NCBI GenBank assembly: GCA_036785375.1
Contig: JAWMAR010000023.1
Span: 4,030,001 to 4,094,000, forward strand
Direction of reading: 5' to 3'
DNA length: 64,000 nucleotides
Origin: Leucoraja ocellata
Lineage: Eukaryota
Part shown: positions 1-64,000 of the stretch, in pieces
Layout of the letters: each line of letters starts with the position of its first letter
Numbering within the stretch: the first letter of the stretch is position 1
Notes under the pieces: model-generated
What the model saw: only the letters and a program-made list of their open reading frames with translations
The model's database searches: none
What the model was told of the DNA's origin: nothing
Program-made: the position numbers and the translations under genes

Positions 1-19
1 ATTCTGTGATATTTAGGCC

Positions 20-277
20 TGACACTCTTCTTCAGGTTGAGAGCCAGGGGAGAGAGAACACAGAGGCGTGAAAGGGTACAGAACAAATCAGAGCCGGCGG
101 CAATGCCCCGGGAAAGGTAGAGCCCACAATGGCCCGTTGTTGGTTGTGGAAGAGGTGGGATAACGAAGGGATGCAAACAGTGCAACTAGCAGGACGACAA
201 GAGTAGAGAAGAGACGGAGAGAGAGGGAATGCAAGGATTACTTGACATAAATCAATTTTCATACCGCTGGGTTGTAT
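20..277 (-). mobile_element. Penelope-like 3' fragment
   Basis: TCATACCGCTGGGTTGTA at ~259-277 matches the end of the Penelope ORF at ~30003. Confidence 0.6.
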
Positions 278-1989
278 TCCTACTATTCTAATATCTAATA
301 TTCTAATATTTATTTTCTATTCTGTGCTGCAGTTGCATTGTCTTTTTTTGGGGGGAGTTATCAGAAAGTTATTGTCCTCCTTAACATATTCCACCGCTCA
401 CTGAGATTGCCGTAGTTTCATCCCAAACACAGAGAGGCTTCCAGAGAGTAGTTACTCCACCAGGAAAATGATCCCCCCAAAATCTTATATATATATATAT
501 ATATAATCTTGAAAACACCTGGTAATCTGATCTCATGACATTCCGTTGTATCAGACTCAGTGTGAAATACCAAAGAGAACTTTAGACAGAAAACCCGAGA
601 GGATTCCCTTGTGCACAATTAGCACGATTGGATGGAGCTCACAGTGGGGCGAGTGAGTGCATCTATTCATCCGCTGCTCAATGTACTGAGTGCGGGGTGA
701 TGATAAATGGAGACGTTGGTTCATCAGCAAACCCGGGGCCTGGCTGGGAGCGCTGCCATTTAGTGGTGTGGGAAAGGTAGAAATCGCTAATGACCGTAAC
801 GCGGAGTGTCTAAACGGTTGCGTCTTCCAGAGACAGCTGGCGTCTCTCCATTCACTGCATCCCGACCAACACACCCTCCTCCATCCCCCAACCCCTCCCT
901 CTCCGTCAGAAGAAACTCTCAGAGTCTGTGAACAATCTAAGCGATGTAACGCCGGCCTTTACGCTTGAAACTCTACCCACGGTCTCACCGAGGGCCGATG
1001 AATGAAAAACTACCCCTCACCCGCCAGACCTACTTCTCGAAGTTAGTTCTATAATCATAACATTAGCATTGGAAAACTTTACAGAATATTGGAAAGTTCA
1101 CACGTTAGTAACATCGCTTTCTTTCCCCTATGGTTTAGGAGATTTTCATTTATCTTTGTCGTGTGCGCCGAGGTAATGAAAGGCTTTGTTTAGCAAGCTA
1201 TCCAAACAGCTCAGATATATAGCATACATCAATGCAATCGGTTCATACTCCAATACCATAAATAGAGCAGAGGGGAAGATACACGGTGCAGGATTTGGTT
1301 CTCAGCATTGTAGCATGTTGGTGTGCATCAATTCCTCAGACAAAAGTCCATTGTCCTCAGTAGGGTAGCGGTGAATTGGACAATACCGAGCTTGACTTCG
1401 TGTATTATTGTTGATTGAATTACCTGCGAAGGCAATTCTCTTCAACGCTCTGGGTAGGTGAATTGTGGCGAGGTTGCCCCGTGACCAAGGTTGCTGAGCC
1501 AGTCCATTGTAGGGCTAATGTTACAGAGCTGGGGGGATCATCAATCACGGCAAAGCGTGGTTAATAACACACACCCGAATGACAATTGCAGGCATCAGTC
1601 ACCACAAACATGTAGAAAGTAACTTCAAAGCGTTCCCCGGCCAGGCTTTTCCAGATGAGGCTTTCACATGAGGAGCGGAGAATGTTGGAGGACGTTTGTT
1701 CTGCTAACACGGGCGACCAGTTCGCGGTGGGAAACTGGAGGGTGGCGAGGAGGAGGGAGAGAGAGAGTGCGGGTGCAGTGAGATTTCTGACCTTTCATTG
1801 AGCGATTCTCGCTTTTTGAAAGCTTCAAAAGGGAATACAGATTTTAAAATACTGAGAAAGCGAAGGCGATTCAATCAAGTTAGGCCAACCTAATTATTAA
1901 AAGGTGTCCAACCTAACTCAATCCAACACCAAAATGCTTTCGCAATGAGGAGCGGAGACTTGTGCGGGAACTTATGCCGGCTGTTGCCG

Positions 1990-2375
1990 GGCGGGAGGTG
2001 CTGTGAGATTCCTGAGCAGAAAATTGTGATTGTGTCAGGACATGGAGATGATTAGCACGGCGCTGGCTTTGAGCGCGGAGCGTGAAACGGATTTGCCATT
2101 TACTACAGAGCGAGAAATGAGCGTTGAATAGCATCCCCACTATGACACTGGCCGCCAGCCCCGACCGCCCTGACACCCGCACACACTCAGCACCACCAAT
2201 TTATCGCTTCATTTTCCGCTGCGGGAGGGTCACCGCCGCCCAAGATGCTGATCCTGACGGTGCGTTTCATTGTCGGCGCAGAAGCGAAACTGATCAAAGT
2301 TACACACAAGTATCTAACTGGAGACGGGCGGCGCTTTGGAGAAAGCAACATTCCGATATTGTTTCATGGAATCTT
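1990..2375 (+). repeat. Local duplicated non-coding island A, copy 1
   Basis: Near-identical to 12053-12395, 13678-14019 and the reverse complement of 19511-19890. Weaker similarity to the 19.5 kb copy extends left to ~1835. Confidence 0.92.
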
Positions 2376-2394
2376 TCCACATCCAGGGTGGAGT

Positions 2395-3715
2395 CATAGA
2401 AACATAGAAACGTAGAAAATAGGTGCAGGAGTAGGCCATTCGGCCCTTCGAGCCTGCACCGCCATTCAATATGATCATGGCTGATCATCCAACTCAGTAT
2501 TCTGTACCTGCCTTCTCTCCATACACCCTAATCCCTTTAGTCACAGGGGCCACATCTAACTCCCTCTTAAATATAGCCAATGAACTTGCCTCAACTACCT
2601 TCTGTGGCAGAAAATTCCACAGATTCACCACTCTCTGTGTGAAAAATGTTTTTCTCCTCTCAGTCCTAAAAGATTTCCCCCTTATCCTTAAACTGTGACC
2701 CCTTATTCTGGACTTCCCCAACATCGGGAACAATCTTCCTGCATCTAGCCTGTCCAACCCCTTAAGAATTTTGCAAGTTTCGATAAGATCCCCCTCAATC
2801 CTCTAAATTCTAGCGAGTACAAGCCGAGTCTATCCAGCCGAGTCAACAATGTAATCTCCTACGTGTCCGGGAAAACTAACTTTATGGTTGCAAACTCATG
2901 CAGACTCAATCCGCTCCTAACCCGAAGCTTGATCAAGAAGCCGAAACACCAAATGGCCTAGGGGCAGAAAGAGGCTATTCCGCCCATCAAGTATACATGC
3001 AATCAAGGCTGATCTATCTTTCCCTGTCAACCCCATTCTCCTGCCTTCTCGCCATAACCTCTGACACGCTTACTAATCAAGAATCTATCAATCTCCGTCT
3101 AAATAATATCCATCGACTCTCCATATAACCATATAAACCATATAACAATTACAGCACGGAAACAGGCCATCTCGGCCCTACAAGTCCGTGCCGAACAACT
3201 TTTTTCCCTTAGTCCCACCTGCCTGCACTCATACCATAACCCTCCATTCCCTTCTCATCCATATGCCTATCCAATTATTTTTAAATGATACCAATGAACC
3301 TGCCGACACCACTTCCACTGGAAGCTCATTCCACACCGCTACCACTCTCTGAGTAAAGAAGTTCCCCCTCATGTTACGCCTAAACATCTGTCCCTTAATT
3401 CTGAAGTCATGTCCTCCTCCGACTTGCAATGAATTCCACAGATCGACCCCCCTCGGACTAAAGAAATTCCTCCTCATCTCCTTTGTAAAGGTACGTCCTT
3501 TTATTCCCAGGCTATGGCCTCTGGTCCTAGGTTCTCCCGCTAGTGGAACCATCCTCCCCACATCCACTCTATCTAGGCCTTTCACGATTCGGTAAGTTGC
3601 AATGAGGTCTCCTCTCATCCTTTTAATGAGAACAGGCCCAGCGCCGTGAAACTCTCACCCTACGTTAACGCAATGATGCCTGGGATCATTCACGGAAACC
3701 TCCCCTGGACCCTTT
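2395..3715 (-). mobile_element. Cluster of CR1/HER1-like LINE 3' fragments (nested)
   Basis: Peptides RTRGHSLRIRG..FRTE.RK.FFTQRVVNLWN.LP; (TTTCTATG)n-type tail at ~2396-2420; a second family with a TTATATGG tail at ~3120-3145 is inserted into a third. Confidence 0.88.
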
Positions 3716-4879
3716 CATAAACCACGATGGTCGCAAACTCAACCCCCCCCCCCCCCCCCCCCCGCCCCCCTCTTTACTCCACCTTCAACAATATCCCAGA
3801 AGTAGAGAAGTTGAAACCTTCCTGCCCTATTACTACACACCGAGTGGCACCCACCATCCTCTCAGTCTGCGAGCGGGCAGCGTTCCCTCAAACCTATGTG
3901 GTCTCCCGGTCAAATCAAAAGGATTACATTTTCTACACGCCAGGCCAACGAGTAATAAAATAAGGTTTAGAAACACAACTTTCTGGAGTAACGAATTTCA
4001 GGCTCGTTCAGAATCGAATGCAGGCATCAGAGGTTGGAAGGGGTGGAAGATTGCAACCTTCACGTGGTCCGCCCTGTTTCGACTAATGCAATCAACTCGA
4101 CGTGCACAAACGGAAGATCAAATAGAACAAGTTGTCCAACGACTTTAGGCTGTGCACGCCACACGAAAGAAGAAGAAAACAAGCAGCATTTGATGAATCT
4201 TTCATTCAATCTATTGGAAAGATCCTGGCATGCTTGCATCTATTCTGCAAAGGTGGTGCCACACACGGTATAGATTCCCACTGGCTCTGTATCACCACCT
4301 GTATCATACAGTAGGCGACTACCCCGACCGCTCTGCCTCTTTCCCCTACCTCCTCCCGCGTTTACACCCAAGGCCTGGATTCAGCTGGCCTCTGCCTCCC
4401 GACTTGAGGTCACACAGTCACGGAGTTAGATAATTCGGAGACGGTTTACCGTTCCTTTCCCGCCATCTCCTCCAAACTTGGCATCATTTTTTCCCCATTC
4501 ACTTCACTTCCTTCGTTTTCCTTTTCATCCTCAAAATATAAATCACAACGAAGTCAATCACAAGAAACTCGTTAATATCCATCCTATCATTTAACAAAAG
4601 CGAGGCATCTCTCGTAAATGCTGCTTGTTTAGCGTTTTATGAAGGCGCTGCTCCCATAATAACCCATCGAATGATGCCCAGGAATCGCGTTCGATGCGAA
4701 TCCGCGACTCCCGCTTGCTGCGTTTAAATGAAAAAAAACTATAATCCGGCGCCGAATTGTACACTCCGCAATCTCTTTCCCGCTCTCAAAATGTACAACC
4801 TCACCACGTTTATCAAATGTGATGTTTTTTTTAATTTGCTAAAGCGACCTTCTTTCTGGCATGTCCCGCACTAACATTT

Positions 4880-5178
4880 ACACATATCCCCTGCTTTTCC
4901 TCTCTCCCCCCCACCTTACTCCTAATTAAATGTTATCTTTATCTGCTTCGTTGTCAACTTTCCCCAGCTAAAAGTGATCTTTTCTACATTTCCTTGATCT
5001 CTGTCCACCTTGATGTGTCGATTTCACACCTTACACTTCCATGTCTCTGTGTCTCCCTCTCCCCTGACTCTCCGTCTGAAGAAGGGACTCGACCCGAAAC
5101 CTCACCCATTCCTTCTATCCAGAGATGTTACTTTACCCTTCGGTGTAAACCAGTATCTGCAGTTCCTCCTCTTACACG
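4880..5178 (+). mobile_element. Penelope-like terminal repeat fragment with hammerhead-like core
   Basis: Pyrimidine-rich tail followed by CTGAAGAAGGGACTCGACCCGAAAC and AAACCAGTATCTGCAGTTCCT, shared with many copies in the window. Confidence 0.65.
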
Positions 5179-5339
5179 TCCCCTCGCGCTTGCAATTTAT
5201 GTCGCTTTATTTCTCCCAACCAGCTCAGAATTACCCTGTAGCGTTGACTCTTTTTCTCTTCCCACAAGTGCTGATGATTTACAATCTTTACTTTTTTTAA
5301 TTTCCGAATTCCAGCATCTACATAATTGTAAAATATGTT

Positions 5340-5930
5340 TAGGAGATATTGTTAACGACAGTGCAGTTAACGCATTTAGTAAATTGGCATTTGGCCCCCA
5401 AATTGGTGGTACAGTGGGGTGCGAGGAATACGCTGTAATTTACAGAAGGACCTGGACCAATTTGTTGAGTGTAAGATATTAAATTTTAGTAAGTTAAACC
5501 AGGGTTGGACTTGCACAGTACATGGCAGAGCCCGGAGAATGTTGCAGAGCAGAGAGGTACATGGTCCCCTGAAAGTGGTGACATAGGTAAACAATGTGTT
5601 GAATGATGCGACTGGCCTGCTTGCCTTCATCAGTAAAAGATCTAAAGAAGGGCCTCAACCGGAAACCTCACCCACTCCTTTTCTCCGGAGATGCCACATG
5701 ACCCGCTGAGTTACTCCAGCATTTTCGTGTCTCTCTATTGAGACCAGAAGTTGGGATTTCATGCTGTGGCTGGACAAGGTGTTGAAGAGACCACACTTGG
5801 AGCACTGGGTGCAGTTCTGGTCGCCCAGCTATAGGGAGGAAATCATTAATCTGGAAAGGATGCAGATAGGATTCATCAAGATGTTACCGGGACTGGATGG
5901 CATGAGGCTGGAGAGACCGGGACATCGGGA
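5340..5930 (+). mobile_element. Decayed CR1-like LINE RT fragments
   Basis: SK.A...KIGG and RPHLEH.VQFWSP-like remnants, interrupted by Penelope-derived pieces. Confidence 0.7.
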
Positions 5931-8474
5931 TATGTAACGACCCGAAACATCGCCTATCTATGTTCCTGAGAGATGCTGCCTGATCCACCGAGTTAGTGCA
6001 GCACCTTGTGTATTTTTCTTTTTGCATGAACGAGCAAGGCCAGTTCCTCGTATCTCCTCGGGTTTTATAACTGGGTAATCCCATTTGCCCACTTGCTTAC
6101 TGAGTTACTCCAGTACATTGTGCCTTTCCCAGCTATAAACCCTGGTCTGCGTGGGCGAGTGGGGACGGCAGAGTCCATTATAACTCAATAACTTTCCTGA
6201 TCGAGAAATTGATATCAAACATTAAATAAATAATTTGCTGGAACCACGAGCAGATAGAGAGGGGGAGTTTCCATGACTTTCGGATTTCCAGTATCTGTAA
6301 TAATTTACTATTGTTCATCGCCACCGAACAGGTTATGTGAAGTGGCTCGGTAACATGCAGCGATAGTTACTGGACTCAGAAGACTCCGAGGCAGTCTGGG
6401 ATATGAGCCCACATTGTTTAAAGCGCCACAAATAAAGAGCAGGTGTCAGTAAAAGTGACCATAAAGCTGTTGGGTTATTGAATCCCCAGACGCGAGGTTC
6501 GATAGTGGTAACACTAAAGGACTATTCATCTGGAGATCATGAGTTCAAATCCTCATTTGAATTCACATTCACTCTGGTCAAGAGAGAATCTAATTACCTT
6601 TGGTTAATGGCAACTAATTCACTTCTGAAAGGGGCGATTCAGTCTAGAAGGTGTTATTAGGCGAGAGATAAATGGCCTTTGATTCTCAATTGGAGTTCAG
6701 GTCTCGTCAAGCGAGCGTGGGCTTGTCAGTTTCACTGTGAGACCCTGTCAGTTACAAGGAGATCCTTCTGATCAGAGCTCGGGTCTCATTTGTCTGCCAA
6801 ATGACTAACCGGACCCTGTTTAAAATGAACTGGAGAGGTCAGGATGGAGGGAGACTTGGGGTTAGGTTGAGTCAGGGACAGGATAGAATAAAATATAACC
6901 GAACTTTATCTGACCAATAACAGTATCGGAGGAAAGCAGCCAAATTATCCACTCCCGAAACTATCTATACCGTATCTGGGGTGGCTTTCAAAGAAGTATT
7001 GTTTCAATTTGGAAATCAGACATCAATTAATAAAATCATTTATCCGACTTTGTTTTTGGTTGGAAAATCCCCAAACTGCACTCGATGAACTATTACCCGG
7101 CTCCAACAACCTCGTTTAAGGAGCAGAGTCCCACTGTGTCGCAGTCTTGTGCCTCTTCCTGGCCCAAACTTCCTAGGAAGATCTAGAATTTACCCTAAAC
7201 AAATTCTAACTGTCAGTACCAAGAACTGTTGCCGTCTGCACATGGGAGAGAAACCGCCAATACGGGTTTAAATCAGAGCCCATGGCAAGATATATATTTT
7301 AAAATGAATATTAAAAGTAGATTACCTGAGTATAATGTCTATTTTTTTCTGAGAGAGCAACACGGCTTTGGGTCGCCGTGATGTATTTCAATGCCTTCAA
7401 TAGACATGACTTTCTTCCCAATCACTGGATATGTACAATATCCTATGTAACCCCGGAGTTGGTATTTCACCATCCTTGCCTTAGCAACTTTTCACCTGAT
7501 CTCCCACTGTTTCCCAGAAGTACGCTATCTATCCCCCCCCCCCCCCCCCTTCTGTCCCCACCACCACACTCACAAAGAAATATAAAGAGTTGCCCACAAA
7601 TGAAAATCAACTTCGAATTCAACGCATGCTACCCAACTTAGATGGGGCATCTTGGTGTAAGCAAACTTCAAATCTTGTCAAACTCCAGGACTATGGCAAC
7701 ATTGATACTGGAGTAAAACCGAAAACCAATAACTCGGGCAACTTTGCACAACAAAGAACATCCTCCACAAATGAACAAATGCCTGGAGAATATATTCGCA
7801 TTTGGTTTTAATTTGCAAGGTGATTGCCCGATATCACCTTGTCGATAAATCTAAACAAAACCCTGATGCAGACACGTGTTAAATTGTGGCCAAGAACTTA
7901 AATCACAGCATCGCGCAGAATTAGGCCATTCGGCCCATCAAGCCTACTCCGCCATTCAAACATGGCTGATCCATCTTTCTCTCCCAATCCCATTCTCCCC
8001 CCTTCTCCCCATAATACTGACACCCACACTCAAACCTGTTTACTGTTCCCCTCTCCCATCCCAATCACACTATAAAACCACAACCCGTTGCCCTTCAGAT
8101 ATTTCCTCCTGGTTTCGCGCCTACGCCAGCACCACTTTCTCCTTTTTATTATACCCAGAGACTAATTTTGGAGTAACTCAGTGAGTCAGACAACATCTCT
8201 GGTGAAAAGGAATAGGCGATGTTTCAGATCGAGAATTCTTCTTCAGCCAAAATGCTGGAGTGAATCAGTGGGGCAGGCAGCATCAGACTAAGACGGGTAT
8301 CGACCCGAAACGTTACCTATTCCTTCTCTCCAGAGATGCTGTCTGATCGGCTGAGGTTTATCCTCGGTATAAACCAGCATCTGGAGTTCCTTCCTACACA
8401 AGATAATATTGTTCCTAATTTAAACAATATTTTGGAGGGATTTAGAGATGGGACATCTCAACCAGAGTTCTCGG

Positions 8475-9168
8475 CCGGAACTTTGCTCGGTATCTTTAAT
8501 CTCCCGGGCCAGATGTTCGCAACATCAGCCCACAACAACTGAAGGCAGCTCATGTTTAAGAATGAAGGCCGCTCACTTGATTTTAACTGCGCCTCAAAGA
8601 CAATGAAGTGTTTGTACCGGGCCGGCTACAACCTCGCTGCTGCCTCTTCACAGCCCCTTTCACTCTGTGCCCGCACCCAGTGTGATGTTAATGCGGCTCG
8701 TTGGGGCTTCCTCGCCCATTCACAACCCGACCCACCCTTTATGCCTCTAATCAAACTCGAGTGACTTAAACAAGCTCCGGGAGAGTCCATCGAGCTTGTG
8801 TTTGGTCTCCACTTTGTGTCAAAGGCCTGACGCGTGGCAACACGCTCCCGTTCCCCACTCGCCACTTTCCTCGCGGTATCCAGTGGATCGTGGCGAGATG
8901 CTGCCGCGTTGATTGCGCGTCCCGGGTGGCGACTTGTCCCTCCCCGTGGCCGCGGGGTTGGGGGCTGTGGGAGCTCAATGGCACGGAGGCGTTGCTGCGA
9001 TTTTCCTCGCTGCGAGGCGCCGTCCGCGCTGGAGGCTGTTGTCAGGGAACTGGGTCACATATAATATAGGCAACGGGGCCCCGCCGATTCGCTGCGGATC
9101 AGCAAATTGCTTCTTTTGTTCTGGGGGTTTCTTGCGGGAAAAAGAGCAAGAAGGAAACTGTTCTTTTG
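8475..9168 (+). repeat. Local duplicated CpG-rich island B, copy 1
   Basis: Near-identical reverse complement at 21209-21907; the differences are mostly 1-nt indels. Confidence 0.92.
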
Positions 9169-9509
9169 AATTGGGTAGAAGGCGAAAGTGACTCAGGTCT
9201 CAGCTAAATCACAACCGGTAGGGTGGGGGTGGGGGTGGGGGTGGGGATGGGGGTGGGGTGGAATATAGAGAAATCTGACGTTACTGTCTGGGTTACTGAT
9301 AGTGTCCACGCATTAATCGGGAGTTGGTTGGAAGCATAATGAATATTCATCACCTTAGAATATTGTTATAATGCCTAATTCCCTGCAAGGTCATTTCACC
9401 GAATCTACAATTGATTATTTTTGAACAACATTGCCTATATTGCATTGATTAAATGGAGGGACGTTGCTTACTAAAGGAATCCCACCTGTACTAACGGAGC
9501 GAGCATAGA

Positions 9510-9790
9510 ACAACGTTTGGAAGAATGCGAGGGACCTCATTGAAACTTATCCAATAGTGAAACGCCTGGATACAGTGAATGCCAAAGAGTCATAAAGTGA
9601 TACAGCGTGGAAACAGGCCCTTCGGCCCAACTTGCCCACATCGGCCAACATGCCCCAACTACTCTAGTCCAACCTACCCGCGTTTGGTCCATACTCCTCC
9701 AAATCTGCCCTAACAATATACTTGCCTAACTGTTTCTTTAACATTGGGATAGTCCCAGCCTCAATTCCCATCTGTGGCAGCTTGTTCCAT
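9510..9790. mobile_element. CR1-like fragments
   Basis: GGGACCTCATTGAAACTTA and GGAAACAGGCCCTTCGGCCCA tail motifs. Confidence 0.7.
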
Positions 9791-9829
9791 TTTTGACCGC
9801 GTTGAGGAGATCTAGTTGCCCAATCCCCT

Positions 9830-10186
9830 TTTTAAACGACTTAACACCGGGAGCAGCACGTGTGTTGGGTGGTAACTTATTCCTTGGGTGAAGGGAATAT
9901 TGGTAGCACAGTTTATTGAAATTTAGCGAGTTGATGATGTGGGGACCGTTTTTTTTGTCTTGTTTCATGGCAGTTGGTGCTCTGGGATGGCGGGAGATTT
10001 GATGGCGTGATTTTGTGAATCTCCTTGTATATTACAATAAGTCTTGGACCTGATTCTAGGGTATCCCATCCGAGCTCTAGGGTATCCCATCCGAGAGAAG
10101 TCAGCATATTATTCACGCTTGATTTGCGCTTGTGGTCATTACATACAAAGGGGGCTGCTCGACGTTGTACTCTCTCCAGGGTGATC

Positions 10187-10221
<35 letters not shown>

Positions 10222-10560
10222 GAAGGGATCCCATACGGCTCCACAATACTCCAATTTGGGGCTGGTCAAGGACTTGTGGGCATTATCTTCAATGGATGTA
10301 CTACATGCGTGAACATTTCTCTTGATAAGGCCGAGTTATATTTGTCTTGTTAGACACTTGATTAATAGGCGTCGCCCAACTTAAATCTTTGCTTAATTCG
10401 ACTCCTAGATATGGGTGATGGTCGACAGCAAGCAATGTATAGCTGCCCATGTTGTATTCTGATAAGGGTGGTTCGATCTTGAGTGAGACATGCATGGTAT
10501 GACATTTGGTTGTATGGAATGATATCTGCCAGGTTTTCCCCACTCACAGAGGGCATCCCG
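9830..10560 (-). mobile_element. Decayed LINE RT C-terminus (CR1/L2 superclade, not the local CR1 family)
   Basis: WQISFHTTKC..., HPYLGVELSKDLSWA..., PKLEYCGAVWDP..., LERVQRRAA.FV..., SSVNNMLTSLGWDTLE; contains (TTG)n at ~10187-10222 and a 21-bp tandem duplication at ~10055-10095. Confidence 0.8.
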
Positions 10561-10569
10561 ATCGAGGTT

Positions 10570-10970
10570 TGAGAGGAGGGGATGGGGGGATGGGGAGTGG
10601 GAGAGATGGGGAGAGGGGGAGAGGGGGAGAGGAGGGAGGGGAGATGGAGAGGGGGGGGGAGGTGGATTGGGGAGGGGGAGAGGGGTAGTGGGGGAGAGGG
10701 GGAGAGGGGGAGTGGGGAGGGGGTAGTGGGGGAGAGGGAAGAGGGAGAGGGGAAGTGTGGGAGAGGGGGAGTGGGGAGGGGGGGAGGGAGGGAGAGGGGG
10801 AGAGGGGGAGTGTGGGAGAGGGGGAGAGGGGAGTGGGGAGAGGGGAGGGGAGAGGGGGTAGAGGGGGGAGAGGGGGAGTGGGGAGAGAGGGGGAGGGGGG
10901 AGAGGGGAGAGGGGGAGTGGGGGAGAGAGGGGGAGGGGGGAGAGGGGGGAGGGGGGAGAGGGGGAGAGAT
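10570..10970 (+). repeat. Purine-rich GGGGAGA low-complexity tract
   Basis: ~400 bp almost entirely G/A on plus; source of the Pro/Ser-rich and Gly/Glu/Arg-rich spurious ORFs. Confidence 0.95.
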
Positions 10971-12557
10971 AGGGTCTACGAGAGAGGCGACGGTGAGGGA
11001 GGGGCAGCGACGGCCCAGGTGTAGTGCACCATCCTCGGGAGATGGAGCCCCCCGCCGGGAGGTGACCAATGGCCAGTTGCACTGAACTGCAGCGTGCGAT
11101 GCTCTCTGGGCTGCGGCCCGTCACTAAATCACAGCAATGACTGCACTTCAAGAGTACTTGACTGGTTGTAAAGGACGTCCAGGCGTTGTGAAGGGGGCTA
11201 TAGACATGCTAATTATTTCTCTATTAACATGTGTAGATATAAACAAGTGTCTTTTGACAGAAGTCAGCTAACGTGCACAGTGAAGCTTTCCACCGCATTT
11301 CGTCTCGTCTGCTGCTACCCCGATAAAAACAAGCCCTGGCGGCGGCTCTGCCATTCTAGGGGAGATCACCCCCTTAGAAAGTTCACACGTGATAGGATCA
11401 GAATTAGGCAATTCGGCCCATCAGGTGCACTCCGCCATTCAATCATGGGCGATGTATCTCTTCCTCCTTCACCTCATTCCCCTGCCTTCCACCCATAACC
11501 ACCGACACCTGTACTAATCAAGAATCTGCAAATATGTAAATATCCATTGACTTGGCCCCCACAGCCGCCTGTGGCAACGAATTCCACAGGTTTACCACCA
11601 TAATGTGAATGTGACCTTGCTTATTAATTGGTATCACAAACCATCTCCATTCTCGAAGATAGCCACAACGTGCTGCTGTAACTCAGCGGGTCAGGCAGCA
11701 TCTGTGGAGAAAAGAGATCTGCAGAGATGCTGCCCGACCCGCTGAGTTGCTCCAACATTTTACTGAATTTGCTGAGTAAGCAGAGCTTTTTGTGTCCATA
11801 TTGTAAACCAGCATCTGCAGTTCTCCGTCCTCGCCTTTGTTAATAGCAATGGCCTCGCGTCTTCATTAAATGCCCTGGAACTTTGCGATACCACCTGCTA
11901 TACCCGGAGTTCAGGCATTTCGCCAGACAAGGGGAGGGAGGGGGGTGCAGGTGGGGTACATAAGCGCACAACCCAGCGCCAACGGTATAGCTTCGAGGAG
12001 CAGTGCTAAATGTTTTCAAACAGCGAGAGCTGCTGCCGGGTGGCGGGGGGGCACTGTGAGATTCCTGAGCAGAAAATTGTGATTGTGTCAGGACATGGAG
12101 ATGATTAGCACGGCGCTGGCTTTGAGCGCGGAGCGTGAAACGGATTTGCCATTTACTACAGAGCAGGAAATGAGCGTTGAATAGCATCGCCACTATGCCA
12201 CTGGCCGCCAGCCCCGACCGCCCTGACACCCGCACACACTCAGCACCACCAATTTATCGCTTCATTTTCCGCTGCGGGAGGGTCACCGCCGCCCAAGATG
12301 CGTTTCATTTGTCGGCGCAGAAGCGAAACTGATCAAAGTTACACACAAGTATCTGACTAGAGACGGGCGGCGCTTTGGAGAAAGCAACATTCCGCCAATA
12401 TTCTGGCGAACCTCCACTGTGGCCTTTCCAAATCCTCCACGTCCTTCCTGTATTAATACTCCAAGTAAAACCGGAATAATACGACCATCGTGAGATTTGT
12501 GCTGTTGTTGTATTGAGTGAGATCCCTTTGATCTAGTGATGACTGCGGTGATGGGGA

Positions 12558-12757
12558 NNNNNNNNNNNNNNNNNNNNNNNNNNNNNNNNNNNNNNNNNNN
12601 NNNNNNNNNNNNNNNNNNNNNNNNNNNNNNNNNNNNNNNNNNNNNNNNNNNNNNNNNNNNNNNNNNNNNNNNNNNNNNNNNNNNNNNNNNNNNNNNNNNN
12701 NNNNNNNNNNNNNNNNNNNNNNNNNNNNNNNNNNNNNNNNNNNNNNNNNNNNNNNNN
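12558..12757. other. Assembly gap (200 N)
   Basis: Run of N; sequence 11144-12557 is repeated at 12758-14182. Confidence 0.99.
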
Positions 12758-13677
12758 CACTTCAAAGAGTACTTGACTGGTTGTAAAGGACGTCCATGCG
12801 TTGTGAAGGGGGCTATAGACATGCTAATTATTTCTCTATTAACATGTGTAGATATAAACAAGTGTCTTTTGACAGAAGTCAGCTAACGTGCACAGTGAAG
12901 CTTTCCCACCGCATTTCGTCTCGTCTGCTGCTACCCCGATAAAAACAAGCCCTGGCGGCGGCTCTGCCATTCTAGGGGAGATCACCCCTTAGAAAGTTCA
13001 CAAGTGATAGGATCAGAATTAGGCAATTCGGCCCATCAGGGTCCACTCCGCCATTCAATCATGGGCGATGTATCTCTTCCTCCTTCACCCCATTCCCCTG
13101 CCTTCCACTCATAACCACCGACACCTGTACTAATCAAGAATCTGCAAATATATAAATATCCATTGACTTGGCCCCCACAGCCGCCTGTGGCAACGAATTC
13201 CACGGGTTTACCACCATAATGTGAATGTGACCTTGCTTATTGATTGGTATCACAAACCATCTCCATTCTCGAAGATAGCCACAAAGTGCTGCTGTAACTC
13301 AGCGGGTCAGGCAGCATCTGTGGAGAAAAGAGATCTGTTGAGATGCTGCCCGACCCGCTGAGTTGCTCCAACATTTTACTGAATTTGATGAGTAAGCAGA
13401 GCTTTTTGTGTCCATATTGTAAACCAGCATCTGCAGTTCTCCGTCCTCGCCTTTGTTAATAGCAATGGCCTCGCGTCTTCATTAAATGCCCTGGAACTTT
13501 GCGATACCACCTGCTATACCCGGAGTTCAGGCATTTCGCCAGACAGGCGGAGGGGGGGGGAGGGGTACATAAGCGCACAACCCAGCGCCAACGGTATAGC
13601 TTCGAGGAGCAGTGCTAAATGTTTTCAAACAGCGAGAGCTGCTGCCGGGTGGGCGGGGGGGGGGGGGGGGGGGGGGG

Positions 13678-14019
13678 CACTGTGAGATTCCTGAGCAGAA
13701 AATTGTGATTGTGTCAGGACATGGAGATGATTAGCACGGCGCTGGCTTTGAGCGCGGAGCGTGAAACGGATTTGCCATTTACTACAGAGCGAGAAATGAG
13801 CGTTGAATAGCATCCCCACTATGACACTGGCCGCCAGCCCCGACCGCCCTGACACCCGCACACACTCGGCACCACCAATTTATCGCTTCATTTTCGCTGC
13901 GGGAGGGTCACCGCCGCCCAAGATGCGTTTCATTTGTCGGCGCAGAAGCGAAACTGATCAAAGTTACACACAAGTATCTGACTAGAGACGGGCGGCGCTT
14001 TGGAGAAAGCAACATTCCG
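13678..14019 (+). repeat. Island A, copy 2 (also duplicated at 12053-12395 across the gap)
   Basis: Same sequence CTGTGAGATTCCTGAGCAG...AAAGCAACATTCCG; lacks a 12-nt segment (TGATCCTGAC...) present in copies 1 and 3. Confidence 0.92.
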
Positions 14020-14460
14020 CCAATATTCTGGCGAACCTCCACTGTGGCCTTTCCAAATCCTCCACGTCCTTCCTGTATTAATACTCCAAGTAAAACCGGA
14101 ATAATACGACCATCGTGAGATTTGTGCTGTTGTTGTATTGAGTGAGATCCCTTTGATCTAGTGATGACTGCGGTGATGGGGAGAGGAAGCAGGGATTGGC
14201 GATTAATGACTATTATCGTGTCAATGATTAACCGGACTCACCAATTATTCCCCTTCAGACAGTTTATGAAATGACACAATTGCCCAACAGGGGTGTCCAC
14301 GATCAATGCATTACAAAGGCTATTGGTGCTTTGTCCGTTTTATTGTTCGCACCTGACCCCGAACATTAAGTGTAACATAATGTGAGTCCACTGACGCTAG
14401 AATCCCCCCCAATCATTGCCCTTTATGTGGAGGATACTTCATGCAGACAGAGACCCGCCC

Positions 14461-15000
14461 TATAAAATACACAACCATCCGGTGAAACTCAGTGGCCCCA
14501 GAGAATATCGATTACAAAGTCATATACAGACATGAATTGTGAAGAAGGGTCGTCCATTCCTTGTTTCCAGAGATGCTGCCTGTCCCACTGTGTACTCCAG
14601 TTATTTGTGATTATCTTCCATATACAGACATGTTGCTCTGTGTCAGCTCAGCTTCTCATCTACAGCCATTGTCACGTTATCACCCCCCCCCCCCCCCCCG
14701 GAACACTCAGTATTTGACATCAGCTACCGTGGTTATCTGGGACTAGGGGCGTTTTCTATTGTGGCCACTGAATTCGAAAGAGTGAAAAATAATAATTTAT
14801 TTTTCAGACTCACCAAAGGCGATGCAGCTTTCTGTAACCTACCTTAAATCCCGCGGTTCTCTCCGAAACGTATCCATGTGTCTCTTCCTGCCGGCAGACG
14901 GTAACACCGGGTAATTTCACCAAGGATTCGGACACCGTCCCAATGTCTCGTCCCCGGTTCGCTGTGTGTTGTTATTCACGCTGCTCCCGGGAGGCCCTTG
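14461..15000 (+). pseudogene. Decayed hes/her-like pseudogene, tail-to-tail with hes3
   Basis: TATAAAA at 14461 and ATG at 14532, immediately interrupted by a Penelope-derived repeat. 14806-14869 reads RLTKGD/[frameshift]/QLSVTYLKSRGSLRN (cf. KLEKADILELSVKY of HES3 helix 2). After a polypyrimidine-AG acceptor at 14897 the phase-1 frame reads DGNTG*FHQGFGHRPNVS (cf. DGAAQYQAGFRSCLNAVS in the neighbouring gene). GGGAGGCCCTTG at 14989-15000 matches 10/12 nt of TGGAGGCCCTGG (WRPW). Helix 1 was not found. Confidence 0.55.
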
Positions 15001-15040
15001 AAATACTCGGCAACTTTGGAAGAGCGGTGTGCGTGGGCCA

Positions 15041-15357
15041 CTGGTCCAGAACCAGGGGTCACAGTCTTAGAATAAAGGGGAGGTCATTGAAGACTGAGGT
15101 GAGAAAAAAACGTTTTCACCCAGAGAGTTGTGAATTTATGGAATTCCCTGCCTCAGAGGGCAGTGGAGGCCAAATTACTGGATGGATTTAAGAGAGAGTT
15201 AGATAGAGCTCTAGGAGCTTGTGGAGTCATGGGATATGGGGAGAAGGCAGGCACGGGTTATTGATTGGGGACGATCAGCCATGATCACAATGAATGGCGG
15301 TGCTGGCTCGAAGGGCCGAATGGCCTCTTCGTGCACCTATTTTCTATGTTTCTATGT
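15041..15357 (+). mobile_element. CR1/HER1-like LINE 3' end
   Basis: TCCAGAACCAGGGGTCACAGT...; ends in TTTCTATGTTTCTATG. Confidence 0.88.
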
Positions 15358-15794
15358 TCTTCGTTTTTCGTGTAAAAAAATGCACTGTTTCGAAATTGTC
15401 TTTAGCTTTCTCTCGCTAAAAGATGCAGGGATGCCAGGTGAATTTTAGCAGCACGTGCGGCATTAAACACAGGGGACCTAATAGCACTAATCTGATAACT
15501 ATCTGATTTTAAAGTCACCACCTGTAGCCAGATTATTAATTGAGGTCGGTGGGTTACTTACACTGCGAGTGTGCCCTCTGATCGTGGAGAATATTAAATC
15601 ACACGCGTTGCTGGGGGAACTCAGCGGTTCAGGCGTCAAATGTAGAGGGAATGGACTGAGGTCGTTCGGGTCGCGATCCTTCTTCAGTCTGCCCATCCCT
15701 CCAGAGATGCTGCCTGACCCGCTGAGTTCCTCCGGAACTTCGTGTTTTGCTCAAAATTCCAACATCTTCTTGGTTTCCAAAAAGCTTTTGGAAA

Positions 15795-15968
15795 TATATA
15801 TTTAAGAGGGAGTTAGATGTGGCCCTTGTGGCTAAGGGGATCAGGGGGTATGGAGAGAAGGCAGGTACGGGATACTGAGTTGGATGATCAGCCATGATCA
15901 TATTGAATGGCGGTGCAGGCTCGAAGGGCCGAATGGCCGACTCCTGCACCTATTTTCCATGTTTCTAT
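15795..15968 (+). mobile_element. CR1/HER1-like LINE 3' end
   Basis: Reverse complement of the 2400-2575 tail. Confidence 0.85.
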
Positions 15969-16026
15969 AAGGATCTTAAGATAGGAAGGTTACAAAAGGC
16001 TTGAGACGGAATCTAAAGAAAAATCC

Positions 16027-16032
16027 TTTATT
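16027..16032 (-). terminator. Candidate polyadenylation signal of hes3
   Basis: First AATAAA seen on minus (plus-strand tttatt) downstream of the stop, ~430 nt after it, in an AT-rich patch. Confidence 0.5.
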
Positions 16033-16098
16033 CCTTCTAGATATAGAATTAATATTCCAACAATTTTCTTACAAAGCAGTTACATACACTTATATACA

Positions 16099-16415
16099 AA
16101 GAAGGGTCTCGACCCGAAACTTCACCCGTTCCTTCTATCCAGAGAAGGTACACAAAAAATGCTGGAGAAACTCAGCGGGTGCAGCAGCATCTATGGAGCG
16201 AAGGAAATAGGCAACGTTTCGGGACGAAACGTTGCCTATTTCCTTCGCTCCATAGATACTGCTGCACCCGCTGAGTTTCTCCAGCATTTTTTGTGTACCT
16301 TCGATTTTCCAGCATCTGCAGTTCCTTCTTAACACTTCTATTCAGAGATGCTGCCTGCCCCCGCCGAGCTACTCCAGCATTCTGGGTCTATCTTCAGCAT
16401 CTGCAGTTCATCCCC
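16099..16415. mobile_element. Nested Penelope-derived palindromic elements in predicted hes3 3'UTR
   Basis: A young fold-back (arms 16144-16221 and 16225-16302) inserted into an older copy, flanked by CTTCTATCCAGAGA (16132-16145) and CTTCTATTCAGAGA (16335-16348). Confidence 0.8.
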
Positions 16416-16461
16416 TCACTAGTTCAGTACACGCTATGCACAGCGCAGGGGGGTGAGAGAG

Positions 16462-18746
16462 CTACCAAGGCCGCCACAGCTGTTCCAAGTCAGGGGAGGC
16501 TACACGGTTGGCGGGGGGTTTAGTTTGGGCAGCGACGGGCGCTGCGTCCTGTTCTTGTGCGGGGGTCTCTGGGCTGGGATTTTCAGTCGCCGAGATGTCA
16601 GCTACTTGCTGCTGGATGCTGTGTCGAAGCGCGGAGGCGGCGGTGGTTTTGGCCTCGGGCCCACACAGCTCGCCTTGGGGCTGCGCCGCCGGATTGACGA
16701 GAAGCCGGCCTTCGTTTCGGCTGCCGCCGTCCACCGCGCCGAAGCCGGAGCCGGAGCCGGAGAAGACGGGGAAAGCGGTGACCAGGTGGTTGAGTACGCC
16801 CAGCCGCAGGTGCTCCTCGGTGCCCTTGCTCCGCAGCAGGTACTGGCTGACTGCGTTCAGGCAGCTCCTGAATCCCGCCTGGTACTGCGCCGCTCCGTCT
16901 CTCGACATCCGCACCGCCCCTAAACACACACACACACACAGTCAGGGCCACCGCGCCAACACCTCCACTTATACCCTGCGCATAACACGTCCCAACTTCA
17001 GAAGATAGACACAAGGTGCGAGTAACTAACTCATCGGGTCGGCCAAGCATCTCTGGAGAAAAGGAATAGGTGACGTTTCGGATCGAAACCGTTCGAAGAC
17101 TTCTCCAGAGATGCTGCCCGTCCCGCTGAGTTACCCCCCAGCTTTGTGTGTCTATCTTCGGTTTAAAGCAGCATCTACAGTACCTTCCTACACCAACTTC
17201 GCTAGGGGTGTCCGAGGTACACACACACTCTCTCCCCCCCCCCCCCCCCTCGGCTCTACCCACGTCCGCTCACGGGAAAGTTGAACATCCCAGATGCGTT
17301 AACACTCCTCCTGAAATCCTCTCTTCAAATCCAGGTTCTTCTGTTGGGACCATTCGGCCCAACTGCTCAACCCTCTCCCCATTACCTCCACCACCCAGCC
17401 CCTGCTGACAATTCCATTCCATCCCCGCTCCGCTTCCCCGGTTTAATCCAGGCACTCGCTGATCCGACCCCCTCTCTTTTCCTCCATCAGCGATTAATCC
17501 GGGCAGCCCCCTTTCGCCCTGCCGTGATTTTTCTTTAATCCCATTCAAAGAACCATTCACCCACCCCTCTCCTCCGACCCTCCACTGGCCGTATACACCG
17601 CCAACACATACCACCACCCCGCGCCAATGTCTGTGCTGAGATAACACTCACCCTGTCGAGAACTCTGCAAATCCCTCAGATGTTTCACGGTTAATTCCAG
17701 GATGTCGGCCTTTTCCAGTTTGCGTTTCCTAATCTGTGGCGTAAAAACGTGAAGGGAACAAATGAGAGGGGCAGGGGTACTGAGAAGGAAAGCACTCGAG
17801 AAAAAAAAACTCAACACAAAACACTGGCGGCGCAGCGGTAGAACTGCTGCCTAAGTTACAGCGCCAGAGATCCGGGTTCGATCCTGAGTAAGGGTCTGGA
17901 CACATCCCATCTTTCCAGAGAATCTGCCTGTCCCGCTGAGTTACTCCAGCGTGTTGTGTCTATCTTCTGACTACGGGTGCTGTCTGTGGGGAGTTCGCAC
18001 GTTCTCCTGTGACCCACATGGGTTTTCTCCAATATTTTCGGTATCCTCCCACACTCCAAAGACTTGGAGGTTAATTGCCTTGGTGTAAATCTAACTGGTC
18101 CCCAGTGTGTGCCAGATGGGGGTCGCTGGGCTGTGCGGAATCGGGGCCGAAGGGCCTCTTTCCGCGCTGTATCTCTAAACTAAACCAAACTAAACACTTG
18201 GGCAGAGTTGGCGCGGCGGCGGGAGGTTTGGGTCCTCACGTTATTAGAGTAGTGGTCTTCCAGCAACGACTTCAGCTGTTCCAGGCACTCGTTGATCCGA
18301 GCCCTTCTTTTTTTCTCCATCAGCGGCTTTGAAATCTGCAAACAACAAACACGTTACTTTCTTTGCAATTTCCACAAATCAACACGTCACAAATCGAAGA
18401 CAGACTCGACCCGAAACGTCGCCTATTTCCTTCGCTCCACAGATGCTGCCTCGCCCGCTGAGTTTCTCCAGCATTTTTATCTACCTCCAAAATAAGGCCG
18501 AATGAAGTAACTCAGTTGGAGTTACTCCAGCTCGCTGTGTCATTCTTTGGCACAACCCAGCATTTGCGGTTTATCTGCCCGTCTCGCTGAGTTACTCCAG
18601 CATGTTGTGCCTATCCGCAGTTCCTCCCGACACACTTCATAAATCGGCTAGATTCCAGCACATCTCTCACCCACCTTCCTGTGGCCGCAGGTTTGTGTGG
18701 CGACTGGGAGCAAGAACCGACCCGCCGGCTTGTTGGTATTTTTCAT
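16462..18746 (-). CDS. hes3: Hairy/Enhancer-of-split bHLH-Orange repressor, HES3-like (4 exons, 235 aa)
   Basis: Exons read on minus: 18746-18675 (MKNTNKPAGRFLLPVATQTCGHRK), 18335-18240 (ISKPLMEKKRRARINECLEQLKSLLEDHYSNN), 17733-17652 (IRKRKLEKADILELTVKHLRDLQSSRQ+G), 16919-16462 (Orange domain YQAGFRSCLNAVSQYL ... LEQLWRPW*). All introns are GT-AG with consistent phases; total 708 nt. The bHLH (LKSLLExHYS-IRKRKLEKADILEL) is the HES3/her3 type. Confidence 0.93.
17003..17192. mobile_element. Penelope-derived palindromic element in hes3 intron 3
   Basis: Imperfect inverted arms GATAGACACAA...TTGTGTGTCTATC of the same family. Confidence 0.7.
17826..18195 (+). mobile_element. HE1/V-SINE-like tRNA-derived SINE in hes3 intron 2 (with internal Penelope-derived insert)
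   Basis: A-box-like GGCGCAGCGGTAGA, B-box-like GGTTCGATCC, V-domain GGAGTTCGCACGTTCTCC..GTGAC, and LINE-like tail GGGCCGAAGGGCCT...(CTAAA)n. Confidence 0.85.
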
Positions 18747-18854
18747 TTCACACTCTTTTTTGATTCCCCTTATAGTTATGGGTTTTTTTCCTGGGTGCGC
18801 TTGCTCCGCAAGAACAGGTGAGCGGTGAAATAGTCGGGAGCGCCGTTGGCGAGG

Positions 18855-19140
18855 GGTTTATAAAGTATCGCCACTTTGCATGTGAATGCAAGGAGTCGCC
18901 GCTCCCCGCAGCTGCCCGCGCCCCATTGTAACGCCGGCAGAGAGAGAGATTCCTTCATCATTATTCCTCCCACTGGATTTGAAACACGGAGCTGATCTGC
19001 CAATGGTCAGTTGGTACTCTTTTGCATTAAGTGTTCCTTCCTTAAGGCCCTTGATAGGATTATTCTCCATTAATCAACGTCCAGCAAAACAAACAAGTCA
19101 TAACCAATTAATAATTGAAACACCAACTGATCAAAGACAA
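18855..19140 (-). promoter_or_regulatory. hes3 proximal promoter
   Basis: TATAAA at ~18857-18864, about 110 nt upstream of the ATG; octamer-like ATGCAAAG at 18874-18881 (minus); second ATGCAAA at 19021-19027; Sox-type CATTGT near 18923; TCF-type CTTTGATC near 19129-19136. Confidence 0.65.
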
Positions 19141-19264
19141 CGGGAGATTCTGTGCCCACCGTTAGAGGCGGAAAGAAGTGCGATTTAAAAAATATTGGAT
19201 TCAAATTCCCATAAGATTACTAAAATGGAAATTGGTGATTCTTGGTGCATGAACTTTTGCAAAT

Positions 19265-19485
19265 ACTTTTAGGAGAAGTGGGGAAGATTTAATAGGAATC
19301 CGAGGGGTAACTTTTTCACACAAAGGGTGGTTGGTGGGTGTATGGAACGAAATGCCAGAGGAGGTAGTTGAAGCAGTTTAAGATCTATTGCAATGTTTAA
19401 TAAACAGTTAGATACGTATGTGGAAAGGACATGTTTAGAGGGATATGGACAAGTTGGCAGAAGGGTTTGTTTCCACGCTGTATGC
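19265..19485 (+). mobile_element. CR1-like 3' fragment between hes3 promoter and island A
   Basis: AGATTTAATAGGAATCCGAGGGGTAACTTTTTCACACAAAGGGTGG, same family as 40570-40885. Confidence 0.8.
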
Positions 19486-19510
19486 TAAACGAGGTGCATC
19501 ATGAGAGGCA

Positions 19511-19890
19511 AAGATTCCATGAAACAATATCGGAATGTTGCGCCCGCCCGTCTCCAGTTAGATACTTGTGTGTAACTTTGATCAGTTTCGCTTCTGCGCC
19601 GACAAATGAAACGCATCGTCAGGATCAGCATCTTGGGCGGCGGTGACCCTCCCGCAGCGGAAAATGAAGCGATAAATTGGTGGTGCTGAGTGTGTGCGGG
19701 TGTCAGGGCGGTCGGGGCTGGCGGCCAGTGTCATAGTGGGGGATGCTATTCAACGCTCATTTCTCGCTCTGTAGTAAATGGCAAATCCGTTTCACGCTCC
19801 GCGCTCAAAGCCAGCGCCGTGCTAATCATCTCCATGTCCTGACACAATCACAATTTTCTGCTCAGGAATCTCACAGCACCTCCCGCCCGG
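19511..19890 (-). repeat. Island A, copy 3 (inverted), ~0.8 kb upstream of hes3; candidate enhancer
   Basis: Reverse complement of copy 1; contains TCF-type ATCAAAG and Sox-type ATTGT motifs. Confidence 0.9.
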
Positions 19891-20254
19891 CAACGGCCGG
19901 CATAAGTTCCCTCTCAACTCTGTTAACTGTCTCCGCTCCTCATTGGGAACGCGTTTTGGAGTTGGATTGGACACGTTTTAATAATTAGGTTGTCCTCATT
20001 TGATCGAATCACCCTGGCCCGGACTCGCATGACTCGTCTTCTGGTCCGGGCAGTTTAGCAGTCTTTTAAATCTGACATATAAACAGAATTGTGAAGTAAC
20101 TCCGCCACGATCGGATAATTGGCATTTCCGAAGGGGTTCATTTACTGTCCACACAATTAGACATTCTTCTGTTTATCGATAGTTTCCTGCGGGCGCTCTC
20201 GCGGCCGGAGAGAGACTTCCATCATCATGCACTGGAGCGCCGACATGCCCGGAG

Positions 20255-20478
20255 ATGAAGATAGATACAAAATGTTGGCGTAACTCAGTGAGTCAGGCAG
20301 CATCTCCAGAGAAAAGGAATAGATGACGTTTCGGGCCGAGACGCTTCATCAGACTGAAGAACGGTCTCCACCTGAAAATCACCCATTCCTTTTTTTACAG
20401 ATGCAGCCTGGCGCTCTGAATTACTCCAGCATTTTGTGTCTATCTTCGAATCAAAGCAGCATCTGTAGTTTCTTCCTG
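20255..20478. mobile_element. Penelope-derived palindromic element with back-to-back hammerhead-like cores
   Basis: Minus strand CTGATGAAGCGTCTCGGCCCGAAACGTC (20352->20325); plus strand CTGAAGAACGGTCTCCACCTGAAAATC (20354-20380). Confidence 0.7.
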
Positions 20479-21208
20479 TCCAGTGTTGAAAATGCATTCG
20501 CCTCGCTCCCCCAATAGTTAGAAACTCCCTTCTTTGCCAATCCCCTGGTTCATTGATCACCTCAGGAGGCGATCACTGATGTATCTCGGCTTTGTGTTGG
20601 ATCGACTGCCACAAGATCTTAGTCCCCCCCCCTCACTTTCCAGCCTCTGAATGATACCCCAGTCGCCTTCCTCTCGCCGGCAAAGGCAGAGGATAGATAA
20701 CGCGTTGAGACAGTTCTCCCTCTTGTCATTTTCCACTTTCCAGTTAAATACCGAATTACTCTCGAATCTATCAACTCTCTTCTACACCCCATCCCTGACT
20801 GGTGAAGCCCAGCGTGCCCTCCTTCGCCTTCAGGTGTCTTGAATCTTGAGTAAAACACAAGATTGTGCTGGAGGAATCGGCTCTGAGTTGTGACTTGAGG
20901 AAGTGCGTGCTCCAACGCTCAAAGTTTGGAACGAAGATCGGCACAAAATGCTGGAGTCACTCCGCGGACAGGCAGCATCTCTTGAGAGAAGGAATGAGTA
21001 ACGAATCAGGTCGAGATCCTTCTCATGGTACTTAGTATTGTACCATTACCCCACAGATGGGTCTCCAGAGATGCTGCCTCTGCCTCTGAGTTACTCCAGC
21101 GTTTTGTGTCAATTTTCGGTGCAAACCAGCAGTTCCTTTCGACAACAACATAGTTTTTTGAAACGGTTGTATTGAACTCGCTGGAAGGTGAAAGTGACTC
21201 TCGGGCTG

Positions 21209-21907
21209 TCAAAGAACAGTTTCCCTTCTTGCTCTTTTTTTCGCGCAAGAAACCCCCAGAACAAAAGAAGCAATTTGCTGATCCGCAGCGAATCGGCGGG
21301 GCCCCGTTGCCCATATTATATGTGACCCAGTTCCCTGACAACAGCCTCCAGCGCGGACGGCGCCTCGCAGCGAGGAAAATCGCAGCAACGCCTCCGTGCC
21401 ATTGAGCTCCCACAGCCCCCAACCCGCGGCCACGGGGAGGGACAAGGTCGCCACACGGGACGCGCAATCAACGCGGCTGCATCTCGCCACCGATCCACTG
21501 GATACCGCGAGGAAAGTGGCGAGTGGGGAACGGGAGCGTGTTGCCACGCGTCAGGCCTTTGACACAAAGTGGAGACCAAACACAAGCTCGATGGACTCTC
21601 CCGGAGCTTGTTTAAGTCACCTCGAGTTTGATTAGAGGCATAAAGGGTGGGTCGGGTGTGAATGGGCGAGGAAGCCCCAACGAGCCGCATTAACATCACA
21701 CTGGGTGCGGGCACAGAGTGAAAGGGGCTGTGAAGAGGCAGCAGCGAGGTTGTAGCCGGCCCGGTACAACACTTCATTGGTCTTTGGAGGGCAGCAAACA
21801 CCAAGCGAGGCGGCCTTCATTCTTAAACATGAGCTGCCTTCAGTTGTTGTGGGCTGGATGTTGCGACATCTGGTCCGGGAGATTAAAGATACCGAGCAAA
21901 GTTCCGG
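21209..21907 (-). repeat. Island B, copy 2 (inverted), ~2.5 kb upstream of hes3
   Basis: Reverse complement of 8475-9168; the ORF track shows matching spurious peptides on opposite strands. Confidence 0.92.
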
Positions 21908-23404
21908 GAGAGGGCCCATGTCCGCGGTCCTCCCCGCTGGAGGCAACATCCGCCTACATGCAGAAGTGCTGGAGAACTCAGCGGGTCCGGCAGCATCCAC
22001 GGAGGCAATGGATCTACGGCGTTCTCGGTGTCCATGCCCTTCCCAGATGCCACGCACCCGCTGAGTTCCTCCAGCAGTTTGTTTTTTACTCAAGGTTGCA
22101 GCATGCGAATGAATGAACGATGAAATCTTTAAGATCACATCTGACAAGGCACAATTAGATTTTTTGCTTATATACCCAAGGTATGCAAATTGTCGCCAGC
22201 TAAGGGCACTGACACGCTAGGCCCCCATTTGTTCTCCCCCCCAGCAGCGGGTCTACACTCCACGTGGGCCATTGTTTGGCACCACCCCACCCACTACCGG
22301 GTCCTCTCCAGACCACTCCGGTGGCACTGACCCAGGCCCCAGCTGCATGGTTCTGTCCTTGCGGGCTCTGACCTCCCATTGAGTTCTGCGCTTCATGTTA
22401 AATCTGCTTGTGATCTGATCAGCATCCTCACCCACTCCATGGCTCGCCGGGAAGCCTTTCCCGAACCCTCAATACAAATTAAGGATCTCTCCAAGTGTTT
22501 ACTGAAAAAAAAAATGACCATTATGACCATTGGTGCCCTCTGAAAGAATTACCCAATTCTTCCTGCAGTGGCATTTATCGAAGTTGAGACGTTGTGTTGT
22601 AGTTGTACAAGATTGGTGAGGCTGCACTTGTATTGTGGTCAGCTTTGGTCACCCTGCTTCGGGAAAGATGCCATTATGCTGGAAAGAGTGCAGAGAAGAT
22701 TTACGATAGTGCCAGGACCAAGGGCCTGAGCTACAGGGAAAGTTGTGGGCAGGCCAGGACTCTATTCAATGCAGCACAGGAGGCCGAGGGATGATCTTAC
22801 ATAGTTGTATAAAACAGCAAATCTTTTTTCCCAGGGTACGGGAAAAATCCCATCATAGGAAAACGATTTGCAATATAAGAAAGGCCTTGGGATTAAGTAT
22901 AACAGGAATTTATAGTCTTTCCCTTCAAATGTTCTCCCTACATACTCATATTGAGTTCAATCATTCACATAGTGTTAGTAAATATCATATGACCCATCTC
23001 CTGCAACATCTCGCCATGTATACAAAATCCACCCATATCCATACTGCCAGTCTATAATTTTTCTTCTGTTCAATATTGGCATTTCTCATTGCCCAGAAGC
23101 AGGAGGGATAATTCAGAAAGGAGAGAACCATCCCGGCTTCTTTCATGATCTGCAAAACCACCACTGGGGCAACACTTCAACAAGATCACTTACGTTACAC
23201 GACCAACACCTTCAGGGCATTGGGTTTGTGATGCAATAAATGCCAGCCTTGTTCTGGAGAAAGACAACTAGTTTCTTAATCCTGACACCAGATGACTGCT
23301 CATTTTAAATGAAATTTCCTTGCATTTTCTTCCTCCAGCATTTCAAACCCATGTGTAGTGTGCACGCAACCTCATGAACGACAAGCCTTCAGATTGTGAA
23401 ATAT

Positions 23405-23410
23405 TTTATT
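23405..23410 (-). terminator. Candidate vamp3 polyadenylation signal
   Basis: AATAAA on minus at the end of a ~2.3 kb AT-rich stretch after the stop in which no repeats were recognised. Confidence 0.5.
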
Positions 23411-25730
23411 AAATTTTTCATATCGTAAAATGCAATTGAACAGGCCTAGCCACATTGCTACCCTGGACAAGCTTTGTAATAGTGTAATTAAGTGGGGCAC
23501 TCTCGGCAAGAGGCACTTGTTTGGGTTTTGGTAACGGTTGGGATCAAGTCCCAGTGGCAGTAACTACTGCACAAGGCAACAAGAACCAAGCTCAATAAAA
23601 CATCAAACTTGCTGGCTGAAGCCATTAAGGCACCTGCTCAAGTTTACAATTATCATCTCAATTTACAAATCCCAACTGCTGATTAAGTGAATTCCATTAA
23701 AAAGTTAGAAAAAAAAAAAATTGGCAGACCAATATTGAACCCGAGGTGATGGTTCATTCAAATTCTGATTTTAAACCAAAGCCTAAATTGTAACAAACAA
23801 TCATCAAGAATCAATTCATCCACATTGCACACACTTTGGGTCAATTCTGCAGTTCAGCAGCAGAGTTGGTAAAGGCAAGTTATCAGTTCTGCCTGACCCT
23901 TTATATGGAAAGATGCAAAATGAAGGAGCATCTCACAAAGCATAAAAACTGTCACTCAGGTCACCGAAACTGCAGTCACAAGCTGAATCCCCATCACTAA
24001 TGTACTGTTCAGTGTCCCAAAGTGCAATGCAAAGGCAAGTGCTGGACAAATTTTAACCAAAACTATCACTAGGAAATTGAATGGCAAGTGCAGTGAACCG
24101 ACCCAACTGGCACACAGGTCTACAGAGCAGCTCATTTGCTGTTTGGTGTAGCCATCAAGATGTGCAGGAGTTCGCACTTCAAGATCGATTAGATGTTAAG
24201 GACTTTAGGACAAGGTCAACAAGGACGTCAAAACAAAAACTTGTGCAGAAAGAATACGGATTTGTGAACCCACGTCAACGATGCAGTTATTAATTTAAGG
24301 GCTTATTGTGGAAAAAGATATTTAGCAAAGTCTAGAGCCAAATTTACTTCTGTAGTAACCACATAGTGTACATGACCAAACATTTCTCCCCTTTGTGCTC
24401 GGAGTAAACTGTACCAAAAACACTACCTTGTCACGTAGCAAGCTTTGTACATGGTTCAAGAAAGTCTATTTCAAGTTAGAAAGGCACAGATTTCCAGTGG
24501 CGATCCAGTAAATCACAACATCAAACCAGGATGAAGACCAGTTAAGGCACAAGATAATCAAACGGTTCTTGGCTATTTTATAGAAAAGCTCTCAAGGTAA
24601 ATCAGGCAACTGGCATATCTTAAAAAAACATGGTTGCTAAAACCTAGCACTGCAAATTTAAGGAGTCTTTGAATTTTCCTGTTGAGATTGGAAGGATGGA
24701 TTTTAACTAGACCACACCCATCACTAATTAGTGGTGTAGATCTTCCATTATCCTCTAATCCAGCAATTTGGAGGTACAGCTTGAAATCCGAACAAATCTC
24801 CACGAGATAAGAGTTGGCAAATAGTTCATTCAACCTTTTAAAAGAACCCATCTGGAAAAGGAGAGTTCTAAACTAATAATGCTCAAGTGTCAAATGAAAC
24901 AGGAATAGGGCAAAGGTCTTCATATACAGGCCACTCTGCTTCAATGGAGAGTTATAAAACATCTAGACAAGGAAATACCATTTTGGTGAAGAATCCTCCC
25001 TTTCTACAATAACACAGATGCAGCAGGCAACACTATAATTGGTGGCTAGCTGTGTATTCTGTGCAATCAGACTGAGGTAATCACGTGCACCCCTTGTCCA
25101 GAGTATTCTTCAAGGTTTGAGGTACAGAGAAACCATGTCTCCATTTAGCACTCATGATCCTTTGCTCAATCATTACTCGAGCAGAAGCCAATTCAAATGT
25201 TGGCATGACACAATCTGACTTCATCTAATAACCCTCAACTTGATGAACTGTTTACTCAAATAAAAAATTTGAGTTAGGGCATTACTTGGAAGTGGGGGAG
25301 GGGGGGGGGGAGAAAGAAAAAAAAGTTCAGCAAGACAAATACAGACAATTACGTTGAAGTTTGGCCGTGATCAGGAGTTGATTCTTGAGGTAACTTCAGG
25401 CCAGGATAATGAGGCACTAGATTAAAGCATTAAGACTTGAAGTTGCCCAAAGAAATTTGGTCCCATCCAAGTCCAAGAAGATGGTGCTATTATCAATTAA
25501 CAGATTGAGAAACTATGCCGCTGAAGTTCAGTGTGTGATGGACACGTTTCTGGTGACAAGATCAATACTTAATTTACAACATTCTAAACTCCTGATTATA
25601 CTCAATAATTCCCTCCAATGTTTAATCATGTTAAGCCGAGACAAAAATGAACTATTTTAAAAACAGTAGATGTAGAGCTGAAATCTTAAAGTCCACCTCC
25701 AATTTCCAACAGGCAAGAATTTGGTCAGTC

Positions 25731-27757
25731 TTACGAGGTCTGCCAAACTGCAAAGAAAGCAAAGAATAGATCAGCCACGCGATTACTCACATTGTGGACT
25801 ACAGTGATTGCATGTTTGTTGTGGAAGTTATAACAAAAGGCAGCTTTAACATCAGGAAACCAAGTCACACACGTGACCAATGCGTCACAATCTGGCCACT
25901 TTTGCGGTACAAGTACATAGTAGTCACCAATCTAAACCCAGTAGTTCTTTGCTGGAATGAGACAAGTTTTGCGGGCAGCATTTACTGAGGGTTCCTAAAC
26001 AGCTCCAATTTGACACAAGCTCAGAGGTCACCAGCAAGCGGCTTGGTTAAATGAACCACACCTGCGGCATGGACTGAGAGTCGAGGCGGTAGGAACTTGT
26101 ACATTGGCAAATTTGTCCTGACAGTCTGAGCATCCATCACAAGTACTTTCACCATCTTCTGAATTGAGTTTCCATAAACAGAGGTTATTGGATTAGTACT
26201 CAAGGGGCAGATTAAGAATTGGAGACAGGCGCAGAAGATGGAAAGGAAAGTAAAGCAAGAAGGAATACTCACCAACTATGATAATTATGATGATCAGGAT
26301 GACCGCTATTAAGATTGCCCACATCTGTTGGAATAAAAGCCTGAATATTATATTTCAATGCAGGAAATGCCACTTCTGCAGATGCAGCGATAACAAAAAA
26401 CCATTAATTTTGGATATGCAGCGTTCCAATCTGATGTAGCAAATATCACTCATTCCAACTTTCAGCGGGGGAGCCTTCTTTTCATTACCCAGAGGATGTG
26501 TTTTGACAGCTCCACATCTGCTCATTGCATAAAAAGCCCAGGAAGAATGTGGCCAGCTCACCACAAGAATAACTTATGCCAGCAGTTTAAGGAACTAGAC
26601 TCAATCAAATTGACTCATCTTGAACAGTCACATCAATCAGTCACTTCCAGCCTGCATGTTCAAATGAGACTCAATTGCAAGTCAGGATACTTCCATACAG
26701 AAACATGTGATAAAAAAGTTTACGAAAAGCACTTAAGCAACCGATTTATTTTGTTATAAATATTCCTGATCAGGAACGATGGCTGAAGCTAACGGCCAAG
26801 TAATAAATCATGATCTTACCTTACAGTTCTTCCACCAATATTTGCGTTTTAGTTTTGCAGCACTGGTCTCAAACTGCGACGCCCCTGCTTGCAGTGCATC
26901 AGCCCGGTCATCCAGCTCTGTCAGCTTCTGGTCTCGTTCAAGAACTCTGTCTACATTCACTCTCATGATATCCACAACCTGAAGGTGGCAAAATAGAACG
27001 GAGTGTACAGGAAAAGTCTTGACGATGAATAGGAAGTAAAAGGCGCCTGGAATTTTTTATCTGAACTGTAGCAGAGATGCAAGAGTGTAGTTTAGTTGAG
27101 AGACACAGCAGGGAAACAGGCCCTTTGGTCCACACCAACCAACATTCACCCAAGCACAAGTTCTATCGCGAGGGGGCAATTTACCGAACCATTTAACCTA
27201 CAAACCCACATGTCTTTGGGATTATTTATTATTTATTTTTATGTTACTTGACTGTAAGGAAAATTCATTTTGTTGTCTCTAATATGAGATAATGACAATA
27301 AATTGAATACAATACAATGTGGGAGGAAACCAGAGCACGAGGTCACAGGGAGAATGCGCAAACTCCACAAAGACAGCATGCAAAGTCAGGATCGAACCCG
27401 GGTCTCTGGTGCTGTAAGGCAGCAACTCGACAGCTGCACAGCCTAGTGTGAAGAAAACCCATGAGTTTTTCCTCTGGAATTAGGGGTGGGAGGAGTATGA
27501 AGGCAAGTAGTTAATCAGTCCTTTTGTCAAGTAAAACAGTTATTCAAAAGAAATTTCAGGGTGGAAACAAAGAACTGTTTCTAATGACTGCAAGTAGCCA
27601 AAGGATACTGATTTTGAGTCTCTGGCAAGAATTTGGGGAAAGTGCAGAGATTAAAACCTTCATGGCTTGAAATGTATAACCCGAGAAGGTAAGGGGCTGG
27701 ATTTACTTCAGGGTCTCAAATGTACCCATTAGAAACACCCAGCAGGGCTATCAGCAA

Positions 27758-27790
<33 letters not shown>

Positions 27791-30700
27791 AGAATGAATA
27801 GCTCAAAAACACATGGGCTAATCATTCTGTCCTGTGCAAACCTAATATCAAGCCGAGATAGGTGGGAGGAACTTCAAACTTGTTATTGAAAGTGTGTTCT
27901 ACTGGTCTTGTTGTGAAGGACATGCACCTTGAGTGTCTGGAGAAATACTTCAATAAAGAATAAAGTAGCAACAGAAAATAAAATTAGATGATTGGATTAG
28001 CGTCTGCAGAGCAGATGGTTCTAATGATGTCCAATGTAATTTCTACCTATTATGGGTGTAACTGTAGGTAGAAGTCATTTGGACAGTTTCTGATATAGTC
28101 AATGTCAGAAGATGCAAGGTGAAATCTAGTAACCTAACCCCCCTTTGCTGGAAACTGTATGCATGACTACCAAGTCTCCACAAAATCCTTCAAGTTTGGA
28201 GTTGTAAACAAGCAAGTTTAGAACTAGAACAACTACTCTAAGCAGGCTGAATGCCACAGGCTGCATTAAAAAAAAACCTGAAACAAGTGGACATGGGATA
28301 GCCCTAATTCAGCAGCTGCTGCATGGTGCTTAAATATATGCAATAGATACCAGGTTCCACTGTAGGTCACCACAAGTCCTGTGCAACCTGCAAGTGATTC
28401 TTGACCATCGCAGGTCAACAAGGTCAGCTCCAGGAGCACCAGCAGCCTGGTTCACTTGAAGATGGAAATCAAACCTTTTGTCTAAAACAGCCAAAGGCAG
28501 ATCGACATTAAAGATCTGCTCAATCAAATAAACTGTAGCACGACCCAAATGAATAACTGTTTTAGGTTGCACAAGGGTGATCAGCCTGTATCATTAATGA
28601 CTATGAGAATGTTGAGCAGCCAACATCAAACCAGGTTTCACAAGTTCCCAACATTTATTTATTTCAGGACAAATTTGCACTTTTGAAAGTAAACTTGGTT
28701 TGCAATCACTGAGCATTTCAGGTTTACTAACCAAAGGAGATGACAATCATCTTTGGTTCGTGACTCTTAAGCGTTCATTCATCGTAAGGCAGACTTGATT
28801 TCAAAAGTACAAATTTTGGGGCTCTTCTCTAGCTTGAGTGCTTAGTGGATGAAAATAGTCTTCTGTAGACTTCTATATTCCAACCATTAAACATATCTGT
28901 GCATTGGGACATGGTTCTTACCTCATCCACTTGTGCCTGGGTCTGCTGCAATTTCCTGTTGCTGCCATAGGGTCCTGGAGCAGTTGGCGGAGTGTCTGGG
29001 GGACATGGTGCAGACCTGCAATAGAAGCAACAGCATAGTCCTTCAGATCACAAATGCCTACCATTTTAGCTTCAATGATAAATGTTGAGTTTGGGGGGTC
29101 AAGTTCATTTCTTCTATCGATCTGTTATACTACAGTTAGCCTACAGAGCAATGGCTCAGCAACATTGACCCACACAGGCATACACTCTGCACATTTGTCA
29201 ACATGAAGAAAGGCCACCTACGAAATAATACTGAACTTAGTCCACAAGACATGAACAAGGAATCCAGCGCCTCTAGGTCAGCTGCAGGAGGTTGCCCCCA
29301 GACCACAAGATGGCTGGCCAGAAGAAGAGGGACAACAGTTTGCAGGCCGAGCCGGCCGTGGGCAACGGAGGGGATTGGGAGACGTTCCAGTGGAATGAAC
29401 ACGTGGGAATGCGATAAAATTTCACCACACGGGGAGTCGCCGGTATTATAAGCAAAATGAATTTCTCTGTGTAATGTTTAATTGCATCTGTGACAATAAA
29501 TATCCATGGAGAATGTTAATTTCAACAAGAATGTTTATCTCTGGAATCTGTGCATCACTAGTTACAAGGAACATTAGTTCCATTAAAACAGTATAGAAGT
29601 ACCATAAGGTGCTCCATTTATACAACACTGTAAAGAGTTTGGTCTGGCACACTGAACATTGAGAATTTCAGTTTGAATCGCAGCACCTTGTGGTGACATA
29701 CAGGAAACAATTTCATATGATTGCAATTCAATGTTGCATCACTAGAGGGAGAGGTTATCTGGAGCACGTTCTTCTCAGGTTACGTCAGGGTTCCACACCA
29801 GAGAAATGATCATAAACCGAATGGCCAGAAACACAGCTGCCAGACAATATTTAAATAAAAACAGGCCAACCAGGGGCTGTGTAGCTAAACCAGGGTGTTT
29901 AACTCCAGACTTAGAAGAAAGGAAGAGGCAGAGAGTGGACTGAGGGAGAGCTGAGAAGGGGAGGTGAAAGCAGGGACTACCTGAAATTAGAGAAGTCAAT
30001 GTTCATACCGCTGGGGTGTAAACTGCCCAAACAAAATATGAGGTGCTGCTCCTTCAATTTACGGTGGTCCTCACTCTGGCCATGGAGGAGGCCTTGGACA
30101 GAAAGGTCAGATTCGGAATGGGAGGGGGCGTTGTGCCACCGGGTAGGTTTATCGCATCAGGTAGGTTTATGTGAACCGAGTGGAGGTGTTGGGCGAAGCG
30201 ATCGCCAAGCCTACGTTTGGTCTCACTGATGTAGAGTAGCTGACACCTAGAGCAGCGAATGCAATAGATGAGGTTGGAGTAGTTGCAGGTGAACCTCTGC
30301 CACATCTGGAAAGACTGCTTATGTCCTTGAATGGAGTCAAGGGGGGAGGTAAAGCGACAAGTGTAGCGTTTCCTGCAGTTGCAAGAGAAAGTGCCAGGAG
30401 AGAGGGTGGTTTGGGTGGGATGGGACGATTATTATTAAGTGGATCAAGTGATATGATGCTATAAGCCACTAAAATAAGTGTTATCTTGATTTCAACCTGG
30501 GAGAAAAGCAGTAAGGTCTAAACAGGTAACGAATAAACGTGGCTACGATCCCAGGAAAAATCCCATTCAGACTGCACTGGGATTGTTCAGGGAATTAGTT
30601 TAGTGCCTCAGCTGCAATAATGCTGCATTGAGTATATTCAGTTTAACAGTAGATTTCTCAGCGTACAACAAATATAGAAATCAGTGGGAAGCAGAGGCAT

Positions 30701-33700
30701 CCTAACCTTAAATGGTCCCGACGTCATGGCCACATAGTCCAATTTTTTGGATGCGTGATTTGTGGCTATGATACTGGTTGCCAATACTCCATTACACTCC
30801 AAACATCTTGAACATCTTGCATTGGGGCACTCAAAATGCAATTTTTTAAATGAAGTAGAGCAATAAATACTTAGCAAAATAAACATGCAACTTCTTTGAA
30901 AAATAATGGCTAACATTTAGTTGGTCTACCTTCATATCATTACAGCCATTAAGGCAGAATTTTTTTTTTTTTTTTTTTTTTTTAAAGTAAAGAGTTGCAG
31001 AGCCAGCTATTGAATACCAAGGATCCCCAGACAGTTGACAGCAACAGATGGTCAAAAGGGAAGTGCTTGGCACAGATCACTACACACGAGGAAGTCTGTG
31101 GTAATCATTCACGCTTTGCTGTTAACCACAAACTCTGGGCCACAACTGTTTGTTTTATGCTCCTCTCTCTGTCGGTCTTGAGCACACATACCAGACAATT
31201 AGAAGAGTCACAGGTGGAACATTTCAATAGTTTAATTAGCTATTTCTGTTCCCTAACTCCATGCATTTAGTGCCAAGTAATATCAGCTAGTTTAAGAGAT
31301 CGCTGGCAAACAGACTGAATGCACTTGAGTGGATAGATTGAAGATTGAATGTTAGAAGAAAAAGCCAAGTTCAACCAATGAAGTTCCATTATTAAACCAA
31401 GATGGGACTGAATGAATTTTAACACCAACTTCTCTTATTCAATGTATAGTGATAGAGATTTCACCCATAGCATATTGCTAAGTTAATTTTGAACTAACTT
31501 AAAATGTATTAAAGCTTTGCCTGCAACTTACAGCACAAACAGCACATTTAACCTAACAAGTCTGAGGTGGTATACACAGTGAACTTAACTCCACTGCATC
31601 CATCTCCTCCCATTTCCAGACATACAGCTTTCTGATCCAATCATGCATTCCACTAACGCTTAGCTCAAAACAAATCTAGTCATATATCCACAATTCCTTG
31701 TACTTAACCATTCAACTGAACAAATGTTGCCTCATAATTAACTATAGGTGAATCAGACACCATTGCATTTAGCTGCATCGGGCAAATGTACACAGAATCC
31801 TACCTTTATCAAATATCGTCTCAAGTGCAGACTGAAAAAAATGCCAACATGTCAACCTATGTATTACCTGGTACCCACAGGATTTAATGTGGTGAACACA
31901 CCCACAAAAGGCTTATGACATTTTGAATTAAAAAAAAAACAAATCCTTACCCACAGGGGGAAGAGCTGAGCAGAATAATTTCTTAAGCTACCAGCCTGTG
32001 AGTAAAAACCAGGACAAAAGAGGTCACGTTGATGGGAGACAATAATGAAAAATGAACAATGAGCGTTTGATGGCACTGGTGTTTAGAAGGATGAGGGGAT
32101 ACCTCATTGAAACTAAACAAATAGTGAAAGGCCTGGATAGAGTGGATGTGGAAAGGATGTTTCCACTAGTGGAAGAGTCATGGACCAGAGGTTATTGCCT
32201 CAGAATTGAAAGAAGTTCTTTTAGGAAGGAGATGAGGAGGAATTTATTTAGTCAGAGTGGTAAATCTGTGGAATTCATTGCCACAGGAGGCCGTCAATAG
32301 ATATTTTTACTGCAGAGATAGATTCTTCATTAGTACGGGGGGGGGGGGGGGGGGGGGGGAGAAGGTAGGAGAATGAGGTCAGGAAGGAGAGATAGATCAG
32401 CAATGATTGAATGGCATTGATGGGCCAAATGGCCAAATTCTACTCTATCACTTATGAAAGTGTTTCCCAATTAATGCATCTACACACACATGCTAGTAAC
32501 ACTATTAGTTCAGTGGATAAGTTCATCTTGTCTTCAAATTAATGAAGAGCATACATTAAAGATTGGAGCAGAGAGATGGAAAGTTGCGATTGCTGCTTTT
32601 CAGTGCACACAAATTTAAGCGCATCACATTCGACAAAAAGCTCAGGATTGAATTAACCGGTTAAAAGCTTTAATCAATTTTTATGCAACAACTGTGAGAT
32701 CATTGGAAAAAAGTTATGAAGGGGTTTACTGATGTACACAGTGAAGGAATTGACATTTGTTAGGTTGGAATCCAGAAACAATGAAGCTCCTCATCCGTTT
32801 GCAATGCTGCTTTTGGAGTCAGTCTCCAACATCTCCTGCTCTCACATCTGCATGGACAACAGACCAAGTGAAAGATGTCAAATTATTTACATTAGTTTAA
32901 TATCCAAGGAAGATGCTCAAGTGAAAGACAAATTTAATTTATATGGAGAAAAGGCATGCAAAATCAAACTACACTCTCGTGAATACCTAGAGGCAACAAT
33001 TCCCATCACTATCCTGCAGGTAAAGACCAGCCAGTGTTTACCCAAAGCTCACAGGCCTCTTCAGAGAAATACCATCTCAAAGCAATGTGTAATTGTTGCT
33101 GTCTGTAATCAAGCCTTGTCATTGGGGGACTCATTACTAAAAACAAAGACCAACAGACCAGGAGCTTCTAATTTAAATCATTCAGTGAACTGTGTAGGAA
33201 GGAACTGCAGGCGCTGGTTTACACCGAAGATCGACACAATATGCTGGAGTAACTTAGAGCGGCAAACAGCATATCTGGAGAGAAGGAATGGGTGATGTTT
33301 CAGGCCGAGAACATTCTTCAGTGAATTGAGCAGCAATCTTCCTCCATATGACAGCCAAGATTCGAAGAATGGAGAAAAGTGACAAACTACCATGACACCT
33401 ATGAATGAATAATTCAAACTGGTTTTGTATCTTTTTCCAACTTTGATGTTTCTGAGTGCCTCATAATAAAAGATGAGTGCACTTCAAAATGAAATTAAAT
33501 GCAGAAGATTTACAGGGTATGCTACAATGTGAAAGGCAAGCAGAATAAAATCTCACCCAATGCCTGAATACAGTATGCTGCACTAATGTCTCTGTATTAA
33601 AAAGGAACACACAGCATTAAAAAAAAACAATAAGTTCAAAGTGAGCAAGAGGTACTTCTGCCTGTGTGGGAAAGATTTTCCCAGGCAAGAGAATGCTTCC

Positions 33701-36700
33701 AATGCTTCCTACTCAGCACTTCCTTGCTGGTGAAAGATATAAACCAAACGACTTCTTGTATTTCACTCCCCACCATTGTTCATTTTTCATTCCCCACCAC
33801 AAGCTGTTTATACAAATTGTAGCACAAAGCCCAGGTCTAGCTGAAACTTATTCCAAAACTACCCAAGTGTAAGCAAAAAATTACAATGGCTGACGACTCA
33901 ATGTGAAAACTAGAAGTCATAGATAAAACTGTCCTTAAGATCAGACGGGAAAATCCATATTGTGGTTCCAGCAGGGTGGGGATAGTGGAGGTGGTGGAAG
34001 AAGAAGCGAGATTTTCTTTCAGACAAGTCACCATCATCAGCTTGATTAGATCCCCCATAATACATTGCAAAAGTCAAGAAAACTCTTCCGGTGCTCCAAG
34101 ATCTATTTATGCTTTGCCATAATTACAGAAAAAGATTTATGTTCATATCACATTACTGCAGTTTTTTTGGGGGGAGAATTTGCACATAAATTTGCTTCAT
34201 GTTACTAAGTACCTGATGTGTGACTATCATTGTGAAAGTAGGCGTTCTGAAATCCTGGAGTTGTAAAAGGGCATGAAATTAGAACGCTTTGATGAAAATG
34301 TTTTGTCCCAACCAAAAGAAAATTGTTACAATGCTTACAGTGGTTGAGAGGGCGGGGTGCTTAAATTCCAAAATTAAACTAATACAGGGCTTTGGAATCT
34401 TCCATATTTACATGGTGGAACGCAACGTACAAGCAGCTATGCTATTACATGATAGCATCAGTCCCAAGAAAGCAACATTATAAAAATTCTAGTCCAGACA
34501 ATGATAATTGGATAAGACGATAAGGATTCTGGCAGAAATATACACCAAATAGCTGAGTTGCATCTCAAAATGAGAACTACTAATGGGTCAAAAGACAACT
34601 GGCCTCTCTCTCCCTCTCATACTCTCTATACGCCACCACAAGCAACCCAAGTATTTGGGAATTCTCAACCAATAATTCATCAATTTGTAAATCGATTAGT
34701 CTGTACTCACTGCAGCACTTTGCAATATATTTATAACTGGGGAAGGAAAAATAACCTCAGACAAGCTAGAAACAATTAAAGCTACCGACATACTAACAAT
34801 CAGCCCAAGAGCAAGCCCCCAGTATACAGACTGATGTTGAGATCTAGGGGCTTCAAATCCATTTCGGAAAAACTAACACGTATGCTGTCTTCACAGGAAA
34901 AAACATTTTCCTCAAACTCAGAAGGGCCACAATAATAATCTGAAACAAGCAGTTAGATCATGGAAGTCAGCTGCTCAAGAAACAACAAAGACAACTTTAT
35001 ATAAAACATTCCATGTAAAGTGCTCAGTGTCAAACTGAGGCAGGTTCTCGGGACTAGTGACTAATAGATTGTTCAGGCTCAGTTCTAAAGTTTAGAGCCT
35101 TGACAGCACAAAACCAGCTATACCCTCTTTTTCATCCTTTTTATTCCACTCACTGGCAGTTTTGCTTTCATGTTCTAAAGTTCTCATCTCTAAAACTCGC
35201 AATTCGTCTCATCCCATAACATAATTAAGCAAATATAATTAACTATCCCATCTCCCCTCATCAGTGTCAGGCCTTGCACTGCTTGATGATGCTCTTGTGA
35301 AGCTCTTAACATTGCTGTTTGAGGAAAAAAAAGATTCAAATACTGGGACCAATGAATCAACTAACCACACCCCAATCAACATTGCATGCGCTGACGTCAA
35401 TTCTACACTATTTTACAATCACTCTCTTAGTCCCAGAGGGTGGATGGCATGCAACCCCAGATATTTATTGGATTAAAAAAAAACTAGGTACCACAGTTTC
35501 AATGAACATTTGAAAGGATAAGTTAACAGAGCCTTCTTTTATCGGCACTCCAAGATGTTTTATGCAAGACCTTCAAAAGCCCCGATTAATTTTTTTGGGA
35601 TTTGATTAATTTGATTCAACAAATTCAAATAGAGATAAATAACTATTGGAGAGAAAAAAAAATGGTCAATGACTAAGTATATATTTCACCAAAATGGGAG
35701 AAGGCACAGAGGAATTGAGAGGTGGGAACATAAATTGATTATGACCAGCATGCATACTGCCACATTTGTTTAATGCAATCTTAACATTGGAGCAAATTCT
35801 GGGAAATCCCATGATGATCATTGTAAGTATCAATTGGCACTATCTTTACTTAGCTTCCCAACAACACTATTTAAGAGGATATAAGAGACTGTAGATGCTG
35901 GAATCACAAGCAAAAAAACTACCAGAGGAACTCAGCATCTGTGGAGGGAAATGGGCAGACTGCATTTTGGGCGAGGACTCTTCAAGACTGTCAATTTAAT
36001 TCATGCCCTATAGTCACTGTTCTGAATTATGCTGCCAGATGGCTCAGTTAATAGATGCAAATCACCAACGAGTTGCAAATCAAAATTGACATTAAATATT
36101 CCCTTAGAAAGAGCAATCCAAATCTAAGGAATGCCAATGCCAATCTGAAAATAGTCAAGCCCAGCTGGGAATGTCTAACAAATCAACTCCTCAGAGCTAC
36201 ATGTAATCTAATTTTGATCAACTTTTGACACACGACACAGTTTCACTGGCAAGACCTACAGTCACTGTCCAAGCCCAAATGCCACAAATTGCATTTTGGG
36301 CCAGTTTGGAGACCTATTAATCAACTACCATGCCATTAATTTCAATACAAGCCAAAGTAGGCAATTTTCCTAACTGTTCAACAACAAGGCATATTCACTT
36401 ATGACAATGACAATTAATCTATTGACTTTTTGACAACGTTTTTACACTAATCCGAGTTTTAAATTCTCATTTAATCTGCTGGGATTTGAACTCAACCAAA
36501 TTTAGTACAAAGTTTTGGAAGTAGTGTCAACAACAAACAATATGAAGTATTAGCTTTAAGAATTGGGAAGCACACCTTGACATATCCAACCACTTATTAA
36601 TAAAACCATTCCTTCAAACATGTGGTCAGGAGTCATCACAAAATATAGGAATAGAAAAATGCCACGAGAGCTTTAATCAGATGAATCTGAATTCATATAA

Positions 36701-37385
36701 CATTATTCTCCGACATTTTGCCAACACGGCATTCATTATAGTTTAAATGGGTTTTGCATCAGAGCATTCCTCAATTTGTACACCCCGTCTTGAATAGGTC
36801 AGGTGATTCACTAAATTTCCGAGGAACTTTGCGCTTGGACCAAACCCAAAACAATAAAGAAGAAACACCACAATTTTCCATTAAATAAAAAAAAAGCATG
36901 ATTAGATAACTACTAATCTTTCAGTTTTCAGTAAGGGTTAACACCACTTGTTGCATTTTCATTATCTATGATTGAAAACAGCAGCCAATAAATCTTCTGG
37001 GAAAAGCAAGCTTGATATATTCCAAAATAGTCAGCAACTTTGAATTACGAAAAGTACAATAATGTATCTCTCCCTTCAAAACCAGGCCTCAAGGAAGGCA
37101 ACTTGTTGAACCTCAGAGACACTGACAGCAAAGACTGCAACAAGTTACTGACAAACTCCAGCATTTGGAACAATTTCTCTGCTACCAACTGAAGGTGGGG
37201 AGTTTTTTTTATAAATGAACATTCACTGAGAGAGTGACCGGCGGCCCGGTTCTACAATCCCCCGCCCGCGGCCTTGCCTCAGCACAAGCCTGGGATTGCG
37301 CCGGGGAGTGGGAGAAAGAGATCAATAAAATGTGCGGTACTGGATGGGGGCGAATGCTGAGAGGCCCCGGGGTAAGAACTTACAT
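25731..37385 (-). CDS. vamp3: Vesicle-associated membrane protein 3 (cellubrevin), 5 exons, 107 aa
   Basis: Exons on minus: 37385-37384 (AT then gtaagt, in a CpG island), 29015-28922 (G+[31 protein letters not shown]), 26978-26820 ([53 protein letters not shown]), 26324-26273 ([17 protein letters not shown]+G), 25747-25731 (VWQTS*). KNCK-MWAI and the VW end are VAMP3-type, and the position downstream of camta1 matches tetrapod synteny. Confidence 0.93.
27090..27440 (-). mobile_element. HE1/V-SINE-like SINE
   Basis: Reverse complement of the SINE head and body, in vamp3 intron 2. Confidence 0.8.
29930..30425 (-). mobile_element. Penelope-like element, GIY-YIG endonuclease fragment, in vamp3 intron 1
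   Basis: ORF 30054-30305 reads [37 protein letters not shown], the Penelope GIY-YIG/CCHH signature; decayed. Confidence 0.85.
32060..32457 (+). mobile_element. CR1-like LINE 3' fragment
   Basis: [32 protein letters not shown] peptide. Confidence 0.85.
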
Positions 37386-37770
37386 GTCTTCTCACAAGGA
37401 GCCGTCGACGCAGCGGCCGGGAGTCGGGTGTTGTCCTCAGCGGCTCGGAGACGTCACGGCACCAGCACGGCCTCCACCAAATATACTGGAGCTTTATCCT
37501 GCACTGCCAGCGACCTGTTTGCCCCTCCCTCGGCCTCTGCTCGTCCCCGCCCTCGGCCTCTGCTCGTCCCCGTCCCCTGCTCGTCCCCGCCCTCGGCCTC
37601 TGCTCGTCCCCGCCCCCGCCCTCGGCCTCTGCTCGTCCCCGCCCACGGCCTCTGCTCGTCCCCGCCCACGGCCTCTGCTCGCCCCCGCCCACCTCGGGCC
37701 TAGCCTGTCCTGTCCTGTCCTGCCCTGCTCCTCCCTCTCCCCCCCCCCCCCCCCCCCCCCGCATACTCGG
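37230..37770 (-). promoter_or_regulatory. vamp3 CpG-island promoter / exon 1
   Basis: GC- and CpG-rich island containing the split start codon; CRE-like GACGTCA near 37450; multiple GC boxes. Confidence 0.75.
37527..37690. repeat. 23-bp GC-box minisatellite (~7 units)
   Basis: Repeated CTCGGCCTCTGCTCGTCCCCGCC with small variants. Confidence 0.9.
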
Positions 37771-38081
37771 GTGCTCCTGATCTTTGCTCCAGACAACGTC
37801 CAGCAAGGCAGGGAGGAAATGTTGTCAGAGTTGGAAGGGGAAAGATAAAACATCTGTAGAAATGAGGTAAGACATTGGGATACCTGTGTTTGTGAACATG
37901 TAGTGCTGAGGGGAAAGAGTGGGAGATTTGGGTATTGCTCTTACTGACACAAATACAATCTAATGATCACTACAAACATTCAACAGGTGAGGCAGCATCT
38001 GTAAAAAAAAGAATTAACGTTACACGTCAAAGAATCTTCACCAGAACTTGCTGCTTTATTTCAGATCAACACGGTCTGTAG

Positions 38082-38115
38082 CAAAGATTATAGAGGAGCT
38101 CCTCTATAATCTTTG
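38082..38115. mobile_element. 34-bp perfect palindrome with 8-bp target-site duplication (TIR-only micro-MITE)
   Basis: gtctgtag[CAAAGATTATAGAGGAG|CTCCTCTATAATCTTTG]gtctgtag. Confidence 0.8.
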
Positions 38116-39311
38116 GTCTGTAGATTTAGGATTTTTTTAATTCTTGACATTCCACATGACTGAGGTGTGCCACCTGTCGTGATAGACACTGCCATGATTA
38201 TATTCAGTTAACTGGTCAACCCTCTCCTCCCCAATAGGAACAAAACATCTCTACAGGTTTACTCAACAGGATGTTACCACCTAAAATTCGAAAATTTTGA
38301 TTCCTTCTCATAGAGTGAAAATATCGAAAAAGTTGCTGTGCAGTTGAAAAGAGGCTTAACCCAGACTGGAATAGTATTATCCCGCTCCTTGGCACCAGGC
38401 AGGAAATTCAACCCCTGACTGGTATAAAATTCCTTCACATTTCCTGTCGTTGTTTGCTAACCCTGTGTCCACTGAAATAATATATTAAAAGGGCCAATAC
38501 ACAAATGGCTTTCTCTGCCAGGGAAGCACTTTGCAGCCTTACTGCTTACTCTGCATGCTGCTCTCACTTAAATCAAGGCTTCTCTCCCCTCACCCTTTGA
38601 GACTTACCTGAACTCACAACTTACTTCCAACGAGGGTCTGTTTACAGGTAACATTTCTTTTGTTGGATAGGATAGAAATTAACTATAAGCATTCAAGGCA
38701 TCTCGGGTAGCCACAGGGACTTTGCTGGAGGTGGCTCATCTCCTGAGGTTTTACCAGCCAGAAATGTATAGAGATCAAGACTTGCAACTAAACGTCTGTA
38801 ATGAGCAGGTAGGAGTTCAGAATGACAGTCCTAAGTGACATGTTACCTCCTACAAAGCAAAGCAAATACAAACTTACATGCCTGGAATACTCTGCCACGA
38901 AGGGTTCAGGTCATAGTCACTTCCAGCTCCCTCGCATAAAGATCATTCTGAATTGCTGCTGTTGATGTCAACTCCATCGCGGAGTTTGCGGCGCCCAGCT
39001 CCAATATGGAAGTCAACAAGCTCCATGTACAAGGAGAGAATATCACCTAGTGGATGCAAGGAACTGCAGATGCTGGTTTACACACAAGGACACCTTTGAT
39101 TAGCCTTGAACAAAAAAAGACATAAGTAACTCAGCAGGTCAGGCAACATTCTTGAAGAAGATGGATAGGGGATGTTTCAGGTCGGGACCCACTTCAGGCA
39201 GGAAATGACCTACCATTCCTTTAGCTCACTGGAACAGCCAGGCAAGGGATCAGCTGCTAATGCAGGATTCCCTGGAGTGGAGGCACTAATATAGTATGTC
39301 ATTAAGGAGAC

Positions 39312-39610
39312 TTTAGTCTTTAGAGATATAGTGTGGAAACAGGCCGTTCGGCCCACCGAGTCCATGTTGACCTGTGACCACCCCGTACACTCACATACAT
39401 ACACTAGGGACAATTTTGACAACTTACTGAAGCCAATGAACCTACAAACTTGTACTCTTTGGAGTGTGGGAGGAAACTGGAGCACCCGGCGAAAACCCAC
39501 ACGGTCACAGGGAGGATATACAAATTCCGTACAGACAGCACCCGTAGTCAGGATCAAACCTGGGTCTCTGGCAGTGTAAGGCAGCAACTCTACTGTTGTG
39601 CCACTGTGCC
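39312..39610 (-). mobile_element. HE1/V-SINE-like SINE
   Basis: Near full-length reverse-complement copy. Confidence 0.85.
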
Positions 39611-40019
39611 CCCCCCCCCCTTTGAGACATACAGTGTGGAAACAGCTCTTCGGCCCACCGAAACATCACGAGCAAGTTTCCCCATGACTGTCTTGCACAA
39701 AGAACATGATTCCACCGAGTACTGTTATCCGCCCCACTCTCCAACATCATATCATTTGCAGCACCACTCTCCGTAGCTGGAAGAATGTTGTTTGTTGGGT
39801 ACACCCACCCCATTACAGAAACATAATGTCTACAGCAAAGGAGGTTGTCATTTGGTCCATCAAGTTCATTCTGCCTTTGTGTAAGCAATTTAACTAGTCC
39901 AACTCCCTAACCACATAGGTACTGTAAATTATTTCCCTTCAGATGTTACATAACCCCCTCTGAATCTCTTTCCCCTTAGTTAAATCTATGTTGTCTTGTT
40001 TTATCTGTTTTTAGCTGAT

Positions 40020-40885
40020 ATGGGGAAAGGTTTCCTGCAGTCTACAATATCTGTACCCCTCGCAATTTTTATATAGCTCAGTTCTTAGCCTACTTCATTC
40101 CAGGCAGAACAGACCCAGCCTCTCAAACACTCCATCCCGGGCAACATCCTGGTGAATCTCCTCTGCACTCTTTCAGCGCTGTCACATCTTTCCTATCTTG
40201 TGGTGATTAGGACCATACACAGTACTTCAGCTGAGCTCTGACCAATGGTGTATAAAGTTGAGCATAACCTCCCTGGTTTTCTATTCATCTCCCTGACTAA
40301 TAATGGCCATTATCCTGAGTGGTTACGTTTTACATTGCTGCCCCTCCAGGACTGCCCTGGAAACTCCAGGAATTAATCTCCAAACACACATTGAGGCAAA
40401 CTGGTGTTGGTATTACAAGATGCAAGTGATTTTCTTTAATGACTTACAAAAGTATTAGGCAGATTAGAAAGCGTGACATCATCCAAACAGGTAATTATTG
40501 AGTCTGTTTGATTTCCAATTGGTTAAGGGAAGATGGGTGTGTGAGACGTGTAATGATGGTTCCGTGGCTAGGTCATAGTCGTAGAGTGATACAGTGTGGA
40601 AACAGGCCCTTCGGCTTAACTTGCCAACACCGGCCAACAATGTCTCAGCTACCTTTAGTCCCACTTGCCTGCGCTTGGTCCATAACCCTCCAAACCTGTC
40701 CTATTCATGTACCTGTCCAACTGTTTCTTAAACAATTGGATAGTCCCAGCCTCAACTACCTCCTCTGGCAGCTTGTTCCATACACCCACCACCCTCTGTG
40801 TGAAAAGGTTACCCCTCGGATTGCTATTAAATCTTTTCCCCTTCACCTTGAACCTGTGTCCTCTGGTCCTCAATCCCCCTACTCT
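40020..40885 (-). mobile_element. Two CR1-like LINE fragments
   Basis: 40570-40885 encodes RTRGHRFKVKGKRF...NLFTQRVVGVWNKLP; 40020-40320 is an older RT remnant. Confidence 0.75.
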
Positions 40886-42865
40886 GAATTTGAATGTTGT
40901 ATTGAAACATCCACCAATATGGCCGTTTGGGAACTGAGCAAGGATCTGTAATATGGAGGGTGTTCATCTAAACCACCATGTTCAACCTCAGGAAGATTTG
41001 GAGAATCATGTTCCCCCATGACTGAAATGGCCTGGCCACTGGAGGTTAGGCTGCTTTGAGCCCCAACCCTGAGAAGTTTAACAGATTCCAGGCTTGCTGT
41101 CCCTGATCCAGGGATTTCTGCTGGTAAGTGGATTCATGTGGTTGTCTTGTGACTCAGCTAGCCCTGTGATTAACCTCCTATCACTCTCTGAGTGCAGACA
41201 CTAACAATAGGCTGGTAATGTGCCAGAGAAACACCACACAATATGATTGAGTTCGAGTGGAAAAGGACCAAAGTGTATTTGGAAAAGGAATTCCAACAAT
41301 GTAGAGGCGAAACATTGTGAAAGCTGGAATTCTGAAATTAAATTTGAAAATGTGAAAAGTGCCACCCAAGTTTCCAGTATTTTCTCTCATTTTTCTAAAA
41401 ATATGTATAATTAAAATGGTAATAATTGCATGAAGGAGCTCTGTCAAGGTCAGTGTTAGGACATCATGAACCACCATCTCAACTAAATAGCAAAATGAAT
41501 GTAAAACCCTATTGCAGGAATTCAAAACACGTTGGTTGTGAATGTTGGCTGAAGTGCTGTGATAAAGAATTGTCCTCTGCAGAGTAAAGCTAAGTATGTT
41601 AGAATTGCTCAGCACCATAGAATGAAACAACACGGGAAGGTGAACCGGGTTAATGCCACCAGCGCCTTCAAGGTCAGCTGCAGGAAACGCCCACGGGACA
41701 AAAAGATGGCCGGGCGAGGAGAGGGGACGTGTGATTTGCGGGAACTGCTCCAGTAGACCGTGCGGCGGGCCGACTCGACTTTGAATAATGGCGTCAAAAA
41801 TGGCAACGTCTGCATGTGTAATATATGCAAAAAAGAATTTCACCCTGCAGTTGCATGTGACAAATAAATTATCTTTGAAGCATGTCTGTGTCAGACTCAC
41901 GTGGTGTTTTTTTGTGATCTCCAGGTAACCATTGAATCACTTTTTCCCGTTAATGTTGTAATGCAGGATCAGGACATGAGATCTATACACAGCAACTGCC
42001 CACAGGCAGCATTGTGCTGAAACAACAAAGACTAAACATATTGATTGAACGATAAGCATTGGCCTTTCACTCTACTAAGGAGTGACATGGGTTCAATTAC
42101 ATCCACCTGAAAGAGCAGGCAGGAGGTGTTAGATGCCCCAACTGAAAGAACACACCTCTGATGTGGGCCATACTTTGGCAGCAAAGCCACACTTCAGTAC
42201 GACATTGAAGCCACGTAGCTGAGAAGTTTTTAAAAGGGTGCACAGGAAGATATCACAAGAAGGTGTTGCCCCCTCTGGTGTGAGGATCCAGCCGCCATTC
42301 TCAACCAGGACTCACTGGTGACTGTGAAAGTCACCTGAAGAATGGGTTCATCCCACCAGTGCAATCGTGCAGAATGAGTGAAATGATTCTGCAGACTGTT
42401 ACACCTCGTTCACACAGACCGATACAGAAAACAAGTTATATCAGTCAATGACAGTCAGGTTTCTAATTTACTTTCACCTGTTACACAAATTCAAAATCAA
42501 AGCCGATAGTTTTTGAGCTGTGGCAATTTCAACAAACATTAGTGAGGAAGTAATGTAAGAGATAAAACTGTGTAAAATTGTTACTCGTTAATAATGCAGT
42601 GCATAAGTTCAAGAAAGCCATGGAAATATGGACGGGTGTTATTGTACCTGGGTCTCTGGAGAATCCGCTCTTCCTGTGTTTACGCAGCTTTTGTTTCCAA
42701 AGTCCTTTTCATTATGTTTCCCTGACAGTAACATCTGTATCCAGGGAGGCAAACACTAACCAGAGCTCAGAAGTATCCAGGCTGTCTCTCCCCGTGTCGT
42801 GCTGTTGGAGTGCCATTGTGAAATCCTGCACTGTGGCCCCATCTACACATGTTAAAAATACAGGA

Positions 42866-43160
42866 AGTCAAGTCAAGTCACTTTTATTTCTATAGCACAT
42901 TTAAAAAAACAACTCTCGTTGACCAAATTGCTTTGCATTGATGGAGGTACTAACGTCATACAACTTTGGTTCATAGATTAAGTACATACAAAAATACATA
43001 CATATAGCCCTCCCTCAGAGAGTAAAGATGAGTTTTAAGTCTCGACTTAAAAGAGTAGATGGAGGGGGCAGTCCTGATGTGAAGAGTGATGCTGTTCCAC
43101 AGTCTAGGAGCTGCAACCGCAAAGGCGCGGTCGCCCCTGAACTTATGCCTAGACCTAGGA
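42866..43160 (-). mobile_element. L2-like LINE 3' end
   Basis: Minus strand reads GDRAFAVAAPRLWNS and FKSRLKTH, followed by a (TTGAC)n-type tail (plus AAGTCAAGTCAAGTC). Confidence 0.8.
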
Positions 43161-43370
43161 AGCCAATCATTGTGCTAAACGTGACAAATAAATTAACTGC
43201 TTTTGTGCAATCAGTAAATGTACTATTTGATCGTAGATGCTACAACTGATATGTAAGTTGAGGGTACAGCCAAGATTTTGACAATGAGCTACATCATTTT
43301 AAGCCCAATGGCTAAATTAAAATCTCCATCCTCTTTGATTTCCATTGGTCACCAGTTACCAGTGACAAGC

Positions 43371-43642
43371 TGGCATGGTGACACAGCGGTAGAGTTGTGG
43401 AGCGGTAGAGACCCGGGTTTGATCCTGACCTCGGGTACAGTCGGTACGGAGTTTCCATGTTCTCCCTGTGACCGCATGGATTTTCCCCAGGTGCTCCGGT
43501 TTCCTCCCACACTCCAAAAACGTACAGGTTTGTAGGTCAATTGGCTTCGGTAAAGGTTGTAAATTGTCCCTCGTGTGTAGGATAGTGGTTGTGTACAGGG
43601 ATTGCTGGTTGGCGCGGACTCAATGGGCTGAAGGCCCTGTTT
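43371..43642 (+). mobile_element. HE1/V-SINE-like SINE
   Basis: Same head and body motifs as 17826-18195. Confidence 0.85.
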
Positions 43643-43956
43643 AACAAAGAACTATTTGCCAGATTTGTAATTAGTTCCTCCCAGTGTCAGCTGTGTTTTG
43701 CATTTCAAACCTCTGCAACACTTGGAGATATTTTGGCCATCAGGAAAGGCATCGTAACTTGTATGTGATTTGGCTTCAACTTGTAAACTATCACGCACTG
43801 CTGAGATTTTAAACATTAACTCTCAGTGGGAGATGACAGGATGGGGGGGGGGGGGGGGGGGGGGGATGTGTGTGTGCACTGTCGGTGTTTGTGGGGTTAG
43901 GAGTGTGTGGGTGTGGTGCGTTTGGGTGAGGTGCTTGTGGGGGGCAGCCCCACAAG

Positions 43957-44560
43957 TTTAGTGATACAGCATACTAGTGATACTAGTTTAGTGATACAGC
44001 ACGGGAACAGGCCCTTCGGCCCACCGAGTCCGCACCGACCAGCGATCCCCGCACACTAACGCTATCCTACACACACTAGGGACAATTTACACTTATACAC
44101 TTACACTTCTACAAACCTGTACATCTTTGGAGAGTGGGGAGGAAACCAAAGCTCTCGGAGAAAACCCACGTGGTCACGGGGGAGAACGTACAAACTCCAT
44201 ACAGGCAGCACCGTAGTCAGGATTGAACCAGGATCTCGGACGCTGTAAAGCAACAACTCTACCGCTGCGCCACTGTGCTGCCCTTGTTGCCTATTTCTGT
44301 TTTCCCCTAGCGACATAGGAGGAGGCCGTTGAGTCTATCGAGCCCTTCCCAACTTGCTCTAAGTTTCCTATTATCTATTCCTCCTACATTTCCAACCTTA
44401 CCCACACACTGAAGGCAATTTAAAACGGTCAATTGACCCCCAAAACACACACATCTTTGGATGTGAGAGGAAATTGATGAAGTCACATGAAAACATGCAA
44501 ACTCCACACAGACAACAGTGGAAGTCAGGATTGCACAAGATTGGCGACGCAGTAACGCAG
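43957..44560 (-). mobile_element. Two HE1/V-SINE-like SINEs
   Basis: A young copy at 43957-44283 and a diverged copy at ~44390-44555. Confidence 0.8.
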
Positions 44561-46894
44561 CATCTCTGCTCGCTGCTAATACAAGTGGCCACTTCAGTTG
44601 GACCAACCATGGTGACACGAAGAAGTGCTTTGACCAAAAAGTCACCATTCCTTCGCTCCGGAGATGCTTCCTGTCCCGCTTAGTTACTCCTGCAATTTGT
44701 GTCTATCATGGTGACATGAAACTGGAGTTAGGCAGAGACCCTAACAAGACTTTTGTCCAAAGGTCACTCCGGCATCCAGCTGGGTTCCTAACTGGTTACT
44801 TCTGCTGATGGTTTTTATTTCCAAATCTATCTTCAACCAAATTTAGTTCCCAAACTCGATTTTAGCTCAGGATATATAATCCAGGAATTAACCCACAAAT
44901 ACTGAGCTGTTTTTAAAAAATATGAATCTCACCTCAAGAATTCAAAGTCAGTAAATTTTAATAAATACCTGTTTGGGAATTTTTGTACTGACTACCTAGC
45001 CTCTTTATTTTCCATTCTCTCATACACCAATGTAGATTACCCGTTTCTCAATGCAGTGAACAAATTGCTCACAACAATTTCAATGAGCAAAGATTCTGTA
45101 AACACTGTCATGATTTCAAATGCAATTGAACACGTGAAACGTCTTTGCAAATGGAAATCTATTGATGTCCAACTCACCTCCAGGTTCGTCTCTCACTTGC
45201 GTTTTTGACAGGCAGAGCTCAAGTCTTCATGTTTCTTCATCTTTTTCATCTCGTCCCGTGGCGTCCGAACCTTGCTTTTGAAGGTATTTGTTAGCATTGA
45301 GCATAACTAAACCGCCTCACGCATCCGAGACCGAGATTTCCCCTCATTCCAGCAGAGTGAATAACCAGAAACAGTTTCAAGTGCGAGGACAATCATTCAT
45401 CATTTGATTCATTTTATAATAGATTTAAAATAAAGAGAAAAAGAAGCAGTGTGTCATGCAGGCATTGTTGAACAGAGTAAACTGATCTGGACTATGCTGA
45501 CAGAATAGAGGAAGGATTTCATAGTAACTTCCAAAAGGGGAACTAGTTCAATACTTGAAAGTAAAGTAAAAAACCACAGTTATCGAGCAAGAGCTAGAGA
45601 ATTAGGTAAGATAATACATGAACAATGGGCCAAAAGATATTATTTGATTCTAGCGGGGTGATTTTAAATCAGTTCTGTAGGCATGACACTTTACCAGTGG
45701 AAAGTGAACACAGCAACAATTTTACAGCTGATCTAGACATGCTAATCTATGGAACAAATCCATCACTGCACCCAGTATCACCAGCCTCCTGGTGGGCAGA
45801 TTAGGCCCCCACTCATCACTGTGTCACTTGACGGGTATGCAATTTGTGCTGATACGCTATATCACAATGCTATTCAATTTAATTATACGGCTCGCAACTT
45901 TGATGTTCATATGTTATCAGACGTGTAACCTAATCGTGGTGCCTATTAATTGGAGGGAGGAGGGCTTTCTGGGCTGGTGCTGATGACATGTTTTCTGACA
46001 GTCATGCCAAATGAAGTTCAGACATGGCCACTCCTAACTAGTGCAACGGCCGTCAGCTTCTACCAATGCCACACTACCAGCAGGCTATATGTATCGTGTG
46101 TTGAAGTCCAAAAGCAAATGAACAACCTCAAACGTCTTTGCAAATGGAATGATATCCAACTCACCTTCAAAGGTGTCTTTCTCTCGTGTATCGATAGGTT
46201 GAACTCACGGCACTCTTGTTACATTACCTGCACACAGCACCATTGTAAAGGGGATGATAAAGGGATTTTGTGAGTACGTATTGCAGAATGTTATAGATTC
46301 CTGACGTTACTCTCGAATGATTTAAAAACTTGATCTAGATTCCCCCACACATGATCTTGCTTGTCATGCGAATAAATAAATTATTTAACAGGTAGGACAC
46401 ACTTGCTGTCTCCCTCCTTCCCCCGAGGCACTTAAACAGAAATTTCTTCTGACTGCTTTGGATGATTGAAATCCAGTCCAGACAAATAACTGGTATCATG
46501 AGAAACATTCTTTGTCATGCCTTATCTTCTGGAGCAGGCCTGGCTTGAAGGCCAGTGCTCACCATATCAGCTGGCAACACATCTCACAGACACAGTACTC
46601 TCTCACAAAACAGGTTCTTAATGCAAGCTGACATTTTATACATATCATGTGTTGTAGTAGCTGTTGGATTAGCAAATTGTTAACAAAGGAATCCAATGAC
46701 ATTGCTGGTTCCTGTATAAAACTAACCGCCATGTAGCTCAAGAACTAGATTAGAAGTGAAAACACAACAGAGCTGTGGATTAACTTTTATCTGTCACACG
46801 GTTCAAAATTACATTTCCATTTAACATTTGGGGCTGCACTCATTTTGTCTTCCTTCAGCCGGCTTCAGCCATACCAATGAATGCTTTGGAGCAG

Positions 46895-47184
46895 GGGCAG
46901 CTCAGTGGCGCAGCGGTAGACTTACTGCCTTACAGCGCCATGGACCCAGGTTCAATTCTGACCACCGGTGCTGTCTGTATGGAGTTTGCACGTTCTCTTT
47001 GTGACTGCGTGGGTTTTCTCCAGGTGCTCTGGTTCCCTCCCTCTCCAAAGATGCACAGATTTGTAGGTCAATTGGCTTCTGTAAATTGTCCATAGTGTGT
47101 AGGATAGTGCTAGTATACAGGGTGATTGCTGGTCGGTGCAGACTCGGTGGGCCGAAGGGCCTGTTTCTGCACTGTATCTCTAAA
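46895..47184 (+). mobile_element. HE1/V-SINE-like SINE
   Basis: Full head-body-tail. Confidence 0.85.
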
Positions 47185-49569
47185 GTCAGTCAGTCTGCAA
47201 GCCAGTAATGAAGTAGCCAAGGCTTTGCTCCATAGATGCTGCTGCACCCGCTGAGTTTCTCCAGCATTTTTGTGTACCTTTGAGTTGGATGCGTTGGACT
47301 CTCTTCGAAGTTTACTCGCTCTGTGAATGCCACTTATTGTTGAGATTATTGTCGTGTCATGCCAAGCCAAATGTTCAGTTCCTCCATTGTTCCTTATGTT
47401 ATGTTAGCAGTTTCCAATGGTCTGTTTTATAGATGAGGCAAGGGGAGTTTGTGGTTCCGACTGTCATTTCTGCCGATGAACTGAATATTCAATGGCTGGT
47501 GGACAACATGCTGAGTTAGCCTCCAATATTTCACTGTACATTTTCTCAGCTCTGATACATCATCTTGTCCGCGCTTGCTGCAGCCAAAAATGGCAGGAAG
47601 ATGACCAACGTGGCCTGAACCCTGTAGCCTTCAAATAAGCCATTACAATTATGAAGGAGGAGAATCAAAAAGTGAAATATCACTGCTCCTTTTGACAGCA
47701 ATGCTGCTCTGTCCGAGTCCAGCACTGTACCTCCACCACAATCAGTACCACCTTTTGATTCACTGCTTTATTCAGGTAAATGTTATAGTAATCCTTCTAT
47801 TGCTGGGCAGATTCCAGTGCCCACATTTGTCTTCAATGTTCCAGGTTTTGTCCTTTTCAAAGGTGTAAGAACGAGGTCTACCATTTTATTTACATTTGAA
47901 GTGAGTGCTTTCCATCCATCATTTAAAGTTACCTTGTCCATCTTTTATTGCTCCTAGCCATGTTTCAAGGAGTTAGCCTGTTCTGCAGGAGGCCAAGCTA
48001 ACGATTCAACCTCCAAGAACAATAATGTGCTTGAACTACCTTGAGGAAGGAAGCACACACTTGGGGTGACATCTCGTCAGTAGTTAACTCTTCGGAGCAA
48101 ATAATGCCAGTGGAAGATGAGGCAGTCCCACAGAGGTGTGAGGACTTGGCTGGAAAAGGACATACACTAGTCCTGTGATACTGAATTGCCTACATTGTAG
48201 GTAGAGGGAGGCACAAACGGAAATTAGACAATTACCCATTGAGACAATGACAGAGAGAGACAATAAGAAAGTCAGACATTTAACCATATACCCGTGCAGG
48301 ACCAACTGTGTGCAGCCAGACAAGTATTTATTTCATTGGCCACAGAAAAGCACGGGACCATGGCAGAACAACACTGAGGCCAGAAACTGAGAGACACTAC
48401 TGAGGATTAAAAGCAGCCATAACACTCAATCTGGTGGTCAGTCTGTGATGTGGTGGGAAAAGGTCAATCTGATCATGATCCACAGTCTCTCATGGTAAAA
48501 GGGACACATGGTGGTGAGAGCAGGAGTCGTCTAACAGCCTGCTGACCTTCTTCATCATGGCCCACTGAAGAAGGTGGAGTTCTTAACCTTCCAGGATTGT
48601 GCACGTACCCCCATAAATGACCCACCAATTGTCGGCACACCGTGATTGACTAGGGGAGGGTAATAAATAAAATGGACACCTTTCATTTTCCTTGATATAA
48701 ATTTTGCTCATTAGTTAAAGAAATATTGGATCTGGGATACATTTGATTGGGGCAACGATGGAGAAACAGAACCAACCTCCAGGCACCATCAACTGGAGGT
48801 GGAACTCGGGAGCCAGGTGAGGTGTGAAGTTGCACGCAGCTGGGAAAGAAAAAGGGGAAGGTGAGCGCCAGTAAAGGAGACATTTCAGGGAATGGGGGAA
48901 AAGCAAACAGTAAGTTCGGGTGAGGGAAGGGGAAGTCGAGAGAAGGAAAAGGAAGACCAATGACAGGAAAGTGATATCCAGGGAAGAGCAATAATAAAAA
49001 GAAACAGGAAAGAAACCAGAATGAAATGGTTTGATAACCAATCCATTGGAGGGCACCTTGGTGCCGAGAGTCAAAAGGCTGTCCAGGGAACGAGAAAGTT
49101 AGTAAGTATCAAACGATATATATTCAGAAATAAATTTAACAAACTAACATGGAGAGATTTTTCTTTGTTTTTTTAATTTACAGCAGAAAGGATTATAAAG
49201 CATTCAAAAACATCTTACATAATTTTGACGGGGAATTTAAAATGTTTGCATGACTCTGGCAGCTGGGCTATCCCTTGTAAAGATTCTAAACGACCCAGTG
49301 ACGCTCTCACATGCAGACATACAAAAAGAGGAACAATTGAAACAAAAGGTTGAAATCAAAAAGGTTCAAAACAAGAGAGTGTAGAGGAAGAAAGAGGAGG
49401 GGGGGAAAAAAAAGGAAGGGGCAAGAAAAGAGAGACAAAAAAAAAAAAAAAAAGAAAGGAGAATCTACACTAGTATCACATGCAATTGTGAGCAACCCCA
49501 GGAGTCTCTGTCGTAGCATATGTTTCTGGGTTGTTGCAGTGTGCAACAAAGCTTTGCATTTTCTAGAAT

Positions 49570-52500
49570 TTTATTTTTTTTATTTTTTTTTTGTGCAATG
49601 TTGTGACCTGTTTGTCTAATCTCAGATGAACAGATGAAGTGGACATTCTTTCCATTACTGTCAAGTTTGATTTATGTAATATATTTTTTTCAAAATCTAT
49701 TGTGTCCTGTATGTGTGCGTGTATTTGTATGCATATGTATGTGTGTATTATGTGTGTAACATTTTCCACTGTATCACACAGTATTTAACATAAAAATGCC
49801 TGTTAATCTTTCTTTTCAAAGAGTGATTTATGGTATAATGCTATATATATATATATTATATCCTTACAGTAACCTGCTCAGCAAAGATTATAACTTAATG
49901 TTGTGTCTTTTCTTTTAGCAATACAGCATTCACATTACTTGGCACCCATTGGCAAAGGAGATAAGTCTTGGTAGCCAAACAGAAAAGAAATATGTAAACA
50001 TAAACTTTTCAGTTATATCATTTTGCTGTCTGTTTTCTAATTCTAAGTACAGTAGTTTTTTTGCAAGTAATCATGCTTTAGCAAAAATGTTCTTCTAAAG
50101 AACATTTAAAATAAGGAATTCTTACAGTGATTTTTTTTTCATTTTACAGGTCATTTGCTTCTAATACTTCCTTTTGTTTTTTTTTGTTCATTACAGTCAT
50201 GCACATATCTCTGGTGTTTTTTTTCCATCATTTTAAGTATATATACATTATTTACAAACAGTATATCCACATTGCTAGCTCATTCAGATAAAACTATACA
50301 AATTCCCATTCTGCCATTACCAATCTCATAACCACTCACAGTAAAATAATTCATTGTTGGCATCCCACGTTTTTTCATTGTTTTCATTCATCTCCCTATC
50401 ATGATCTTCAATATATACAGAGTCCACCCAGGTTACTGACAGTAGCCAAGAATATGGACATTACTGGCCAGCAAAATACATCATACAAGACCTTACTGTC
50501 TTGTACGATGTCAAGGCAATGAATGTGACCCCACAAAAAAATTGTCCTATTTTTGAAAGGCTAAAAAAGCTTAAATGCTTTTTGAAATAAAGAAAGAACA
50601 AAAGAAAATAAATTAAATAATCAAAGCTTTAAATAAACTATTTATATATTATATATATATTAAAAAAAAGTTCAGACTAAAAAAAAGTTATAAAGTAAGG
50701 CAAAATAAAGTGCAGGATGTGACAGGACACGAGCAAGGTGACAGTGACTGTTGAGGAAGAAAGGTTTCGGGAGTTTTTGGATAAGGTTAATACCCAGCTT
50801 ATGTGGAACCTCCTGCCCCCATTGTCAGCAAACCCAACCCCCCCTCCATTCCCTTTGTCTTTGTAGTGTGGTCAGTGAGAGAACATTTCAATCGCAAACA
50901 AATGTGGTGAGGTACTCTCACCTCAACACACCTGGGCTGCACCTGGGCACCTCCTCAGCTTGCAATGATGACAGACAGAACAGGGTCATTACCCTGCCAT
51001 GGCCCGAAGTGCAGCAGATACTTGTACTTTGTGAACTCAATGGTGAGAAGCAGAGTAAGACTTTTTTTTTGACAGTACAATGTTTTTTTAATGATATGCA
51101 GCCAGTGAAGCAACATAATAAAGACCCCAGGGGTGCTTTTTAATGGTGCCTCACAAGGTATAATTGAAGGCTAAAGGTAGATGGAGGGAGTCAGTTTGGT
51201 CAATTTTGTTTGTTCATTAGTTTGAAATGTTATTTGGGGAAGGGTCTTGCTTTACAACTTGATGCACTGAGCTGTCAGTAATAATGTTTGCCAACGACAG
51301 CACAATTGCATAGTAGAAACACATCTACCCTCTACTAGAAATACTGATGTGGTTTACCCACCACCCACCCCCCACCCCCTCCACCAGAAGCATTTTGTTT
51401 TAGATGGCTCAGATTGTTCAAGAAGCATTCTGTTATGCTAGTTCACAGTAATTTAAAACTAAGCTAAGAAGAATAAAACTGCATGATTTTCTCAAATCAG
51501 CTCATGGCAATAGAGTGGGCAGCAATCTGTTTTACTTTGACCACGGCAAAGGGTTCAATAATGGATCAATAATGAGTTTATGGAGGGTTGGTTGGGTTTC
51601 TGTCTGTATCTCAGTACAAACCTAATCCAAGTTTCCTGCCCCTTTGCAACAGCAAACTAGATGGTCCAATAAAAGACATTGCTTTTCTTCAACATCCCCA
51701 ACTGGCAGGCAATCTGGAAAATAAGGCTGTGCCACCTTCAACACTGTTGGCCTTGGGAGGCCTTTTCTGTTTATAGAAAAGTAGGGCCAGCTTCAATCTC
51801 ATGTTACTAGCCTTTAACACTCGGGAAAATTGAAATCCTCTCTCCTCACACTGGCCTTTGGCCTTGGGAGGACCAGGCTCGTTGTTGACTGTTGATGAAA
51901 GTATATGTCCCTCATGGTTCAAATCAACGTAACACTGATAATTGGCCAGCATGGAGACAGGAACAGAAGTAATCGGTCAGTTTGCACTGTTTCTTGGAGC
52001 CAAAGGTCTGGGCTCCACATCAACACCACAGACAATTCCAAGCCTCTTCTCCAAACAATGAGTGCTTGGATAAAGCAAACTCAGGATGTCCCGAGATAGC
52101 CAATTAACTACTTTTCATCACTGTCATATTTAAAGAAACACAGCAGCCAATTTAAGATAGACTGGTTACAGAGATGTTAGCTGAGAATTACATGTTGCCT
52201 GGAACATGGACAGCACCTGGGGCTTGACCTGTAGCAGTAACGCCCTTCACGAGACAAGGAGAGGGGAAGAGAGGGATAAAGGGCAATACAGGGAATACTG
52301 CAAGGGTATGTTTGTAGACATGCCAGGGCCTCCTGTGTTAGCTTTGGGTGTATCTCACCAGGTGACCCAACCACCATCTTAAAATCTCAGTTCCAGCAAC
52401 TCTCGTAAGATCTGGTAAGACATTAAAAAAAAACCTCAACAATAAGTTTATACACACACACAGTCACTCCATCATTTCATTATTTTTAAACTTATTTAAA

Positions 52501-54361
52501 TGACCCACACATATCAATGTAGCACCTGAGGGGGTAATGAATACTTGGCTGGCTCTATACACTGCATGCTGTTTGTGTAGTGTAGGTCACCCCACCAAAG
52601 TCCATCAATGCAGAATACACTGATTGAGATGAAGATGTGATAAATCCACTTACTGTACATTGCACATAATTACTTAACTTGGGAGTGACCTATCTCCGTG
52701 GAGTCTGGAGGCATGGAGATGACATGCTCTCTGACGGTGTAACTCAGTGTCTCTCTGAGGCATTCAATCCTGGTGCGGCTCAGCTTTCACGCGGGCTTCA
52801 GATTTCCAAACAAAACCACATTTAAGTCTACCCAGACTCTGGTATGCGATGGTCCTTCCTGGTTAGCATGGGATCAAGGGAGAAACCAGTTGGCTTTGCT
52901 GCTCTCAATCAGGATCCAGTCAACCCAGCTGGAAAAGTGTGCATATATGTTTCCATCGGGTCTGTTCTTAGCTGTGATGTCCCCAGCAGGCAACCAGCCC
53001 ACCAACTCCCACTAACGAATAACGGATCTGACGCGAGAGATTGCACAAGGTATTCTGCAAGGAACTCTTTTGATTAGTGACTATTATTCCAACAGCAGAG
53101 ACTTGTCAGTTCACGTTTGCCCCTCCAGATCAGTGAGGACAATACCTATATTTGAGAACGGGGCCTTTTGCAAGTAATTATTCACCTTTCTTTGCAGTGC
53201 ATACCCTACCTAGTAGGCTGAATCTGGTGCAGATTTGCCAGGTGACTTCCAGCTGACTGGGACATTCAGCCCAGCTTGCTACCTGATCTAACAGTGATGA
53301 GTATCTCCAAAACAGTAAGGCTCCGGGACTTCAGAAACTGTTAAAACTTCTGATTTCCTTCACAGTTTACAACCAAAAGTGGGCTGAAAGATACGCAAAA
53401 CATTGGTTGGTTTGAAACACACATGCACGCACACACGCACACACACCAAATATCCACAAGGTTTAACCAATATACAGAAAATAAAATAATATAGCTTCAA
53501 GCTGTTCTCTTTGTTTGGCCCCAAGAAGTTACCATTGGTCCTTAAGAGAGTTTTTAAGACCGTAGTACTTCTGGTATGGAGGGTTCTAGTCAGAAAAGGA
53601 GAGAACGGGCAAGGAAAATATATCAGATTTCAGGCACCTTGCCCAGTTAACTGAACGAGCAGATTATATGTAGCCACAGGCCACTTCCATTTGGCAAATT
53701 GCACATTGCTTGCATCCAACATCTGGAGACAGGGCTCATCTCCAACTCTTCTTCCTCCTCCTTCCTACCCTTGCATTGTGTTCAATCCTAGCATGGATCA
53801 ACAGCAGGATTTGATGAAAGCAAGGAAGAAGTTCGAAGAGAGGAAGTCCCAGGCCTAGTATTGGACCACTCCCTATCACTGCAGGGTGGCCGTGATCACA
53901 CCCACTAGAACGTGCAAAACCCGTGACCCCCTGGCTCAGGGTCCACATAAGCTGTGCATCACCTTTCCTTTCAGACTAACACTCCCCTCAATGCACTGAC
54001 CTGCTTTTTTTCTTCACTCTTTGATATCTCTACATACATTTGCTTAATCCCGACAAAAAAAGCCCCTTTTTTTTGTGTTGCAAACCTTGACACAAGTTTA
54101 CAGTACTACGCACCAGGCTGGTAAAGAGGTTATTTCATTCTACAAGTTAGTTTTCAAGTTCTTAAAACAATAAGTTGCAAGTTCTATGGCGCCTTGTTTC
54201 GTTTTCTTTAAAAAAAGTTCCATAAAAGTGCCGATGTGGTCGAGAGAAAAAAAGTTTCTAGAGCCTTGTTGCGATGAGAGTGTTGCGAATCTTCCCAAAT
54301 CTCTAGTGATCTTTGTAAATGTCTCTGATATAAACATAAAGAAAACAGTCAGGAAGCAATG
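49570..54361 (-). other. Probable long camta1 3'UTR
   Basis: Several kb with no recognisable transposon, U-rich on minus, with Pumilio-like TGTANATA motifs (e.g. near 50240-50257) and an AATAAA cluster at ~49570. The true 3' end is uncertain. Confidence 0.5.
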
Positions 54362-54425
54362 TTACATTGCTATGGGGTGCTTCTGTGAATCTTCAGGTTC
54401 CTTGGCCTTTCTCAATTCTTTCACT
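54362..54425 (-). CDS. camta1: Calmodulin-binding transcription activator 1, last coding exon (rest of gene lies beyond the window)
   Basis: Acceptor cctctctaccttcag at 54426. One frame gives SERIEKGQGT* (stop 54393-54395), which I recognise as the human CAMTA1 C-terminus. The other gives (R)VKELRKAKEPEDSQKHPIAM* (stop 54362-54364), resembling the alternative CAMTA1 ending. Confidence 0.88.
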
Positions 54426-54879
54426 CTGAAGGTAGAGAGGGGAACAAAAAGAATAACATTATGTTACCGATATTAGACCCAATTTATAAACCAAGGACAT
54501 GTCAACAAAGGAATAACCAGTAACATTGTTGGTTAATAGGTAACAGAATGTCGGGAAAAGACTTCAACCATAGAATGATATCGCACAGAAAGAGGCTACT
54601 CAAGTCTTTTATATTTACAAGACAACAACTCTGTTTTAAAAATTAGTGCAAATTACATGGTTATCATTGTCATGGCAGGGAGTGATGCGATCAGTTATAC
54701 TTTAACCTATGTGACCCTGGTCTCAAATCCCAAGACTGGTACAATTAGATCTGCAATCGTACAGGCAGCAGGATAATATCCCAAGATTACTAATCGGTCA
54801 AGAATAAGATCAAATTGATCATCACCATGAATTTGACTTCACTTAAAAAAAAACTGGAAGCAGAAGTAATTATGAAAGC

Positions 54880-55082
54880 TTCATAAGTTCTAGGAGAAGA
54901 ATAAGGCCATTCGGCCCATCATGTCTACTCTACCATTCAATCATGGCTGATCTATCTTTTCCTCTCAACCCCATTCTCCTGCCATCACCTCATAACCCTT
55001 GACACCCGTACTAATCAAGAATCTGTCAATCTCCGCCTTAAAAATGTACGTTGACTTGGCCTCCACAGTCGTCTGTGGCAAT
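54880..55082 (-). mobile_element. CR1-like 3' tail
   Basis: AGGCCATTCGGCCCATC...CATTCAATCATGGCTGATCT motif, also at ~7920, ~11400 and ~13020. Confidence 0.8.
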
Positions 55083-57199
55083 TGTTGTAAAAATAAATCT
55101 TCTGGGGATCGTTAGGGAAGTAAAGCTGGCCCACATGTGAGCTGAGCTGAGATCCAGCCCACAGTGGGGGAATGGACCCTGGTGCCTGCAGGAAATAAAA
55201 ACAAACTTCCGAGATGCCATTGCAGGTAAAACTCGGAGGGGGGGGGGAGGGGGGGGGGGGGTGGGGACATAAATAAGTTATTTGTATGTTTTTTAAAAGA
55301 TTCATTCATAGCATACTGGAGGCAAAACAAACAGAGTTGCTTTAAGACTCTGTACCATCCAATCCTGTAATTTGAAGGCTGTTTGCCACTGAACAGCTGT
55401 GGGAAGGCGTACACCACAACAATTTATAAGCCTGGCGAGCGATGGCTGGAACGGGGTGGAATTGATTTTTCTGCAACCCTCATTCCTAATGGACTTAGAC
55501 CTGTGGCAAAAAAAAAATCTTGCTCATAAATTGGCAATGTCACGGGCATTAGATCGTGGGAAATTAGCGCTGAATATAATGACTTACTCATGTAGAAATA
55601 TGAATTCTTCTGAAAAACAGAGGGGGCTAAATCGGCTGGTCCTCAAAAAACCTGCATGGTGATCTTTTGTAGTCTGCTGTTTGTGTTGTCTGATAATTAT
55701 AACAAATTCAGTCTGCAGCCCAGATGGGAGTTATCCTTTCCATTGGTGTGTTTCTAAGCAGGGATCCAATTTTGTGAGTGGCTAGCACCAATTAAGACAA
55801 GGCAATGCTATTTTAAGTCAACTTGTGCCTCTTGAAGGGAAGGCATTCTGAGGCAGGAGCTGGTGTGTATTCTGCAGCAGACCTGGGAAACATTTAAGAG
55901 TGGCATGGCAATGAAGGGAGCATACTCTGGGGCTCTCCTGTGTTATAATGAAGGCCTGGGTCCAGGAGGGGAGGGAGGGGCTTGCAATAAAGGGTGGGTT
56001 GAGGGAGTGGGTGCTCCCCTAGCCTCACACAGAAGGCAACAAGTACACATTGAGGTGGAAGTCAATGCCAGGATTCAAGCATTGAGAACTTGAATCCTGT
56101 CGTTAGAAGCTTGATGCTGCCTCACATCAACAATCAAAGTCTGAATGCATCTTAAAATGCCATCAAAAGCACCAGCAGTGGCACACAGTTCTCAGTGCAC
56201 CACATCCTTATCACTCACTCATCAGCAACTTTGCACGATCAAACCTGGAGCCTATTATTCATAATCTGTACCACATTCTCCCACACTTGGTGCAACATCA
56301 CACAAACACTTCTCATAGCTTGCACACACAGCAGGTTATGTACGTGTAGCTGCACTATCCAAATAGATCACATTGTGTTGAGGCACATTCCTCTCTATCA
56401 CAGGACAAGGCAGTGCACAGTCAGGGCAACAGCTAACCAGCAGAGGTAAAGTGCCGTTCCATCATCTTGTTGCCACACAGAAGCCTGTTGGACATCACTT
56501 GTGTGAGTTACTGAGTCTGGGGACGATGAGGGATATGGGGAGGGAAGACCGTGGAGGAAGATGGTGACCTCATTCTCAATCTTCCAATTCATTGCATCCC
56601 ACAATCAAACATAGTCTTTCTCTCCCTTTCCTTCCCACCCTCTTTCACTTGTAACATTGTCCATTCTGACAGCCAAAAGGTGCATGGAGAGTAAGAATCG
56701 AGTGTTGGTCAAGGCACAATTGTGGGTAGTTTGGCATTCACAACCAATAGCTCAGTGCACTGCAATGCAGGGAACTTGGGGATGAAAGTGGAGGCAGAGG
56801 GTACGTACGCTGAGCACTGGACTTGCAGCAAAGGCTAAGCAGAAGGGGAATGAGGTTCTGCAAGAGCTCAATTGCAGATGCCATAGATGGGGCATTTGGA
56901 TGGGGCTTGTACAGCTGCTGTGGTCAGATGATATGGACAATGAATGCAATGACAGGTTTGTGAGAAACCCATGCGGAATCAGCAGGGGCTTTGCATGCAG
57001 CAATGCAGCAGCAACTGGCAGCACCTCAAAGCAACTCTAGTGCAGGCAAATGTGAGCGGAGCAACTGAACAAAGGCAATACAGACAAGTCGGCAATTTGC
57101 CAGATTTTGATTTCTAAGTTAGGAATTTTTATTTTATAATTCCCTTTGTTTAAGAAATGTCGCAAGCAGAGGCTATGAGGCAAGGTATGACATGGCTTG

Positions 57200-57930
57200 T
57201 TGGTGAATGGAAAATTAAGCTGGTATTTATTGGTAACGTGGGCTGGTGGCACATAGGCCAGGCAGAAATGGGCTGGTGTTCTTGTGTGGACCTATCTGCT
57301 GCCCAATGTACAGGTTCACCACTATTCTGTCAAGGCTCTGGAGCATGCAGGAAATGACCATGAATCTCGAGTCAACAGGATGCCTTACCACGTTTCTTGT
57401 GACATGGCATCCATTCAATGTGCATTGCCCTACCTTTGAATGGATTGTGCATTGATATTCCTTGTCATAAAGTAGTTACCCTCTGGTTTGCTATGGAGAC
57501 TCAGAAACATGTCATTTCTGGACAGCATCAGGATGAATACCTTTTGACTGCTGCCAGGAGGTCATAATGTGCCGTGCTTCGTTGCAAAGTAACTGCAAAC
57601 GAGGGGCTGGAATCCCTTTGGGTTTGTGCCGTTGACACCTTCAAGACAACGTGCACATTGTCAGTGGCACTCTGTGTCATGGGGAAGCTGCAAATCTCCC
57701 AAAGCTGTTAGTTTGCTCTTACTGTTGGCGTCTGCCCAGAGGGAATGAAATGCACTCAACCTTTCTGGATTAGAGCGTATATCAGTGACCTACCTCTCCC
57801 TTGTGCAGCAATGGTCAGCAGGCTGAGAGGTGTTGCAAATGTTTCTTGCCTTAGCCTTAAAGGAATCACGCCCCTAACATTTCATAGCCACAATGACCTA
57901 GACAGCAACTGGCAATGTGGTCCTCAGCAT
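57200..57930 (-). mobile_element. Highly decayed PIF/Harbinger transposase relic
   Basis: Ordered motif remnants on minus: FPMTQSATDNVHV (cf. GFP..GAID.THV), NPKGF (cf. NRKGF), PGSSQKVFIL (cf. PGS.HDAFIL), CHVTRNVV (cf. H..TR..VE). Confidence 0.6.
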
Positions 57931-58204
57931 ACTTTGCTAGTGGGGTGGTGATATTTTTACTGAGCTGATCCTTAATGAAACACCAGTTTCCCACACACTG
58001 GCCATCCATGAGATTGAGCAAGCAGAACTGTACTCAGGGTTAATCTTTGCACAAGAGCTCTTATCCCTTCCTTCTCCCCCCCCTCTTCTGACAGCTCTCC
58101 CCCCCCCCCCCCCCCCCCCCTTCTGAACCCTCTGCCTGTTCTCCGAGTTACGCTGCATTCCAAAATATGTACCAACTATGCTAAAAGTCAAGATACAGTT
58201 GTTC

Positions 58205-58430
58205 AGCAAAGATGGACACAAAGTGCTGGGGTAACTCAGCAGGTCAGGCAGCATCTCTGAAGAAAAAGGATGGGTGATGTTTCGGGTCAGGACTCCGGGT
58301 TTGAAGAAGGGTCCCGACCCGAAACGCCACCCATCCTTTTTCTCCAGAGACGCTGCCTGACCCGCTGAGTTACTCCAGCACTTTGTGTCTATCTTTGTTA
58401 TAAACAAGCATTTGCTGTTCTTTGTTTCTG
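58205..58430. mobile_element. Penelope-derived palindromic element in camta1 last intron
   Basis: Arms GATGGACACAAAGTGCTGG... / ...CCAGCACTTTGTGTCTATC around TGAAGAAGGGTCCCGACCCGAAAC. Confidence 0.75.
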
Positions 58431-61321
58431 CAGTTTTTCGGCGTCTGGCAGAAAACCCCTTGTGGACTTCAAGAATTTTAAAGCACCGTGGAGACCACTA
58501 AAGCTTGGTGGAACTGTACAAGCCAACAAACATCATTAGTGACTGATCTCAAACTAGTTGATAACCTCTTCTGGTTGTATGTTCTGCTGTGTGAGTTAGA
58601 ATATAGGGGGGTAGCTTGAACATCAAACTCATCTTGCAGCAATGGTGGTAAATCACCCATGCGTGCTACTGTGATACTTCTAATGGGCATTAGCTTCACA
58701 GGCAGTAACATCGTTCACAACATGACACCTAATTTGACCTGCATGACAAATGTTTACCTCCATTGTGGAAGCAATTTAACAATCTTGGGATTCAAGTACC
58801 ATATAATGTGGTCACAGTGTTAGCTCAGAATAGAGACACCTTTATCCTACAGTCAACTGTGCAATAGACAAGTTTTGAATGCGAGATGTCTAAAGAATCT
58901 CAGTCACAACACTGTGGTGAGCAGAAACTCTGTTAAATAGGCATTGCAACAGGTGCCCTGGGGTAGGTCTTGGTTTTTAGCATTGGGCTCTGGAGAGTAA
59001 CAGATCACTCCATCAACTTGAACAAAACATTTCGCAGAAAACTCTGAAATAATTAATTTGGCTTGGATTTCTCTGGCAGTTTTCACTGAACTAATCAACA
59101 AACAATTCACAGCAAACATTCCTGATTAGCTTTGCAGCCTAAACATCTGTGATTAATTCAGATCCCAAACTCAGACAAATTCAATGATTTTCAAATTAGT
59201 TGAGATTAAAATGAAATCAATTTTGCACGTTGGGCTGCGACGTGTACTTCATGTTAAAGGCTCGGCGACTGGAATAGATGTCGCCGAGCCTTTAACAAGA
59301 AGGTTTGTATTTATTTATAGATTGGGACCGCAGGCCCACAAGCCCAGCAACTTCTCACTGGCTTTCCAAATGTCCATTCTTCATGAAAACGGCATGAGCA
59401 AGAAGGTTATTCTACTGCAGATGGCATCCAAGTCCAGGTCGATCCAACATTCCTGCATCCATGCACGCGTAATGAGTTGATGGAATGGCATTTGGTGTCA
59501 GAGATAGAATTGTTGATGGATTTCCCCCCCAATCCCATCAGCCTTCTAACCCTCTGAGAACACTTCAGGGTGACACATTGGGCCTTAGCTGTCCCTGGTG
59601 AAAGGGTGGGCGAGCTGTTTTTTTACTCCTTTTACTGGCTTTCCCATTCAATGGGATCAACGATGACCTGCACCTTAATCCAATCATCTGTGCTGACTTT
59701 TTATTACGTAAAGAACAGAGTCATACATTCCTTTACATCATCCTCACAAAACTGACAGTCACAGTTCAATCTCTCCTCTAAGACACATCATCCAATACAT
59801 TATAACACACCTACAGCAATATATTGGAATGACAATCCTGATTAGGGTATTCAATAGGAGGATCCGAATCACAACCTTACGATGCAGATGTCAGATTGCT
59901 TTCAGTATCATCTCTACAGGTTAAACAAGATCCAAGGGCAGGAGGTTAAATACTTCAAACAAGTGCAAAGTTCAGCATGTTTCCAAGCACTCTGTGAACA
60001 AACTATCTTCTAATTGGGGGTGAGATAAAATTATTTTTTTTTGTCAATTGTGAGATAAATCCTGTGAATTATCCCCTTCACTGCCACAATTAGAGAAGCT
60101 CCGCGATTGTCAACAGGCAGTTTGATTTCCTTATCCGTTATTTTCGACTGAGAGAGGATTGTCGGGGATTCCCTGTGCCAGATGTCAATAGAAATCCTGG
60201 AGAAAGGCACAAGTGCCAATGTTTTGGTGCCATTACTAACGGCATTGTGCCGGACTTTCTGAACAAGGGACCGATAAACCCACAGCAAATTTAACGCATA
60301 TCCTTTTTAAAATTTGCTTTAAATCAAATCCATTGCGAATTACTGATGTTTTGTGTCTCATCATCCCTTAAATTCAAATCAACACTCATCAAACCGATCT
60401 CCAACATTCAACGCTACCAATCTTTATCTTTCCTCAGTCTTCCCCCTGCTCTCTCAACCAAAAGACTTTTATACCCCTGGGCAATCCTTAAATGCTGATG
60501 CATCTACTGCTCCATCTGTTCCTACAAGGTGTGATGGTGCCCATAGTTTGTTAGCATTGGCTCTTCAACTCTAGAACTGGCCAGGCAAACATTGGGAAAG
60601 GGATATCACTGCTAATTGCAGATAACAATCCAATCTAATTTTAGTTGTGCTGATGAAAGGGGTGAAAGATGATGCCGACAGCACGAGAAGGCTGCGATTT
60701 TCCCTTTTGGTTGCTTTTGTACGAATCGGTACGGTGAGGGATGAGCACTGGCGATTAGGACAAATATGACATTTTTAAACATTCAATGGAGTGAAGAGTA
60801 TCATTGTGAACCAAGTCAGGCACACAAAAGCATCTGTGTTGCTGGTGATTTGTTCCATTAACAGCTCTCGCTGCAAAACTTACTGTTACTCACTGTTTGC
60901 TTAAACGCACTAGGTCTAAAAATAGACAATATTTCATTCAGAAAGATATTAGACAACATATTTCACATAATACAACTCCCCGCCTCCCCCTCCGACACGC
61001 ACACCAGATAAACTAAAAATGACTAAGCTTGATCATTCGAGTCTTCTTATCACTGTTCTTTCCTGATTGGATGCTCCCTGTCCTACGTGGCTATTCCTAA
61101 TACAGGACTATTAACAGATTCTTCAATATCAGGGACGTTGGATCCCAATCCTGTCTTTGCCCAATGTTTGTCCATGGCCAGTCTTCATTAATTGCCGGTG
61201 GGTGCTCCTCCAGAGGTTATGGCAGGAAGGCATTGGAAGGGATCATTTAAATTAAAGAAAGGATCAATGCTGGACTTGTTGGCAGCAACACAAGGGGCAA
61301 ATATGTGCTTACTGGGATCAG

Positions 61322-61555
61322 ACGGTGACACAGTGGTAGAGTTGCTGTCTTACAGCGCCAGAGAACATGGTTCAACCCTGACTGCAGGAGCTGTCAGTCC
61401 GGAGTTTGTATATTTTCCCCGTGACCTGCGTGGGTTTTCTCCAGGTACTTTGGATTCCACCACACACTCCAAAGGCGTACTGGATTGTAGGCTAATTGGG
61501 TTGGTAAAATTGTAAATTGTCCCTAGTGTGTGTGTAGGATAGTGTTAGCATGCGG
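61322..61555 (+). mobile_element. HE1/V-SINE-like SINE
   Basis: Diverged head and body. Confidence 0.8.
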
Positions 61556-64000
61556 TAAATTACTCACTTCGCCTGAAGGCAATGTGGCTAAACGTTTGCA
61601 ATTTAATTGCTTTTGAATAGCCAACAAATTAAGCTGCTTCTTAAATACAGCTCCGCTGGATCGTGAGAATGTTGATGTTTAAGCTGAGAATGGTGGGATA
61701 TGCCAGTACTACATAAGTTGGTAACTTGGGTTAAGTACAATATGGTGCAAGTCACTGAAGAACTGTGTCCTATCATGCTCAACACTTCCAGGAATGGGGG
61801 GAATTGTAACGTATGGCAACTAGTTTATGTGCACACATTGCACTGACTGCATTAGTTAGGACAACCAAGGATTCAGGATAAATAGATGGGAAGAATGCAG
61901 GTGGACCAGAGCGTTGACAAAGCTGAACGACTCCTGAGCTGAGTTGCCTTTTCTTACTGCCACGTTCCTAGAAATTATTTAATGAAATTAGTCGGCACTG
62001 TGCAGGCGTTAGATAAATCTCTGATTGTTTTGCTCATTATTTCAATAATGACATAAAAGGATGCACATCTTTATAAGCAGAGTAGTATTGAGTGTAAATA
62101 GCATGCAGCTGCTCTGTAACACATACCTTTGCCAGACTTACAGTATGTCACATGTAATCAGCCTCTATTTCTCTATATCTCAGAGCAATTCCACAGGCCT
62201 AAATATGAAACATTATCTTAACAAGTGCATGACTTAGATAGCATTTCTGCTCTGTAGACCGTAGGTTTTCAAACTGGAGCGCTCCCACATGAAGAGATCG
62301 ACAATGTGACAATGTTGTGTCTCTACTGTCAGAGGATCTCTCTCAGTTTCTGGATTTATTAATTTAATTAATCACAAGTACAAAAATAATCTTTTTGGAA
62401 CAAAAAAACATTGTTCAGTTGGATGTGGGTCAAGGCTTTTGAAAGAATCCTGCATAGCAACGTATTAGTGCAGGGGTCTGGAAGTGTGGAAATAGTTCTT
62501 CCCCAGTTGCTTCTCTTAGTAAATAGTTGCTTCCCAGGGAAGCAGCCAGTTTTTTTGTCAGTATTTAAGAAATGCTTCGGTCTTTACAGAAGATCCTTCA
62601 GCTTGTCAATAATACAGGGATGCCTGAAGGACACATCGTTATTGTGATGCGGTCCTCCGAGGCGGTGACTATCCCCGGGACTGAAACAGCGAGGAACTCC
62701 AGAGTTACGTTTGAAAACCGCTGGTCTGCACAGACGAGGCTCACTCTTGGACCGAGCCAGTCCACAACATACATGTTACAGGAATAAAGATGTCTTAGAA
62801 TAATACAACCGGAAATGTATCGGTTTGCAGCATCAACCAAATAAGTACAAGCAGAGTGACAGAATGACAGTACAGTTTTGAGATGGAAAGTTGTAATAGA
62901 TTATTACCTCCCTCCGCGTATGTAAGGGTTCAGCTCTAAGACTCCAGCAAATGTGGTTTTCTTTTCTCCCAGTGCGCTGTGGATAGCCATAGTAAAGTGT
63001 TTTAGAGGAACCCGTTGTTTTGGTTTGATTGTTTTTTTTTTGTGTCCGATGTCATATTGGGTATTGATAAAGTTAACCACGTGCAGGACAATTTGCCTTT
63101 CTACATTCTTCCAGAAATGCTGAATTACTTGCATTTACTCATGCTTGGTCTCACATTAGGCTGAGACTGGACACAAAGAATTGACACTCGGATGGAGTTA
63201 GTTCCTCATGAGCTCCTCATGGAAACTGAGCTGACTGGGATCAACGATGCAAGGATCACCTTTGGTTGATGTGAACAATCTACAGTGCTTCACAGCGCTG
63301 AATCCGTGTGGGATCTATATTTTCCCAACTCATTCTGGGAATGAAAGCCCCTCGTTATATCTATAATTGCCGAAATTGAGCCAATAATAATGTGCTTGGA
63401 TGGATCTCTTTGCCTCCTGTCTTATCAAAGGCACAAACGCATTGGATTAAAATAGTGGCAGGGATATTTCTGAAGAGTTTGTTACTTTGGTATAATACTT
63501 CATTTGTCACATGTACCGAGGTACAGTGAAACTAATTTTTGCATTCAGATCAGTACAAGAATCAACAAAAGTACCAACATCACATCAGGCTAACAACATT
63601 TATATATGTGTCTTTTGTCATTTAAATAGAGATTAAATCCGAAATTTGAAAAATGTCTGCATTATTTTCATTTGTGTCATAACATCTAAGGAAAGAATCG
63701 GACTTTCAGCTCACCAATCTGGAAAAATAAAACCACAGTCCTTTGCAATAATTATTTGTTTTAACACCATCCAGAACATAGGGTGTTGTTAGATTCAAAG
63801 GTTTGTTTTCCTGACTATGAATCATTTTTTTTAAAGGAAGTTTTCTTTGGATTTCCATGTGGGTGGCACTTGTGAATGAACAAGTCAGAGTGCAGCAAAG
63901 GAGTGGACAGGACTACTGAAGCTTAATGCAATGTAAATAGTTCATGGTCAGCTAGCCTCAACACCGACAGCCCACCAGTCACGGAAATCCCTTCCAAATT

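Follow-up and report, generated by a model that had tools for sequence, protein, structure and literature searches.

Four near-identical two-part non-coding modules around hes3 in Leucoraja ocellata, putative cis-regulatory elements probably held alike by gene conversion and selection

In this study, we describe a non-coding block of two parts, a B-then-A module, that is present in four copies around the neural gene hes3 in the skate Leucoraja ocellata. The account that we favour, and that we consider probable rather than certain, is that these modules are likely hes3 cis-regulatory elements which arose by old duplications of a hes unit and were kept near-identical by gene conversion together with selection. 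The window is the whole stretch of 64,000 nt that was analysed, and positions refer to it unless a contig coordinate is given.

Results

Units U1(+), U2(+) and U3(+) lie in tandem between pank4 and hes3, and U4(-) is inverted and lies upstream of hes3. The internal order is B then A in all four units, with a B-A distance of 1.2-2.9 kb. A genome search, which passes over very common words, returned five matches for island A and four for island B, all of them on contig C23 within ~29 kb. By this search, U1 has its island B at G000:C23:4023425-4023933 (+) and its island A at G000:C23:4025963-4026178 (+), both left of the window, whereas U2 has its island B directly before the window (G000:C23:4029035-4029675, +) and its island A inside it (A2; 1865-2376, +), with 1 of 331 columns substituted relative to A4. 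U3 consists of B3 (8475-9168, +), which is ~700 nt long and CpG-rich, and A3 (13668-14019, +), which is without a 15-nt stretch that A2 and A4 have. In U4, upstream distances from the hes3 start codon are 764-1267 nt for A4 (19510-20013, -; core 19544-19890), which has an outer part that is common to A2 only, and 2463-3161 nt for B4 (21209-21907, -). The first-pass annotation had described a mirror-symmetric pair; the inverted A and B pairs are real, but the array has four units and not two copies. The pank4 neighbourhood, with Fumble and ARMT1-like domains on the minus strand, lies left of U1, and the first pank4 exon is ~9.9 kb before the window. The pank4 start lies 3.4 kb from B1, which makes pank4 a possible target of the islands as well.

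The only intact hes gene found in 264 kb is hes3 (16462-18746, -), which, as previously annotated, lies on the minus strand, and which is complete. Its four exons (18746-18675, 18335-18240, 17733-17652 and 16919-16462) encode 235 aa with bHLH and Orange domains and a C-terminal WRPW in open frame. The closest named relatives of the product are HES-3 proteins, and exon 4 has 95% identity with Amblyraja radiata HES-3. No intact hes5 coding sequence was found in the array region; by sequence the surviving gene is hes3. The promoter harbors a putative Sox/Oct composite site followed after 11 nt by a TATA box (18857-18888, -). The same Sox/Oct-11 nt-TATA layout is described for the zebrafish her3 promoter (PMC2858445), the likeness being one of layout.

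Overall, the island copies are 94-99.7% alike. In inverted alignment, B 8475-9166 and 21907-21211 share 96.3% identity over 701 nt, and A 13668-13995 and 19888-19544 share 93.0% over 345 nt. Differences between U3 and U4 are mostly indels, with core substitutions at 3/495 (B) and 3/316 (A) positions, in agreement with the earlier remark that the pairs differ at scattered bases. The B3 core has 3/497 substitutions relative to B2 and 3/495 relative to B4, and among U2-U4 paralogue divergence is 0.3-1.0% in island A and 0.6-0.8% in the island B core; the U1 islands diverge from the other copies by 2-6%. Some of the indels between island copies are frame-breaking. The spacers gave a very different result: none of 18 comparisons between spacer, upstream and downstream pairs of the four units exceeded background, and the best of them was reached by 5 out of 60 background scores. 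In simulations with 0.5 substitutions per site, the same test recovers blocks of 300-700 nt in 98-100% of cases. The A-B spacers had already been noted to show little alignable likeness, and this holds. Homology tracts stop abruptly at pair-specific places, and the nearest partner is discordant between A and B: the closest pair is U2-U4 for island A, U2-U3 for the 5' part of B and U3-U4 for the 3' tail of B. Such mosaic tracts with discordant nearest partners are what is expected of non-allelic gene conversion. The first-pass proposal of one inverted duplication with arm-to-arm conversion is supported on conversion and too narrow on structure, as there are four units, three of them in tandem, and closest matches reach beyond the mirror pair.

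One island copy is left out of this count. A direct repeat of 1.43 kb (11144-12557 and 12758-14182, +; 25 substitutions and 7 indels in 1434 columns), the halves of which are separated by a gap of 200 N (12558-12757), doubles the U3 island A (12029-12394 and 13668-14019). The A3 doubling, at an assembly gap, is likely an artefact, and the extra A at 12029 probably reflects two haplotypes overlapping at a scaffold join. Many other genes are present twice in the same assembly. A recent genuine tandem copy is the alternative that we do not favour.

The islands were further characterised by their sequence properties. Their CpG o/e is 0.88-0.98, and they are part of a CpG-rich domain of 33 kb (CpG o/e 0.71 compared to 0.35-0.46 outside). 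None of 12 transcription-factor motif classes, including Sox, Oct, TCF, RBPJ and homeodomain, was enriched in A or B. An RNA gene was considered and rejected, as 84 kb contained no Rfam match and island folding was no better than that of shuffled sequences (z -1.45 to +0.72); by inspection, no splice signals were seen at the island ends. Terminal repeats or target-site duplications were not seen at these ends either, and the ends vary per copy. Near the hes5 pair on contig C384, the search for A or B returned a match of 21 nt only. The lack of motif enrichment counts against a regulatory role, but from their other properties and their position islands A and B are likely cis-regulatory elements (enhancers) of hes3.

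Directly behind A3 we observed a single-copy, promoter-like segment that is conserved between species (14020-14551, +). Its motifs are three TCF-type words and a TATA box (14461) that is preceded at 12 nt by an octamer-like word; an RBPJ site was not found in it. Between species, this segment differs at 2/562 (organism B; Fisher p 0.003), 6/602 (organism C; p 0.004) and 9/598 (organism D; p 0.13) positions, the other non-coding pieces differing by 2.1-3.0%. Further downstream, a putative remnant of a decayed bHLH-Orange gene (14786-15043, +) shows helix-2-like and then Orange-like words in order, beside splice-like signals. Its colinear score against one skate hes5, a query picked after inspection, was reached by 3 of 3000 background windows; two other hes5 queries gave p 0.06 and 0.40, and DNA-level comparison p 0.03-0.15. 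The best motif has three letters changed in organisms B, C and D. The hes-like relic of the first-pass annotation was not established: motifs are suggestive, yet it was not detected by the hes3 profile, by a broad profile of 72 hes5 sequences (0.2 bits, lower than at least 16 unrelated stretches) or by Pfam on seven frames (one chance match, E 0.1). Peptides from 12 paralogue loci gave no match, direct alignment of promoter and exons gave nothing, and the best score in a protein atlas comparison was an uninformative 0.77. The death of a second gene, whether hes3-like or hes5-like, as earlier assumed, is only weakly indicated, with the relic itself not statistically established. Behind A1 and A2, the search for coding remnants gave none; a likeness of 28 nt to the hes3 start at ~4723-4751 has p 0.005 for one window of 200 nt and loses significance when all 6 kb are considered.

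Contigs from public runs of four close relatives (organisms A-D, 0-3.7% apart) were compared over 13400-22300; these contigs merge the island copies into one majority path and do not represent per-copy alleles. In all four runs, depth relative to the median single-copy piece was 3.3-4.9x for island A contigs and 2.7-5.9x for island B contigs. Depth was 11-134 in the bins within A4 and B4 and rose to as much as 10^7 where bins contained SINE/LINE pieces. Contigs of organisms C and D run across the A3 3' junction, and both A4 junctions are bridged in organism A. Five 1-nt indels of A4/B4 are absent from the main contig path in all four runs and may be consensus errors. For the 15-nt indel, the main contig path differs among runs.

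Islands differ between species by 0.6-1.2% (2/333, 2/278 and 6/494) and other non-coding pieces by 2.1-3.0% (Fisher p 0.02-0.08 per organism, the organisms not being independent), so that island change is 0.2-0.4 of the flanking rate. Selection alone at this relative rate predicts at least 9.5% divergence between copies, and the observed counts have a binomial P < 1e-9, on the assumption that the spacers are homologous (from order and orientation) and with collapsed contigs. The species differences that were located cover 40 substitution rows out of 269, all of them outside island A, and 12 indel rows out of 93; the rate argument would be weaker if some of the differences in the islands belong to alleles of another copy, as they may. 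A T inserted after 21557 was detected in the high-depth island B contig of organism C (105.9/105.9) and organism D (43.2/60.4), but not in organisms A or B nor in any of the four assembly copies. This single base in a short homopolymer is the sole clean lineage-shared variant, seen on majority paths.

Discussion

The results support the earlier idea that local non-coding islands are kept homogeneous by conversion, which would act on top of selection. We propose that the whole hes regulatory unit was duplicated long ago, giving rise to the four modules; we infer an old age from the contrast between the spacers of different units, which can no longer be aligned, and one orthologous spacer piece that two relatives still share at ~97.7% identity. 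The genes formerly downstream of units 1-3 would have decayed, U3 keeping the constrained promoter-like segment and perhaps a gene remnant. Once the flanks had become too different for ectopic pairing, selection would still have held A and B alike enough to pair, and conversion tracts would thereby have been confined to the islands, spreading new variants among the copies. Potentially, the one surviving gene is served from both sides by copies that work as redundant or dosage enhancers. It is tempting to go further, and to see in the array what is left, on the regulatory side, of an ancient hes cluster next to pank4, with three dead genes and four concertedly evolving enhancer pairs driving the remaining gene from both sides. 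Conversion would then be sustained by selection on the short cores, and would itself carry regulatory mutations through all copies together. This extended scenario is possible, and we put it forward tentatively.

Among the alternatives, modular copy-paste fares best, by which A and B were each inserted into unrelated local sites shortly before the skates split; old duplication of a unit plays no part in it, and later conversion a small one. It would explain why spacer and flank homology is undetectable and why copy ends are abrupt and different per copy, and a paralogue divergence of 0.3-1% is about the island rate over the age of the species, U1 (2-6%) then being an older copy. We consider it unlikely, however, as it requires at least six separate insertions, each restoring the B-then-A order, the same orientation and a distance of 1.2-2.9 kb, and is at odds with a variant at 21557 that differs between lineages in apparently most copies and with a constrained promoter-like segment behind A3, at the expected gene position.

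That the islands are old paralogous ultraconserved elements, with purifying selection on each copy and no exchange, is more unlikely still. The islands are indeed more conserved than their flanks between species, the few species differences, at positions mostly outside the rows listed, could be copy alleles, and paralogous conserved non-coding enhancers exist in vertebrates (PMC3595034). However, selection alone needs an island rate of ~0.012 of neutral, which for 494 nt of B gives ~0.2 differences between species; at least three were found there beyond those shared with organism A. Selection alone also leaves the lineage-restricted insertion at 21557 and the pair-specific tract extensions unexplained. 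We give the same low credence to the possibility that the islands are homogenised but are other elements, namely an RNA gene, boundary or CpG-domain elements or pank4 regulators. In its favour, no motif class is enriched, the hes3-enhancer role is predicted from sequence and U1 is nearer to pank4 than to hes3; against it, there was no Rfam match, folding signal or splice signal at the island ends, and U4 lies directly upstream of hes3 at distances that resemble those of the conserved regions at zebrafish her3. Explanations by dispersed transposons or by an assembly artefact are largely refuted and very improbable: despite the many apparent haplotype duplicates, the five 1-nt indels off the main contig path and a search that passes over very common words, A and B occur nowhere else in that search and are therefore not dispersed transposons, depth is 3-6 fold and not thousands, terminal repeats or target duplications were not seen at the ends, unit flanks differ, unlike those of haplotype duplicates, and some junctions are bridged in contigs, with only the A3 doubling artefact-like.

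Conversion plus selection thus remains the account that we favour, and several known systems resemble it in part. Duplicated enhancers are usually expected to diverge or to vanish with their genes. On sex chromosomes, palindromes are held near-identical in their inverted copies by arm-to-arm conversion, and their arms are long and continuous; in the skate, identity is limited to islands of 350 and 700 nt and three of the four units are tandem. Amphioxus offers a further parallel: in the original Irx-Sowah papers and in work on the hairy cluster, multi-copy non-coding blocks reportedly accompany surviving paralogous genes. Duplicated mitochondrial control regions of birds have copies 94-98% alike, parts of which are homogenised while others degenerate (PMC7720580). 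The skate array shares with them duplicated non-coding sequence with homogenised parts, but is nuclear, has four copies in both orientations with two islands per unit around an unalignable spacer, and lies next to the gene of a developmental transcription factor. Around developmental genes, several copies of one non-coding block are likewise present among the paralogous conserved non-coding elements of vertebrates (PMC3595034) and the multi-copy Irx-Sowah elements of amphioxus, which carry copy letters a-d in their names (PMC5010895). Such copies reportedly accompany surviving paralogous genes, whereas in the skate one intact hes gene was found in 264 kb and the copies are up to 99.7% alike.

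In zebrafish, elements upstream of her3, including a Sox/Pou SP site, are described in three reports (PMC12199784, PMC2858445, PMC2865518), with NCR-2 at -695 to -597 and NCR-1 at -3155 to -3032 (PMC12199784). The distances of U4 A and B from the hes3 start resemble those of NCR-2 and NCR-1, a likeness of position; for zebrafish her3 one pair of blocks of 98 and 123 nt is described, whereas the skate has an array, without Sox/Oct enrichment in A and B. The bony-vertebrate hes5.1 cluster has the same pank4-adjacent address, with several hes5 genes beside pank4 in gar, chicken, gecko and frogs, and a gene named her3 is placed near pank4 in elephant shark (PMC8320183). Islands A and B and the promoter-like segment are without RBPJ sites, whereas both skate hes5 promoters on contig C384 have them. 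We found no description of this array in the literature; our coverage of subscription papers was poor, so prior publication is possible.

If our account is true, the array would be a clean nuclear case of concerted evolution that is limited to cis-elements, with one surviving gene, and extreme non-coding similarity could then stem from conversion as well as from selection. The array bears on the evolution of the hes3 and hes5 loci beside pank4.

Results

Self-alignment of the window recovered the two inverted pairs that the first-pass annotation had placed around hes3, namely island B at 8475-9166 and 21907-21211 (96.3% over 701 nt) and island A at 13668-13995 and 19888-19544 (93.0% over 345 nt), together with additional A copies at 1865-2376 and 12029-12394. 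The single mirror-symmetric duplication proposed there gave way, once the stretch was extended by 130 kb on its upstream side and by 70 kb on its downstream side, to four units in the order U1(+), U2(+), U3(+), hes3(-), U4(-). In every unit B is followed by A, 1.2-2.9 kb apart, the doubled segment of U3 being counted once. Searched for dispersed copies, the whole genome (3.44 Gb) gave only local matches: all five scored candidates for A and all four for B lie on the contig holding the window (C23), at 4,023,425-4,051,907.

The A copy at 12029 sits inside a 1.43-kb direct repeat that flanks a 200-N gap on both sides and whose arms differ by 25 substitutions in 1434 columns. Because many genes are present twice in the assembly, this repeat is probably a haplotype overlap. 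An ICMT-domain exon also occurs twice, inverted and 177 kb apart (G000:C23:5543132 and 5720359; G000, the L. ocellata genome), as do several hes/hey genes (contigs C29, C171, C101/C401, C10/C2795 and C27/C533); either haplotypes left unpurged or false duplications would fit this pattern.

The first-pass annotation had the island pairs differing at scattered bases. In the A cores, differences amount to 1/331 columns (A2-A4, the A islands of U2 and U4), 3/315 (A2-A3) and 3/316 (A3-A4), and in the B cores to 3/497 (B2-B3), 4/496 (B2-B4) and 3/495 (B3-B4). U1 is shorter and more distant from the other units (A, 9-13/215; B, 9-11/about 497). Tract ends vary by pair: A2 and A4 are extended alike on both sides and A3 lacks these extensions, B3 and B4 have a common 50-nt 3' tail that B2 lacks, and in the 5' part of B, B2 and B3 are equal at 144/145 positions, where B4 has diverged. 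The spacers proved as dissimilar as first noticed, since none of 18 comparisons among the repeat-masked upstream, spacer and downstream regions of the four units exceeded background. In simulations with 300-700 nt blocks this test found 98-100% at 0.5 substitutions per site and only 3-10% at 0.8.

Out of 24 public sequencing runs listed, 20 contained part of the stretch, and four related organisms from four studies (organisms A-D) were compared as contigs only, against 13400-22300. Variants are those among the rows listed (40/269 substitution, 12/93 indel). Non-coding single-copy pieces differed from the window by 2.1% in organism B, 3.0% in C and 2.6% in D, and no substitutions were among the single-copy pieces listed for organism A. 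In all four organisms, contigs of islands A and B stood at 2.7-5.9x the median single-copy depth, taken from 4-8 listed pieces per run; bins with SINE/LINE pieces reached depths of up to 10^7. The 3' junction of A3 was bridged by contigs of organisms C and D, and both A4 junctions by organism A contigs. Contigs of organisms A and D depart from the reference at 21903, and one organism C contig departs at 21262, where the alignment of B2 to B4 ends. Therefore, the array is real and common to organisms A-D; depth and bridged junctions speak against mis-assembly of the copies, except for the A copy at 12029, which is probably an artefact. Five single-base indels of A4/B4, possible assembly errors, are missing from the main contig path of every run. 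Island A differed from the window at 2/333 positions in organism B and 2/278 in organism D, and island B at 6/494 in organism C, organism A having 3 at that place.

The hes3 gene is intact: its four exons encode 235 aa that match HLH and Orange and contain WRPW. Exon 4 shares 95% identity with HES-3 of Amblyraja radiata, versus 38-49% with the remaining 12 matches, which identifies the organism as a skate. Intron 3 contains a 46-nt copy of part of exon 2 (17447-17492, 89% to 18280-18325, same strand). In Heptranchias perlo, two separately numbered gene models, placed on a contig of equal length, agree in 169/169 C-terminal residues, one without bHLH; the pair may reflect a second copy of hes3 exon 4, isoforms, or duplication in the assembly. 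The gene to the left of U1, on the minus strand, encodes Fumble and ARMT1-like domains; from this domain architecture we take it to be pank4, and its first exon is 3.4 kb from B1. Farther out, the left side has one gene with a glutamate-binding domain and one with a C2 domain, and the right side has an ankyrin gene; judging from their peptides, the C2-domain and ankyrin genes are presumably plch2 and camta1. The glutamate-binding-domain gene, compact, ionotropic and located between the C2-domain gene and pank4 (G000:C23, about 3,965,000-3,975,500), reads as kainate-binding-protein-like. Another contig (G000:C384:1444818-1473468) carries two intact hes5 genes in facing orientation, separated by 28 kb; each has RBPJ sites, and they have no islands in common. 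Near the second gene are inverted repeats of 623 and 782 nt with short spacers (93-95%).

Behind A3, the single-copy segment 14020-14551 has a TATA box, and no intact gene follows it. Between species it differs by 0.4-1.5%, versus 3.1-3.4% for the hes3 promoter piece (organisms C and D). That it is more conserved than nearby non-coding DNA (p 0.003, 0.004 and 0.13 in organisms B, C and D) suggests that it is still functional, perhaps as an active promoter or enhancer. A SINE (14521-14632, with a clear target-site duplication of ~14 nt) lies directly downstream of its TATA box. For the hes-like relic reported behind A3 the motifs are no more than suggestive: helix-2-like and then Orange-like words follow in proper order beside splice-like signals, and with one hes5 query, picked after inspection, 3/3000 background windows reached the score, but all profile searches of the stretch were negative. 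Other queries gave p values of 0.06 and 0.40 and DNA alignments 0.03-0.15, and the best motif has three letters changed in organisms B, C and D. A putative decayed hes gene, either hes3-like or hes5-like, is plausible here; the missing RBPJ sites argue against hes5-type regulation. Downstream of A2, 28 nt at 4723-4751 resemble the region around the hes3 start codon on the expected strand, a similarity that was not significant after correction.

Discussion

Non-allelic copies of A and B would be kept alike by gene conversion, which we consider likely and which is one of the two causes offered in the first-pass annotation. At the relative rate of the islands, 9.5% or more divergence between copies is predicted, assuming homologous spacers separated by 0.5 or more substitutions per site, and 0.3-1% was seen. 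In organisms C and D the high-depth B path carries a T insertion after 21557, one base in a homopolymer and the sole clean site; neither organisms A and B nor any of the four assembly copies has it. Its place on that path requires a variant common to at least two copies within one lineage. The contigs give one majority path per island, and on the main path a 15-nt indel at 19613 is deleted in organisms A and C but retained in B and D. The main rival is that A and B were copied separately and recently, and the homology of the spacers, on which the predicted divergence depends, was taken from order alone. Between species, the islands changed 0.2-0.4 times as fast as the flanks (p 0.02-0.08); selection alone could keep the copies alike only at 0.012 of the neutral rate, with ~0.2 differences expected, but at least 3 are seen.

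Both islands are non-coding, CpG-rich and inside a 33-kb CpG-rich domain; neither Rfam matches nor a folding signal were found in them, and transcription-factor motif classes were not enriched. Upstream of the hes3 start codon, A4 lies at 0.8-1.3 kb and B4 at 2.5-3.2 kb. By upstream distance alone, they can be set beside two conserved regions of zebrafish her3 (-0.6 to -0.7 and -3.0 to -3.2 kb), reported to modulate Sox-dependent reporter activity (PMC12199784). In the hes3 promoter, a Sox/Oct word stands 11 nt before the TATA box, an arrangement reported for zebrafish her3 as well (PMC2858445). The islands may act as enhancers; conversion joined with this regulatory reading is moderately probable. 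In bony vertebrates the hes5.1 cluster is reported at the site adjoining pank4, and in elephant shark a gene named her3 is reported near pank4 (PMC8320183).

The process itself is already known: duplicated mitochondrial control regions are reported to be homogenised while other duplicated parts degenerate (PMC7720580), and paralogous conserved non-coding elements are reported to be common (PMC3595034, PMC5010895, PMC6010424, PMC3342872). The literature searched, at the level of listings, contains no description of this array. Unlike the known systems, it is nuclear, consists of four units of two-island modules in both orientations, and surrounds one surviving developmental gene.
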